NCBI GenBank assembly: GCA_009103225.1
Contig: RHPI01000810.1
Location: 1-64,000 of the forward strand
Length of the DNA stretch: 64,000 nt
Direction: 5' to 3'
From: Chlorokybus atmophyticus
Lineage: Eukaryota > Plantae > Mesostigma and Chlorokybus algae
Shown: in pieces, positions 1-64,000 of the stretch
Position numbering within the stretch: the first letter of the stretch is position 1
Layout of the letters: every line of letters begins with the position of its first letter
The notes under the pieces: model-generated
Seen by the model: only the letters and a program-made list of their open reading frames with translations
The model's database searches: none
What the model was told of the DNA's origin: nothing
Made by a program: the position numbers and the translations under genes

Positions 1-261
1 CATGCTTGTTTACACCGCCCAGCCTATCAGAAGGCTGAACTCGGTAAAAGCGCGAGAGTCCCGCGCGTTTGTCGGTCCTCGACCGAACTTTACCGGTCGC
101 GACCGGCGTCCTTTGATCATTTGATCATTTGAGCTTTATAAACGCTTATTTCGGTAAGTGTCTGAGGGATTCTTACCCTCAATTCTCTTAGCTTCTATCC
201 TTACTACCATACCATAGAGGGTGGGTCCACAGGGTTTCTGTGGACGGCCCCTCGCTTCCTA
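1..261 (+). repeat. 5' LTR (3' part only; window starts inside it) of Ty3/Gypsy element A
   Basis: Direct repeat of 19426-19686 with about 10 differences counted over 261 nt; immediately followed by a PBS-like sequence and gag. Confidence 0.85.
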
Positions 262-271
262 GTATCGGAGC
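260..271 (+). promoter_or_regulatory. Primer-binding site, tRNA-iMet-like
   Basis: TAGTATCGGAGC differs at 2 positions from the canonical iMet PBS TGGTATCAGAGC and lies exactly where LTR similarity ends. Confidence 0.65.
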
Positions 272-370
272 AAGTCTCGCCTACGCCAAGCGGGCGTGAA
301 AACATTCAAAACCCTGTGGGGGGGTTTGTTACAATTATAATAAATCCTTTGGGCCTATCATATCAGTACA

Positions 371-3300
371 ATGAGTACTAGTAGCAACAACGAGGATTCC
401 ATCAATGACGATCCCAACCCACAAGAAATTAAGAAGGATACCAACAGTATGCATAGTGTTGCAGTTGCTACTACCGGTATTCCTGCCCCGAGAGCAGCAT
501 CTATCGTGCCTAAATTGGCACAAAGGAAGTTTTCAACGCCAACATGAATGACCTTCTCGGGGAAATCCCATGAAGGTGTTGGTCGGTGGATTTCACACTT
601 TTACCGTTCAGCGCGGTTATATCAGTGGTCTGAGGATGAGAAGTTTGATTTAGCGACCACATACTTGCGCGATGGTGCACAAGAATGGTTCGACTATTCT
701 GATTGTGATACTTGGGGACAATGTGAGAAAGCATTACGCGTGCGCTTTGACACTGATGATTCCAATGTGTGGACGACGAAATCAAACAGTCGTAAACAAG
801 AAGTTGGTGAATCAGTGCAATTATATGCAGATGGCGTTGAAGTCCTCTAGACAAACTCGGGGGGAAAACCTTCCCCGCAGCGTTGCGCAAGGTACGCTTC
901 ATTCAAGGACTTCTCCCTCACCTACATGAAAAGGTGACTGCACGCATACCCGAAACCTTTGAGGATGCATACGGGATGCGATAATACTTCGAGTCCGTGG
1001 CCTCCGTGCAACAGCAAACAAAGGCTAAAGACAAAGACAAGGTCAATGCCGAAAAAGCACGTGATCCGGCGTACAATGCACTTGAGAAAAAAGTTGATAA
1101 CCATACTAAAAAGCTTGAGCATTAGTGAACTCTCACACCCAAATGGTGAAGCAAACCAAGTACTCCAAGTACAAAGGCGGTGACAAACCTGAGTCAAGCT
1201 ACAATGGTGCTAAGAAAAATTTCAACAGAAGCAACCTGCACTGCACATATTGTGACAAACTGGGTCACACTGTAGGAGGATGCTTCATCAAAGAGAGGGA
1301 TGATTTGCGCAAGCAAGTGCACAGCAGTTCTTCACAGCGGCAAGTGCAGACAGTAAGTTTGCAAGACTTGGTCACTGAGGACAATGCCTTTGCAATCACA
1401 AGTTCTACCTCAAGTGGGAAGGTCTTTATACCTCCTAAAGCTAAGGTGAGAGCAAGTGTGTCACAAGTTGACATTACAGATTTACTGAATGTACAAGTAC
1501 CTAAAGGTGCTAAGTACAATGTGATCAAACAGTTGGACAGTATGACAGCTAAAATCTCAATCAAGCAATTGCTCAAGGTTAGCCCTGAGTATCGTCAACA
1601 ATTGCTCGATTCCTTGCATGGGTTGGCCAATGAAACTGATGGTATCAAAACCAAAGAGTTTCCCAGCCCTATTGCCACCATGGCTGTGCGTTACAAAAAT
1701 ACAATAGCAATGGTTCACGTCAGTGGCCACGAGTTGGAAGCTGTCGTAGACTCTGGTGCGGCATGCACCGTAATGGGCATTGCGACTGCTCGCAAGCTTA
1801 GGCTTGACAAAACAATGCAAGCCACAACGCGCACTATGCGCGTAGCCAACGGACAGGAATGTTCCTTCCTCGGCACATTACCACAGCATAACATCGCAAT
1901 TGGCAATGTGACACAAGCAGTGGACATAGAAATAAGTCCATCATTGGACTACAATCTGTTGATTGGTACAAGCTGGCTGCATAAAGCCAGTGCGAAGTTG
2001 GATTATTCAACCCTACAAATGTCATTTGCATGTAAGCCACATGGCCAGAGTGTTAAAGTAGACTTACACTTCACGCATGAGCCTGCATTAACTTGTTCGG
2101 TGGCTGCAACTTCGCGCGAACAACCCGCACATACCGTTTGTGATATTGCAAACACACAATTCGAAGTGTCGGATACATTGACACATGATGAACAACAACA
2201 GTTGATGGTACTGTTGGGATCCAGCACAGACAACTTTGCAAAAAAGTGGGAACCTCTCTCTCACACACCTTTGATCAAGCATGCCATTGACACAGGGGAT
2301 GCAAGGCCTATCAAACAGAGACCTTACCGTTTGTCGTTGATGAGACGCAAGCAGGTCAATGAGGAAGTTGAGAAAATGCTCAATGCAAACATCATTCGCC
2401 CTTCCAAGAGTCCGTGGGCCTCACCAGTAGTGATGGTGCCAAAGCCGGATGGAAGTATACGCTTCTTTATTGACTATCGCAAGCTAAACGCTGTGTCAAA
2501 GAAAGACGTGTACCCACTTCCGCGCTGCGATGATGTGTTGGAAAAAGTGGGCAATGCCAAGTTCTTTTCAAGCTTTGACGCTTTGCAAGGATATTGGCAA
2601 GTACTTGTCAAAGAAAGTGACAAAGAAAAGACAGCATTTGCCACATGATGGCTTATACGAGTGGAATTGTATGCCATTCGGGTTAACCAATGCCCCGGCA
2701 ACATTTCAACGCTTGATGAATGAAGTGCTCAAGGACTACATCGGTGACTTTGTCACTATGTACTTTGATGATATACTCATCTTCTCAAACACTTACAAAG
2801 AGCATCTTAAACACTTGTAAAAAGTGTTTGATGTATTGCGAAAGGCAGGCATCAAGTTGAATGCACAAAAGTGCTTATTTGCAATGACAGAAGTTAAGCA
2901 TTTAGGCCACCGTGTGTCTGTGGCAGGTACACTACCTCAACTAAAAAAGGTTGAAGCTGTGCGCAATTGGTCCGCACCTAAGAGTGTGACACAAGTCAGG
3001 TCTTTTCTCGAGTTGGCCTCATATTACAGACGGTTCATTCCCAACTTTGCACAAATTGCGCAACCATTGCATGACCTCACCAAAAAGGGGTTAGAGCTTA
3101 AGTGGGGGCCGGAACAACAGCAAGCATTTGATGCGCTCAAGCTAAGCCACAGCGCCTGTGTTGGTCAGATCTAAACCAGGCAAACCAATTGTCTTACTGA
3201 CTGATGCCTCAGACTTTGCACTTGGTGCGGTACCAGCACAGTACACAGATGATGGCAAAGAACAAGTCATTGCGTATGCGAGCAGATCGCTCAACTCCGC

Positions 3301-4506
3301 AGGGAAAACTACAGTGTCTTTAAAAAGGAGTGCTTGGCCATCGTGTGGGGTGTCTCAATGTGGAGAGTGTACTTACATGGCAACAAGTTCACTGTACTCA
3401 CAGACCATCACTCTTTGAAGTGGTTGATGACCACAAAGGATTTCACAAATCGGCTTGCCCGATGGGCTCTGAAATTGCAGCAATATGACTTTAACATTCA
3501 GTACCGTCCTAGTGAAAAGAATGGCAATGTGGATGCACTGAGCCGCATGCCTGTCTCAGACCGGAAAATACCGCCGCTGATGCCAGTGACAATGGTACTC
3601 ACCGTGGGGGCAGTTGAAGCTCAGGTGAGCTTCGGTCTCACAAGTGAGGAGCTCACTGATAGCTCAGACTCATACTCTCATCTGAGTGATGAAGTTGAGA
3701 AATTGTTCGCAACTCCAAGTGAGATAGCTTCAGAAGAAGCTCTGACACCCAAGGGAGAGTCATCTCCACCTCGCAAGAAATTGCGGTGCTCGTATTGCTA
3801 CATACGCAATCAGCATGAGACTAGAAATTGCCCACACCAGTCCACCATCAAGTTCAAAAGTTTGCTTGATGATGCACAAGTAATTGATTACCTCACAAGG
3901 GGGAAGGATGCATTAACTGAAAAGTCCCGAGGTATCAGAAGAAAGGTGATCAGCAGAGCCAAACGCTATTTTGGTAAATGAATAAGGTTTGTGGCTGAAG
4001 TCAACCTCTACAAATGAGAATGACAGATTGATCCCTCCACATTAGACCCGTGCTAAGTTCATTGCGGATGCGCATAATAATTTAGGCCATCATTCCGCCA
4101 CAGTGGTGTGCGAATGGCCAAGAAAGCGATGCTTTTGGTACAAAATGGAGGAGGCGGTCAAAAAGTATGTGAAAACATGCACAGAATGCCAAGCTAACGC
4201 TCTGAAAGTGCGTGAACCTGCACCACTCAAGCCAATCAAAGTGAGTGCAGTAGCATTTGAGAGAGTAAGCACTGACCTCATAGGGCCGATTGAGCCACCA
4301 ACCCTCCGTAGCAACACATACGTGATCACTATCATTGATCACCTGACCAAGTGGGCTGAGGCTCGAGCCTTGCCAAACAAAGAGGCAAGAAGTGTCTATC
4401 CCTTCATCATGGAGGACATTATAGCCCGACATGGCCTTCCCAAGATCTTGCAAAGTGATCAGGGAAAGGAGTTTATGCAACAGCAGATGCTCGACGAGTT
4501 GGACAT
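371..4506 (+). pseudogene. Degenerate Ty3/Gypsy gag-pol (gag, CCHC, protease, RT, RNase H, N-terminal half of integrase)
   Basis: Retrotrans_gag-like YLRDGAQEWF; knuckle CTYCDKLGHTVGGC; protease VDSGA; [29 protein letters not shown]; RNase H LLTDASDFALGAV; integrase HHCC and STDLIGP...SDQGKEF. Domain order PR-RT-RH-INT; several stops and frameshifts. Confidence 0.95.
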
Positions 4507-5031
4507 CATTAGGCGAGGTTTGACATTGACCGGTCCACTGGCTTGAAATGCCATCGAGCATGGTACGGTCTCAGGCCTGCTGCCGTGGCCCAATCGTTTG
4601 CGACTCAAGTGTCCACTGCTCGAGCCACTCGCAGAGCGCCACATCCGACTTCACAGCTGACGTGGAAGCGTTTGGTGTCTGACCCCAGTAAAGTTGGGCT
4701 CCCACCCCCACCTTTTGCAGTGGCGGCTTGAGCAAGCTGGCGGTGGCGGCGGCAGGGCCGCTGTGGACCAGGCCTGTTCACGGCGGCGGCGGCGGCGGTA
4801 GCGGCGTGGAAGGCGGCATGCTCATGTGTAAGTGTTGAGGCATTTGCCGTTCTTGCACGCTCAGGCACTTGCAACAACCGCGAAATGTTAGCCGCGCACG
4901 GATTGTCTTATGTGACGGCTTGAGCAGGCGGCGTGGACTCCACCCTCCACACCTTCACACTCCGCCTTCGGAAGGCGCAGTGTGAAGGTGTTGATGATGG
5001 TTATTAGAGCGTACGGCCAGCTGGCTGCAAG

Positions 5032-5586
5032 ATGGGCGAGGTACAAAGCCAGCTTGCCCTCGCCTACCGCCCAAGTAAGTCTGTCTGCGTGTGTGCCAAC
5101 GTGCTTGGATTGTGCATTGCACGCTGTGGCATGTGGGTACAGCTTATTTGTTGGCGTGCGTGCTTGATTATTATATGAGCATGCATTGTCACATGCAGGG
5201 CGTCCTCGCCTCCGCCCTGCAAGCTATCGATTCGGGGCATTGAGCTTGTCGGTGGGGAGTTGTTATGAGATCTCCCCCCCTCAAGTTGGTTTTTGGGCAG
5301 ACTTGGCAACGACAGAGCTGGAGCGGCGCAAGCCGTGGGTTGTGCAAGTGCTGGCGCTGCAGCCTAACAAGGGGCGTGCAAGTTTCTTGCGTGCGCGCTT
5401 CTTCGTGCTCCACCACCACCTTCAACTCCAACATACGCTGCAACTGCGTTTGCATGGTAAGCCATAAAGGATTAGGCAAGGAATCAGTATAGGGACTGTT
5501 ACTTGCACGCACTTTTGCCTCACATGTAGATGTGTTGGTGTATTTGTGTGTGTTTGCATGCGTGTTCGCGTGCTGGTGCAGCTATA

Positions 5587-5625
<39 letters not shown>

Positions 5626-6908
5626 CGCGCGCGCGCGCGCTTGAAGCTGCAGCTGATCATGTGTGCTGGTGCGGCATTGATGTGGCACTGCAATACTCTA
5701 GTAATGTATAGTTTTGTTAGTTAACGCTTGTGTGCAACCAGAGTTGTTTGAGGGATGTGAAGAAGAGGATTTAGATCCGCGGCTGATCAGCAAGCCATGC
5801 GTTGTCCTGCCCTGGCATATGTTTGCCATCAAGTATGCTCGGGCACAACCACCACCCGACAAGCCAGTATACTTCTACCAGTACAAGTAGGTGTATCAGT
5901 CATGAACACTGCCAGGTGTTAACCTTTGAGAGCATGATGGGCATGTGATGGCTTGCATATGTTGATATACAATGCGCTTTTGTACAGGTATTTTCTGCCG
6001 AACGAAGACAGCGAGTTCGGGCGCATCAAGCTCAGGAGGAATGTAGTCAAGTTCTGGCGAATGAGCTTCATGGAGTTGCCAGAGCTTGTCTTGGCTGGTT
6101 TTGATCAACTACTGATTGCTGCTGTGCAGTCCACCATGTCGGCAACAACGCACACAGCCAAGACTGCACGCCTCCATGGCATTCGTAAGTGTCATCATAT
6201 TCTGGTTGTTGTCATTGACAATGTTTGCATGTGTGCCGTACTGATACTCTTGTGCACATAGCGCATGAGTGGGTGGCCTCTCGATTGCGCCAGCTGCCGT
6301 GCAAACAATCCCCGAGATCCTTGTTGTTCCACCCTTTCGTGGATGATGATGAGTGTGCCGTTGCAGTGCAGCGGTTCCGGGATCCACTTGACGCCTTCAT
6401 GCCTGGGTGGGCTGAACGCTCTTTTCCTTTCGAGACTCGAGCAGTTATCGTGGTGCAAGAAGTAGTGATGCGCTACTTCTTCTTTCGTCAACTATTGTCA
6501 GGTTGGTAGTTATCGTATGGTATTGTGCTGTGCATGCATTGTGTTGATTCAAGTCGATGTTGTCTGCCCGCAGTTAGGTGTCCTTTCCACACTGCTAGTG
6601 TTGAAGGGGAAGGGGTGGAAGCCATTGTGAGCTGGCGATCCTTCTCGTCCACATTGCAAGGGAATGTCAGTACCTTCAGCATTGCATGCGGAGGTGATGT
6701 ATATGGCAGCATAGACTTGGTGGCACCTTGCTCTCTTAGTCAGCTTCTGGAGGCTATCACGGATGAGGGCTGGCATATGCCTAGCAGTTGGCGCTTTCGG
6801 ACTGCTCACGGAGTGGTGGACTTGGGCGAAGAGGAGAATGTGAATGCATTGCACCCGCACACGGAGGGGTGGGTGGTGCCACATGTCGTAGAAGTTATTG
6901 TTGTATAG
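5032..6908 (+). CDS. BAH-domain protein, 6 exons, 405 aa, apparently intact
   Basis: Exons 5032-5074, 5199-5456, 5742-5886, 5988-6184, 6262-6501, 6574-6908; all introns GT-AG and phase-compatible (1218 nt). BAH-like motifs: YRFGALSLSVGSCYEISPP, KPWVVQVLAL, FLRARFF, HELFEGCEEEDLDPRLISKPCVVL, VYFYQYKYFLPNEDSEF. Confidence 0.75.
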
Positions 6909-6997
6909 AGCAAATTGTGGATGTGTTTATATCCTGGTTTTGGTCTTATGCTTGACATGTGATGTGCATGCATGCGACATCTCTTCACAATAGGATG

Positions 6998-9900
6998 TTA
7001 GCCAGATTGATAAAATTCTGCAATATTTTTCCAATGCTCTTGAGGTGCTATGTCTGCGTCAAGTTCTAACTCATCTAGTTGCTGCATAGCTCGCTGCAAC
7101 TCTGTCAATTGTCCACCGACTACCCGCTTGCCTGTGGTTGTCCTAAAACCACGTTCAGTCCACTTGATAGAGCCATCGCCCTCGACCAAGCGCGCGCGCA
7201 TTGCAGCTAAGTATTCCTGTCGCATTCTATGGTGAATGCGACGCAACTCAAAGTGCAGGACTTGAGCAAGTGGGCAATCGTGTGCAGCTCCGCCACCATG
7301 GTTGGTATGCGCTTGCCACGCCGCCTTGAACCTCCAATGTGACTTCTCCATCGACTGTGTGCTCCAAATGGCCAAAGATCCTCCCGACGAATCGCTGCTG
7401 ATAAAATCGGCCGCGTGGCACCATAAGAGGTGCATGTGGTGAGTGACATGATGCGAACCCCAACAGCAAATAAAGCTCTCCATGAATTCGTTGATGCAAT
7501 CCTGTATGAAAGACACACCGCCAATTAAATAAAAACGCGAATGGCAATCAAAGGCGATGGCATGTACGCATGCGCACGCAAGGGCTATCAACTTACTTGA
7601 AACTCTCCTCTTCTTCGGTCACGGTCAATGCCGTGAAGTACATGGATAGCCGCTTTAATGCCAACCACACGTCACGCTTTTGCGCACGGCGGTTGAGATC
7701 AACATCCCCCTCGGCAGCCAGGATCGTGCGGTAGTTGTCACCTTTAAACACATAGCCCATTCGATTACATTTTCCCACATGCCGGTTGCAACTAGAAAGC
7801 TTACCAGATAGCAAAGCACGGCAAGTTGTATCTTTCAAGGAGATCTTGGCAGGGTAGTGGTCGCGTCCAGCTTTACCATCCGCTACAATCTTACAGTTGC
7901 CACCCTGGATGCCAAGGGCACTTAAGGCCTTCTCAAGCTTGGCAATGCGCGCGCGTGCAGCGTCATTTTCGCCACCATCAAATGTCCATGCATAGTTAAT
8001 TAACAACCACAACACCTGCACCAAAGCAACACAATTGGAATAGCGCAACACGCAACCGCGCTCACTCGCACGTCAGCTGCACATGCACTCGGTCGTCACC
8101 TTTTCGACTATGCGCATGTCCGCGTGCATTGTGCTTAAATGCATACGCTCCGGAGGCAGTGGGAACACCGTGCTGAAAAAGCTGTGCCGTGGGCCACAAG
8201 CATGTAAACCACGGTGCTCCTTTTGGCAATGTCCGTATAGACAAGGTTCTCGCGTTGTTGCACCGAGCGGACACCCCGCGCATACTTTCAACGTCTTCAA
8301 ATCGGCCGCAACATGACACTCGACCATATAAGATCCGCTAGATATCTGCCCAGCCAACCTCATGTTAAGCACATATCAGCGAGAGTAAACCATAACAAAG
8401 GCACAGTACTACAAGTAGTACTTGTAGCGGCTCATGGTCCTCGCAAGACACGTCATGGCGCAAGATGAAGGCGCGTATGCTTTCGGTGTTGGCCATGATA
8501 TCCACTTGATTCTCTTTGGCCACATGGAATGCCGCAAGCGGTAGCATGTCATACTCGGACATGACCTTGCCAAGACCGCCCTCCGCTGCAGTAAATGCAT
8601 AATTCATGATCCGGAAGCAAACTCGCTCAATCTTACGATCGTTATATTCGGTTGTCTCGTCCAGGTAAAAGCAAATCATCAGCTTGTCATTGTCACCTAC
8701 CATAGGTAAAGTAATTGTTGACAATCCACTCACGAAGCACTGCACAATGTCAAGGAGTTCCGTGTTCACCTAGCGGCAAGTTGTACAAGCGCAAGGCTAA
8801 GTCAATCATCCTAGTTATGTCCAGCTCCTTGCCGTTGTTGATGTTAGTGTCCGACATGGTAATGCAGTAAGTCAGGTCATTGATGTTCCTGCAATGTATC
8901 GCAATCAGCATGCATATCTGTTACCTCCAGCACCCGAATGTCACATGTGGCACAGAGCGTGTCATACCTGCGCTCGTTGGCCAACTGCCATGGGTTAATG
9001 CTAGCCCCGGTCGATGTTGTGCGTGTCCTCATACTCAAGCCTCGGATGCTTGCCTGCTGTTGAAGTAGCTTGTATAGTCCAACCCAAGTTTGCTCGCCGC
9101 GTGTGTTGTCAAGCACAGAGCAGATGTCCTCCACTCTCACCCCATTTAGCATGTTGTTCAGCCCATCGCTCTGTACTTACCAACACATGACTCAACCCGA
9201 AGCATTGCATCAGCAAAGGAAATTGTGTTGCCACACACCTGTAACGCCCGCACAACTGCGCTGTACTTCTCGTGGCCTAGGGCCACGCGCAACTCTTTTC
9301 CTTGCATGAGCTGCGCAAACGCAGCCCCAAACTCTTCCGCTCTTTCTGTGCTGGTCAGCTCCCTCCAGCGAGGGACGAGAAGATCCCTGCACTCGCGCAT
9401 ACAACACATAAGCAACAGGGTCAACAACACAACACCACGATACTACTGCATATGCTGTGCATGCAGGGGCGTTTACACTCACTTCACTTTCTGTGTCGTC
9501 CTTGCCTTGCCACTCTTGCGTAGCTCCATAAATTTAACAGCCGAGGGCCGAGCTGCAGCCTTCATGCGTGACAAAGCAAAGTTGACCCTTTTTACCTCTT
9601 CTAACCTGCTGGTCAACTTTTCTTCTGTAGCCCGCAATTGCGCCTGTAGCTTCTCTGCCCTTTCCTCTGCCACTGCTCGTGCTCGTGCAAGCGCCTCACT
9701 GCTTTCTTGCTGCAGACGTGCCGCAACCGCTTCGGCATCAGTTTTGGCCTTGGCAGCCTCAGCTTGCACGCGTGCAAGTTCTTGCTGCAGCCTCATGCTG
9801 TATGAGTGCATGTTTGCAGCATTCGCCTGCAAGGCTGCACATGCCATGACATGCTGACGCAATGTCTGCTCCCGCTCAGTTAAATGGTTATGCAAGCAAC

Positions 9901-10108
9901 CACCAGATATCCAACGCAAGAATGAGGTTGGGTTGGTAAAAGGCAAGGCCGGGCTGTAATTGCTACCTACAATCCAATGATTCCATCCTGCCTGCAACTC
10001 CGCCTCTACTCTATAATGTACTTCGAATTTCTGCTTCTTTTTCACCGGGCTTGGCCGCGGTGAGGTGATACCCAGTCGGGGAGCTATGGGAGTGAAGTTG
10101 AGCGCCAT
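6998..10108 (-). CDS. RAG1/Transib/CMC-like DDE transposase, about 9 exons, ~830 aa, one probable 1-nt frameshift
   Basis: Approximate exons 10108-9483, 9386-9239, 9170-8968, 8889-8770, 8702-8421, 8346-8098, 8017-7806, 7742-7597, 7501-6998. Motifs: NBD-like ARPSAVKFMELRKSGKARTTQKVKDLL; D1 CFYLDETT (8659-8661); LPLAAFHVAKEN; D2 VAADLKTL (8301-8303) followed by PCLYGHC; STMHADMRIVEKVLWLLI; VTHHMHLLWCH (HxxxxH, 7415-7432); GSLAIWSTQSMEKSH (E at 7346-7348). Confidence 0.8.
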
Positions 10109-11078
10109 AGCAGGCCCTGCAAAAGTGGTTGTGCCAGTTTGTGCAATGATTGCGTGCATGTGTGTGCACGCCAGCTGCATGGTTGAGAGTGCTAGTTGAC
10201 TGTGTAAGCAGGGACTGTGCGCGCGTGCTTGCACATGTGCATGCACGTCTAATGCAGTGACTGCGTGCGGGCATTGCTTGCATATGTGCATCTCACTGCA
10301 TGGTTGTGAACGCTCTGACTGCGTGCGTGCATTCACAAAAGCGGACGTAACTGGATGTGTGTGTGGGGCGTGACCATGACTCAGTGTATGCACAACACTG
10401 AGTAGGTGTTGTGCATACACTGACGGTGCGGGCAATGCTGGCGTGCATGCAGTGCCTGTGTACGGGCTTTTCTTGACTGACTACACATCACAACTTGTTT
10501 GTGATGTGTAGTCACTCAAGGAATACCCTGCCTGCCTGTGTACATAGCATGTGCAGAGTGCGTGCCTGTATGTCCGTGTGAGCCTGTCAATGTATCCAAG
10601 GTAACTTGCATGAGAGCTTACCTCCTGGTTGGACGGGCCTCAAGTCCTCCTTGCTACCCCAATGCACAGCACAACTGCTGTGCACAGTGCTCGGCTGGTC
10701 TTGACGCCAACACCTGCTGATGCCGCCGCCGCCGCCGCTTGCATGGAGGGTTTAGTGTGGTCTGTTGGGAGAGGTTTAGCTGCCTAGTTGGTGTCCTACC
10801 CCCTTTCTACTGGTATCCTACGCCTGCTCCAGTGTTCATGCATGACACCCCCACCTACCTACACTGGCAGCTGCTCCCCTGCCACTGCCCGCCATGCACA
10901 CAACCCATCACAATACGTTTTGGTGTCCGGGTCTCGGGTGGTCTGGTGACTGACCCCATTGTTTCATTTCAAACGAAGTTCGACCGGCAAGGCCGGAATT
11001 GCCTAATCGCGCGGCGGCCACGTGACCTCGATAGAGCGGCCTCACAATGGACCTTTTTGGGTCGAACCTCGCCTAATG

Positions 11079-11700
11079 AATGCAGATTGCACATTATAAA
11101 TCTGCTTCATACCACCCACAAACTAATGGGTTGGTTGAGAGATTAAATAAAACCATCAAATCTGCAATTGCCAAGTACGCACAGACGTACACATACAGGT
11201 GGGATGATATGTTCCCTCCTGCAATGTTGGGATATCGCGCGATGCGCCAGCGCAGCACGACATTCCCCCCTTTTCGCATGCTGTACAATTGTGAACCACG
11301 CCTCCCTATCGGTGCAATTGATGGGAACAATTTTTCAAGTCATGGACTTGGAAGATTTGGACGGAGAATGGTTCATTTGAAATGGACAGGCATTGCAAAA
11401 GTTGCATGAACATGCGGCAGAAAATATTGCTGAGCTCAGGCAAAGCAATCTGCTGAATTTATCTCGCAAAACTCCCATCAACCCTCGCAATGCGTCTTGG
11501 TTGAAAAGGAAGCTACGTGTGAAGTTACGCGTGCCCTCGCGCACAACTTGCTTAGCACCGAAAATGGCTTGTGAATTACGAGATCAAACGCATTTGCATC
11601 AAAGAAAGAACTCAAGTGGAAATCAGGCATCTGCACACCGGCACCTACAGAACGGTGCATGTCAACAGGCTTGCCCCTTATTTTGTGAGGGGTGAGGAAA
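11079..11700 (+). pseudogene. C-terminal half of Gypsy A integrase
   Basis: MQIAHYKSASYHPQTNGLVERLNKTIKSAI...AMLGYRAMRQRSTTFPPFRMLY continues the catalytic core broken at 4506. Confidence 0.92.
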
Positions 11701-12032
11701 TTAATTAATTTGCTTGATTTACCCCAAAAGGGGTATTATGGTCCTTATGCGCCCTCAACCTAGTGTAGCGGCGCAATACTTATTATCAGTGTCTTTATTA
11801 GCGCCGCATTATCAACATGCTCTTAATGAGCCAGCGAGGCCACGCGCCTCATCAGAATGCACAATAGATATTGCATTAGCCAATAGCATGCTTTGTTTCT
11901 CATAAGCTTGTACTAGCTACACGCCACACTTGTGCCCTATTCAAGCGGGCCCTTTCTATTCCATTAATTCAGTCTTGCTTATTATCACCTGCTCAGTGTG
12001 GCTTGCTATATGCATGTGAGATGCCGCCGTTA

Positions 12033-15000
12033 TAGGGTAAGTGTACCATAGTTCGGACACCTAATTAAGGACAGGTTTTGTTCTATGTCCTCCATGGCTG
12101 TTGCTGGTGTGCGACGGTGCGTGGGAAGACGAGGAGTTGACGGGTGTTATAGACGTGACGGCATATTTTTTGGTGCCGTACAGCCATCACTACACAACCT
12201 CAAAGTGGGGAGTACATGATATCCTGGCAAATCGGCTGTTGTCGTAAGTTCGGACTGCCCGAAATGGCTGCATTTCACCCTGCTGTGGCGGCCAATTGGT
12301 GTTGGGCAGGCTTCAGATTGCGCTGGCATGCTGTGCTGACATGCTGTGACCCGTCACGATGCTGTCAACGCCGCCGCCATCGCCACTGGTGCGGGCAGCG
12401 TCTACCTTGCTGTTGTATGCCGTCCGAACATAGGCGAGGTTGCGGGTATGTGCATGCTGGGCGCTGTTGTCGTGGCCGTGGTGGTGGCCGGTGGCGCCTT
12501 TGCGCAAGGGTCGTCACCTGCTGGTAAGCTTGCAGAGATGCGCTTGGGTGTGTGTTCTGAACCTGTTTGCCTGCGTGAGAGTGCTGCGTGCATGTGTGTG
12601 TGTGTGTGTGTATGTGTGTGCGTGTGTGAGTGTGTCACACGGGTGGTGTGCGACTGCTATGGTTGTGAGCGTGTTCAAACTCTCTCTTTAGGCTTAGCTA
12701 ACTTGTGTGAGTTGTCGCTCACACAGATGCTGAGCGACAACAGCGCCTGTGAAGAGGTTCAGTGTGGCAATGCCTCCAAGCGTCAGCGGAGAGGCTTGCC
12801 CATACGCCCCTAGTTTATTGTGCTGCTGTGTCCTTCCTTGTGCTTGTGCGTGTGCAGTACAGCTGAGTTGTTGTGCACCCCTGCATGTGACTCTGGCAGA
12901 CTTGTACGTTAATACATGTATGTGTGAACGGTGCTACCCGAAATGACTGTGGTTGTATGGCTTATGCATAAGCCATATGGTGTGCTGTGTGTTATGCATG
13001 CCTAGCCAATCATGCATGCAGTTTGTAGAGCTGTGTGACCACACATGTATGTACAGACTAATATATGTACAGACAATTTGTGCTGACTCTGCTACCTAGA
13101 GCATGCGTGATCTTGCTGCTGCCTTGAGGTTGAGCAGGTGCGAGCCGGGCCTGCATAGCATGCCACAGATGCATCTACGCAGCTATTGGCAGCCTGCATC
13201 TCAGAAGGGGTGGGTGACATGGAAGGAAAGCGGTTGGGCTGCCAGCCTTGGCCAGCCAGCTGTGGGCTGCCAACTGGACTGCGCTGAGGGGACAGGTTGG
13301 CCAATGGGTTGTCAACTTCGCTAGTGTCAACAACTTGTGATGCCAGATCAACAATGCATGGCCTGGGTCCTGCATGTGTCCTGATGTGAGTGGGTCCTGC
13401 ACGAGCTGTGGCATCTTTCTGCGCTAATAGCTTGGCCTGTTTTGCAGCCTCCTTCGCTGCCTTGGCTTCCTGCTTCTGCAATTGTACCAGCTCTCGCTGC
13501 GCCTTTGCTGTTGCACGCTGCAAGGCACCCAACTCCTTGGCCCTAGCTGCTTCCACCTTCTTCTGTGCTGCCTCTTGCTTGCGTGCTGCCACTGCAGCTT
13601 GCTTGGCGGCAATCTCGGCCTTCTTGGCTTGCAATGCCTTGATATATCCTTCAGATGTCAGGCAGATTGAACCCTGGATGTGTGGGTTTGCCTTCTTTTG
13701 CTGCCAAGTTGAAGGGCCTGCCTCCTGCTGAATGCTACCAAAGTTGATGTTGCCACTGTTGGGAGCGCCACCCACTGTGACACCTCGCAAGTTGATGTTG
13801 ATATTGTTGTTGTTAGTGATGTTGACGCTGTTGTTGTTGATGACTGCAGGCGCTGGTGTAGATGGGCTTGGCTGGCGGTTCTCCTTGTCGCTGGAGCTGT
13901 CGTCATCTTCGGTGGCCGAGGAGTCCTCATCATCCTCAAATGGCACAGGCACACCCTCCCCATCAAGCGCAGGCCCTCCAAACTCGTGCTGCACTTGTGC
14001 ATGTGCCAAGTCAGGAGTCACCTCCTCGGGGGTGGGTTTGGGAAGCTCAGGCACCTTGCTGTCCAATGCATGCACATTGACGGGCCAGATCCCTAGCATG
14101 ACACAATTCAGTGAGATTGATGGCTGAAGTGCATGCATGTAAGCACTGATTGGGTTGTCTCATATACTGCACCTGTCTTCTTGAACCCGCTTGCAATGTT
14201 GCCAGGTGTCATCGCCAACATGAAGGGCTTGGCCGTCAGCTCTACAAACTTTAACTTGGTGATGGGACATGTTGGGTCCTCCACTCGCCACTTCAGGAAC
14301 TCTCCTCGGTAGTGCTGCTTCAACGAGCGAAAGCTCACGTCTAGCACCTGGTAAGGCAATAGGTTGCAATGCCGCATAGCAAAGCACAATTGCGCATGCA
14401 TGTCAATGTGCACTGCGCACCAACCTGCATCAAGTGTGTCATACGCGCTGGGAATGTCAGCATGTGCACACCATGGTCACGTGCCAGCTGCAACAGGTCA
14501 GGATTCATGCGAGATGAGTGGCCGTCCAGCAGCAAGAGAACTGGTCTGTCTACACTCGCCCCTCCAGGTATGAACTTTAGAAACTTGTCAAACCAGTCCA
14601 CAAACAGTTCCATTGTCATGTACGCATTCTCTTGCATGCGCATGTAGGCACCATAAGGTGCAGCCGCTAGATAGTTCTCTGTGTAGCGATGACCCTTCAA
14701 GATGTAGAAAGGAGGCATCCACATCCCTGCTGCATTAACGCACGCCATAACACTCATGTGTTCTCGACTACCCACTTGATTGTAGTAGGGGTTCTTGTAC
14801 CCCTTTTTGCATATGACTTTCACAGTCCCTGCATACGCAAGGTGGTAATCAGCATCCACATCCACAAGCATTGACAACTATTCGCGTGCGCAGAACTCAC
14901 CAAGGTTGTCAAGCTCAAAACCGGTTTCATCAGCGCTAAAGATGCGGGTGGGGTCATCAATGCCCAACTCAGCAAGCACCGTGGTGTACAGCTGAAAGAA

Positions 15001-16508
15001 ACCCTCAATGTTCTCCCTGGTACACGCTTGCCACCTTCTCCTGTCCAGTCCTTCGGCAACGCGGGACGCCAACTGGTGGCGACTCATCAACAGGCGCAGC
15101 CACTTATACCCAAGACAGCCGCTGGCACCAAAGCGCTGCAAACGCCCAAGGGGATCATCCTTGAGCATGTGCATCACCTGCATGCACACTTGCAAGCTTA
15201 GCACACCACTCTGGCCTTCATGCACCCGCACAAGGTACGCCTCGTCTGAATCAGCATTAGCTTACGCATTGCACCATTTACATGCATACGCAGTCGCACT
15301 CGCTATGCCTTACCTTTGTAAACAGGGCCGGCCTTGTGACACCCAAGTTGTTGTCAGCAGACCAGTTGATCCACGCCACCAGGTCCTTCTCCTCTTCCAT
15401 GGTCAGCACCGGTGGACGCCCACTAGGCCGTGGCAACTGCAACTTCTCCGGGTATGTGACATAGTCCCAGAGGGTGGACTTGGGGACGCCATGCCTCGCA
15501 GCAGCAATCCTGAGCTTCATGCCAGCCTTCACCTCTTCAACTGCCACCCCCATCTTCAAAATGAGGCCCTGCCCAGCATAGTTGACATAGGCCATGCCTT
15601 TGCGACGTGTGGTGCCCAGCACACTCCTAAGCGCTGCCTTGCTGCGTCCCCGGTAGCGCTTGAGTGGGCCTGGTGCAGAGGGTGTGCCACATGCTTGCTT
15701 ACTTCCCGCTGCAGGAGTGGACTCCTGCAGACAACACCATGCATCAGCCTCAAGTGCCATATACCACGACCACCAGCACCCAACTGTGTAGTACGACATG
15801 TACATAGTGTGCTAAGCATAGCGTAAAAGAGCGTTATGCAACCACAAGACCACACACTCATGCACAGCCTTGGCAGCCTCTGTACCTCATTGTCTTGCAT
15901 GCCATCTTGTGTGCTCTGCTCGCGCTGCGTCTCTGCCGCTCCCCGTGTGTGCACCATCACCCTCGCGTGGCGTTTTAGCCCCCCAAACACACAAGCCCCA
16001 GTCCACAGTGCGCAACTTCACACATAACAGCTATACCACTGCCAGTCCGCATTGACCACCCCAACTACTCAGCACTAACAATTGCCACCACTCCCTTTGC
16101 AACTGCACCAAACCCAACCCAATCGCACTTTCACATTGCCCGCCACAACTTTCAAATGACAACGCTGGTAGACTAACCACTTTAGCAGCGTTAACTACGT
16201 TGTAGGGGCATTGCATTGAGCCAACAAACGCGCTCATTGGTCAAGCACAGACCTATCCTTAAGACTTCAAAGTTAAGTCAACCACACTGCAACACTTTAA
16301 TTTGCGCAGTTAAACGCATGCTACTGGCGCCAATACTTAACCAATAGGGTTGAAACTCGAAGGAGAGCTAGGATTGGTCCACAGGTACACGACAAAGTTC
16401 ACAGCGCTCAAATTGGCCGCCAAAACCGCCAACCACAGCGTCTACTACCGCCAGGTTCATGCAGGTCCGAATTTACGCATTTGTCCGAATTTAGTTACAC
16501 TTACCCTG
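12033..16508 (-). mobile_element. pogo-family (Fot-like, DD35D) DNA transposon
   Basis: TIRs (T)AGGGTAAGTGTACCATAGTTCGGACA (from 12033) vs TGTCCGAATTTAGTTACACTTACCCTG (to 16508); TA on the left flank, right flank CTA (imperfect). Confidence 0.85.
13092..15595 (-). CDS. Intron-containing pogo transposase (HTH_psq, CENP-B HTH, DDE_1) with long C-terminal tail; 3' end uncertain
   Basis: LRIAAARHGVPKSTLWD; GRPPVLTMEEEKDLVAWI; IFSADETGF; LLLLDGHSSR...THLMQ|VLDV (35 residues between D2 and D3); NIASGFKKTG|IWP. Confidence 0.88.
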
Positions 16509-17123
16509 CTAGGCGTGGAGCAGCCGGGTTGAAGTAACGCGCTCAACTTTGGCCCAAATCGGGTCCTGTTGTGAGTTTTTCAATTGTTGGTCACCACAAA
16601 CCAACAATTAAACTGCCAGGGCGGCAATTTTATGGCCATGTGATCGGCGGCCGGCCAATCAGAACGCGCGGCGCCGCCCGCGTGGCAGGCCACGCCGCCC
16701 GCGGCCGACTGACGCGCTGTCAGTCAACAACATGGGTCAACGCGGCCGCAAATCGCTGACCAACGTGCCCTTAATTGGGTTGGAAAACAATTTTATGGTC
16801 GAATCGGCTAAGTATCTAACTGTGACCGCGGTATTTGCGTCACAGTCAACGATAACTTGTGAGTTACGCCTCTGGCATATAGATAGGCGCCAGCGTCCTC
16901 ACCGCCAGGGAAATGACTGTGCGGTGACTTTGGCGTAGTCGTTACTTGTTGGAGCCAAGGTAAGCTCTATTTGGTGTGTATCTGCCATTTGGCTCATCCA
17001 CAAAGCATGCCAAGTGTTGCATTCAAGTTTCATAATGTGAGCACGAAGCATTTCATGCATTTGTGGCCATATGCACATTGTGCAATACTATAATAACACG
17101 CGCGTGTGTATGCATAGGTCACA

Positions 17124-17888
17124 ATGCCTCGTGCACGCTTTTTCCTGGACGTGCGTGAGTACCCAAGTGACTTTCCCGACAACTTGTGGGACAAGATACC
17201 ATGCCATTACCCATCCGGGCATCGCGTGCGCGGCAATGCCAACACGGTCTCCCGCGTGAAGCATGTGAACAAGTGGCGGAAAGCATGCGGCCTCCACAAG
17301 CTTCACCCAGGCGGCATGGTTCCCAACCGCACCGACGAGCCCAAGTACCCGAAGGTGCCTCACCCGCCACCCTTCCTGTACAAAGGAGGCGATAAAGGGA
17401 AGAAGGTAGCGGCGAGCCCTGCCTCCACCCCGCCTCGACGTAAGCGCCGTCGCCACTTTAATGATTCCGACCCCGAGTGCGATGACACCCCTCGTGCTCC
17501 TATGGAGGTACGACCTTGTGATAGACGAGCAACTAGGGGCAAACGTAGCAAATGCACGCGCAAGCGCAAGCGCGAGCCCCTACTCGTGTTCGCACGCTTA
17601 CGTCCACGTGTGTTCTTTCACGATCGTCACCTCATAGGAAGACACTTATGCACATGTGTTCATGTCAAGGTGGTGAACAACACCACGGACAAAGACACCG
17701 CATCCAAGGCTAAAGGGAAGGCTAAAGAGCTCACCGAGGACGAGGTAGACTATAGCCTCACCGACTCGGCGCCCTCGTCTCCGACACCCGAATCGGCTAA
17801 AGAGGAAGAAGAAATGGTGGATATCATCACCGTGGACTCCCCTCCAGACTCTCAACATGAAGCCACCACTTCTAAAGTGTGTGGTTAA
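17124..17888 (+). CDS. Unknown basic/acidic protein in the Gypsy A 3' region, probably 2 exons
   Basis: 254-codon ORF with a GT-AG in-frame intron candidate (about 17508-17670) containing low-complexity sequence; RRKRRR NLS-like motif; upstream GGCCAATCAG box near 16653. No domain recognised. Confidence 0.5.
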   Translation: MPRARFFLDVREYPSDFPDNLWDKIPCHYPSGHRVRGNANTVSRVKHVNKWRKACGLHKLHPGGMVPNRTDEPKYPKVPHPPPFLYKGGDKGKKVAASPASTPPRRKRRRHFNDSDPECDDTPRAPMEVRPCDRRATRGKRSKCTRKRKREPLLVFARLRPRVFFHDRHLIGRHLCTCVHVKVVNNTTDKDTASKAKGKAKELTEDEVDYSLTDSAPSSPTPESAKEEEEMVDIITVDSPPDSQHEATTSKVCG

Positions 17889-18191
17889 GAGTTTGAGAGT
17901 GTCTTAGGCGTGCAGATGCACCGTTTTTGCCATTGCTTTGCAAGTGCAGTCACATGCACAAACTGTACGCATTAGTGTGTGCTGTGTGGGTTATCTTATT
18001 AGCTAAAACTTGGCAGTAATGTTGCACATACAATGTAATATTTATGTGTTAAGTTTCATGTTTTTTAGCCAAGCAATGCAAAAGTTGGCAATGCCATTGC
18101 ATGGGGCTTGACCTGTTTATCTAAGGCCATGCAGTCCTTTCATGCTGCCTTTTGCCTAATTCTTGCTATGTTTGATAACTTTGACGGGTTA

Positions 18192-18590
18192 TTAACATGC
18201 GACGCTGTTTTGGTAGGCCGCCGCGGCTCCCACTTCGCCGCCGCCGCCGCCAATAACTGCTGTCACTGCTGATGAAGTGACGGCAGTGCCGTCAGCACTG
18301 GCAAAAGTGCGTACAGCCGTACGCACGCAGCCGAGGAAGCGGCACGCTACCAACCGGAGCAGCAATTTGCCAAGCCAATTGCTTCTGTCAGCGCCACTAC
18401 CACTGACAAGCTTGACAAGCATGCAGCCGCACTTGATGACATCTGTGAGCAGCTTGCAGACGCGCCACTGCTGCGCAGTAGGCGCCACGTGAGTGGTGAG
18501 CCTGTACCGGTTCCACGCCGCGAACCAGAACCATCGAACGCGTGAGCAATTCCTAACCCAACTCGAGCTGTTCCTGGCTCCGGACCTCAA
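18192..18590 (-). CDS. Possible antisense ORF/exon of unknown product
   Basis: 132-codon open frame with aromatic/basic protein-like composition (WVRNCSRVRWFWFAAWNRYRL); starts at a non-ATG codon; no domain recognised. Confidence 0.25.
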   Translation of the reverse strand: MRSGARNSSSWVRNCSRVRWFWFAAWNRYRLTTHVAPTAQQWRVCKLLTDVIKCGCMLVKLVSGSGADRSNWLGKLLLRLVACRFLGCVRTAVRTFASADGTAVTSSAVTAVIGGGGGEVGAAAAYQNSVAC

Positions 18591-18912
18591 GCCGGGCCTC
18601 CGTCGAGGACTACCCGGTTTAAAAGAGGCACGTCCGCGGTTAGAGTATTAATTCAGTCAAATTATCTTGTTATTATACCAGGGATACCGCCACACCAAGT
18701 AGCTGGAGAGCAGTCAGTTCGCGACCAAAAAGACTGGGTTCTGAAGTGGCGTCCGGCTACCAACTCTCGTGATTTGGAGCTTACTTTAACGCCTTGCGGT
18801 CACTTTGGACCGTACACTTTTAACCGCTCAGGTGAGCTTGGTTTAAGAGGGGAGGACTTCCTACAGCTGTGAGTGCCTAACTAGTGGACTAACCGCGTTA
18901 ATGGCCCCACAC

Positions 18913-19688
18913 TGTAGATATCTGACCTACTGCCTATGTAGGTCCCTTAAAGCCTGTATATCAAGCCGCGCCCCACTCGAAGCGTTGGAGACTTACCCCC
19001 AGAGGCTAGGCGCCGGGTCTTACCCCCTAGCACACCAATTAACGGGGAAGTATATGGACCTTTATCCTTATTTGCTCGTTTATGCATTGTAGATGCATAT
19101 TTTTATAGCCACGTTTCCTAGTTATTTTTATCTTCTTCATGCATTTGACAACCAATTAGCCTTTTAAGATCAGTGATAGGCATAGTATAAAAGGCATTCT
19201 CATTTCCATTTCATTTAGTGCTTCGAGCAGTTGCTCAAGTTGCACCCCTGCTAATACAAGTCCTTTGTGACAAGTGTTCTGCTTGTATATTTGCATGCGC
19301 GTGTGAGTGACACTGTGCATGTTGTTGTGCTCATTTTGCATATTATTATGCATATTTGAGCTGCTTATTATTGTGGGGATGTGGGTTGGACGGTCCAGAT
19401 ATTGGGGGCTTTGATCCAACGGCCTCATGCTTGTTTACACCGCCCAGCCTATCAGAAGGCTGAACTCGGTAAAAGCGCGAGAGTCCCGCGCGTTTGTCGG
19501 TCCTCGACCGGACTTTACCGGTCGCGATCGACGTCCTTTGATCGTTTGATCATTTGAGCAATATAAACGCTTATGTCGGTAAGTGTCTGAGGGATTCTTA
19601 CCCTCAATTCTCTTAGCTTCTATCCTTACTACCATACCATAGAGGGTGGGTCCACAGGGTTTTTGTAGATGGCCCCTCGCTTCCTACA
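18913..19688 (+). repeat. 3' LTR of Gypsy A (start uncertain: ~18855 or 18913)
   Basis: 19426-19686 matches 1-261; termini TGTAG...CTACA form a 5-bp inverted pair; PPT-like AAGAGGGGAGG near 18845. Confidence 0.75.
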
Positions 19689-19709
19689 CCATCACTGCGT
19701 CATTGCGTG

Positions 19710-20130
19710 CGGTCCGGCGCCATAGCCGCGGCGCGGCCAGCTGAACAGGGCAAGCGCCGTAAGTACTAGGACCACCTACTGGCGGACATATTCATCCTGC
19801 TTGCGGCGGAGACCCACGGCACTCTGGGGACTGTCTTTCAGGACCTGATCAACACGGTGGCGCGTCGGACGGTGTACTCGCGTGGCCTGAAGCTGCGCCG
19901 ACTAGCTGGCTTCGTGGCCATCATAAGCACACGAGTTCTTTATGTTGGCCGACGAGACACACGGGACACTGGGCGCCGCCTTCAGCGACGTCCTCAACAG
20001 GTGCGCTCGCCAGGCAGTGCACGGGCGTGGCCTGCCGCTGGCGAGGCTGGGAGGGTACATGGCGTTGTTCAGGCAGCGCGTGGCCTGTTCGCTGCAGCGT
20101 GCCTAGGCCATGGCCCTGCTCAAGAGGGGG
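19710..20130 (+). pseudogene. Restriction-like endonuclease (RLE) 3' fragment of a non-LTR retrotransposon, partly tandem-duplicated
   Basis: AEQGKRRKY*...FILLAAETHGTLG and again FFMLADETHGTLGAAF...LFRQRVACSLQRA*AMALL, matching the K..KY / ET.G.LG / LQR.NA pattern of CRE/R2-type RLE domains. Confidence 0.7.
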
Positions 20131-20793
20131 GCGGCGGCGGTGGCGGCGGCGGCTCCAGGCTGGCACCCGCTGCAGGTCACTCGCCCCACGGAGGAGGCGG
20201 ACGTTGCGCTAGCGGGGACGACGGCTGGCACCCGTTAGTAGCCTAATTGCTGTGATTGCTGTGCATGTGGGTTGTGACTAGGCACAGATATGGTGTACAT
20301 TGCGCTCGCATTGTTAATGCCAATAGTATTTGATGATGCGCCGGGCTGCGGGCCATTGGGAGCTTCCATACCGATAGCTGAGGTGCCGGCGCTGGCGGGG
20401 GCGGCCTGATCGTGTGTAGAACGGCCATTGAATGCTGCTGTTGCCTAGTGTGCTGTATGTGTTGAGTGGAGTGTGTTGATAGGTATGGACGCACGCCGCT
20501 GTGGCTTGGCATTGTGTCGCTATAGAGAAAGAGAGAGTGCCCATGCGTGGGATGTGTGTAAGAGATAGTATGCTGCATTTGCCGCATGCATGTGGTGTCA
20601 ACCATAGTTAATACATGCATGAAATCCCACTACAAATCTTATCAAGTCCTCCACCGGGTTATTGCTACCTACACAACTCCTCTACGATTACTCGCCTTCC
20701 TTGTTGGTCACACAGGCATGAATGCATTAAGCCACATGCAGCACAGTACGGTTGTGGTTAGCGGCCTGCCCTTGCAGCGTCAATGACATCAGC

Positions 20794-20891
20794 TGTAACA
20801 TAAATGGTATGGGACATGCATGAGGCATGTGGCTCCCCATATGGCAGCGACTTTGCTGCTGTAGCCTAGTGGTTAAGGCGCCGATGTTACA
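20794..20891 (+). mobile_element. Solo mini-LTR (~98 bp) with tRNA-type A box
   Basis: TGTAAC...GTTACA termini; 3' two-thirds similar to 29757-29857; TAGCCTAGTGG just before the end; flanks TCAGC/GCAGT only partly match. Confidence 0.55.
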
Positions 20892-21322
20892 GCAGTAGAC
20901 CCAGTGGACTCTCCCTCTCTCCCTCGCCGCTCTCCGATCCCCTTGCCAGGCAATTGCTGTTGCCTGGCAGCATTGCTTCAAGCAAGTTGCACGTTAGCAT
21001 GCAACATGTCAGCATAACATCACTCTGGCTAAGTAACCTGGGTTGTCGCTATGTGGCGTGTGTTAAATGTGGCGTGTGTTAGGTACGCCGTACTCAACAG
21101 CGACTTGACTGCGTTAATAATTAAACGTTTGCATGTCTGTGCAAGGCAGAGTCTGAGAGAAGGAGGGGGTAATAGTATGCAGGCTATACTTGCTGCAAAT
21201 GCATGATTGGCTCCACGGGTTTCCACCATCATCATCAAAGGATTTCGCAAGCATGTTGAGGTTTAACCCACCTGTCATGTGCACATAACAACAATAAATC
21301 TCCAAATGTGGCAAGTCATGCA

Positions 21323-21530
21323 ATATATATATATATATATATATATGTATATGTATATGTATATGTATATATATATATGTATGTATGTATGTATATATAT
21401 ACATACATATATATACACACACATATATATATACATACATACATATATATATATATNNNNNNNNNNNNNNNNNNNNNNNNNNNNNNNNNNNNNNNNNNNN
21501 NNNNNNNNNNNNNNNNNNNNNNNNNNNNNN
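21323..21530. repeat. (TA)n/(TATG)n microsatellite running into an assembly gap
   Basis: Seen directly; N run 21457-21530. Confidence 0.95.
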
Positions 21531-22147
21531 CTCGATTACAATCCCCTTGGCGAATTTGCGGGGGGAACTTTATTCGTGCGTTAGAGACCCCTTCTCTATT
21601 TATGTCCCCCCTTTAGGGGACAGTATTGATATTATCTACTATTTACATTATTGTTACCAATACAATAATAATTCAAGCACGCTAAGCATTCATGTTTGTT
21701 CAAGCTTTCTCAATCATACCTTCAAGCTTTTTCACTACTATATCTACTCAAAATTACTATTGAAGCAATGAAAGCACATGTACAAGGCTCATTTTGAAGT
21801 GCCACGATCATCTGGTTATGGGCCGACGTTGCAATGTCCGAACGTCGATTACAAAGGAAACGTGGCACTGAGCGGTGTTCTCCAACCGTCGGATTCGACG
21901 CACCCCCTCGATGGTCCGACGGTCAACTGGTGGTCGAAGGGGCAAAGTAGACCTGGGTCATTCCGTGGGTTTTAAACCTCGACTTCCTGTTACTTCCGCT
22001 CAGGGAAGCTTCCCAAAAATCACGGTTCAACGCTTTAATGCTTACAAATGTCGGGTGCCCTCCGGGAAGTGCCTCAAATAACCATAACAGCACGGAAGTT
22101 CACGGAAGTGCATCACATGAGCAGTCAACATGCATGTTATACCTTGA

Positions 22148-25100
22148 ACTAGCGGTGCGGCTGATTGGGCGTGTGATTGGGCCGGCCGGCATTAGGGCAC
22201 CAGACACATCACACGCGCACCACGCACGGCCGGGGCACCCGCGACTGCCGGGCTGCGCGGCCCGCCTGCCTGTCATTGGCTAGGCGGCAATAGCTATCGG
22301 CCGTTCGATCTGTCAAAACAAATCTCGACCGTCCAAAGCTCATCCCCACGTCATGCAACTGCTCAAAATATATGCGAATGATATATACTTGATCTATGAT
22401 AATCTTAATAACTATATGCAATGACTACATATAATAATTTGCATTGTAATTGTTAATAGTTTAAATATATATATATGTATCATAAGTGCAAATTATACAT
22501 GATATATACCGTATTTACCCGGTCACAGTCCCCCCCTTTTTACAGTGTCCCCCCCCCCCCAATATGGGGGGGTATTGTATTCGGGGGGGGATATTATTAC
22601 AAGGGGGGGACTATGTTTGGTAGCAGGGGTTGCCGCCTTTCCCGCCTTTCTNNNNNNNNNNNNNNNNNNNNNNNNNNNNNNNNNNNNNNNNNNNNNNNNN
22701 NNNNNNNNNNNNNNNNNNNNNNNNNNNNNNNNNNNNNNNNNNNNNNNNNNNNNNNNNNNNNNNNNNNNNNNNNNNNNNNNNNNNNNNNNNNNNNNNNNNN
22801 NNNNNNNNNNNNNNNNNNNNNNNNNNNNNNNNNNNNNNNNNNNNNNNNNNNNNNNNNNNNNNNNNNNNNNNNNNNNNNNNNNNNNNNNNNGGGGATTATT
22901 ACAAGGGGGGACTATGTTTGATAGCAGGGGTTGCCGTCTTTCCCGCCTTTCTCACCCAAATCTCATCTTTGGGGGCGACCAACTGTGTAGTTGGCGGCGG
23001 TGTGGCTGTGGAGGGCGGTGTGGTTGTTGAGGGCGGTGTGGCTGGCGGCGGTGGTAAAAAGGCTGGTCGGGTTGCTGCAAGGCCAGCATGCGCCGGCTTG
23101 AGGAGGAAGTAGCAGCAGCAGCCGCTGGTGCTGAAGTGGCCTCAGCAACGGCAGCGGCTGCAGTCGCCGTTGCTGCTGCAGCGGCTGCTAAGGTCAAGGC
23201 AGACCAAGCAGCACGTGAGGCACGCCCAGATGGGGTGGTTGCAAAGCAGCGCGGACGTGAGAGCAGTTGTCAAAAGAATAAGAGGCACCTGCGCCGTCAA
23301 TTTAACAAAAAGTCAAAGATGTGCATTCGGTAATGCTTGCTTGCGTGTGTTGTGTTAGCGCAGGTAGTGTCTGCTTGTGCACCTGTTCAACACATGCTCC
23401 ACATTGATAAGCAGCTAATGCAAAGGTTGTGTGTGTAGCTGAAGATGTTGCGTCGGGCACGCCTTATTGGGGTGAAGGCTGCAGCACGTGAGCATGATGT
23501 CTATCCAAAAAGCATTAGTGATTGGATCAAGCAGGGCATTAACATCACGGGCAGCTTGAGGTCTGCCTTCCGTTTGCAAGGGGGTACGTTATGTGCAATA
23601 TACTTACAACATGGAGTGTATACATCAACATGCAGTGTTGAATGTGGTGTTGCCCTTTGACATGCAGGTGGGCGCAAACCACAATTCCCAGACATGGAGG
23701 AGCAGTTGTTCGCCTTTGTTAAAGACAAGCGCATGCTTGGCCTTGCTGTTTCGCAGAAGATGCTACAGGTATTGCTTGTACACACGCACTCCTTGCTGAC
23801 TGCTTGTGCATACCCACGCACTCATTGCTGACTGCTTCCTAACTTACACACGCACTCATTACTGATTGCTTGTGTACATGCACACGCACTCATTGCTGAA
23901 CCCTTGTGTACATGCACACGCAATCCGTGCTAAGTGGTTGTGCACATACCCACGGACTCATTGCTGACTGCTTGTGTACATGCACACACACTCATTGCTG
24001 ACTGCTTGTGCACATACCCACGCACTCTTTGCTAACTTACACACACACTCCTTGCTGAGTGGTTGTGCCCATACCCACGCACTCGTTGCTGACTGCTCGT
24101 ACACTTACACTCATTGCTGACTGCTTGTGCTTATGTGTACATGCTTAAACAAGCGCTTGCGAAGCAGTTGTTTGCAGAGGCCAACGAACAATCACGCGAC
24201 AAGCATGTGCACTTCAACGCCTCTTTAAACTGGGCAGTGCATTTTTTGCAAACGCCACGATCTTGTCGTGCGTGCTGGCACGAAGGTGGGCCAGAGAGCG
24301 CCTGCTCAGCAAGCAGAGATTATGACATCCTTTAGGTTGTTTATTGATGGCATGCGGAAGAAGAACAAGTACACTACTGCAACAGGTGCATTTTGACCTC
24401 GAACTGTGCCCATGACAACGACCGGTCATGAGAAGGCGAGCTTTACCCTTGTTCTATCAGTTTGTGCTGATGGTTCCAAGCTGCCTCCTCTTGTTGTGCT
24501 CAAGCGGAAGACGGTGCCGCGCGACCTCAAGGTGCCGGGCATGCACATCTACGCCAACGAGAGAGGGTGGATGAATGAAGATATGTGCGTGGAGTGGGTG
24601 GACGTAGTTATGAAGAAGCGCCCACAGGTGCTGAGTGATGTGCATTGACTGCTTGTGCTTGTACACACATGTAACATACATGTGTGTACAAGCAGTGCTT
24701 GTTGCTTGTGTGCATGCATGTGTATTTGGTGTTGTTGGTGTTGTGCACGCTAACTGGCTGACTGGTTGCGGAGCACGCACATTTGTTTGTGTGCACACTA
24801 GCTGGCTCCTTGCCTTCGACTGCTTGTGCGCATGCTGCTCGTGTGCATGCATGCGTACTTGTGTGTGTGCACACTGACTGGCTGGCTGGTTGCCGAGCAC
24901 GCACACTTGTTTGTGCACACACTGGCTGGCTCCTTGCTTCCAACTGCTTGTGTGCATGCATGCGTACTTGTGTGTGTGCACACTGATTGGCTGGCTGGTT
25001 GCTGAGCACGCACACTTGTTTGTGCACACACTGGCTGGCTCCTTGCTTCCAACCGCTTGTGTGCATGCATGCGTACTTGTGTGCATGCATGGGTACTCGT

Positions 25101-26821
25101 GTGTATGCATGCTGATTTGCTGACTAACTAGCTCCCACGCTTGTTGTGGCTTGTGTGCAGATTTTCGGCAAACGAGCTCTGCTTGTATGGGACAGCTTTA
25201 GGGCCCATTTGTGTGACACTGTGGGCAAGGCGCTGCAACACATCCGCTTTGACCAAGCTGTCATACCAGGTGGTATGACAAGTGCCTTGCAGCCCTTGGA
25301 CATTGGCCTGAACAAACCTCTCAAGGACATGGTTAGAGCAAAGGTGCGTTGTTGACGATAACTGTTGTTGTTGACATGGCATGCCTTTGTTATAGCAAGA
25401 TTTACTTATCAGGGTGTTATGCATATGTAGTGGCAAATGTGGATGGCGGATCCAAGCCAGCACACCTTCACTGCTGGCGGCCATCAACGGGCGTGCTCCT
25501 TCAAAGAGATTCTGACGTGGATCATGGAGAGTTGGGAGGCTATCCCTGCACGCATTGTTCAGAACTCCTTCAAAAAGGCCGGCATCAGCATAGGGGGGGG
25601 ACTGTGATCAGGTAAATACGGTACGCTCTTATATATGAGTCATCTTATATTATACACACATTACATCATACATAAATGAAAGATATGCATATATGTCATA
25701 ATAATACATAGCATTATATACAATATATGCATATATTATTATAATATTATAGAATGTTATATATATATAAGCAACTTTGTATGCATAATATATATGATAC
25801 ATGCAATCTTTTATACATAATATATTATATAATATATAGATAGTTTCACATGGCTTATATGATCTGAACATGTCCCACATGTATTAAGATGATACATTAA
25901 GTACTAACGTATCTGCCACGTTATGTGCGGAGATGAGTGGTGGGGCTTTGGTCGGGCCATCACACGGCACCCGCGACTGCCGGGCTGCGCGGCGGTATGT
26001 GCGGCCCGGCTTCTCATTGGCTAGGCGGCGAGTACAAGCGTTACACCGTTAGATCTGCCTAAACAGTCCTGGCCGTCCAAAGCACATCCAATTGTTTAAA
26101 CGCATGCCAAATAATGTAAAATAAAGCACAGTTCTGCATACGTGGCCGCTTATGGCTGCATGTTGATCATTTTTATGTGTAACAGAAATAATGTTAATAA
26201 ATATGGAGATACAATGATACATGTTAATATCTCTGATGTGTTGCAAAATGAAGCACATTTGTTGCAATATGGTGCAATATGGTGCAATATGGCTAGCAAC
26301 CTGCAGTTAAGCGTTAGAAAACTTAGTAATCAACGTAACGTTTATGCCACAGTACGTGCTAAGATATTCAGTCAGTAATGCTAAGGTTACAACCATCAAA
26401 ATAATGCTAACATAAATTACCTTAACGTTAAGATTCAACTAAGTGAAAATTTGCATCGTTAGGCCACCATTTGGTCACGCTTGAATTTGATAAAATGGGA
26501 TCGCAACGGTGACAACAGCCGTTGCTAAAAAAGGCAGCGAACTAGCCAATCATTGCAGAGATGCATAAAAGATGCTGAAAACCATCTCGACAGCAACTGC
26601 TAGCCAACGGCGACCCAAAATGGCTAGCGATTTTGGGCAATTGCAGCACAGTTAGTGGTTAAATCGGCCGCATTTTTTGCGGTACGAGGTCGGGGCAGGC
26701 CCCATACCCCAAAGACATGCCGCCACTACTCACCCTCGTTCTAACTAATCCACTCTACCATGTAATGCTAATTGATTACACGCTATAGTTACTGCGTCAT
26801 CAAACATGGTCAACAGCCGAA
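22148..26821. repeat. ~1.5-kb repeat unit (copy 1) carrying a pogo insertion
   Basis: Both flanks of the pogo (22148-22508 and 25622-26821) match 58381-58756 and 62538-63633. Confidence 0.85.
22509..25621 (+). mobile_element. pogo-family (POGK/Passer-like) transposon, internally deleted copy 1
   Basis: TIRs CCGTATTTACCCGGTCACAGTCCCCCC / GGGGGGACTGTGATCAGGTAAATACGG, TA on both flanks; transposase exons as in copy 2 but lacking the NMDE segment and the acidic tail. Confidence 0.9.
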
Positions 26822-27649
26822 CTAAGCATACCATACGAACTCCATTAGAATCATGCATATACATCATCATCTCATCTCATCAATATATATACAAATATCA
26901 AACTTGTTCAATAATGCCATATCGATAGGATTCAATGATATCAAGCTTGAAACCTGTGTGGATAGCCCGCATAAGCTTTCATTAACAAACGAAAAGTTCC
27001 GTAGATTGACGGAAGGGAAAGACTGGTTGTGAGCGCGAGTTTGCGGAACATTTCAAAGCTTTCGTAAGGGAAGTTGACTTCCGTTCGGGGAAGGGCACAG
27101 GTCTAAGACAAAGGGGTCGAAGTTTTGTTACAAACGTAACTTGCTATTGTATTTTGCTAGTGTTGGCTATTGCTACACGATACAGTCCCCCGATATCAAT
27201 AGAGACCCCCCCCCCTCCCCCTAGTGCCCCACCGATAAAATCGAGGTGGGGTGGATGGTTAACAGGGGGGGCTCTAACGGGGTAAATACGGTAGCAATTA
27301 ATATTGGGACATCCACATATTGACACACGCATAAGGAGAGGGTGTATATAATGGAGCCAACAAGGCAGAGTATTATATCAACATGTATTTTAACGCATTC
27401 AATTCACCCTGGCAAAGCCGAGTCGCAAATGGCTTATATACTGTGCAAGTGCGACGAGAGGCAAGCAATAGAAATCGGTTGCCAACTCACATGTTAACAA
27501 TATGAGCATAAGCTATAGTTGAGGATGTCAACTCCGGGTCACGTCAGGGTAGGGATGTGTGCTTCACTGTGTAGTGTTGAGCACAACGCGACGCTGCAAC
27601 ACACTATCGCCCCATCCACATTGTTCTTATCTGATCGTACATGCTCAGA

Positions 27650-28100
27650 AGATGACAAACGAGCTCATCTCGATAACAGGTTACAAAGTTTAAGGCAGCC
27701 CGTAGCGTTATGTGACACTCTAACATACGATAGCTTCACTACCAAGAACATGAACTCGACCTTGTCGTTTTATGCTTGAAACCAATGTTGTGTTGTTCAA
27801 TATCATAATAAATATGCGCAAATGGTATAATTATTTGAAGCTGAACATAGTTGTAGCAGCAGATGGGGTCCTTAACATTAGGCTCGATAGGTAAATGTTG
27901 ATGAGCATTGTGTTTCGCACGAGGGGTTAGCATCTATATGACCTTGCCATATACATATTTCAATAGCTCTTTTACAAATTCGAGGCGGTGTGTAGCGTGT
28001 AAGGACAAGGTTGTCCTGAAAGGCAACCTATACTACGGCAGTATTGTACCGCCTCAAAAGTTTTAGCTACTTTAACATAAATGTCATATGCTGTCTACAG
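27650..28100 (+). pseudogene. Possible highly degraded Penelope-like RT C-terminal region
   Basis: Weak by-eye similarity only (LNIVVAADGVLNIRL; ...LFYKFEAVCS). Confidence 0.25.
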
Positions 28101-28400
28101 ATGATACCGTGTTGTCGAAGTTCACACCTGACACGTATTTCACAACTTGGTAAGTTTGTTGCGTAAAATCTCTAAGATGTGCACAGGCTGTAAAATTGTA
28201 GCAGTTGATATTTACAATAATACAGCATCAAGATTTTTTTATCAATATGCATAAGTACTATATTTTCCTCGCGATATGCACAAAGTAAAGCATAATACAG
28301 TTAATTCCTTGTTGCAGACGTACTGCTGTACATACATTAACATTGTGCATATATTGTGCGTACATAAAGGTTACCAAGTAGGCAGTGTCTTGGTAGGCAG

Positions 28401-28944
28401 TGTCGTAAAAAGGGTTCCAACCACTAGGCTATAATAGCAAAAGCGCTACCATGAGTAAGGTCTGCGATAATTTATAAAAAATTCGGTACATTCCTCCCCA
28501 ATTTAACCCGCCAAGTTCCCTTTCCCTCAGGCTCTTACACTAGCTTGCGTTACCGTGCTCGCCCTACGACCGATCCGCCCGCGACTCTTGGCGTGCAACC
28601 GGTCTATGATCAGTCGAAACACCATTGACTTAACGGCCACCCTCACCAACTTTCGCCGCGACCTGCCATTGTAGCGCGACCGCTCACGCGGCCGTAAGTA
28701 ATCAGCTCGGCGCGCCTATTGCGAACCCACACCCAGCCTATGGCAAGTCCCCCAAATGTTTCGTTCATGTCCCCGTGCATCCTTCTCGAAACTGGCCGTG
28801 ATCGCTCTTACCCAACGGGATTTGAACCCACGACCTCACTCTCCTCCAACGCGAATGTAACAAAGGGGGTTCGATCATTAGTTTATAGTAGCAAAAGCGC
28901 TACGGTGAGTGAGGGCTGCAACAATCTATACAAAGTTCGTTACA
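28401..28944 (-). mobile_element. TRIM family 2 (two ~90-bp LTRs, 544 bp total)
   Basis: LTRs 28401-28490 and 28856-28944 (TG...CA, shared TAGCAAAAGCGCTAC core); 5-bp TSD GGCAG; PPT on the minus strand (TTCCTCCCC at 28491-28499). Confidence 0.9.
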
Positions 28945-29200
28945 GGCAGCATGCCGACTCCACCGTAAGTTATGCTAACAACAGCGCATAACCGTTATAG
29001 CATGTGATGTGAAGTATGTCATTCAATTGCAAAGGGTGCGGTCCGCATGACTCTTAACTCAAACAACTTCACACATGGCATTATCTCATATCTTGCCCAA
29101 ACAATTCTTGGTATTTCAACAAGAACAATTACATATTGTCGCAAATCACGTATGCAGTATTATGCAGCTCGTATGGTAAAACATTGCACAAGTGCTTACT

Positions 29201-29726
29201 TGTAACGGGAAGGTACATAAAAGACTTGGTGCTTTTATGGTCGATTTGTGGTAATTTAATGGTCGAGTGGGCTGCGACATTGGTCATCGGAGCTTGAGAC
29301 CCTGGTTCGATTCCTTCCTTGCACAAGAATTCCGCGGTGGTTTCTCATTCCAGTAACATCGTAAATGGTCATAAGTGCCATCATCAATGGGTCGCGACTT
29401 GCCCAGTGGCAGTCGCGCCGGGATTAAGTCGGCGCGGAAGGACGCGACCTGCCTGTCGCAATGCGACCTGTGGGGCCCACAGCGGTGCGCTATGCGCGCG
29501 TTGACCGGTATGGGTCTAAATTAGCCGGTTCTTGGGCGGTGGGGCCGGTGACCGACCCTAATTAGACCCCTGGGATGATTCCCCAGCTAATGGGAGCCAG
29601 CTGCCGAGGACGTAAGCGTTCTTAAGTGGGGAGGAATGTAACGGGAAGGTACATTAAAGGTACATTAGAATACCACAAATCGACCATAAAAGCATAAAGT
29701 CTTTTATGGTCGAGTGGGTTGTGACA
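29201..29726 (+). mobile_element. TRIM family 1, copy A
   Basis: LTRs 29201-29279 and 29637-29726 (TGTAAC...GACA); PBS-like TTGGTCATCGGAGC; PPT AAGTGGGGAGGAA; 5-bp TSD TTACT. Confidence 0.92.
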
Positions 29727-29756
29727 TTACTTTCTTATGCATATAATATTTGACCT

Positions 29757-29857
29757 TGTTATACCGTGGTTATGAGATCTGATTAAATGGCATGTGGCTC
29801 TTCTTATGGCAGCGACTTTTGCTACCATAGCCTAGTGGTTAAGGCGCCGACGTTACA
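29757..29857 (+). mobile_element. Solo mini-LTR (101 bp), family 3
   Basis: TGTTAT...GTTACA termini, perfect 5-bp TSD GACCT, A box TAGCCTAGTGG near the 3' end. Confidence 0.8.
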
Positions 29858-30673
29858 GACCTTAACTTGGTTAAACGCCTGTTCTCGTATAATTGCCGAT
29901 ATATTGTTTGATGAGCATATGTAAGTTGGAGTTGAGCATAATGGGTCAGGCCAAAAACGTGATAGGCGTGAAGGTAGAGCGCCACGGGCAAGGCACAGAG
30001 CGTGTAAAGTGCTCAAGCAATGATGCCTAAATTTATACTCATCCAATGAGTAAACATGCGTTATTATCATTAATATTAAGCAAACTTACACTTCTCTAAT
30101 AGCATTTATATGCTGTTAACATTGCAAGTCATACGACATTGTAAAAGCCAACAGCATATACAACGCCGATGGCTTTACATATCATGCTTAGCGAGGGCTA
30201 AGTATGCAGCCTTGCCCCGTTACATAAATAACATTCAACATACACTACTACAGATTGACGCATATAGTAATACATGTATTAACCCTTATAATGATAATTT
30301 CTCCTATGTAAATAAAAGCGTTTCATGAGTGGTTTTGCATATAAATAACCACATCATCATATGAAGTGGAACATTAACATACCTCGTGGTAACACATGTA
30401 TCATATTTATACGGTTGTATTCTCTGAGCAAAGGTAGAAAACTCATGCAGTTCATGAGGTACTCCCCCGTGCTCCCCCGCTTCACGACTGGCCCCACTTT
30501 GAGTGACACTTTGCCCTAATTGTACGTACGGGCACAGTAATTTGGCTAACAACACTTGCCTGTAGAACGGTTGGTCTTTTGCGATTCCAGGATGTTAGGG
30601 TTATGCTCGTGAATTGAGTCTCTTAACGCTGGAACACTAATATTGGACGTATGTGGCGTCCATTAGAGATATA

Positions 30674-31093
30674 CAGTCTAACCTGGATAAGTGCATACCA
30701 TCGGGAACGGGCATATGTATGCACATATCGCGTTTATGCATCCTTGTTAAGTGCATAAATTATGCACCCGCTTTAAGTGCATATATTATGCACTTAGGCA
30801 TGAGTGCATAATCTATGCACTTATTTAGTAAACCTAATCCTGAGTTACGTTGTAACGTGTACGACCGTAACTATAATACATTGTAATTATAGTTTGTCTG
30901 TAACTTAAGCGTAATTCAGCTTGATAAGTGCATAGACACACCAAAGGTTAGGCATCTCAAGGTATGCACTTATCGAAAAATGCAAATGCTCTTAACGCAC
31001 AGGTCTTCCCCCTGAAGACGTCGGTGATGGCCGAATTCATGCACTAAACGCGGATATGCACTAATCGAATATGCACTTATCGAGGTTAGACTG
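30674..31093. mobile_element. Tc1/mariner-pogo-type MITE (420 bp)
   Basis: TIRs CAGTCTAACCTGGATAAGTGCAT / ATGCACTTATCGAGGTTAGACTG, TA on both flanks; many internal TATGCAC/GTGCATA motifs. Confidence 0.88.
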
Positions 31094-32192
31094 TACGCGC
31101 AGTACGGTACAGAGTACAGGAGTGTGCCTGAGTGACTCCAGGCCCTGGACTCATGCTTGACTCTACCGTGCGAGATGTTGATGTTGGTACGGTAGGTTTT
31201 CTTAGCACGTCAAGCCACGCGACTGTTCCCAGATAACCTAGGCGCGTGCCAGACATTGCCACGGCCCGCAACCAGGCCGCGGCAATCTTCCCCTTCTCGG
31301 CTGCGCGATACGGCCACCTTTTGCACTTTCTGGGCATGGCCAAACGATCTGTCAGCAAAGCCTGGCGACAGTGTCAGCAGCTTTTACCACACATCGCGGC
31401 GCCCTGGCCGCCGTCCGGACGGATGCTATGATGTCGGCGCGGTTAACAACGGTTTGTGGGCGATGTCAGCACATGTCAGCATGCTGACAGATGCTGACAG
31501 ATGCGCTGTGTTTTGCGGAGTCCGCACAGATGCCCCGGAAAGCGCGCGAATCCGGCCGAACTACACGATCATGGCGTCCTCATAGCCGCGCAGGGCTGTT
31601 CATGCAACTTGGCTCCGGCGATTTAGTTAATTTGATTAAGGTGGTGATGGGTTCATGGGTTGTGAATCAACTTGTGATACCTCTCTTGTGTGTGGGCTCC
31701 CCAATCCGCGCTAATGGTAATAATGTTGTGGCTCTGGATTGAAGGGATAGAGGCTCTGGTTCAAAGGCTCTGATTCAGTGCCAAACCTACAATAAGTCGC
31801 GCGCGCGCGATTGCGCTACAAATCAGCCTCGATACGCTCCGCTCGCTCGTCTGGGCCCCAGACTCGTTTCTCGCTCGAAAACGAGTCTGGGGCCCAGACT
31901 CGTTTTCGCGGCGAGTCACTGGACTCAGTAAACTGCGGCTCGCCCTGCGCCGCCTCTGAAAACCTAGACTTTTTGTACCTTTGCGCAAAAGTCACTAAAT
32001 GAGGGCTGGAGGGTTGAGTATGCTGCAGTCACATGCAGTGGTTAGGTTTGTCGCGTTGCTAGGGTTCGTGGCTACCGTGGTAGTCGACTGTGCCTACGGA
32101 TATTGTCAATATCCGTAGGCGTAATAGACTAGACTTGCAGTTATGATGTAGGCAATGTAGGGTTTCAGATTCCACCGGTGCAGGCAAGTGAG

Positions 32193-32679
<487 letters not shown>

Positions 32680-32699
32680 AACAGGCTATTACGCATTGT

Positions 32700-33900
32700 G
32701 CTTGTCTAACAATGCTATTGTCAAAAGCACATCACCATTACCTTTCGCTATACGCATTAAGTTATGCACATCAAGTAAATTCTTGTTATATTCTCCATTG
32801 TCAACGCATATTCCATTGTGTCTCAATATAAATTTCTTTATGTGTGACACGTACCTCCTAACACCATATGCCAAACAATTAAGTCACTTTTCCATAGCAA
32901 TTGTGATGATTAATAATAAGAGTACAAAGAGTTCTATACTGCAATTCAATTGTCATCAATCCTGGTTGTCGTTAGCAAATGCATTGGCCTTGTTATAGGT
33001 TGTTGTGCTGTACATGAACCGTACTATATTTGGCAATTTTAACTATCAACTTCAACAATTGTTGCTGTTCACTTATTGTTTTATGTAAAAAAGCATTTAA
33101 GGCTAGTCGTAAAGCAGCCTAGATGGTGTATTGTATTGATAGAGATGTGCCTTGCAGCAAGCTGTACACAAAGATCCCATCACAAGATGCATTGTTACTT
33201 TTACGCAACATCTTGCTTACGGGTACGTGTACAAAAGTACATCAGAATATGATGCAAGATGCAAAGCAAAACACAATAATTAAAAGATGTCTTTTACCAC
33301 AAATTAATGCACATTTGCATGTAACCTGCCTTAATTTGAATACATACCAATAAGTACAAGTGCGAGTTAATTATCGTGTATATACGATTTTACTGTTATT
33401 GAGTGTTGTGATGTTATTCGCTTTTTACGCAACACGCTATACGCAATTGTAACCATGCATGTTTTCGGTTCGACCTTTTTTGCAAACCATGTATATATCT
33501 CATATGCACAACAAGCATAGTGACAATAAACTTCTGTACTCTATTAAATAGAGTACACGCGTACAAACCATGCGCCAGCTGCTACATCTTCTATCTTTCA
33601 TCTTATGTAAACACAATTTCTCATATAGATGATTTTGAATGCCATCATAGACTTTTACGCAAAACCGCTTCTAACTCAACAGTATATAAGATCCCAGTAC
33701 ACATAGTTGCAGTTGCGCATATTCTTGTGGAAATAAATAAAATGCTCACCCTCATGCGACTATCCAATAAATAAACTGCACTCTGAGGGCAAAATACAAC
33801 GCGTAATGTGTCGCAGGCCATGTTACAACGCTTGATGCACACTCTGTACAAATGTTTGCAACAGCCTCGTGCTTATCCTGTACAATTTGTAAACTTAAAA
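32700..33900 (+). pseudogene. Possible degraded Penelope-like RT remnant
   Basis: KLYTKIPSQDALLLL near 33160 resembles the PLE D..LYT.IP motif; the rest is not interpretable. Confidence 0.3.
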
Positions 33901-34473
33901 TGGAGGCAAGCATGCATGCAGTATGGATGAAGCTACCAGCAGACTGACCAAACACACATGTGGGCAGGTATTAACTAAAAGCATGCTTGTCTGACTAACG
34001 GGGCAGGCTAGCATTGGTAGTGTAGCAAGCAGTCATAGAACTAGCCCAGTGGTTAAGTTCGATGTGTAGAGCATGTTTATGCTTGTGCTAATGCATGTCA
34101 TTCGCATTGTCCGCACAATCTCTGCATCCTATATATTGTACACCATGCTTGCTGCCACCGCACCATACCCCTTATATACACTTATATGCATGTGACAAAC
34201 ACGGCGCCACCAACTCTCAACCATGATTCTCTCAATCAAACAAGCTTGCGACAGCAAACCAGATTTGGTCAAGTACTCGCACTATACATGTGCCAGTCAA
34301 CCCCGCACAGAACACGCGGGTGACATGACGAACCAAGCAACACACTACAAACAAGAATAATGCTGCCACGAGGCACCTCTGTTTACAACGGATGCAGCCT
34401 AATCTGCAGAACCGTCTGGTCTCTTGCGCTTGCCGCCACCTAGACTGCCTGCGAGCAACCCTCAGTCAGACCG

Positions 34474-37036
34474 TCAACCCCATCGACCATCATACATACA
34501 CAGCTTGCAACAACGCTCACCTGGTTGTCCCTGACCAGAAGATGCCAGATCTGCAAGGGTTTCAGCACTGAAGCTTGCTGCAAATCTGTTGGCGGCCAAT
34601 GATGCCTGGCGATTTTCTCCAGGGACGGTCATGTTTTGCAAAAGTGAGCTGGCGAAGTCATGCGACTGCAGCGTCGAGGTGTCGTGCAGGTTGCGGTAGG
34701 GGGAACTCTCAGTAGTGGTTGCTGACACCGAGCCCATACCCATGGTGTATGTACTCGAGTCTAAGGCGAGGCTGAGGCAGCCTGCCTCGTTGCCACCACC
34801 ACTAACACCTGGTCTGTTGGCCATGAAGGCCTCTGCAAGAGGACCTGGCATCTCCCAAGAGCCAGAGAGGGGTGCAGACAGAAGTGATGTTGAGGAAGGA
34901 CGGCTAGAGCGCTGTGGGAAACTGATATGCTCTGCAATGGAGCTGAGGTTACGCTGTTGGCTGCTGGCTTCAGAGCCCGCAAGTTCACGGCGCCGTCGCT
35001 GCAAATCTAAAACAGATTCGCTTTGCTGTTGCGACTGCTGCAGCTGCTGCATAGATGGCTGTGCTTGCTGAGGTAATTGCTGCCTCAGGTGGTGTGAGAG
35101 CTGCTGTGTTGGTTGCCACGAGCCGGCTAGCGAATCCCCAGCAGACTGAGCTGTTCGGGACACGGTCAAGGAAGCACGAGAGGTGCTATACGGATTCGCG
35201 GACGCCATGCCAGGCAGGTCCAGGTAGGCAGATGCACTGTCAGGCACAAAGGAACCAGCGAACAGGGACTTGCTGGGCGTGCTGCCAGCAAAGCCAGATA
35301 GGTACCCAGGTTGAAGAGCAAACGATGTGCTGCCGACAAACCTGGAGGGCATGCCGGACATGAGATGACTGCCGGAGGCTGAGTAACGTGCCAGGTCGGT
35401 GAACATTGGCAAAGCCGGCATCTTCCCGGCATTCCCCGTAAATGTATTGCCTGCACTGCGCGTCAACATGTCGAAATCGCACGACAGTGGATCATTGGTT
35501 GCCATGAGGGGTGGAAACCTGCCAACCAAAACATTGGTCAGCGCTGGCAGATGAAACTCGTCCTTGCCTTTGCTGAAAGCGACAACTTACCCTGAGTCCT
35601 CACGAAGTGCCAAATCTACACCCAGACTCACATCCAGCAAGTTTGCGCCACTAGCCAGGTCTGACATGCAGCTCATGCTGTGACTTCGTGGAAAGTTTGT
35701 GCCTTGCTGGCCCCATAGGTCGCGTGTAAGGTCATGACGCCTTGTGAGTGCGCCATGGGTCAAGTGGTGTGACTGCGTGACATGCCTGGTAAGCAAGTGG
35801 TGTGACAATGACTGACGGGCACAAGAGCGCTGCACTTACCGCAGAGGCGAAGGGCTGTGGCTTGTTCAGCTCAAGGCTGGAGGCTGCCAAGGTGGACGCG
35901 TGCTTATGATCGTCATGCAACTCGGGTGCTCGGGTGGCAAGCGATGTCACAGTTGAGGTGGAAGGGGAAGGCAGCGTTGAGCAGGTGTCTTGGGATGTAA
36001 CAGAAACAGAGCCATGCTTCCGTGGTCTATGACGCCCCCTATGCATGTGTGCCTCGCAGTACTTTTGCATGGGAACAACAGCTCGCGAACAGCGCCATTT
36101 CTTGCCGTCCGTGCGCCGGCACCTGTTTGGCTGGTCGCCGGCACCCCAATCTTGCTGGGCTCCCCACATCGCCACCGGTGCATAACCCCCATGAGGATCC
36201 TGCTCAAGTCCTGTTGAAGGCCACATGCTGCTTGGCGGCAAGATACCTCGCGACAACCCGGCATGGAATTGATACTCTTCAGTTGGGTCGGAAGGCAGGG
36301 CTACGCGTCGATGAACATTACGCCCACCGGACAACGGAGAGGCCTCCAGCAGCATGAACAGCAGCTCTTGTGGAACAGGAGCGCCAATGACAAGATACTT
36401 GTAGATGAGCATCTGGATCTGCAGCTGCCGCTTTTGGCTTGGTTCGAAGTAGACATGGTCCACTGCAGGTCGAGAAGACGAAGGCACGGCATCACTACGA
36501 GCTGCGCAAGAACACATCGACCAACCCATGCTTCAGACAGCAATCGCTGGTGGCACACAGCATACCACCCACTAACGCTGTTCACAACCAACAACTGGCG
36601 ATGCTGTTGCCTTGCAAGAGTAAGGCATCACAAAACAATGCTGAACAAGGCAACTCGGGCAAAAAGCCAGCGGAAACTCCTGATTTGCCATTGAATCATG
36701 GGCTTGAATAATGTATGCAACAGATACAGAAACTTACGAACTGCAACAACTACAACAACACAGCCAACTGTGTGCGAGCTGTGTAACTATACTGTAAACA
36801 CACCAATCCGACAGGCCGTGACAAGCAGTCGCCTAAGTGCCCAAGATGCAAAAAGCAGGGTATGCACAGTTGGGTTGGCTGACAAGGAGCAAACGTATTG
36901 ATGCTAGCAGAGCGTGCTTACTTTCTTCTGGCGTGACATCTGGCAGAGCACAAAGTGCTGACAAGTCGCTGTCCGCCATGGCAGCGTTTGCCGTAAGATC
37001 GCCAACACCAGTCGTACGAAGGCTTAGATCCATCAA
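34474..37036 (-). CDS. GRF: Growth-regulating factor (QLQ + WRC transcription factor), multi-exon; outer exon limits approximate
   Basis: QLQ: FEPSQKRQLQIQMLIYKYLVIGAPVPQELL (~36350-36452); WRC: RCRRTDGKKWRCSRAVVPMQKYCEAHMHRGR (~36015-36125); C-terminal GPLAEAF resembling the GGPL motif (~34830-34850); GTAAG donors near 35840 and 35590. Confidence 0.93.
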
Positions 37037-38979
37037 AGTGGTGCTCTAGGCCTGTGAAGGAAACCCCAAACGCAGGGCGCCAAACCTATTGCTGCAATGA
37101 ACAAACAGTCGTGTATTGCAACAGCTACGTCTCATCGCCCCATCGCCACGCGAAGCGCAGCGAGGAGGGAGTGGCTTTGGCCCAAAGCCAACCAGCCCTA
37201 GCTCCCCTTCCACGCAACAGCAATCCACGCACCAGCAGCCCCAGCTCCCTCCCCTCCCTAGCAACTCCTCCACCAACGACGGCGACTTGCCCAGCCGCCC
37301 ATCCGACGCCCCTTCTCACCCACTCCAGCAGCGGCGACCCAACGCCGCCGCCGCGCCCTAGTTTCAAGAGACTGGCTGCTTTCCCGCTCCTCCCTCACCC
37401 AAACGCCAGCCACATCGCCGCCTCTAAGCACAAGTTGCAGAACGACCAGCAGGCGAGCAGCAGAGTGTTGCAGGCGGAGAGAGGCAGAAAGAAGCTCAGC
37501 AGCTTTCAAGTTTGCAGCAGAGAGCGCCTCTCTTCAGTCTTGTGGCGAAGTGTGCGCGTTGTTGAGGAGCTCATAAAGTGGCCCGTAGCGTGCGGCGGTT
37601 GCGACACTGTCAGGCGATGCATTCCATCAGCCGCCGATGTATGACGACATCATTGGTACGAGGCTAGGGATGGCGAGTGCGCAGGCGCGCAACACAAGGC
37701 CGCGGCCCGCCGTTTGGCCGCGGTGAACTGGTAGGAGTGGCTGTCTGCCCGCGGCATCCGTACAACTACAGCCTGCGACGATCCGGCGGCTTTCTCTGCT
37801 TTCAATGGTTGATCTTTTGGAACTCTGCCACTGGTGCGTGCGCCTGTACCAACTGTCGCTGTACCTGGAAAAGTACGGCAATCAACGCAGTCTGTAGACT
37901 TTATGCCTTTCGTAAGGGTATCCGTGATGGTGGGACGGAAGCGTTTGATTTGGACGGGAAGAACTGGTAGGGCCTAGATTTAAGCAGCGACAGGAGTAGA
38001 ATATCCCTTTTGTGGGTCGCTTTCTGGCATACATGCTCACACACGCACAGTAGCACACGCTGTCCCATACACACAGGCGCCCACTCTATTAGAGTATATT
38101 ACACGCTCGCACGCGCACGCACGCACACTCACATATACGCAAACATATTCGCACAGGCACATGCAATCGTACACCAACGCAAGCACGCACTTCCTACAGC
38201 TGTGCGCACCCACACACTCGCATACGCGCGCACACACACACACTAGCACATGCCGTCCTACCCATGCAGTTGCTCTCGCCACGCACCCGCGCGCACGCTC
38301 TCACCTCCAAGCATATGCGCGCACATTTTCCCACTTTTTCACACAGTCATAGTGGCACGCATACACACATACGCCGCCATTTTCACTTAATGCACCATAG
38401 CAACTGCAATTGCAGCAACACACAATTACAATGATAACACCACATCCATACCACACTCCACCATTACCTCAACGTTGATCACACCGTCGATAACAACCTT
38501 ACAACGATAACAAGGATAACAGCTGCAACCGCAAGACAACATCTTTCCAACTACAACATTAACCGCACAATAACAATAACAACATGTACAATGAGATTGG
38601 CAACAATACAATCATAATAACAATCGTAACAACTCGACACCAACACCCATTAGGTCACATCAATGTCCATACGACGTCAACACAATAGCCCAGCTTGAAC
38701 GAGCCAGCAGACTTGCACATGTGCGTGCAACTGGACCAATATTGTCATTGATGGCAGTCTAAACACGAACACCTCCATTACCCTCTCCATGACGATTGCA
38801 GGTCACCTATGGCTCCTACGGTAGGAGCCATACGGCAATGGCCCCTGCCTCCAATCCCAGCAGCAGCCTCCTCCTTAGCTACTGAGGTGAGCCGTTTCCC
38901 GACTGCAACATCTCCTCCACCGTATTTACACGTCCACCGCCGCGCGCGCTGCGTGCATGTGCAGCCGCCCTTGCCTCGT

Positions 38980-39760
38980 GGGGCAGTTGGAGCGCGAATG
39001 TTCTATGGAAGAGCACATTCAACACTTCCGAACTGCCATCTTCCCGACCCTTCACACCCTTCTTTGAAGCATGGAGAACACCCAACACTATTGGTGTAAG
39101 TCCCGAGCCAGCCCCGCAGCTGCTGCAGCTCCCGAACCAGCTCCGAAAGGTGCGTATGAGCGATACGAACCTCCCCGTAACTGAGTGAAGTGCCCACGAT
39201 CAGTGTCTTTAGCAGTACCCTTCAATTACAACACGTCCGTACGCTCGGCAACGCGAATGGCCTCTGCAAGATACTTGGCGTCACGAAGCACAACTTCCTT
39301 GCGACAAAGAGTCTTCAACCCGCGCGTGTAGCGGTCCAACTGCTCCTCCTAGGTCATGTTGGGTATGGAGAGCATAAGACGCTGAAACGCAGAGGTATAG
39401 GCCATCACGGACTGCGTTTGCACAAGTGTAGAGAGCTGACCACGTGCCGTTTTCATGCTTTGCACCGGTATGAACTGTTTCTTCACCTCAGCGGCCAGCT
39501 CAGCCACGGTGACAAAGGGAAACTCAAGACCAGCTTCCACACGAGCACAACAATGATGCCACCACACACGCGCAGCTCCCTCAAAGGAGGAAGTTGCAGC
39601 CACATCGACATGGAAATGTACGGGTACTTGGTGAGTTTTAACCATGAAGAGACAACAAACACCCACTCCTCGACGCAGTCACCATCCCTCTGGCCTTTTT
39701 AAGGCTTCGGTTTTGGCACTTTCACATGACGAGAGGTTGGTGGAAGAGCCATATGTGCAG
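38980..39760 (-). pseudogene. Degenerate Gypsy gag (element B), truncated
   Basis: WWHH...VKKQFIP...ARGQLSTLVQTQSVMAYTSAFQRLMLSIP...EEQLDRYTRGLK and knuckle C*MCSSIEHSRSNC. Confidence 0.8.
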
Positions 39761-40006
39761 CAATAGGCGTAGCCGCGCGCGCTTGCGCCAAGACTTCTTA
39801 GAATTGTGCCGTTTAAGCTTGGGCAAATGCTTGAACACGTTGTAGCTCTTCAAGAGCAGCCACCAGCACTTGCTGAAGCTCCACAACACGTGCATTATCC
39901 ATGGTAGCGTCCATAAATAGAAAAATACCTCACACACACATAAAAAAGTTTGGTTGAAATCTTCGTAAAATAAAAAACTCGATCTTTTCAAGGGCTCCGA
40001 GATCAT

Positions 40007-40680
40007 TGTAACGATGCACGTGCTCACTTACACAGCACACAAGTCATACAACACATGTGTGCAGCTGAGCACAGGCTTCACACCAGAACCTTGCCTTCTC
40101 TCGCGCACGCACGCACGCACGCGTCAAGCACGCACACGCACACGAACACTACTACTTCCCACGCCAAGCAAGAACGAAGTAGTGTGTGCCTTGAATCACG
40201 CCTCTCTCAAGCATACTCGCAGCAGAGAGCAGAAAGCAAATGTTGGTTGTCTTACACAGGGTTTTCTATTTGTACAAGCCTAAAAACCAAGCAGGTTAAC
40301 AACCAGGCATTTCGTGCATGATTTACCAATTCCAAAGAACTCCTTTGAGTGCAGGCTGCTGCCACTCGCGTCATCGTCGTTTCGGCATCTGACTGTGCAG
40401 TCCGCGTCTCAAGGCACTGCACAGCGCGGCATCTATTCACATGTCCCGTCAGGTGTGATGTCACATCACGGCAGTGCCGCGGCAGACACGTCGCCACTAA
40501 CTCGGCAGTTGTCACATTGCAGCTGCTGCTGTGCTAGTCGCAGGCGAAGTCGGGTGCGGCAGCAAAGCCGACGCATCAGGGCCTAAACAAGCTTTACCAA
40601 AGCCTTTATTAAGGCGGTTAAAAAGGCGAAGCAAGTGCTTTATGTACAATTAAATACAGGAAATGCTCCAGGCTGTTACA
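40007..40680 (-). repeat. 5' LTR of Gypsy B (674 bp), inserted into the integrase of Gypsy C
   Basis: TGTAAC...GTTACA termini; PBS-like ATGATCTCGGAGC directly downstream on the minus strand; Gypsy C integrase breaks at its right edge with no PPT. Confidence 0.7.
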
Positions 40681-40694
40681 AAAGCCGGCCACCA

Positions 40695-43600
40695 TTATTG
40701 TCTCTGCAGTCGCTTGATGGTCTTTGCCATACCCATGTGCCAATTGTACGCGGCATTGTGTGCCTCGAACATACAGTCTTGCCTTAGTCTAAGTGCGTCC
40801 GGCACGATCAACTTGCCCTCACGGTACCATAACTCTTTGTGACGAGTGATCTTGTCATCTGCCTGCTTCAGCATCTCGACAAACCATGTGTCAAGTGCAT
40901 AAGCATTGAGTGAACGCCGAGCAATATCTTCCACATCAATAGCTATAGGGTCCTCCTCACTTGGCCTGTGGTGTGCCACTGGTGCTTCACTAGCAATGCT
41001 TAAGCGTTTTTGGCAAATCAATAATCTCAAGCTCGCGGAGTGCCACTGGTGTCTCATTGACAGCTCTTGCAAGCTCAATTGGCAACTCGCAAGTAGCGGC
41101 ATCAGTCTCACTTGACTGTGCCCACCTTTAGCTTCGTGCACGTGCACGTGTGGTCACTGCCAACAGCCATGGGGAACGGCTCAAAGGGTTTGCCATATTC
41201 ACTCGCCCTGGTCCATAAACCCATTTAAAGTTAAATTGCGACAAGTACTCAGCCCACCTCGCTTATTTTCTCGACAAGGTTGGCTCTTAGAGAAAACAAG
41301 GAGGTTGTGGTCGGTGATCACACTAAACTCGCCTTCCACCCCCTTTAAATAGCAACACCACTCCTGTAGCGCGTGAACTACCCCCAACAACTCTTGCTTA
41401 GTTGTCATATACTTTCTCTCGGCTGGCGAGAACTTCTTGCTGACATAAGTAAGCGGATGCCCACTCTGAAGCAACACCGCATCAGAGCCCTCAACAGATG
41501 CATCGCAAATTGACTTGGAGGGCTTGTTAACATGCGGCAATCACAGGGCTTTTTACGCGCGGACCAGTCGTATGCGGCCCGCAGACCACGTCTGGTTCGC
41601 TGTGGCGTACCAGTGCCGCGATTGGTCCGGTGTGACCGGACCACCGGTGGTCCCGCCCCGGAGCCGGATGGCCTGGTCCGATAGACCGGACCAGGGCTGG
41701 TCGCGGGCCCCGCGGCCTGCGAACCAGTGCAGCACTGGTACTGTATGCGGTCCAATGACAGAACCAGGGCTGGTCGCGCCCCCGCGAGCTGTGGTACAGT
41801 ACGTGGTGCGCTGGGTAGGACTAGGGCTCCCCGCGGCCTACGACCAGAGGAGCAGTGGTACGAAGAGTACAGACGCTGTGACCAACGAGACCTGGCGCGG
41901 ATCGTGTCAATGAGACGTAGTGATCGCGTGGCAATTGCGGGCCGCGGTCTTGCACACACGTCAGCAAAGCGATAGGTACGAACTTGTACTTGCCCTGTGC
42001 CGAAACCCTAGTTGGCATGGGTCCCACCGAGGCACTGCTTGCGTGCAATCTTTGATGTTGCGACCGCCAAGCTACGGTAGTTGGAGGCGGCGCTGCTCGG
42101 AAAGGTAAGCGGTGTTGATTGTGCGTTGCATGCTTCATTGAACTTCGGCGTCATTGCCTAAAGCTTAATTGTTGTGAGCCCTTGTTGTTGGCATTAATGT
42201 AACAGCAGGTAGTACGTTTGCAGCGGCTCCTGCTGTCGGTGCTGCTGCCATTGCCTGATCACTAGTGTCCTCGCTGTTGTTGACATTGTTTTTCTTGTGC
42301 TTGCTGTTGTCATGGCTTCCCGACAGCAAAGTCATTGACAGAAGTCATGGCAACAGCCGCAGTTGCTGCTGCTGCCAGCGGCTGGAGCAGCAGCAGCAAC
42401 TGCGGCATCAAGTGGTGGTTGCTGCTGCTTCAATCGCTGTAGCAGCAACAACCACCATTCGAGTAATTGCTGCTGGGTTTTTAATCGTATGCATGCTTGC
42501 AAACTGCATGAACGAACAGGAGTTTGCATGCCATGCGTGCACTTCTCAGCATGCACACTAGTCGACAGATGTCGACCTGACATGCAGCTTGACGTCGCTC
42601 TTGTGACATTGTTCTTCTTGTAGTTGTTGTTATGATTCTGCTTGCTGTTATCATCAGACCTCCCAATAGCAAAGTCATTGACAGAAGCTATGGCAACAGC
42701 CGCAGTTGCTGCTGTTAGCGGCTGAAGCAGCAGCAGCAACTGCGGCTTCAAGTGGTGGTTGCCGCTTCAGCCGCTGTAGCAGCAGCAACCACCACTTGAT
42801 TAATTGCTGCTGAGTGTTGCGTCATATGCTTGCACACTGTATGAACGGACAGGAGTTCCCGTGCGTGCACTGCTCAGCATGCACACTACTGTCGACATAT
42901 GTCGAGCTGACATGCAGCTCAACTTGGCTACAGTGTTCAGATTGACATTAGCAACAGTCTCAACCTCAGTGTCATCCTGTTCTGTCAGACGGCAATAAAC
43001 AATAGTTGATAGTCGCGCCCGCTGTTCTGGACCGGTTGCACAGCCATTTCAATGCCGTTCAGGCAGGTACTACCTGTTCCTGCTTGTGCATGCTTGTGAA
43101 TGCTGTTATCATGGCCTATGGCTTATTGGCATCGGCTCTCTCACATGGTCTATACCAACTGTCTCATAGGCTGCACTGATCAATGCTGCCTATGAGACAG
43201 TTGAAGGCGGGATCATAGACCGCACTGATTTCAAGCAGCCGCCTATAAGCTCTGAAAACTATGGACTAGGCATCGCTCATAGGCACTGACCAGTGCATAT
43301 GAGCGATGCCTAGTCCATAGTTTCCAGAGCTTATAGGCGGTTGTTTAAGAGCGGCATAGACCGCACAACAGTCTACAACAGTTCTATAATAAATGTGTAA
43401 CACGCAGGGTGCCGCAGGCTGCTGCTGAGCGACACGGCCTTCAGCTGGTGGAGATGGAGGGTCTCCTCCGCATGCGAGCAGACATGCACGCATGTGCACT
43501 TGCCAACACACACACGTGCATGTCTCCACCTGATGAACGCGGTGCCCGCGCTAGGCACCTGCAGGTGCTCAAGCGTTCATGCATGCGTTCATGTGGCTCA

Positions 43601-44627
43601 AAAACACGTCCCCAACACTACCCTTGCCTGGCCCGCGAAGGGCCTGCCCCCTACGCCGCGCGAGGAACAGCGCGGTGGTTTTCTATGGCGTCACCATTGG
43701 TGAGGACAGCCCGATGCTGCTCAACGCGCGGTGCACGACCACCCGGCGCTGCAGCTGGACCTCAAGGTGAACGTAAGGGGAAGGAGAGGGAAGGGAAGAG
43801 GGGTAGGAGGGGGNGGGGGGACGCGCGCAGTCGCACGCACATGCACGCGCACCTGCAAACACCTGCGCGCATGCACGCACGCACGCATGCATGCACGCAC
43901 GCAAGTGCTCTTTGTGACACACTCACATACAAACTCAGTTCACGTACACACAGTGGTCCGAATTGAGCTCATAGACCGCACTGGACAGCTGTCCAGTGCG
44001 GCCTAAGAGGCCGCCTACAGCGACTGCCTCATAGGCCGCACTGTCCGGTGCGGCCTATGAGACAGCTTTGCTGGTGCACTATGCATGTGAACAGGTGCGT
44101 CACCCCCTCCCTTCCTGCCCCCTCCCCCCTCCTCCTCAAGAAGACGTGCACGCACACACGTACGCGCACGCGCATACAAACATGCGCACGTGCATGCGCT
44201 CATGCAGTTGTGCACGCGCAGGTATGCCGACTGCCCCCCAAGCTGGCAATCAGCGGCCTGCTGATGAAGACCATTAAGGATATTGGAGCGCACGCACGGC
44301 TTTGCATCCATAAGCATTACCTCGCCCCAGCTGTCCGTGACCTCCAACATCAAGGTGCGATGAGTTTCTAAACGATGTTTCTGCGCATGCGCATAAGTGT
44401 GCATGTGGGTGTTTTTGCATGTGTGCGTGCGTCTTGCAACAGGCAGGCTCATAGACCGCACTGACCAGCCTAGTCAGTGCGGCCTATGAGCTTTGACTGA
44501 GTCACTCAGCCAGGGCTGAGGACGAGCTGTCTCATAGGCCGCCTACGAGACTGCTGGCTGCAGTGTCGCCTATTAAACATGTTGTCCTCACCCCAGCTGT
44601 CCGTGCCTCTTCAATGTGCGATCCGAC

Positions 44628-44662
<35 letters not shown>

Positions 44663-47600
44663 NNNNNNNNNNNNNNNNNNNNNNNNNNNNNNNNNNNNNN
44701 NNNNNNNNNNNNNNNNNNNNNNNNNNNNNNNNNNNNNNNNNNNNNNNNNNNNNNNNNNNNNNNNNNNNNNNNNNNNNNNNNNNNNNNNNNNNNNNNNNNN
44801 NNNNNNNNNNNNNNNNNNNNNNNNNNNNNNNNNNNNNNNNNNNNNNNNNNNNNNNNNNNNNNNNNNNNNNNNNNNNNNNNNNNNNNNNNNNNNNNNNNNN
44901 NNNNNNNNNNNNNNNNNNNNNNNNNNNNNNNNNNNNNNNNNNNNNNNNNNNNNNNNNNNNNNNNNNNNNNNNNNNNNNNNNNNNNNNNNNNNNNNNNNNN
45001 NNNNNNNNNNNNNNNNNNNNNNNNNNNNNNNNNNNNNNNNNNNNNNNNNNNNNNNNNNNNNNNNNNNNNNNNNNNNNNNNNNNNNNNNNNNNNNNCCCCC
45101 CCCCCCCCCCCCTCGGTTTGTCATACTTAAGAGGGAGGAGAGGTAGTCCCCTCGTTCCCCCTTGCAGATATCAATAATTATGCACACTCAGGTCTGCATG
45201 CTCATGCATATGCAAGTCTGCACGCGCATGCATGCAAACGCACACAGGTACTTGCATACAACTGCAGCATACGTATGGCGGCGGCGCTGCTCACACACAT
45301 GCGCATGCGTGTGTCGTAGGTGTGCTGACTTGTTGATGTACGGCTGCAGTCTAGCGGAGAGAGCGGCAGCACGCGCCACCAGAAGCAGGTAAGAGCTGCT
45401 TCTTACGCGTGCGTGTATGCGTTTGCATGCCAATAACTCCCGACTGTCATTGATTTGCGTGCACGAATGTGATAGTCTTGAGTAGTTGTGTGTTACTTCG
45501 ACAATCCTACATCGTGTGGGAGTGTATGTGTACGTGACAAGCGCATTTGTGTCTGCCATCAGTCCTGTTTGTCAAGCGTCCGGCCGTGCGCATGCAAGAT
45601 GCAGACACACACACATTCGCACATAAACATAAGTAGCCGAGTGCACACACTTCATGTTCTGCACGTATGTGAACAGCAACACACCCTCATACCAACCGTC
45701 CATTGTAGACATGCGCGCGTGCGAGCACACACGTAGAGTTGTGCGCACCCAACTGTGAGTCTATGTCACCTGTATGCATGACACACAGCAATAATGGTAC
45801 GCAGGTCTCGTACAGTAGCCAACGTGGCATTACTCTAAGGGAGGAGTGGGGGAGGGGAGGTGCGTCTATGCTGGAGCAACAGGTATGATCCTCTTGTTTT
45901 GGGTATGCGCATGGAATGTTGGTGTAAGTAGATACTTGCACTTAAGAGGCTTGCATCAGTGTTGATTGCCAAACGTACATGCCAGCATTCTGATACATCT
46001 CAATACAATCCCACGCTTATTGTTTCCGTACGCAATGCTTTTGATTTTGGTAACTGCATGCTTGCTGCATGGCTATGACAGTGCATGCTTGCTAAGCTGG
46101 GATTGCGTTGCCTTGTGCTCCTTTCACTGTTGATAGGCTAGCATAGAGCGACTGGCCATGCTGGTTTAGAAGCAACCAGCAAGACTAGGCCAGCGGCGTG
46201 GCCTGGGCTCTTGGTCTGGAGCACCAGGCCGCCCGCCAGGCCACCAGCGGCGGCCGAACGGCGGTCAGCTGCGGCTGACCGCAGTCAACCGCCAGAGCAC
46301 AATTAATCTACAGCAATCTCTGCCGGTCAGCCTATAAAGTCCGGCTGCAGCCGGTTATCACGCAAAAAACAAACTGTTAACCGGACCACACCTGGTTGAA
46401 CTATTGGTATCTATACATACGCACCAGCCATGGCTGCTCCCTTGTATCAAGACTCGGACCAATGATGGTCCTTACCACAACCATAACCGGTCCGATTTAT
46501 CACTATTGTGACCGAGACCAGCCCTGGTTCGGTTTTTCGGGGGACCGTGGGACAATTACGTACTGTTTGGACCAGCCCTGGTCCCCGCGTGCAGACCAAG
46601 GCGGGCAACCCTAGTCCGGACCCCAAGCCGCCCGGGCGTTTTGGCCCTGGTCCGTACGTGAGGACCAGGGCTGGTCCGCGGAAAAATTTCCGTGTGAATT
46701 GTAGCACCGGCGCAGTCACCAAAGCCTCTGATGGACTCAAAGGCCTCTTGCTGCCTCTGTGACCATCCCCATATGACCTTATCACGTAACATGTTAGTGA
46801 GAGAAGCAACACGCGATGAGTACTCCAAGGTATACTTGTGGAATTGGTTGCTCAAGCTCAAGAACGCACGTAGCACGTGCACATTTCGCGGGCTAGGCCA
46901 CTCTTTGACCTTATCAACTTTCCTTCGATCCAGACGCACGCCCTCTCTGCTTACATTATGGCCAAGAGTTTTAAATTCCGTCTTGCCAAACTCGCACTTG
47001 GGCAAGTAAGCCTAGAGCCGATGCACACGCATTGATTCTAACACCTCGCGCACATGCGCGGTGTGCAAGGCAGCGTTCTTGCTAAATACGCCTATATTAT
47101 CGAAATATACAAGCACTGTCTTATCAATTAGCTTGTAAAACACACGGTCATGGATAGGAAAGGTGGCTGGCGCATTTGTTAGCCCCAAAGGCAGCACTTT
47201 ATATTGAAGGTGGCCAAGCGGCGTACAAAATGCTGTCTTTGGTACATCTTTCGGAGTGGTACTTATCTGGTGGTACCCACTAATCAGGTCCGAGGAGCTG
47301 AACACTTAGGCTCCGCTCAGTTGATCAAGCAAATCATCCATCCTTTGCAGCGGATACCTATTCTTGACGGTTTGCTTATTCAAGGCCCGGTAGTCAACAC
47401 ACATGCATAGCCGGCCATCCTTCTTCGGGATAAAGAGGATGGGTGCCCCAAAGGGAGAGCTACTTGGCTCAATTTATCCCTTTTTAATCCCAGCTATAAC
47501 CTGCCCCTCCATGTCTGCATGCTCAGCTGGACTCAGCCTATCACAGGTCTGAACGAAGGTTGCGCACCCAACTCTAGAGGGATCGTATGCCATACATCCC

Positions 47601-49803
47601 TCTCAGGCGGCAACTTAGGCAATCCAGCATAAAAGACATCACCATACTCAGATAACAGACCTTTAAGAGCCAGCTTTTGCGGTTTGCAATTGGTGTCATT
47701 AGTTGCAGTGGTTGGGCTGTTTGTGGCAAATGGCCGGACTAGCACCAAAAGGGGTTGAGCTCCATAGCGAACCGCCCTCTTTGCCTGCGAAGCACTCAAC
47801 AAACAACATGAGACATCGGTTTCAGGTTTGTCATCACTTGCAGTGGATACGTCGTCGTGCCCATCTGTGCGCAAGGTCACACAACTCCGCCCTTTGCGTA
47901 CGCTGCAAAGTTTGGTGTCTGCGTCCGTGCGCAAGCCATATGCTTTCTCCCAATGGCTGCCAACAATGACATCCGCGCCTAGCACCTCAATTGGTATGAC
48001 CAAGAACTTGAGCTGAGCATGATAGCCTTGCACATGCACGGACAAGCGCACGACTCCCCGTACAGGGATTTTGTGCTTGTTCAAGGCCACAACCGTGTCA
48101 TCACTTGATGGCACGAACGCCTAAGCGTTGCACAAGAGACTCACTCACGAAGTTCTCCAACGTGGCCGTGTCTATCATTAAGATGCACGGCACGTGCGCA
48201 GCTGATGCCTTAACCAACCAAGTCAAGTCTAAAGAACTCGCCGGATCGATGGTAGGTGGGTCATACAACACATGTTCGCGCCCTTTTTCCACCTTGACTT
48301 TACCCAAGACTTGCGAACCTTTGGAGAGGCGAATTCATGGGCCGGGATGCTTGGGTACAATAATTCACGCACTCACGTTGTGCACGCTCTTGCTCTTGCA
48401 TCCAACATAGTGCTTGAGCATGTTGTACAACTTGTCAATATGCGCATTAAGCAAAACACATTTGCCCGCATAGTCGTTTTGCAAAAAGTGAGTGTCCACA
48501 TGTACACCCATCTTCGTCTCCGACACAGCAACATTGCATGGTTGGCGAAGGCGTGAACTCAAGCCACTATAGGCACACTGCTCACTAACATCCTCAGAGC
48601 AAGTAGCCATTGACAATCCCTGTTGCACGCATGGCTTCTTGCTCTCTTCATGCCCCTCGTACATGAGAATATGGTCCCGAGCGGCGTCCGCTTCAGCCTT
48701 ACCGAGCTTGGCTTCACGGTTGCGCTTTCGATCTTGTTGCCCGTGTTGTGCATCACTAAATGCTCCAACGTGTCTTCCATGAGGAACTTGATCAGCTCTC
48801 GACGATTGCAAACGAGCAATGTCGGCCTCTTGTTGTTGTTGCAACCTTGTCACTTGCTCACACAATGTGGCAACCAAAGTGGACAACTGTTGAGTGGTTT
48901 TGGCAACATTATTGCTCCAAGATGCCTCCTCATATGTTGCTTGCTGTTGCTTAGCCATTTCCACAATGGGCGTACCAACACCACACGGTGTGGTCAACGT
49001 AACAGATGCACACACGCGCACACGCGCGTGCACTAGCAGCAGAGTGCAGCAGAATGCAGTTGCGTGTGCAAGACTATGCACAAGCAGCACGCACAAAAGT
49101 AATGCGCAGATCAGTGTGCAAAACGGCCCACACCTAGCATGCAAGTGTGCGTGCAGCTGCAATGATCAACTAGCACGCACAATCAGCATGAAACACTGCC
49201 ATGCATGGCATGCATGCAAAGAATGCAACGCACGCACCGTCCAGCAAGTGCACAAGCTGATGGGCAAGCATGCAAGGCTTGGAAACAAGCTCTGAGTCCA
49301 ATGTAACGATACCACTACTTTCTTGCTGGTCGGGGCTTGGCAAACTTATGCACAAGCACCAAGGACTTACAGCGGAAGTCCCATCAGCACCACGGTGCAC
49401 GGGAGTTTGCAGAAGCGCGTTAAGGGAGGAGAGGATGACCACCAACCTCTCACACAGCTCCAGCCCCAAGCACACCCACGCCCAACACACTCACATGCAC
49501 ACACAGCACCACACCCCACAAGAGATGAGGGGAAGAGCCCCTTCAATAGCTACAATCAGGCACCCCACACACAAGTGGCCCCAAGTGGTGAACACACTCT
49601 GATCCCTACTCAAGGTTGCTACCAAGCCCTTATACCACTTGCTGCTCTCCAGACCTAGCACACAGGATGTCCAAGGCCCCCTAGGCCTTATCACTGTGTG
49701 CTGACCTATGAGCACAAGCTGACCTTGTCCAACACATAACGTCAACGCCAGGAATATCAAACTCCCTCGATTTTCCATGGGAGGAACAATGCTTGGAACT
49801 ACA
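40695..49803 (-). mobile_element. Degenerate Ty3/Gypsy element C (LTR ~49302-49803, gag remnants, protease, RT, RNase H, integrase Zn finger)
   Basis: PBS-like TTGGACTCAGAGC next to TGTAAC at 49302; protease LMIDTAT; RT DLISGYHQI, VYFDNI; RNase H CDASVEG; integrase EAHNAAYNWHMG; many stops and frameshifts. The outer LTR limit is tentative. Confidence 0.85.
41542..46696. mobile_element. CACTA/CMC-like non-autonomous element (CACA termini, 3-bp TSD AAT)
   Basis: Ends CACAGGGCTTTTTACGCGCGGACC and (reverse complement) CACACGGAAATTTTTCCGCGGACC; subterminal GGACC/GGTCC arrays at both ends; removing it plus one AAT restores ALVTAPVLQLPHVNKP in Gypsy C pol. Confidence 0.88.
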
Positions 49804-50129
49804 AACATAGGCTCTCCTAGTATAGTAGTACTTACGGCTTGCCCGCAGGAATCAATTAGCCTTGCGACTGTCATCACAGTGGCAAATCGCACAACCACAG
49901 TATGATCCTGTGGTCTGCAAACTTGGCTTTCTTTCTCGGAGCTGTCACATCCTGTGGCAACTCATAGGTTTGGGCTAAAGCCTGTACTGACCAGCTCTGT
50001 GCTAGCCCTCATTGATGCCTTGTATGGTTTAGCACACTCATGGCCATATAGGCTCAAGAGTAGACCTACATGAGAGCGCACCCCAAAAGCACTACACATG
50101 CCTATGGAATGGAAAACCCACTTAGTCTC

Positions 50130-52200
50130 TTCTTACTACATAAGTAAGGGAGAGAGAATGACTTTTGCCAGCCTTAAAAGCGTGACAGCTGACAGTTGCA
50201 ATTGATCTGAGAGACTGGATCGTGTCAATCTCATGACACCAAGGGTGGACGCTGTGGTGAGTGAGGTTAGGGCGGCTGCTGCCGTGCTCAACACCGCCAA
50301 CATGCAACAAACCATTGAACATGTTTGGCACCATAATACACTGCATCATACCGACATTTGGTATGCTTGCTGCAAAATGCATTTGCCTTACCAAAGGCGG
50401 CGTCTTCGCCATTCGCTACAAGTCATATTACTTATGCTTGCTGTATGAAGACTCAAAACCCAAACGCACGAGCATGTGACTGATTCAAGGAAGCATGTCC
50501 TACGCCACAATACTTTGGGCTCATTGCTGGGCTACTCGACCACTGTGCGAGCAACACAACGGCTGCCACAACTTTACCTAACGCTGAAGTTGCATGAGGA
50601 ATTCCTCGTTTTATTGCTGTTGCATATAGCGCCTCCTTGTCATTGGTTAGCATTTGGTTCACAACTTGAAAAGCATAGCTGTAACGGGAAGGTATATGAT
50701 ATAACCACAAATCGACGATAAAAGTACCAAGTCTTTTGTGGCCGAGTGGGCTGTGACATTGGTCATCGGAGCTTCGCCTCGCAGACCCGGGTTTGATTCC
50801 TGCCTTGCACACGGATTCCGCGGTCGTTGTTTCTTGGTTCAATAACATCGTAAATGGTCACTTTATAAGTGCCATTATTAATGGGTTGCGACTTGCCTAA
50901 TGGCAGTCGCGCCGAACTGACCAGTTCAATCGGCGTGGTAGGGCGCGACCTGCCTATCACGGCGACACAACCTGTGGGGCCGACAGCGGCGCGATGTGCG
51001 CGCGTTAACCGGTGTGGGCCTATTTAGCCGGTCTTTGCCCGTGGGGCCGGCGATTGACCCTAGCAAAACCCCTGGGATGATTCCCCAGCTGATGGGAGCC
51101 AGCTGCCGAGGACGTCAGCGTTCTTAAGTGGGGGGGAATGTGACGGAAAGGTACATTCTGTAACCACAAATCGTCTATAAAAGCACTAAGTCTTTTGTGG
51201 TCGAGTGGGCTGTGACAACACCAGTTGTTGGCAACCGTGTTTGACCAACTTGGGCAAATGTTGTGGCAGTGCCAGGAGTCACATAAAGTTGGATACTCAA
51301 CAACTCTTTGGGGGTGCGGAAGTTGCTGCGCGACTGGAAGCAAACGTTTAGCAACGCATGACCTTGACCCTGTAAGCATGGCTTCGTATGATTTTACTAC
51401 GCTTTACACATCTGCCATGCTGACTTGCTTGCATGCATGTTGGGGTTGATGACATAGTTCGCTTTTGCTGCAACTTTGCACAGAGGCAATGCTGTACTGG
51501 TGCTCACTCCAATACTCACTCTACTAATACTCAAGCCAACTATGCTAAATGGCACCGTGTCATTGATGGCTACGTTTGAGTAGTGTGCAACGTGACACCA
51601 GCACTTGCAAGTTTTACACAGCGCACACGCTGACATCTCTGCTGGCTTATTTCTTAAATACTTTTAATGTCAGTAACGCAGGGGACAAACCGCATAGATA
51701 AACAGTAGGCAGTCCCATGATTAACAATGCAGGAGTACACCTAGCTAATCTATACTTGAGTTTCAAGGAACTAACAATCGTGCGCAATTTGATCGCACTG
51801 AATCAGAATGAAACGCTGGTGCTCATCTGTGGTTAGGTATACACCTAATCACGGATGCGCATCGTGACATAAAGACATGCAATTTTACACAGCGAACACA
51901 CTCACATCTCGACTGCCTTATCTCGTCGATAGTCTATGTGTCAGTATCGCAGGGGACAAACTACATAGACAAGCAGTAAACATCTTCATGGGTAACAATG
52001 CAAGAGTATACGTGGCTGATATATATTGGGGTTCAAAGGAACCAACATTCATGCGCAACTTGAAAGCACAGAACCAGGCTGAACTGCTGAAACGCTGGTG
52101 CACATTCGTGGTTAGGTATATATACCTAACCACGAATGTGCACCATGGATGTCAACATATATGTTGTGCTGGTGTGTTGGGGAATGGTGTTTACCCTGCA
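50130..52200 (+). pseudogene. Degenerate Penelope-like retroelement RT
   Basis: FAIRYKSYYL; LPQLYLTLKLHE-PRFIAV; WILNNS; SYDFTTLYTS; GSPMINN...LANLYL and IFMGNN...VADIY...RYIY (motif block duplicated); interrupted by TRIM copy B. Confidence 0.7.
50680..51217 (+). mobile_element. TRIM family 1, copy B
   Basis: Same LTR-PBS-internal-PPT-LTR structure as copy A; flanks ATAGC/ACACC do not form a TSD. Confidence 0.85.
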
Positions 52201-52278
52201 GAGACATGCGGGATAGTATAATCAACATAGCTATCATGTTGTATATTGTTGCCGTCTAGGCACGACCATATCCATATA

Positions 52279-52826
52279 TGTAACGGAAAGATACATTACC
52301 ACAAATCGACCATAAAAAGCACCAAGTCTTTTATAGTCGAGTGGGCTGTGACATTGGTCATCGGAGCTTGAGACCCGGGTTCGATTCCTGCCTTGCACAC
52401 GAATTCCGCGGTCGTTGTCTCTCGATCCAATAACATCGTAAATGGTCACTTTATAAGTGCCATTATCGATGGGTCGCGACTTGCCTAATGGCGGTCGCGC
52501 CGAACTGACCAATTCAGTCGGCGCGGCAGGGCGCGACCTGCATCACGGCGACGCGACTTGTGGGGCCGGCAGCGGCGCGCTATGCGCGCGTTGACCGGTA
52601 TGGGCCTAAATTGGCCGGTCCTTGGGTGGTGGGGCCGGTGACCGACCCTAAATCAGACCTCTGAAAAGATTCCCTAGTTGATGGGCGCCAGCTGCCGAGG
52701 ACGTCAGCGTTCTTAAGTGGGGGGGAATGCAACGGGAAGGTACATTAAATTACCACAAGGTATATTGTCACAGCCCACTCGACCATAAAAAGCACCAAGT
52801 CTTTTATGGTCGAGTGGGCTGTGACA
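52279..52826 (+). mobile_element. TRIM family 1, copy C
   Basis: Same structure; 5-bp TSD ATATA; 3' LTR rearranged into a long palindrome. Confidence 0.92.
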
Positions 52827-54443
52827 ATATACCTTATGGCCCGAATCTCACCATCCCCTTAAATCATCTACTTATGTCAAAGTGACTCATTACATTAGAG
52901 CTGATTTGTTTAAGTGCGTTCGTGTGGTGTTTATATATGCGTACAATCCAGAGGTCCCATGCACTCATGCGGTTTGCGAAGAGCAATTATACACAATAAC
53001 CATGCTCATGCAATTGTCATGGCAGTTGTGCTCATGCAACCGCTATGCTCAATGTATATTGTGTGCGCAATCATGTGCTTCGTGTTGTGTTACGCGTGCG
53101 CGTTCTGTTGTCGTGTTGGTGTTGATGTGCTACTCCGTCTGTGCCCTGCGTGTATACAGTTCTTCGCATGCGCTATTGCGCCAATGAAATGCATGTTTAG
53201 CGGTCGTTGCACATGCTTGCTATGCTCACACACAGACTGTGATTACATATGTGCACGCACGTTTATACAACATACATCACCACCGGGCACTGCCATGCTC
53301 TTCTCCCTCATCTTTTCCCTACTTCAATCACATCCCTACCACCACCCCACCCTATTGACCATGCATGCATGCATGCATGCAGTTGCACTTGATACCACCC
53401 GCCCATAGGGCCGTTTGGTAATTGCGGTTGCCAACGGGTACGGCAGTTAGACAACCAGCACGACTTGCTCTCTCTCCGCCTCCCTTGTCCCTCCCTCTCT
53501 TGGCAGCAACTCTGCACTGTTGTAACCCTGATGTCATTACCACGAGGGCCGCCCGTGTATGTGATATTTGTGCTATGTTCATCGTGTGGATAGGCAATGT
53601 GAGGTGTTGTTATTCACACACATAAAAGAACGTGTGTACAGCAGATGCAACGGGCATTGTGGACAGAACTCCGCAAGCACTTTGTGTATAGTATATGCAA
53701 TGCTGTGCATGTGACCAACACCACACACACGACAATTGTGCAAGTGGCATATGCATGTGCATATGCCATGTGCACAACTAATGTTAACCGCACAATTGTC
53801 ATACATATGCTTGCTTGAGAGCATTACGCAATTCCATGCAGACACGACAAAGTTGTGGCCAACTGTACAAAGGGGTTTGCTGCTGTGCATGTGAAAGCAA
53901 CCGGCGCGAGGTGGCCATACCTACCTACATTCGCATAAGGCACTTCGATGTAAGCAAGTGACAAGATCCACCATATCGACCAAAATATATATAGAGGTGA
54001 TAATGTAAACAACGCCCACTCGCCTGGTTTACATAAGACACTTAGCTAACACACTTCTGTACAAGACAAGTAACTGCTTGGGTTGGGACGCAAGGTTGTA
54101 GGTTTGTAGATATAACACTCCTAATCCAAACCGTCTGCTAGCCTGCATATTGTCACAACGTAAGCAAGTCATCACACAAGTGCACGCACGTGCGCGCGCA
54201 ACAGAAGACGTTCAGCTGCACATATTTTGCAGTACAATCAAAGCAACTGCAGCTGACCTGTTTGATGCACATGATGCTCATGCCGCCAGGAATAGTTGCA
54301 GGCCCAATATTACACCCGATGCCCTAGAAAACCACGATGCAAAGACAACCCCTTTCTGCAGGCTATAATGCCTCGGGATTGAGGTTGCTGGTTGTGCAAA
54401 GGAGCACAAAAAGCATACTGTAATAGGCAGCGTGTGGCAAATC

Positions 54444-57260
54444 TCAGCTAAACGGAGAACTTCCAGCTCTTGGTTGCCAGTGAACCGGCTGCTGTGGCAA
54501 CATAGGTGGTTGAGGAGGGTGCGACATCGGCATGGACTGAACCGGTGAGTATGCAGGGTAGGCGGAATAGCCAACTTGTGCTCCATAACTATTGCAGCCG
54601 GGATGAGGTGGTGGGTAAGGGTAAGGTGGCGGGTATACATGCTGTTTGTGTGGAAGTCCAGTGAAATACGGTGATGGATAGGCTGAAATGCTGGCAGGAG
54701 GGAAACCGCCGCCATGGCCTAGTTGTGGCAGCTGTGCAGGGTTGCCATGTTGTGGGATGTGAAGCAAGGCCGCGCCCGCAGGCATGCTGTGTGGCTGCTG
54801 TATGTGCTGAACAGCGTACCACATAGGGCCTTGAGCCCCGGGTGTTGAGTATATCATGGTTGCACCGGGCGCTGCTGCCATAGCCGCAGCCAACTCCGGA
54901 TGCGGCACGAGCGGTAATGCATTTGGCTTGCAATTCGATGCAATTGGCTGAGTGTGCCCATATTGTAAGTTCTCATGCTGACGGTCAACTTGCTGATGCT
55001 GTGCGCCTCCTTGCCATAGATGTGACTCTGGCCGAGGCATGGCTTGTGAGGGTCCGCAAGCATGTTCTTGACCTGCAACACATGGCTAGTGAGAACCCAG
55101 CCTGCTACCATGCTCACCGAGGGCCACGTGGAAGCATCTATACATGCTGCCAAAGGGCACAACACACTGACTGCTGTGTGCAGCGCTCAAAACTGCATGA
55201 GCGATCTAGTGCAGCTCTGCTGAGGACCATTGACACAACATACAACTTGCCGCATGACTGATGCGGGAAGCAACAGCCTTGCCAAAGTGACCAACTACCA
55301 TTCGTATGTGCTGCGGCTCAGTTGTAACAGCACGAATCAAGTCAATTTGCTACCTGCGTAGTTGGGGCCGTACCCACTCTGCAAGTCTGGCCGCCCCCTC
55401 TCTGCATCGGCTGCAGTTCCTGCATTTGAAGGGCGGGTACTGGTTGCAACAGTGCTGACGGTAACATCCTGCCTATGGCTCAGTGCCTGCAACGCTGAGG
55501 TTTTCTGTGTATGGCTTGAACCGGGCCAAGAATGACGCTGGGACGCAATACTGCCCTCCAAAGGTGGGCGTAGTTCCTCGGATCGTACAGCTGCAAACAG
55601 ATTCGTCAACGCAAGGTGGCTGTGAGATCTTTTGCAAAGCTATTGTCACAAGCACACCATACCTGTCTGTGTAAACTCCAGCTTGCTTCTGACACGGCGT
55701 TCGTCATCGTCATCGTCATTCTTCACAGTAGTGTGTCAGAGCCAAGACAATCAGCAAAGAATCGCACATCACAACGCTTGTTGCATACCTGCCAGGTAAC
55801 ATCTGGAGGACGGCGTTGACCCAAGCCAGTTGTGCCTGCAAGCGCACCATGCAATGGCGCCATGGACAAGGCCTGCATCAACATGAACCATCTTGCAATC
55901 AACCAAACAACCTCCACAACGGACTTGGCAACATGAATTCAGCACCACAGTTGACCCTCACCTGTGTGCAACTGCCCTCTGCTTCCGCTGCGCAAATCTG
56001 ATCACGCCACTGCAGCTTTGGCAACGGTTGCAGAGCCCTTGCACCATCGGCCGCAGAGAACTCGTCGCCTGGAAACTGAACATCTCCAAAGGCTTGTGAA
56101 AACGAAGGGAATGGCGCAGCATTGAAAGACCCTTGCAAGTCTTTCCAAGACCGCGAGTGAGCAAGCTGTGCTCGCTCTGCTGGCCACATCAATCGCGAAG
56201 GGGTTGCTGTTAAGGGCGCAAAACTTGCGGATGGAGTTGTCATCGGGCGCTCGCGCACACCCATAACAGGTGGTGTAGGTGGTGGCATCCCTGACGCATC
56301 AGTCCCTGTATAGCCACTGTTACAAACAAGTGACCGTCAGTGGCAAGCCCTGAGTGACAATGCCTGAAAAAGATACAGCCAGGTCCAGCACTCACAACTG
56401 ATACCTTGTTGAGGGCGCGACACCAGGCACCACGGGCACAACTTGTGCGCTGGCAAAGGAATTATGGCTTGTGGTGACCTGCGGAACCTGTTGCATGGTA
56501 GGTGCCTGGCGAGGACCGGTAAAAGGAACGTTTTGGCGATGCTGCATGCCAGCCGCCACCACCGCAGGAGGGTCAAAAGGCACTACACCAGGTGGGTTGC
56601 AAGGCGGTGGCATATAAGAAGGCAACTGATCGTTCCAGGCTGCTGCACATGGGAAGAAGTGATGACGAAAACCTGATGGCCCTGGCAGTGTTGTTACATC
56701 CGCATGCCTTGCACCAACAAGACCTATTCCATTGCCGTCCTGCAACCACATCGTAGTGATGAGTACATTCTGACAGTTGTCATGGGTACACAGTTTCTCA
56801 TATGACACCATACCTGTGGACTTGAGGACTTGTTTGAGATGTTTGTGAGCGCCACTCCACCTGACCCAGATGTACGGGCCCACTCGTCTGAACCTTCGTA
56901 AGCTTGCAATGTTTGTGCAAAAGACGAGTGGACGGAGAATGCTGCAAGACAAACGCTGCCAGTCATGTACCGAAATACATGCGGCACAGCCCATTTCTGT
57001 CTTGGTGAACACAACCGCTAGCAGCACAGGTATGTTGGAAAGACCATCTATGAAGACTCTAACACGAGCCAATGCACAAACTGTTGAGCTGAATATATCT
57101 GCTAAGTAAGCGTGCATAGCAGTATGCTGTGCGAAGATCTACAGCATGTACATACCTGGATCGGCTGTGTAAGCCATTAGCGGGCAAGCTTGGCCGCTAA
57201 ACTGACAATCAGGCCAGCGGGATTCTTTATAAAACTCCAGAAGCAGGTAAAGACCTAAGA
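54444..57260 (-). CDS. Probable multi-exon host gene, Pro/Gln/Ala-rich, product unknown
   Basis: Series of same-strand low-complexity exon-like ORFs (54444-55040, 55337-55609, 55899-56288, 56392-56720) with GT-AG candidates and a GC-rich upstream region at 57600-57900. No domain recognised and the exon chain was not fully resolved. Confidence 0.45.
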
Positions 57261-58380
57261 ACACGTTGAGCAAGGTGAGACACTGACAAGCAACCAGCAG
57301 CAAACCCCAGCTAGAAGATAGCTGTGCGCCCTGACAGCAGCCAACGCGGCAGCAACACGCTGCAGCAGCAGCGCCACTTTGTTGCTGCTTGTCAACAGCA
57401 AAGCGCTGCAGCAACAAGCAACGGCAACCGCAGCAGCAGCAACAGCCGCCAGCAAGCCGCCAGCCAAAGCTAAGCAGCAAACAGCAACAGCAACTTTGCA
57501 CACCTGCGCAGCTGTGGGGCAACCAAACAGCTTGAAAGCAAGCTAGCAGCCTCAGCTGCTGGGCAGGCGCAAAGCAACTTCGGTAGCTCCGCCGCTCCTC
57601 TCCTTTTCGCTGCCGCCGCCTAGCAGAAGTTACGACTCAAACGAGGCCAGCTGCCCTTTTACCAACCAGCCACCATCACCACACGCCTTTCCCCTCCTCC
57701 ACAGTACCACTGACAACCTCGTCCCGGACCCCGCCTGCCCCCCCGGCCGCCGCCGACGCCACGTCAATGCTGCGAGTGTCAGACCCCGACTTTTACATCG
57801 CCGAAGCGCACAGCAAAAAGGTACAAGCACGACATCTCTGACACTAATCAGGAGCAATTGGGCAAGGGGTAAAAACAAGCAACGAGTTTATCTTTTCGTT
57901 ACGAAAAGCGCGAGGGGCACGCGTTTGAGGTCAAAACCCTAACTCCATCCCGCTGAACGGGGCGCGGCTATGGCTGCCGCGACAAACAATCATCACAAAT
58001 TGTGGCGAAGTACTGACCGATTGTTGAGCCAAGTGGCGAAAGGGCGTTGTCGTGCCGTCGTCCAAAGGTCCTCACACGTAACGTACGAGCGTGGGTTGCA
58101 CTTGTATTGCTGCTGGGCTGTTTCGCGGACGGGCAGCGATCTGGATCCAAGCCGCACGCGTTGGCCGCCTCCAACATCAATTGGCGCGGGCGAATCGAGG
58201 CCGTCAACTAGGCGAGCCGCGGACGGGTAGGCCGTGGCTTTATGTGCGGCCCAATCACCTGTCTGACACAAAAAATACCGCTATAACTGTGCAATCCGGC
58301 TTGCTTGTCTAATGAGAATCCGAACGTTTTCCTCGAGGGTATGTTTTAATCTGTTGCATGTTGCATTATAATCTAACTTT

Positions 58381-61300
58381 AACTAGCGGTGCGGCTGATT
58401 GGGCGTGTGATTGGGCCGGCCGGCCGGCCGGCATTAGGGCACAAGACACATCACACGCGCACCACGCACGGCCGTGACATACGGCACCCGCGACTGCCGG
58501 TCTGCGCGGCCCGCCTGCCTCTCATTGGCTAGGCGGCAATAGCTATCGGCCGTTCGATCTGCCAACACAAATCTCGACCGTCCAAAGCTCATCCCCACGT
58601 CATGCAACTGCTCACAATATATGCGAATGTTATATACTTTATCTATGATAATCTTAATAACCATATGCAATGATGACTACGTATGACAATATGCATTGTA
58701 ATTAATAATAATTTAAATCAACATGTATCAAAAGTGCAAACTATACATGATATATACCGTATTTACCCGATCACAGTCCCCCCCTTTATACAGTGTCCCC
58801 CCCGCCCACCACCAATATGGGGNNNNNNNNNNNNNNNNNNNNNNNNNNNNNNNNNNNNNNNNNNNNNNNNNNNNNNNNNNNNNNNNNNNNNNNNNNNNNN
58901 NNNNNNNNNNNNNNNNNNNNNNNNNNNNNNNNNNNNNNNNNNNNNNNNNNNNNNNNNNNNNNNNNNNNNNNNNNNNNNNNNNNNNNNNNNNNNNNNNNNN
59001 NNNNNNNNNNNNNNNNNNNNNNNNNNNNNNNNNNNNNNNNNNNNNNNNNNNNNNNNNNNNNNNNNNNNNNNNNNNNNNNNNNNNNNNNNNNNNNNNNNNN
59101 NNNNNNNNNNNNNNNNNNNNNNNNNNNNNNNNNNNNNNNNNNNNNNNNNNNNNNNNNNNNNNNNNNNNNNNNNNNNNNNNNNNNNNNNNNNNNNNNNNNN
59201 NNNNNGCAAAATGGCTGGTCGGGCTGCTGCAAGGCAGACCAGCATGCGCCGGCTTGAGGAGGAAGCAGCGGCAGCAGCCGCTGCTGCCGCTGTGGCCTCA
59301 GCAGCGGCAGCGGCTGCAGTTGCCGTTGCTGCCGCAGCGGCTGCTAAGGCCAAGGCAGACCAAGCAACACGTGAGGCGCGCCCAGATGAGGTGGTTGCAA
59401 AGCAGCGCGCACGTGAGAGCAGTTGTTAAAAGAATAAGAGGGACCTGCGCCGTTAATTCACAATAAGTCGAAGATGTGCATTCGGTAATGCTTGCTTGCG
59501 TGTGTTGTGTCAGCGCAGGTAGTGTCTGCTTGTGCACCTATTCAACATATGCTTCACATTCATAAGCAGCTAATGTAAAGGTTGTGTGTGTAGCTGAAGA
59601 TGTTGCATCGGGCACGCCTTATTAGGGTGAAGGCTGCAGCAAGTAAGCATGATGTCTATCCAAAAAGCATTCATAAATGGATCAAGCAGGGCATTAACAT
59701 CACGGGCAGCTTGAGGTCTGCCTTCCGTTTGCAAGGGGGTACGTTATGTGCAATATACTTACAACATGGAGTGTAAACATCAACATGCAGTGTTGAATGT
59801 GGTGTTGCCCTTTGACATGCAGGTGGGCGCAAACCACAATTCCCAGACATGGAGGAGCAGTTGTTCGCTATTGACAAAGACAAGCGCATGCTTGGCCTTG
59901 CTGTTTCGCAGAAGATGCTACAGGTACTGCTTGTACACACGCACTCCTTACTGACTGCTTGTGCATACACACGCACTCATTGCTGACTGCTTGTGTACAT
60001 GCACACGCACTCATTGCTGAACCATTGTGTACATGCACACGCAATCCGTGCTGAGTGGTTGTGCACATACCCACGCACTCATTGCTGACTGCTTGTGTAC
60101 ATGCACACGCACTCATTGCTGACTGCTTGTGCACATACCCACGCACTCTTTGCTAACTTACACACACACTCCTTGCTGAGTGGTTGTGCCCATACCCACG
60201 CACTCATTGCTGACTGTAAGTGCACATACACTGACTGCTACACTGACTGCTTGTACACTTACACTCATCGCTGACTGCTTGTGCTTATGTGTATATGCTC
60301 AAACAGGCGCTTGCGAAGCAGCCGATCGCAAAGGCCAACGAACAGTCACCCGATAAGCATGTGCACTTCAACGCCTCCTTAAATTGGGCAGTGCGTTTTT
60401 GCAAATGCCACGATCTTGTCGTGCGTGCTCGCACGAAGGTGGGCCAGAGAGCGCCTGCTCAACAAGCAGAGATTATGACATCCTTTTCGTTGTTTGTTGA
60501 TGGCATGCGAAAGAAGAACAAGTACACTATGCAACAGGTGCATTTTGTAAAGTGATTGCTTGCTAAATCAACCACAAGCAAGCAATCAAATGATAATCAT
60601 ACACTTTGTGGCTGATTATCAACATGGATGAGGTGCAGATGGTGCTTGACATGCTGTTGTTAAAGACTTTGCATCACCAAGGCGCACGAACTGTGCCCAT
60701 GACAACGACCGGTCATGAGAAGGCGAGCTTTACCCTTGTTATATCAGTTTGTGCTGATGGTTCCAAGCTGCCTCCTCTTGTTGTGCTCAAGCGGAAGACG
60801 GTGCCGCGCGACCTCAAGGTGCCGGGCATTCACATCTACGCCAACGAGAAAGGGTGGATGAATGAAGATATGTGCGTGGAGTGGGTGGACGTAGTTATGA
60901 AGAAGCGCCCACAGGTGCTGAATGATGTGCATTGACTGCTTGTGCTTGTACACACATGTAACATACATGTGTGTACAAGCAGTGCCTGTTGCTTGTGTGC
61001 ATGCATGTGTATTTGGTGTTGTTGGTGTTGTGCACGCTGACTGGCTGGCTGGTTGCGGAGCACGCACACTTGTTTGTGTGCACACTAGCTGGCTCCTTGC
61101 TTCCGACTGCTTGTGCGCATGCTGCTCGTGTGCATGCATGCGTACTTGTGTGTGTGCACACTGGCTGGCTGGCTGGTTGCTGAGCACGCACACTTGTTTG
61201 TGCACACACTGGCCGGCTCCTTGCTTCCGACTGCTTGTGTGCATGCATGCGTACTTGTGTGCATGCATGCGTACTTGTGTGTGTGCACACTGAATGGCTG

Positions 61301-63633
61301 GCTGGTTGCTGAGCACGCACACTTGTTTGTGCACACACTGGCTGGCTCCTTGCTTCCGACTGCTTGTGTGCATGCATGCGTACTCGTGCATGCTGATTTG
61401 CTGACTGACTGGCTCCCACGCTTGTTGTGGGTTGTGTGCAGATTTTCGGCAAACAAGCTCTGCTTGTATGGGACAGCTTAGGGCTCATTTGTGTGACTCT
61501 GTGGGCAAGGCGCTGCAACACATCCGCGTTGACCAAGCTGTCATACCAGGTGGTATGACAAGTGCCTTGCAGCCCTTGGACATTGGCCTGAACAAACCTC
61601 TCAAGGACATGGTTAGAGCAAAGGTGCGTTGTTGACGATGACTGTTGTTGTTGACATGGCATGCCTTTGTTATAGCATGATTCACTTATCAAAGTGTTAT
61701 GCAGATGTAGTGGCAAATGTGGATGGCGGATCCAAGCCAGCACATCTTCACTGCTGGCGGCCATCAACGGGCGTGCTCCTTCACAGAGATTCTGACAAGG
61801 ATCATGGAGAGTTGGGAGGCTATCCCTGCACGCATCATGCAGAACTCCTTCAAGAAGGCCGGCATCAGCATTGCTCTTGATGGTAGTGAGGATGACATGG
61901 TCATTGAGGACATTGAGGATGAGGACAATGGTGTGATCCTCGTGGAGGAGCTGCCATTTGAGGAGCAGGAAGCGTTGGAAGATGAGCGTGAAGCCGCAGC
62001 GGCAGGGCATGGTGGTGCGGAAGTCAGTGAGGAGGAGGAGGAGGGGGTGGAGGAGGACGTGCATGCCATAACTGATAGCATTGACATTGCGAGTGATGAT
62101 GATAGCATGTAGCAGGTTGCATGTATGTTGACGTAGCATGCATGCTTGGCTCATGTGCCTTGTGTTTATGCGTGAACGGCAATGATGTTGGGGGTGATTG
62201 TTGTTGCACATGGGCTTGGGCTTGGTGCGCCTACAACTCAACTTATCCAACACCGCATTTGCTACCTCCACCTTGCTAAACTGCACATACCCCTAGGAAG
62301 CATATTACCCCACCGGGGGGGGGGGTGGGAATGTTGTGGCAGTGCCAGGAGTCACATAAAGTTGGATACTCAACAACTCTTTGGGGGTGCGGAAGTTGCT
62401 GCGCGACTGGAAGCAAACGTTTAGCAACGCATGACCTTGACCCTGTAAGCATGGCTTCGTATGATTTTNGGCCGCGCCCCCCCGAAAAACGGGGGGGTAA
62501 CTCTATTAGGGGGCGGACAGTGATCGGGTAATTACGGTACGCACTTATATATGAGTAATCTTATATTGTACATACATTACACCATATATAAATGAAAGAT
62601 ATGCATATATGTCATGATAATATATAGCATTATACACATTATATGCATATCATACTATAATATTATAGACAGTTGTATATATAGGTAGTTTTGTATGCAT
62701 AATATATATGATACATGCAATCTTTTATACATAATATATAGATAGTTTCACATGGCTTATATGACCTGAACATGTCCCACATGTATGTATATTAATAATA
62801 CATTAAGTACTAACGTTTCTGCCATGTTACGTGCGGAGATATATCGTGGTGCGGTTGTTTGGTCGGGCCATCACACGGCACCCGCAACTGCCGGGCTGCG
62901 CGGCAGTTTGTGCGGCCCGGCTTCTCATTGGCTAGGCGGCGAGTACAGGCGTTACACCGTTAGATCCGTCTAAACAATCCTGGCCGTCCAAAGCACATCC
63001 AATTGTTTGAACGCATGCCAATAAATGCAAAATTAAGCACAGTTCTGCATACGTGGCCGCTTATGGCTGCATGTTGGTCATGTTTATGTGTTACAGATAT
63101 ATTATTAATAAACATGGAGATACATTAATACATGTTGATATCTCTGATGTGTTGCAAAATGAAGCACATCTGTTGCAATATGGTGCAATATGGCCAGCAA
63201 CCAGCAGTTAAGCGTTAGAAAACTTAATAATCAACATAACGTTCATGCCACGGTACGTGCTAAGATATTCAATTAATAATGCCAAGGTTACGGCCATAAA
63301 ATAATGCTAACCTAAATTACCTTAACGTTAGGATTCAACTAAACGAAAATATGCATTGTTAGGCCACCATATGGTCACGCTTGAATTTGATCAAATGGGA
63401 TGGAATGGAATCGCAACGGTGACAACAGCCGTTGCTAAAAAAGGCAGCGAATTGGCCAATCATTTCGGAGATGCATAAAAGATGCTGAAAAACATGTTTG
63501 ATGACGCAGGCCCCATACCCCAAAGACATGCCACCACTACTCACCCTCGTTCTAACTAATCCACTCTACCATGTAACGCTAATTGATTACACGCTATAGT
63601 GTAACTACGTCATCAAACATGGTCAACAGCCGA
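58381..63633. repeat. ~1.5-kb repeat unit (copy 2) carrying the same pogo insertion; a further unit begins at ~63685
   Basis: Matches 22148-26821; the GC-rich head GCGGTGCGGCTGATTGGGC recurs at ~63688. Confidence 0.85.
58757..62537 (+). mobile_element. pogo-family (POGK/Passer-like, DD35D) transposon, more complete copy 2
   Basis: Same TIRs and TA flanks as copy 1; GRKPQFPDMEEQL; FNASLNWAVRF; IINMDE; LVWDS...ALQPLD (35 residues between D2 and D3); introns filled with ~33-bp and ~100-bp minisatellites; frameshifts present. Confidence 0.9.
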
Positions 63634-64000
63634 ATACGTTCTGGAATAATATAATATATTAATATCTCGGTCTCACAACAGCAACGAGCGGTGCGGCTGA
63701 TTGGGCGGGGCGGCCGGCATTAGGGCACACGCAAACTACACCCCGAGGGCATCACATGCGGCACCCGCGACTGCCGGGTTGCGCGGCCCGCATGCCGCTC
63801 ATTAGCTAGGCGGCATTTATCCACTATCAGCCGTTCGATCTGTTATATATAGATCTCGACCGTCCAAAGCACATCCCCACTTCATGCAACTGCTCAAAAT
63901 ATATGCGAATAAATATCAATATTGAGCACAACGTGCACATGCCGGCATTTTGTTGCATATGGCCCATATGATTTGAGATGTAACACATTTATTTAAGGTG

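Follow-up and report, generated by a model that had tools for sequence, protein, structure and literature searches.

A 6,572-bp element (positions 4507-11078 of the 64-kb window, i.e., of the whole stretch of DNA analysed) splits the integrase core of a host Gypsy: Pfam rve positions 6-83 and Integrase_H2C2 are found in the left flank, the core resumes in the right flank (rve_3), and RT_RNaseH lies upstream. Between inverted ends of 34-35 nt the element holds two convergent spliced genes, an accessory gene on the plus strand (ACC) and a transposase gene on the minus strand. TIRs and RNA contigs agree on this layout, which the original prediction had described as a TIR-bounded element of ~6.57 kb, and the stop codons, expected to lie ~90 bp apart, are separated by 89 nt (6906-6908 versus 6998-7000).

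Element ends and target site

The left TIR (4507-4540, plus strand), which begins with CATTAGGCGAGGTT, and the right TIR (11045-11078, minus strand) were delimited by inverted-repeat and 15-mer analysis. Taken as 35 nt each (4506-4540 and 11045-11079), the arms are 77% complementary with perfect agreement in the outermost 14-15 nt, and the terminal 15-mer occurs at just these two sites in the window, versus 0.15 expected. Past ~33 nt inward the left and right ends are unrelated in sequence, and no subterminal repeat arrays are seen at either of them. The termini read CATTAGG...CCTAATG, the left one being similar to CATGAGGCCGAG of a related element (L002/L003).

As for the target-site duplication, the flanking pentamers are unlike (GACAT on the left, AATGC on the right). 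Excising 4507-11081 restores the host integrase frame (..ELD-M-QIAHYKSASYHPQ..); removal of 3 bp restores this frame and removal of 5 bp breaks it, so the integrase frame favours a duplication of 3 bp and excludes one of 5 bp. The TSD, read from this single insertion, is thus probably CAT at 4504-4506, from the in-frame rejoining of the integrase, and AAT at 11079-11081, from the frame argument and the host integrase domains, with one mismatch between them. A perfect 2-bp TSD, either AT or TA, was rejected, since it would cut the conserved CAT(T/G)AGGC terminus and break the integrase frame.

Probable accessory gene

ACC (4928-6970, plus strand) is transcribed at 100% identity: a 1,388-nt RNA contig aligns with 0 mismatches and defines six exons (4928-5074, 5199-5456, 5742-5886, 5988-6184, 6262-6501, and 6574-6970) separated by five GT..AG introns. 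The ORF, with its ATG at 5032 and its stop at 6906-6908, comprises 405 codons and is intact, and the gene is also present and spliced in a paralogue copy (X1 record 1). Intron 2 contains a (GT)n(GC)n microsatellite (5583-5642; repeat families D1 and D2).

A putative BAH-like domain was recognized by eye from its motif pattern in exons 2-3 (5199-5886, approximately residues 26-160), and a phase-1 intron of ACC interrupts the Glu codon of an H-E-L motif. The ACC exons have no match in Pfam, PDB, or the Atlas, and neither kelch nor PHD is matched in them by Pfam.

Transposase gene

The structure of the minus-strand gene was obtained from a 2,273-nt polyadenylated RNA contig of a ~2% diverged paralogue, which shows seven CT..AC introns; the splicing predicted for the element is thereby borne out, all introns of both genes being confirmed by RNA-derived contigs. 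The coding region spans 6998-10116 (ATG 10108-10106, stop 6998-7000), with coding exons at 9483-10116, 9239-9386, 8968-9170, 8422-8888, 8100-8345, 7805-8015, 7597-7741, and 7001-7501, and in the paralogue transcript the polyA tail begins at 7004. A 5' non-coding exon (10622-10715), matched from 10624 by the loose end of another RNA contig (X1 record 3), is followed by a 505-nt intron (10117-10621), and no in-frame ATG was found upstream in the gene.

Compared with the expressed paralogue, the gene carries three lesions: an in-frame TGA at 8750-8752 (TTA in the paralogue), a single additional base at 8715 that shifts the frame, and a second frameshift where 4 nt (CTCT) are lost near 7603, at the end of exon 8 (7597-7606). 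When these are read as in the paralogue, the gene has ~849 codons. In this copy the transposase is a pseudogene, and the claim that both genes are well preserved holds for ACC with its intact 405-codon ORF and fails for the transposase with its one stop and two frameshifts. The paralogue also has a stop of its own, and the codon differences between the two transposases comprise 33 nonsynonymous and 5 synonymous ones.

Catalytic core, relatives, and fold of the transposase

In this family the transposase, ~850 residues long, is a DDE enzyme with an RNase H fold and the complete RAG1/Transib-type core (D402, D496, and E735; all on the minus strand). Asp 402 (LDET, 8659-8661) and Asp 496 (AADLK, 8301-8303) are conserved in the family alignment, and Glu 735 (MEKSH, 7346-7348) was located by profile alignment with RAG1, in which it falls on the last Glu of the SEGNE motif, which we take to be E962 of mouse RAG1. 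Two further motifs separate Asp 496 from Glu 735, namely C503-x2-C506 (8271-8282), seen in the family alignment and missing in haptophyte-type relatives, and H707-x4-H712 (7415-7432), ~23 residues ahead of Glu 735. A candidate intron conserved between this transposase and JAEIGA contigs was rejected, the break falling at 706/707 and the window intron at 683/684.

HMMER reported 55 relatives of the transposase, full-length ones among them, and tblastn a relative that is 27% identical across 576 residues (E 7e-57). They come from metagenomic protists; viral contigs, scanned for the transposase, contained none. A word-indexed protein search with exon 9 of the transposase and phmmer with exon pieces against PDB gave no match, and Pfam applied to single ORFs and exons of both genes reported nothing except coiled-coil noise at the transposase N-terminus. 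Regarding CACTA, its domains were the Atlas feature lead for the transposase (0.86), and in none of 37 family members is Transposase_21, DUF4218, or Transpos_assoc matched with an E of 1 or below.

According to the structural model, the transposase has the fold common to RAG1, Transib, and CACTA. Its core superposes on RAG1 and Transib along ~440 residues. Predicted CACTA clusters (Transposase_21 and DUF4218) align with TM 0.52-0.53 versus 0.48-0.53 for Transib/RAG1 clusters, and the highest matches among predicted structures belong to unnamed clusters from Mucoromycota, Streptophyta, and Rotifera.

Placement of the element and its partner gene

The CMCT clade (EnSpm/CACTA, Mirage, Chapaev, Transib, Plavaka, ESTA, as well as Lanisha) has already been described, its traits being CA..TG termini, TSDs of 2-5 bp, and C(2)C and H(3-4)H motifs (Kojima 2025, PMC12730594). 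The element combines the DDE triad and both motifs in the interval from the second Asp to the Glu with 5'-CA..TG-3' termini, a probable TSD within this size range, and a RAG1-type core fold in the model; since that fold is common to CACTA and the TSD is probably 3 bp, the element appears to belong to this clade. It differs from the named members in that none of their Pfam families matches the transposase above threshold. In our view the locus is probably a cut-and-paste transposon with two genes from the CMCT clade, perhaps Lanisha, represented here by a defective copy; ACC is most likely a family-specific accessory protein, for which a BAH-like fold is possible.

Partner genes were also found in related elements. 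The L002/L003 element has 10.8 kb between its TIRs. Its transposase starts at one end, and the other end bears an inward-reading ORF that weakly matches Pfam BAH (PF01426; E 0.0024, 18 bits, below the cut-off of 30.8 bits). This match is absent in a 74%-identical homologue of the ORF, and a search for its homologues found nothing but the ORF and a single 74% fragment. No TSD is visible in the flanks of L002 and L003, metagenome contigs that may join flanks of different copies. L029 carries a convergent homologue of the L002 partner (z 8.6). As convergent partners thus recur in distant family members, the ACC-type gene is not a one-off capture, and the prediction of a two-component transposon is upheld on this point.

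Regarding ACC itself, it has an intron at the same position and in the same phase as the L029 partner (the phase-1 intron in H-E-L), and a domain-restricted alignment of the two is collinear over 120 residues (z 3.8, p 0.004). Full-length similarity of ACC to the L002 or L029 partner is not significant, nor is that to the L002 ORF by pairwise BLAST, Smith-Waterman with shuffles, or hhalign; a 3-sequence HMM reached ACC with E 0.095. An Atlas search with ACC exon 2 and the L002 partner gave no usable match, the BAH-like ORF of L002, modelled by AF2 from a 3-row alignment, reached a pLDDT of just 34, too low for use, and a four-sequence profile of the partner family returned from PDB chance-level matches alone and no BAH structure. 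In L007, L008, L012, and L016 the place of the partner is taken by a conserved convergent ORF2 without Pfam domain, which is unrelated to ACC and whose family HMM does not match it, and this suggests that partner genes are interchangeable in the family. TIR searches in these four contigs and in L001 gave nothing convincing.

It is plausible that ACC encodes a BAH chromatin reader, and its N-terminal 150 residues may form a divergent BAH-like fold. The strongest competing explanation, a serious one that we rate somewhat below an even chance, is that ACC is a lineage-specific accessory protein without a BAH fold, like TnpA of CACTA or other ORF2 proteins, with a role in subterminal DNA binding or elsewhere, the BAH-like motifs being coincidental. 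It accords with the blank result of every direct search on the ACC exons, with the unrelated ORF2 of the four contigs, and with the standing of the sole BAH match, which is sub-threshold, comes from a distant element, and is not repeated in the 74% homologue. However, among 24,736 Pfam families the lone weak match in an equivalently placed gene is to the very family that had been predicted, the matching L002 gene has a homologue in the L029 partner, and the latter has in common with ACC both the phase-1 intron and the 120-residue alignment.

Much less probable is that the transposase is a true Transib/RAG member and the convergent layout is homologous to that of ProtoRAG, with the partner replaced. 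Between its TIRs ProtoRAG carries RAG1L and, convergent with it, RAG2L (a kelch propeller to which a PHD may be added), and the genes of the element are convergent as well. RAG1, HzTransib, and BbRAG1L are the closest solved structures to the transposase model, across the whole core, and the weak sequence matches in Pfam and PDB are to RAG1 only: the transposase profile has 21 PDB matches (E 0.2-1.4, sub-threshold), 16 of them to RAG1 or RAG1L, and RAG1 is the commonest weak Pfam match, PF12940 being found in 3 of 37 members with E 0.003 and 16 bits versus a 25-bit cut-off. PDB matches cannot discriminate between the candidates, however, because CACTA, Chapaev, and Lanisha have no solved structure, and among predicted structures CACTA clusters match equally and the unnamed ones best. 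The element also departs from Transib, RAG1, and ProtoRAG in its probable TSD of 3 bp instead of 5 bp, in its CATTAGG terminus, which is unlike the RSS-heptamer-like start CAC(A/T)(A/G)TG (e.g., CACAGTG), in its sub-threshold similarity to the RAG1/Transib core, and in a partner without detectable kelch or PHD similarity. The term "ProtoRAG-like" used in the original prediction should thus be understood as analogy and not as kinship.

We likewise give little credence to ACC being a captured or neighbouring host gene, a passenger in one lineage of copies with no service to the transposon: CMCT-clade transposons passively pick up epigenetic genes, e.g., TET/JBP in fungi (PMC12730594), and ACC relatives are undetected in most contigs with related transposases, but ACC begins immediately inside one TIR and finishes 89 bp from the stop of the transposase, its ORF has remained intact over five introns during the decay of the other gene, a paralogue copy carries and splices the same gene, and distant elements have equivalently placed partners.

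Proposed mechanism and significance

For the two-gene CMCT transposon, analogy with Transib and RAG suggests that the transposase would bind the ~34-bp inverted ends and that the element would be excised and then reinserted, probably with a 3-bp duplication. This copy landed in the Gypsy integrase, its transposase gaining the stop and the two frameshifts afterwards; with these lesions it could be mobile only if transposase is supplied in trans. The BAH-like N-terminus of ACC, if real, may tie the element or the transposase to chromatin.

A broader reading, which we consider rather doubtful as a whole, is that a widespread and essentially unannotated RAG1-fold (CMCT) branch of algae or plants and marine protists habitually carries a convergent partner, and that in one sub-branch, to which this green-lineage element belongs, the partner is a divergent BAH-type reader working with the transposase, an independent parallel to RAG1 and RAG2-PHD.

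To our knowledge, RAG1-fold transposases outside animals are mainly those of plant CACTA and of the barely described Lanisha lineage. The family documented here has an expressed, spliced transposase and a convergent partner gene. Should the partner be a chromatin reader, the association of RAG1-type enzymes and histone-binding subunits would have arisen more than once, and the family would offer a tractable system outside animals in which to study what the partner does for the transposase. Should it not be one, the element would be a DNA transposon of an ordinary kind, with two genes and recent decay, useful for the repeat annotation of this genome.

Comparison with known systems

In common with CACTA/EnSpm (TnpD and TnpA), the element has a probable 3-bp TSD, CA-initial termini, and a two-protein system; CACTA/EnSpm elements are abundant in plants, and it is their predicted transposases that align to the element's model with the TM values given above. 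Unlike them, it lacks matches to the three CACTA-type Pfam families, begins with CATTA instead of CACTA, and shows no subterminal repeat arrays. The usual CACTA genes are co-oriented or alternatively spliced, whereas those of the element are convergent.

The moss Ceratodon purpureus is where Lanisha, a proposed superfamily with GenBank MT647524 among its sequences, was first reported (PMC8245031). Repbase has further Lanisha entries, one from a Rhizophagus fungus and two whose abbreviations, DrEr and StPi, presumably stand for a plant cDNA and a coral, respectively. Lanisha is a CMCT-clade lineage reported from a green-lineage genome, as the element probably is, and its recorded hosts overlap with those of the Mucoromycota, Streptophyta, and Rotifera clusters.

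Fungal DNA transposons carry TET/JBP dioxygenase genes, proposed to counter silencing (PMC12730594). They provide a precedent for CMCT-clade and other transposons with a chromatin or epigenetic gene, and the element differs from them in that its gene is another one, encodes a putative reader and not an enzyme, and resides in another host kingdom.

Structure and transcription of the two genes

Public sequencing runs were matched against window positions 4900-10600, which yielded two informative contigs. The first of them, 1,388 nt long and having 0 mismatches to the window, resolves the gene on the + strand (hereafter the partner gene) into six exons with five GT..AG introns; its coding sequence runs from the ATG at 5032 to the stop codon at 6906-6908 and comprises 405 uninterrupted codons. 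The partner gene of this copy is intact and expressed at 100% identity, and a spliced partner-gene transcript from a paralogous copy was likewise found (record 1 of run X1). Intron 2 of the gene contains a compound (GT)n(GC)n microsatellite (5583-5642).

The second contig (2,273 nt, with a terminal poly(A) tract) defines the transposase gene on the - strand, the introns of which appear as CT..AC, i.e., GT..AG. Its identity to the window is 95-99%, and it therefore represents the transcript of a paralogous copy. The transposase coding sequence starts at 10108 and ends with the stop codon at 6998-7000, and a non-coding 5' exon lies upstream, near 10622-10715 (- strand), with a 505-nt intron in between. 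The stop codons of the two genes are 89 nt apart. The original prediction of a TIR element holding two convergent spliced genes with closely spaced stops is confirmed.

In comparison with the paralogue transcript, the transposase frame of the window copy is interrupted three times: by a TGA in place of TTA (8750-8752), by one extra base (8715), and by a missing CTCT (near 7603), all on the - strand. If the paralogue sequence is taken at these three positions, the ORF amounts to 849 codons. The paralogue is also broken, a stop at codon 163 being among the listed differences. These listed differences comprise 33 nonsynonymous and 5 synonymous codons, a split that resembles neutral decay in both copies after insertion. 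The window copy of the element is non-autonomous. The poly(A) of the paralogue starts at window position 7004, 4 nt upstream of the window-copy stop (7000-6998), and the paralogue mRNA would therefore be devoid of this stop codon unless its sequence differs there.

Element ends and insertion site

Two 35-nt arms (4506-4540 and 11045-11079), 77% complementary, make up the strongest inverted repeat in the vicinity of the element. When one arm is inverted, the two are identical over their outer 14-15 nt, and relatedness does not extend past ~33 nt inward; the terminal 15-mer has no further occurrence in the 64-kb window (0.15 expected by chance). Judging by RAG and Transib, the transposase would act on these ends with similar chemistry.

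The element splits a single Gypsy integrase, whose halves constitute its two flanks. The left flank matches positions 6-83 of Pfam rve as well as the zinc domain of the integrase, the right one carries the integrase core onward (rve_3) through the YHPQTNG motif, and RT_RNaseH is located upstream. If the element is bounded at 4507 and 11078 (CATTAGG...CCTAATG), it lies between the triplets CAT and AAT, and deleting it plus one triplet restores the integrase frame, whereas a 2-, 4- or 5-bp duplication would not rejoin it. Because only the triplet deletion keeps the frame and the pentamers on the two sides differ, the target site duplication (TSD) at this single insertion is best read as 3 bp with one mismatch.

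Placement of the transposase

Neither Pfam nor the PDB gave a match to single transposase exons. When exon 9 was used as the query of an exhaustive HMMER search, 55 relatives emerged, mostly fragments (best identity 46-51%), and a follow-up search added longer ones (585-741 residues), which come from JGI, NCBI/ENA, and Logan assemblies and are all unnamed and devoid of Pfam domains. The window transposase is 27% identical over 576 residues to the locus encoding family protein P0058 (E 7e-57). Conserved blocks of the family alignment (LDET, AADLK, (I)PL.RVHFCSMH.EMR.VE, and YMH.LY..G....G...W..Q.MEKSH) provide D402, D496, E735, C503-x2-C506, and H707-x4-H712 of the window transposase. The haptophyte-type relatives (P0011, P0056, P0057, P0058, and P0001) have no C-x2-C after the second catalytic Asp (alignment columns ~340-400), so that not every family member has the ZnC2-like site.

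According to Foldseek, the AlphaFold2 model of P0058 (mean pLDDT 76.7, pTM 0.65) has 49 PDB matches at E <= 1e-3 (best 1.6e-10), exclusively to RAG1, amphioxus RAG1L, and Helicoverpa Transib. RAG1 or RAG1L also accounts for 16 of the 21 sub-threshold PDB profile matches, and RAG1 is the only recurrent weak Pfam match of the family, the Glu of which is aligned with the last Glu of the RAG1 SEGNE motif (which we take to be E962). To our knowledge, no structure has been solved for CACTA, Chapaev, or Lanisha, and the PDB therefore cannot discriminate within the RAG1-fold group. When predicted structures were consulted instead (ESM Atlas), the model was closest to unnamed clusters of Rotifera, Mucoromycota, and Streptophyta (TM 0.54-0.57), followed by an arthropod cluster with RAG1_RNase_H (0.53), streptophyte CACTA clusters with Transposase_21 and DUF4218 (0.52-0.53), and vertebrate RAG1 (0.48). 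With CACTA clusters matching about as well as RAG1 clusters, a specific RAG/Transib kinship was not adopted.

The CMCT clade of DDE transposons (CACTA/EnSpm, Mirage, Chapaev, and Transib, along with Plavaka, ESTA, and Lanisha) is characterized by two motifs, C(2)C and H(3-4)H, together with CA..TG termini and a TSD of 2-5 bp, and Kojima ties transposases of this type to RAG1 by HHpred (PMC12730594). The window element shows these traits, the TSD being read as above, and is best regarded as a new variant in this known clade and not as a ProtoRAG relative. Lanisha, the first report of which concerned a moss, Ceratodon purpureus (PMC8245031), has Repbase entries with the labels DrEr, RhIr, and StPi. 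RhIr stands for Rhizophagus, a Mucoromycota fungus, and we read DrEr and StPi as plant cDNA and coral. With the labels so read, the Lanisha host range overlaps the hosts of the best Atlas matches.

Convergent partner genes

The proposed ProtoRAG-like pairing of a transposase with a BAH protein stands in part: a convergent partner gene recurs in related elements. In contigs L002 and L003, a 10.8-kb element occurs at two different insertion sites, with TIRs of 44-46 nt that begin with CATGAGGCCGAG and resemble the window terminus CATTAGGCGAGG. Its transposase begins at one end, and a 285-residue ORF at the opposite end reads inward. This ORF has the only Pfam match among the non-transposase ORFs of the element, namely BAH (E 0.0024, 18.2 bits, below the cut-off of 30.8). 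This match is fragile: a 74%-identical homologue has no Pfam BAH match, and a PDB search with the L002-type partner found nothing. Contig L029 contains the tail of a transposase (40% identity to that of the window), and downstream of it, on the opposite strand, lies a two-exon gene clearly homologous to the L002 ORF (z 8.6, with 0 of 3,000 shuffles reaching the score). Another subgroup, made up of L007, L008, L012, L016, and partly L015, has its own conserved ORF2 in convergent position, up to ~630 residues long, which has neither a relation to the window partner protein nor a Pfam domain. A convergent partner gene is a habit of this family, and the identity of the partner varies.

Inside the 10.8-kb element a two-ORF module is duplicated (L002:3947-8295, - strand), with 34% identity between ORFs 5477-6109 and 7450-8295 and 31% between 3947-5098 and 6617-7297. 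In contig L014, from a metagenomic relative, the ORF immediately downstream of the transposase (3633-4436, + strand) has a core histone fold at its end (Pfam Histone, E 3e-18). It may be either a host gene next to the element or a further passenger with a link to chromatin.

The most interesting claim concerns the BAH nature of the window partner. Exons of the 405-residue protein have no match in Pfam, the PDB, or the Atlas. By eye, residues 26-160 fit the usual BAH pattern, the same one that the original prediction relied on, and the Glu codon of the H-E-L motif is split by a phase-1 intron in both the L029 gene and the window partner. Full-length comparison with the L002 or L029 partner is not significant; the domain-restricted one with L029 is collinear over 120 residues (z 3.8, p 0.004, the p-value being weakened by the manual choice of sub-regions). 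The window partner thus probably belongs to the L002/L029 type, and a BAH fold is judged slightly more likely than not. The partner may act as an accessory factor, be it in targeting, in regulation, or in escape from silencing.

Runs X1, X2, and X3 share one abundant, otherwise unrelated contig (depth ~120 in X2), in which 18 nt in transposase sense (9702-9719) are followed by one base and then by 20 nt in partner sense (6649-6668), both flanks being unlike the window. Such adjacent non-repetitive matches are unlikely to arise by chance. Short DNA contigs at least 99% identical to the element (4900-10600) are also present in runs X3 and X4, labelled as organisms B and C, while the RNA runs belong to organism A; these labels could reflect one species under different names, co-cultures, or contamination.

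Follow-up and report, generated by a model that had tools for sequence, protein, structure and literature searches.

We consider it likely that the 64,000-nucleotide stretch of Chlorokybus atmophyticus DNA analysed here (the window) carries a decayed, two-gene cut-and-paste transposon of 6.6 kb with terminal inverted repeats (TIRs), lodged in a Ty3/gypsy element and encoding a DDE enzyme of the RAG1 fold. In this reading the transposase represents its own lineage in the CACTA/EnSpm-Mirage-Chapaev-Transib (CMCT) clade, outside both Transib/RAG1 and plant CACTA and probably equivalent to Lanisha. The placement was drawn from structural distances, weak HMM matches and features of the element. The original prediction had aligned the transposase core with RAG1 and Transib motif by motif, with the caveat that it might be a distinct CMC/Transib-group lineage and not a direct RAG relative. 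The evidence favours the reading given in that caveat.

Structure of the element and its insertion site

The window contains just two copies of CATTAGGCGAGGTT, which lie at the two ends of the element in inverted orientation (Table 1). The two TIRs are identical over their initial 14 nt and share ~77% identity over 35 nt. The termini of the element read 5'-CATTAGG...CCTAATG-3' and are of the CA..TG type, and the CATTA terminus that had been noted previously is present at both inverted ends. A run of A residues in the right end, 12 nt past the first 7 nt, is reminiscent of a nonamer; it was treated as a chance occurrence and is absent from the left end.

The insertion is flanked by ...GGACAT on the left and AATGCAG on the right. 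In silico excision of positions 4507-11078 restores an in-frame integrase, ELDIMQIAHYKSASYHPQTNG, and because the reading frame is regained, the target duplication should be a multiple of 3 bp. The two candidate duplication copies, CAT and AAT, agree at two of three positions in this single insertion. Based on this one imperfect case and the reading-frame logic, the duplication is probably 3 bp long.

Neither a second copy of the element nor one of the host gypsy element was found within the window, and a search of seven related contigs for complete elements with ends and duplications was also negative. Subterminal repeat arrays were not detected, as no k-mer of 8-10 nt occurred at least four times in the terminal 600 nt of the element. 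The second gene, scanned exon piece by exon piece, gave no Pfam match at E up to 1.

Table 1. Coordinates of the element, its genes, protein motifs and lesions in the window.
Feature	Position	Strand	Remarks
Whole TIR element, 6,572 bp	4507..11078		Inverted repeat ends; interruption of host integrase ORF
Left TIR	4507..4540	+	Begins 5'-CATTAGGCGAGGTT
Right TIR	11045..11078	-	Finishes ...AACCTCGCCTAATG-3'
Probable left target-site duplication copy, CAT, 3 bp	4504..4506	+	
Probable right target-site duplication copy, AAT	11079..11081	+	
Host Ty3/gypsy integrase ORF, upstream part	4103..4506	+	Broken by insertion
Host Ty3/gypsy integrase, downstream part	11079..11409	+	rve_3, YHPQTNG
Second gene, multi-exon	4980..6908	+	Convergent (tail-to-tail) to transposase gene; ORF pieces, GT..AG sites by eye
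Transposase coding region	6998..10108	-	ATG 10108, stop 6998-7000; ~849 aa if intact; pseudogene here
5' untranslated exon	10623..10700	-	Loose end of X1 contig at 10118 equals window 10623-10652; 10700 is a nominal upstream limit
5' UTR intron, 506 nt	10117-10622	-	
Exon 1	9483..10116	-	Carries the start codon, the coiled coil (about 9542-9880) and a basic tail that includes RPSAVKFMELRKSGK
Exon 2	9239..9386	-	Joints 9385>9482 and 9170>9239, GT..AG
Exon 3	8968..9170	-	Start of region aligned to RAG1 DDBD in relatives
Exon 4	8422..8888	-	Pre-RNase H, first half of RNase H fold, first catalytic D; X1 contig contiguous
Exon 5	8100..8345	-	Second catalytic D, Cys cluster, RMHLSTMHADMRI
Exon 6	7805..8015	-	
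Exon 7	7597..7741	-	Contains lesion 3
Exon 8	7004..7501	-	H(4)H, GSLAIWSTQSMEKSH with catalytic E, C-terminal helices, stop codon
RPSAVKFMELRKSGK	9506-9550	-	
FYLDETT	8650-8670	-	First D
AADLKTL	8289-8309	-	Second D
CAGC	8271-8282	-	
PCLYGHC	8226-8246	-	
RMHLSTMHADMRI	8109-8147	-	
HHMHLLWCH	7415-7441	-	H(4)H
GSLAIWSTQSMEKSH	7337-7381	-	With catalytic E
Lesion 1, in-frame TGA stop	8750..8752	-	Exon 4; transcript copy has TTA
Lesion 2, one additional base, frameshift	8715	-	Exon 4; relative to transcript copy
Lesion 3, AGAG (coding strand) absent	near 7603	-	Exon 7; relative to transcript copy; exon 8 out of frame

The transposase gene and its decay

The coding sequence consists of eight exons separated by seven GT..AG introns, with one further intron in the 5' UTR, as seen in a spliced contig with a polyA tail. 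This transcript, obtained from a public run and ~98% identical to the window copy, is both spliced and polyadenylated and confirms the exons as well as the reading frames. The polyA site lies near 7004, before which the contig has a loose polyT end. All of the peptides quoted in the original prediction are real, since they were found on the minus strand of the window and in the spliced coding sequence. They are spread over three reading frames of the window copy, and a single protein can be assembled from them only by way of the seven introns and by disregarding three lesions. The N-terminus had been described as a coiled coil without a RING finger, and this was confirmed by our Pfam scan of exon 1, which yielded only weak matches of the coiled-coil type.

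With one stop codon and two frameshifts, the window copy is dead. The transcript copy bears a stop codon of its own, separate from these lesions. The two copies differ by 6 synonymous, 30 non-synonymous and 2 stop changes, a pattern of neutral decay without purifying selection. Expression, splicing and polyadenylation of a near-identical copy would also fit a host gene domesticated from a transposase and no longer mobile. However, the gene sits between inverted ends within another transposon, three lesions disable the window copy, the transcript copy has its own stop, and the 6 to 30 ratio of synonymous to non-synonymous differences argues against selection on the protein. We regard domestication as highly improbable and treat the locus as a decayed mobile element.

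Family membership and sequence searches

A family profile built without rows from the window matched the four main window pieces collinearly (E 5e-36, 7e-24, 5e-20 and 3e-13; by exon, the family HMM gave E 5e-36 for exon 8, 7e-24 for exon 5 and 3e-13 for exon 4). Such collinear matches indicate that the quoted motifs are not chance strings. A HMMER search with exon 8 returned 57 matches, full-length relatives were recovered (P0012, P0058, P0059 and P0060), and a locus search with the C-terminal alignment gave 19 further related loci. A word-index search gave no match with exon 8, as the lengths of full-length kin lie beyond its window, and with the family alignment it added only close kin. The transposase belongs to a widespread eukaryotic family that has no Pfam model.

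Pfam scans of all exon pieces of both element genes gave nothing useful, and phmmer searches of single window pieces against the PDB gave no match. A profile of the exon 8 region reached the PDB at E 0.24-0.65, with RAG1 chains as its ten best matches, and a whole-core profile matched one RAG1 sequence there and nothing else. The RAG1 family of Pfam was the only one matched by more than two members; it was found in three relatives at E 0.003 and 16 bits, below its curated cut-off of 25 bits. With profiles made from the D1-D2 and MH regions, the PDB yielded only chance matches, none of them RAG1. These sequence searches thus reveal no more than marginal similarity to RAG1, all of it within one stretch of ~40 residues, H(4)H...GSxxxW...E. 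The earlier likening of the H(4)H pair and the six-residue W-to-E spacing to RAG1 holds in that sequence methods do align this stretch, and only marginally so (E 0.003-0.65). The idea that every motif matches RAG1 at the sequence level was dropped given the outcome for D1-D2 and MH, and the proposed MH correspondence itself was not borne out, as the profile of that region does not find RAG1 in the PDB.

In a search with protein-language-model features, clusters of RAG1 and of arthropod RAG1_RNase_H scored 0.94-0.95, above every Transposase_21 cluster, and the best 60 contained no Transposase_21 set. With exon 8, a DUF4218 cluster appeared at rank 36 (0.85). Neither the window pieces nor the relatives matched Transposase_21, DUF4218, DUF4216 or Transpos_assoc at E up to 1, and no CACTA gene that could serve as a comparator was found within the window. 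The original prediction had named strongly supported clustering within ordinary plant EnSpm/CACTA as a finding that would count against it. Among the family sequences scanned with Pfam (57+59, about 110), 0 matched Transposase_21 or DUF4218, which speaks against an ordinary plant CACTA transposase.

Catalytic and metal-site motifs

The presumed catalytic residues are well conserved in the family rows, with the first D present in 16 of 18, the second D in 25 of 26 and the E in 33 of 37. The family has a Cys pair, PC[LI]YC, 20 and 23 residues beyond the second D, and a His motif with the consensus H[IL]L[YF].H, which reads HLLWCH in the window. The W-to-E spacing is 6 in the family, and 257 residues separate the second D from the E in P0012. 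In mouse RAG1 we take the corresponding values to be 19/22 from the second D to the C(2)C pair, 6 from W to E and 254 from the second D to the E.

The window contains PCLYGHC (C4C) as well as CAGC, and the former is most likely the counterpart of RAG1 C727/C730. Thus, of the earlier comparison of AADLKTL and a following Cys pair with RAG1, the conserved D stands and CAGC most likely gives way to PCLYGHC. The C(2)C and H(4)H pairs are jointly present in 14 loci and jointly absent in 7; this co-loss maps to a single branch, one sister clade, and does not count as independent evidence. An NBD-like pattern, RP..F.EL...K, had also been proposed upstream of the core. Relatives do not conserve it (neither L001 nor L010 has the pattern), and the structural alignments begin past the NBD, at RAG1 459.

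Predicted fold and its specificity

Two full-length relatives, P0012 (pLDDT 84.7) and P0060 (82.7), were modelled with AF2 and stand in for the window protein; they belong to the sister clade without the Cys and His ligands and share 28-36% identity with the window pieces. Structural comparison by Foldseek, a check suggested along with the original prediction, returned RAG1, BbRAGL or HzTransib for all of the top 49 PDB matches (E down to 1e-11). Using VIA-align, the two models gave Z scores of 23.1 and 21.7 to RAG1 459-1008, 22.3 and 20.3 to HzTransib (21-480), and 21.0 and 19.7 to BbRAGL (amphioxus RAG1-like), with an rmsd of 3.5-4.1 A over 420-450 residues at 11-15% identity. The next-best folds (P element, ISCth4 and Hermes) had Z scores of at most 12.4. 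In the P0012 model, the three acidic residues occupy strand 1 (D118), the end of strand 4 (D208) and the beginning of a helix (E465), so the predicted positions of D, D and E are those required of an RNase H-type DDE enzyme.

Among predicted structures, Transposase_21 (CACTA) clusters, some of them from plants, fit the models at a TM equal to that of RAG1 (0.51-0.65 over 454-473 residues). Unnamed clusters from rotifers and Mucoromycota fit better (rmsd 3.5-3.9), and a plant CACTA cluster fit more poorly (rmsd 5.4). The models therefore predict a RAG1/Transib-type fold (DDBD, preR, RNH, ZnC2, ZnH2 and CTD) that is unspecific, given the equal fit of the Transposase_21 clusters. At the level of the fold, the RAG1/Transib core match put forward in the original prediction was confirmed (Z 20-23 over ~445 residues); a specific affinity with RAG1 or Transib was not. 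Since the fold is common to the whole CACTA/Mirage/Chapaev/Transib group, we favour a separate branch over a direct relative of RAG.

Could the family nevertheless be a true member or sister of Transib/RAG1, that is, a Transib of the plant lineage with altered ends and duplication length? The ten best PDB matches of the exon 8 profile, the single whole-core match, the Pfam RAG1 matches, the leading feature scores and the motif spacings, which lie near those of RAG1, all point this way. To our knowledge, RAG1 is the only CMCT member with solved structures and a well-populated Pfam family, so any divergent CMCT transposase will look 'RAG1-like' in structure or profile searches. Moreover, the sequence matches are all sub-threshold (E 0.003-0.65; 16 vs 25 bits) and fall in one ~40-residue stretch, the D1-D2 and MH regions match nothing relevant, and the fit of predicted CACTA transposases to the models is no worse than that of RAG1. 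Divergent EnSpm-like lineages have likewise been reported to match RAG1 in HHpred (PMC12730594). The element features are also informative, as a duplication that is a multiple of 3 and not 5, together with CATTAGG ends that lack the CAC..GTG heptamer, argues against Transib. On balance, a true Transib/RAG1 affiliation seems unlikely, and the feature scores and RAG1-only Pfam and PDB matches leave room for a closer Transib tie than we have assumed.

An EnSpm/CACTA element that has diverged strongly, whose transposase is of the TnpD type and whose second gene plays the part of TnpA, would account for the probable 3-bp duplication, the two genes and a terminus one base from CACTA. The DUF4218 cluster in the exon 8 feature search and the fold match of Transposase_21 clusters are consistent with it. 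However, the four Pfam families of such elements gave no match at E up to 1, the plant CACTA cluster superposes less closely than the rotifer and Mucoromycota clusters (rmsd 5.4 vs 3.7-3.9), and the second gene is convergent and separate in an element that has no subterminal repeat arrays. We judge this explanation to be quite unlikely, and a lineage of its own within the CMCT clade is the placement that we retain.

Proposed mechanism

An intact copy of the minus-strand gene would encode a DDE transposase of ~849 aa, composed of an N-terminal coiled coil, a basic stretch and the catalytic core. The predicted modules of the core follow the order of RAG1: dimerisation/DNA-binding, pre-RNase H, RNase H (D, D), Cys insert, His helical insert, E and C-terminal helices. 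By analogy with RAG1 and Transib, we predict that a dimer of the transposase would bind the CATTAGG... ends, and that its D-D-E metal site would nick the element boundary and release the element. Reinsertion would presumably involve a 3-bp staggered cut. The C..C pair of PCLYGHC and the H(4)H pair may together hold one structural zinc.

Significance

Transib transposons, so far known almost exclusively from animals, are taken as the source of the V(D)J recombinase. A transposase family that occurs in an alga of the plant lineage and, in models of its relatives, superposes on the RAG1 core (459-1008) offers material on the age of this architecture and on the relation between Transib and CACTA. 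It also calls for caution whenever a divergent CMCT transposase appears 'RAG1-like'. It is possible, but doubtful, that the family did not branch off from CMC and is instead the sister group of Transib+RAG1. If so, the full RAG1-type core, including the Cys2-His2 zinc site and its RAG1-like spacing, would have pre-existed in cut-and-paste transposons of early eukaryotes, with hosts spanning streptophyte algae, fungi, cnidarians, rotifers and haptophyte-like protists. In that scenario, the animal side would have acquired its 5-bp duplication and its heptamer/nonamer ends as later innovations. As a widespread family without a Pfam model, and with a near-identical copy transcribed in a related sample, it merits a curated model.

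Comparison with known systems

The family resembles the solved structures of the RAG1 core, the RAG1L of amphioxus ProtoRAG and Helicoverpa HzTransib in its predicted fold and in the succession of modules, which begins with the dimerisation/DNA-binding domain and finishes with the C-terminal domain. As in RAG1, a D lies on strand 1, a D after strand 4 and the E on a helix, the Cys pair follows the second D by ~20 residues, and the order H(4)H, GSxxxW, E is kept, with the E six residues after the W. In contrast to these likenesses, the family has no significant sequence match to RAG1 or Transib (11-15% identity). Its CATTAGG ends share only CA..TG with the Transib/RAG heptamer (CAC..GTG; 5'-CAC[A/T][A/G]TG), which is accompanied by a nonamer, and the length of its duplication, in the single insertion available, is divisible by 3, as against 5 bp in Transib. 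A coiled coil takes the place of the RING/zinc dimerisation domain of RAG1, and an NBD-like pattern is unsupported. ProtoRAG carries a convergent RAG2-like partner gene (Kelch propeller, with or without PHD); in the exon pieces of the convergent second gene found here, no Kelch or PHD domain was seen by Pfam.

With EnSpm/CACTA TnpD, the family has in common the predicted fold, the C(2)C and H(3-4)H motifs, ends that begin with CA..., an organisation in multi-gene elements and, probably, a 3-bp duplication, here judged from one imperfect case (CAT/AAT) and the preserved reading frame. It differs in a CATTA terminus, one mismatch from CACTA, in the absence of subterminal repeat arrays, in a W-to-E spacing that is that of RAG1, and in having no HMM match to Transposase_21, DUF4218 or DUF4216. 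In addition, the element has its second gene as a convergent unit of its own, not as an alternative splice product.

We take the Repbase abbreviations RhIr and StPi to denote Rhizophagus (Mucoromycota) and Stylophora (Cnidaria) as hosts of Lanisha. This superfamily is represented in the moss Ceratodon purpureus (GenBank MT647524) and by the Repbase entries Lanisha-1_RhIr and Lanisha-2_StPi. Members of the CMCT clade have in common C(2)C and H(3-4)H motifs, 5'-CA..TG-3' ends and duplications of 2-5 bp (PMC12730594). The element described here has CA..TG ends, its family has the C(2)C and H(4)H motifs, and its probable 3-bp duplication falls within the stated range. The published tree puts the Lanisha branch between Transib/RAG1 on one side and Chapaev+EnSpm on the other (PMC12730594). 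Lanisha is, and our family probably is, a CMCT lineage outside EnSpm, Chapaev and Transib, with Lanisha adjoining the Transib/RAG1 clade in that tree. The hosts of Lanisha include a streptophyte, and its presumed Mucoromycota and Cnidaria hosts match the phyla of the Atlas clusters nearest to our family. Based upon the host phyla and the published tree position, the features by which the two were likened, we propose that the family is probably the Lanisha superfamily.

The element and its insertion site

The window is eukaryotic and rich in repeats, with about 50% G+C. Its GRF-type gene with QLQ and WRC domains agrees with a plant-lineage alga and speaks for a streptophyte source. The window holds a 6,572-bp transposon bounded by an imperfect 35-nt inverted repeat. 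The first 14 nt of this repeat (CATTAGGCGAGGTT) have just two exact occurrences in the window, which are the two element ends in inverted orientation. The element splits the integrase of a plus-strand Ty3/gypsy retrotransposon; the upstream piece terminates in ...QQMLDELDI and the downstream piece restarts with MQIAHYKSASYHPQTNG, matching rve_3. The flanks read GGACAT/CATTAGG...CCTAATG/AATGCAG. Since the integrase remains in frame when the element is removed in silico, the target duplication must be a multiple of three, and the imperfect pair CAT/AAT is a candidate for it in this single case.

Read inward, the right end (11050-11078) consists of CATTAGG, 12 nt and CAAAAAGGT, an A-run placed where an RSS with a 12-bp spacer has its nonamer. 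No such run is present at the left end, so the resemblance is probably due to chance. Three near-perfect palindromes (18-30 nt per arm) also lie within the element, one about 430 nt from its left end and two inside the 506-nt 5′UTR intron of the transposase gene. The exon pieces of a second gene include ...KPWVVQVLALQPNKGRASFLRARFFV... and ...ELFEGCEEEDLDPRLISKPCVVLPWHMFAIKY..., which look BAH-like by eye; no piece matched Pfam at E up to 1.

Features of the element and its surroundings
Feature	Position	Strand	Remarks
Ty3/gypsy-type LTR retrotransposon, insertion target	500-4506 and 11079-about 12000	+	gag/protease/RT/RNase H/integrase ORFs, several frameshifts
Transposon	4507-11078		
Palindromes	4940-5000; 10381-10423; 10464-10528		
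Second gene in element, convergent, multi-exon	4980-6908	+	exon pieces read by eye
(GT)n run, then (GC)n microsatellite	5560-5645		presumed intron of second gene
Lesion: AGAG missing	near 7603	-	four bases, relative to transcript copy
Lesion: one extra base	8715	-	relative to transcript copy
Lesion: TGA stop	8752-8750	-	transcript copy reads TTA
ORF with QLQ (E 8e-07) and WRC (E 4.5e-18)	35732-36529	-	GRF-type plant transcription factor (growth-regulating factor)

Transposase gene model and decay

Stop-free stretches in all three frames of the minus strand, from 10108 to 6998, contain every peptide quoted in the original prediction. A Pfam scan of these stretches gave no matches except weak ones of coiled-coil type in the N-terminal exon; the predicted coiled-coil N-terminus is real, and the scan found no RING, as had been proposed. 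In one public run that is most likely RNA, a 2,273-nt contig with about 98% identity to the window lacks seven GT..AG introns and is polyadenylated near 7004. Another contig connects 10116 with an upstream untranslated exon whose end is 10623, and 8888-8422 is intron-free.

Compared with this transcript copy, the window copy carries three lesions. Exon 8 is seemingly out of frame in the window because AGAG is missing; with the transcript version, the end of exon 7 (...EEEEREFQ) continues into DCINEF... of exon 8, in the frame containing H(4)H and GSLAIWSTQSMEKSH. At 9622 the transcript copy has a nonsense codon of its own, TAA in place of GAA. Between the two copies there are 6 synonymous and 30 non-synonymous differences as well as 2 stop changes, the pattern of neutrally decaying transposon copies and not of a conserved host gene. 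An intact transposase would be about 849 residues long, and the window copy is dead.

Relatives and putative zinc ligands

A word-index search with exon 8 gave no matches. An exhaustive HMMER search with the same exon returned 57, the best at 43-45% identity; almost all were fragments, drawn from assemblies of environmental samples and transcriptomes. Four relatives are full-length (P0012, P0058, P0059 and P0060; 585-741 aa); further ones are L001, a transcript-type contig with three ORFs that comes from a JGI sample, and 19 more loci. Four motif blocks are kept across relatives: LDE...K.ERV...MN, VEWHLAGDLKTLKCMY......PC[LI]YC, IPL.RVHICTLHA..RI.EK and THY[MI]H[IL]LY.H......GSL.IWSTQGMEKSH. 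A family profile built with the window rows left out matched the window's four main pieces collinearly (E 5e-36, 7e-24, 5e-20 and 3e-13) and the transcript-like protein at E 3e-122. The catalytic residues are retained in most family rows (D 16/18, D 25/26, E 33/37).

Many relatives, including L010, L013, L015, L019, L020 and L022 (JAEIGA01 and Ga... contigs), share an intron at an identical site within H(4)H, between THY[MI] and H[IL]L; the window gene has none there, its own introns lying at other sites. L001 (20-2765; sample 3300017171) belongs to the same zinc-ligand-bearing clade as the window and, like the window protein, is coiled-coil at the N-terminus. The L001 ORF is split over three frames, with one break in a GKGKGKG/GEGEGEG low-complexity stretch past the Cys cluster.

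Most family members have PC[LI]YC as their Cys pair, placed 20 and 23 residues past the second D; the corresponding distances in mouse RAG1 are 19 and 22 residues. Both the window and transcript copies read PCLYGHC, a two-residue insertion, with an additional CAGC just upstream. A Cys pair does follow AADLKTL as originally proposed, but the one chosen, CAGC, is the extra pair and most likely not that of the family. C(2)C and H(4)H are both present at 14 loci and both absent at 7, as a single Cys2-His2 site would predict. The split is a single branch of the C-terminal-region tree (98/97) and therefore counts as one event. This tree places the window in the ligand-bearing clade, and P0012 and P0060, the proteins that were folded, in the ligand-less clade.

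A RAG1-type fold with little RAG1 sequence signal

AlphaFold2 models of P0012 (59-row alignment, pLDDT 84.7, pTM 0.81) and P0060 (68 rows, pLDDT 82.7) are confident predictions. In Foldseek searches against the PDB, the first 49 matches were all RAG1, amphioxus RAG1-like or HzTransib (Helicoverpa Transib), with E down to 1e-11 and, across about 600 columns, TM values that were mostly 0.5-0.66; the next match was Hermes (E 3e-3, TM 0.24). VIA-align gave the same leading folds, with ISCth4 (9.6) and Hermes (8.5) below the P element for P0012.

VIA-align Z scores of the two models
Target	P0012	P0060
RAG1 residues 459-1008	23.1 (rmsd 3.4-3.7 Å, ~447 residues)	21.7
HzTransib	22.3	20.3
BbRAGL (amphioxus RAG1-like)	21.0	19.7
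Next best fold	P element, 12.4	ISCth4, 8.8

The secondary structure of the P0012 model puts D118 on strand one of the RNase H sheet, D208 where strand four ends and E465 at a helix start, the predicted arrangement that a DDE enzyme needs. The models confirm a RAG1-type fold for the family. The structural alignments begin at RAG1 459, past the nonamer-binding domain (NBD), and one poor row (rmsd 7.7) reaches residue 408. Three helices immediately upstream of the aligned core in P0060 are a possible positional counterpart of the NBD. The NBD-like pattern RP..F.EL...K proposed earlier is kept in neither L001 nor L010 and is not upheld.

By sequence, the ten best matches of an exon 8-region profile among all PDB sequences were RAG1 chains, at weak E values (0.24-0.65); H(4)H, GSxxxW and E were paired with RAG1 ...YFHKTLAH...GSIGAWASEGNES. 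A whole-core profile matched a single RAG1 sequence (E 0.44) and nothing else, and three relatives matched Pfam RAG1 at E ~0.003 (16 bits, below the cut-off of 25). The D1-D2-region and MH-region ([M/L]H motif block) profiles gave only chance matches in the PDB, so the claim of a motif-by-motif match to RAG1/Transib is statistically unsupported. The RAG1 signal is weak and local, carried only by the last motif block. No family member matched Transposase_21, DUF4218 or any other CACTA model in Pfam.

Placement of the family

In an ESM Atlas shape search, the closest clusters were unnamed ones from rotifers and Mucoromycota (rmsd 3.5-3.9 Å, 450-490 residues). At the next level (TM 0.51-0.65) stood three Transposase_21 clusters, including a plant CACTA one that carries DUF4218 and DUF4216, alongside clusters of RAG1 and a Transib-like arthropod cluster bearing RAG1_RNase_H. 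On these equal scores, the CACTA/Mirage/Chapaev/Transib group shares the whole architecture, starting with the dimerisation domain and ending with the C-terminal helices. That RAG1 tops the PDB and Pfam searches is due to its being the group's sole member with solved structures. Feature-based Atlas rankings are leads only: P0012 placed RAG1 clusters (0.94-0.95) above any Transposase_21 cluster, and exon 8 alone showed DUF4218 (0.85) as its only named family.

Features common to the CACTA/EnSpm-Mirage-Chapaev-Transib clade are C(2)C and H(3-4)H, 5′-CA..TG-3′ ends and 2-5 bp duplications (PMC12730594). The window element has all three and its fold is common to CACTA clusters, which bears out the caution that it may be a CMC/Transib-group lineage and not a direct RAG relative. 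The RAG1/Transib-like catalytic core stands as a fold (Z ~20-23), but the results do not show a direct tie to RAG1/Transib, and the features of the element speak against one. The lineage falls within a broad transposase group that is already known. To this the analysis adds the transcript-based gene model with its lesions, the argument from the reading frame on duplication length, the region-by-region sequence negatives, the covariation of Cys and His, the finding that CACTA clusters are structurally just as close, and the Lanisha lead.

The Repbase Lanisha family abbreviations presumably stand for Rhizophagus irregularis and Stylophora pistillata. The Atlas clusters nearest to our family include Mucoromycota and Cnidaria, which, with the streptophyte host, agrees with the host range of Lanisha. 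On this agreement of host ranges the family is probably Lanisha, an assignment to which we give a roughly even chance. Lanisha was originally described from the moss Ceratodon (PMC8245031) and branches, with low support, at a point that has the Transib/RAG1 clade on one side and Chapaev+EnSpm on the other (PMC12730594). CACTA, through its Transposase_21 clusters, is as distant structurally from the family models as RAG1 is. The 3-bp duplications of CACTA-type elements agree with the multiple of three seen in this single case, whereas the 5-bp duplication of Transib is at odds with it.
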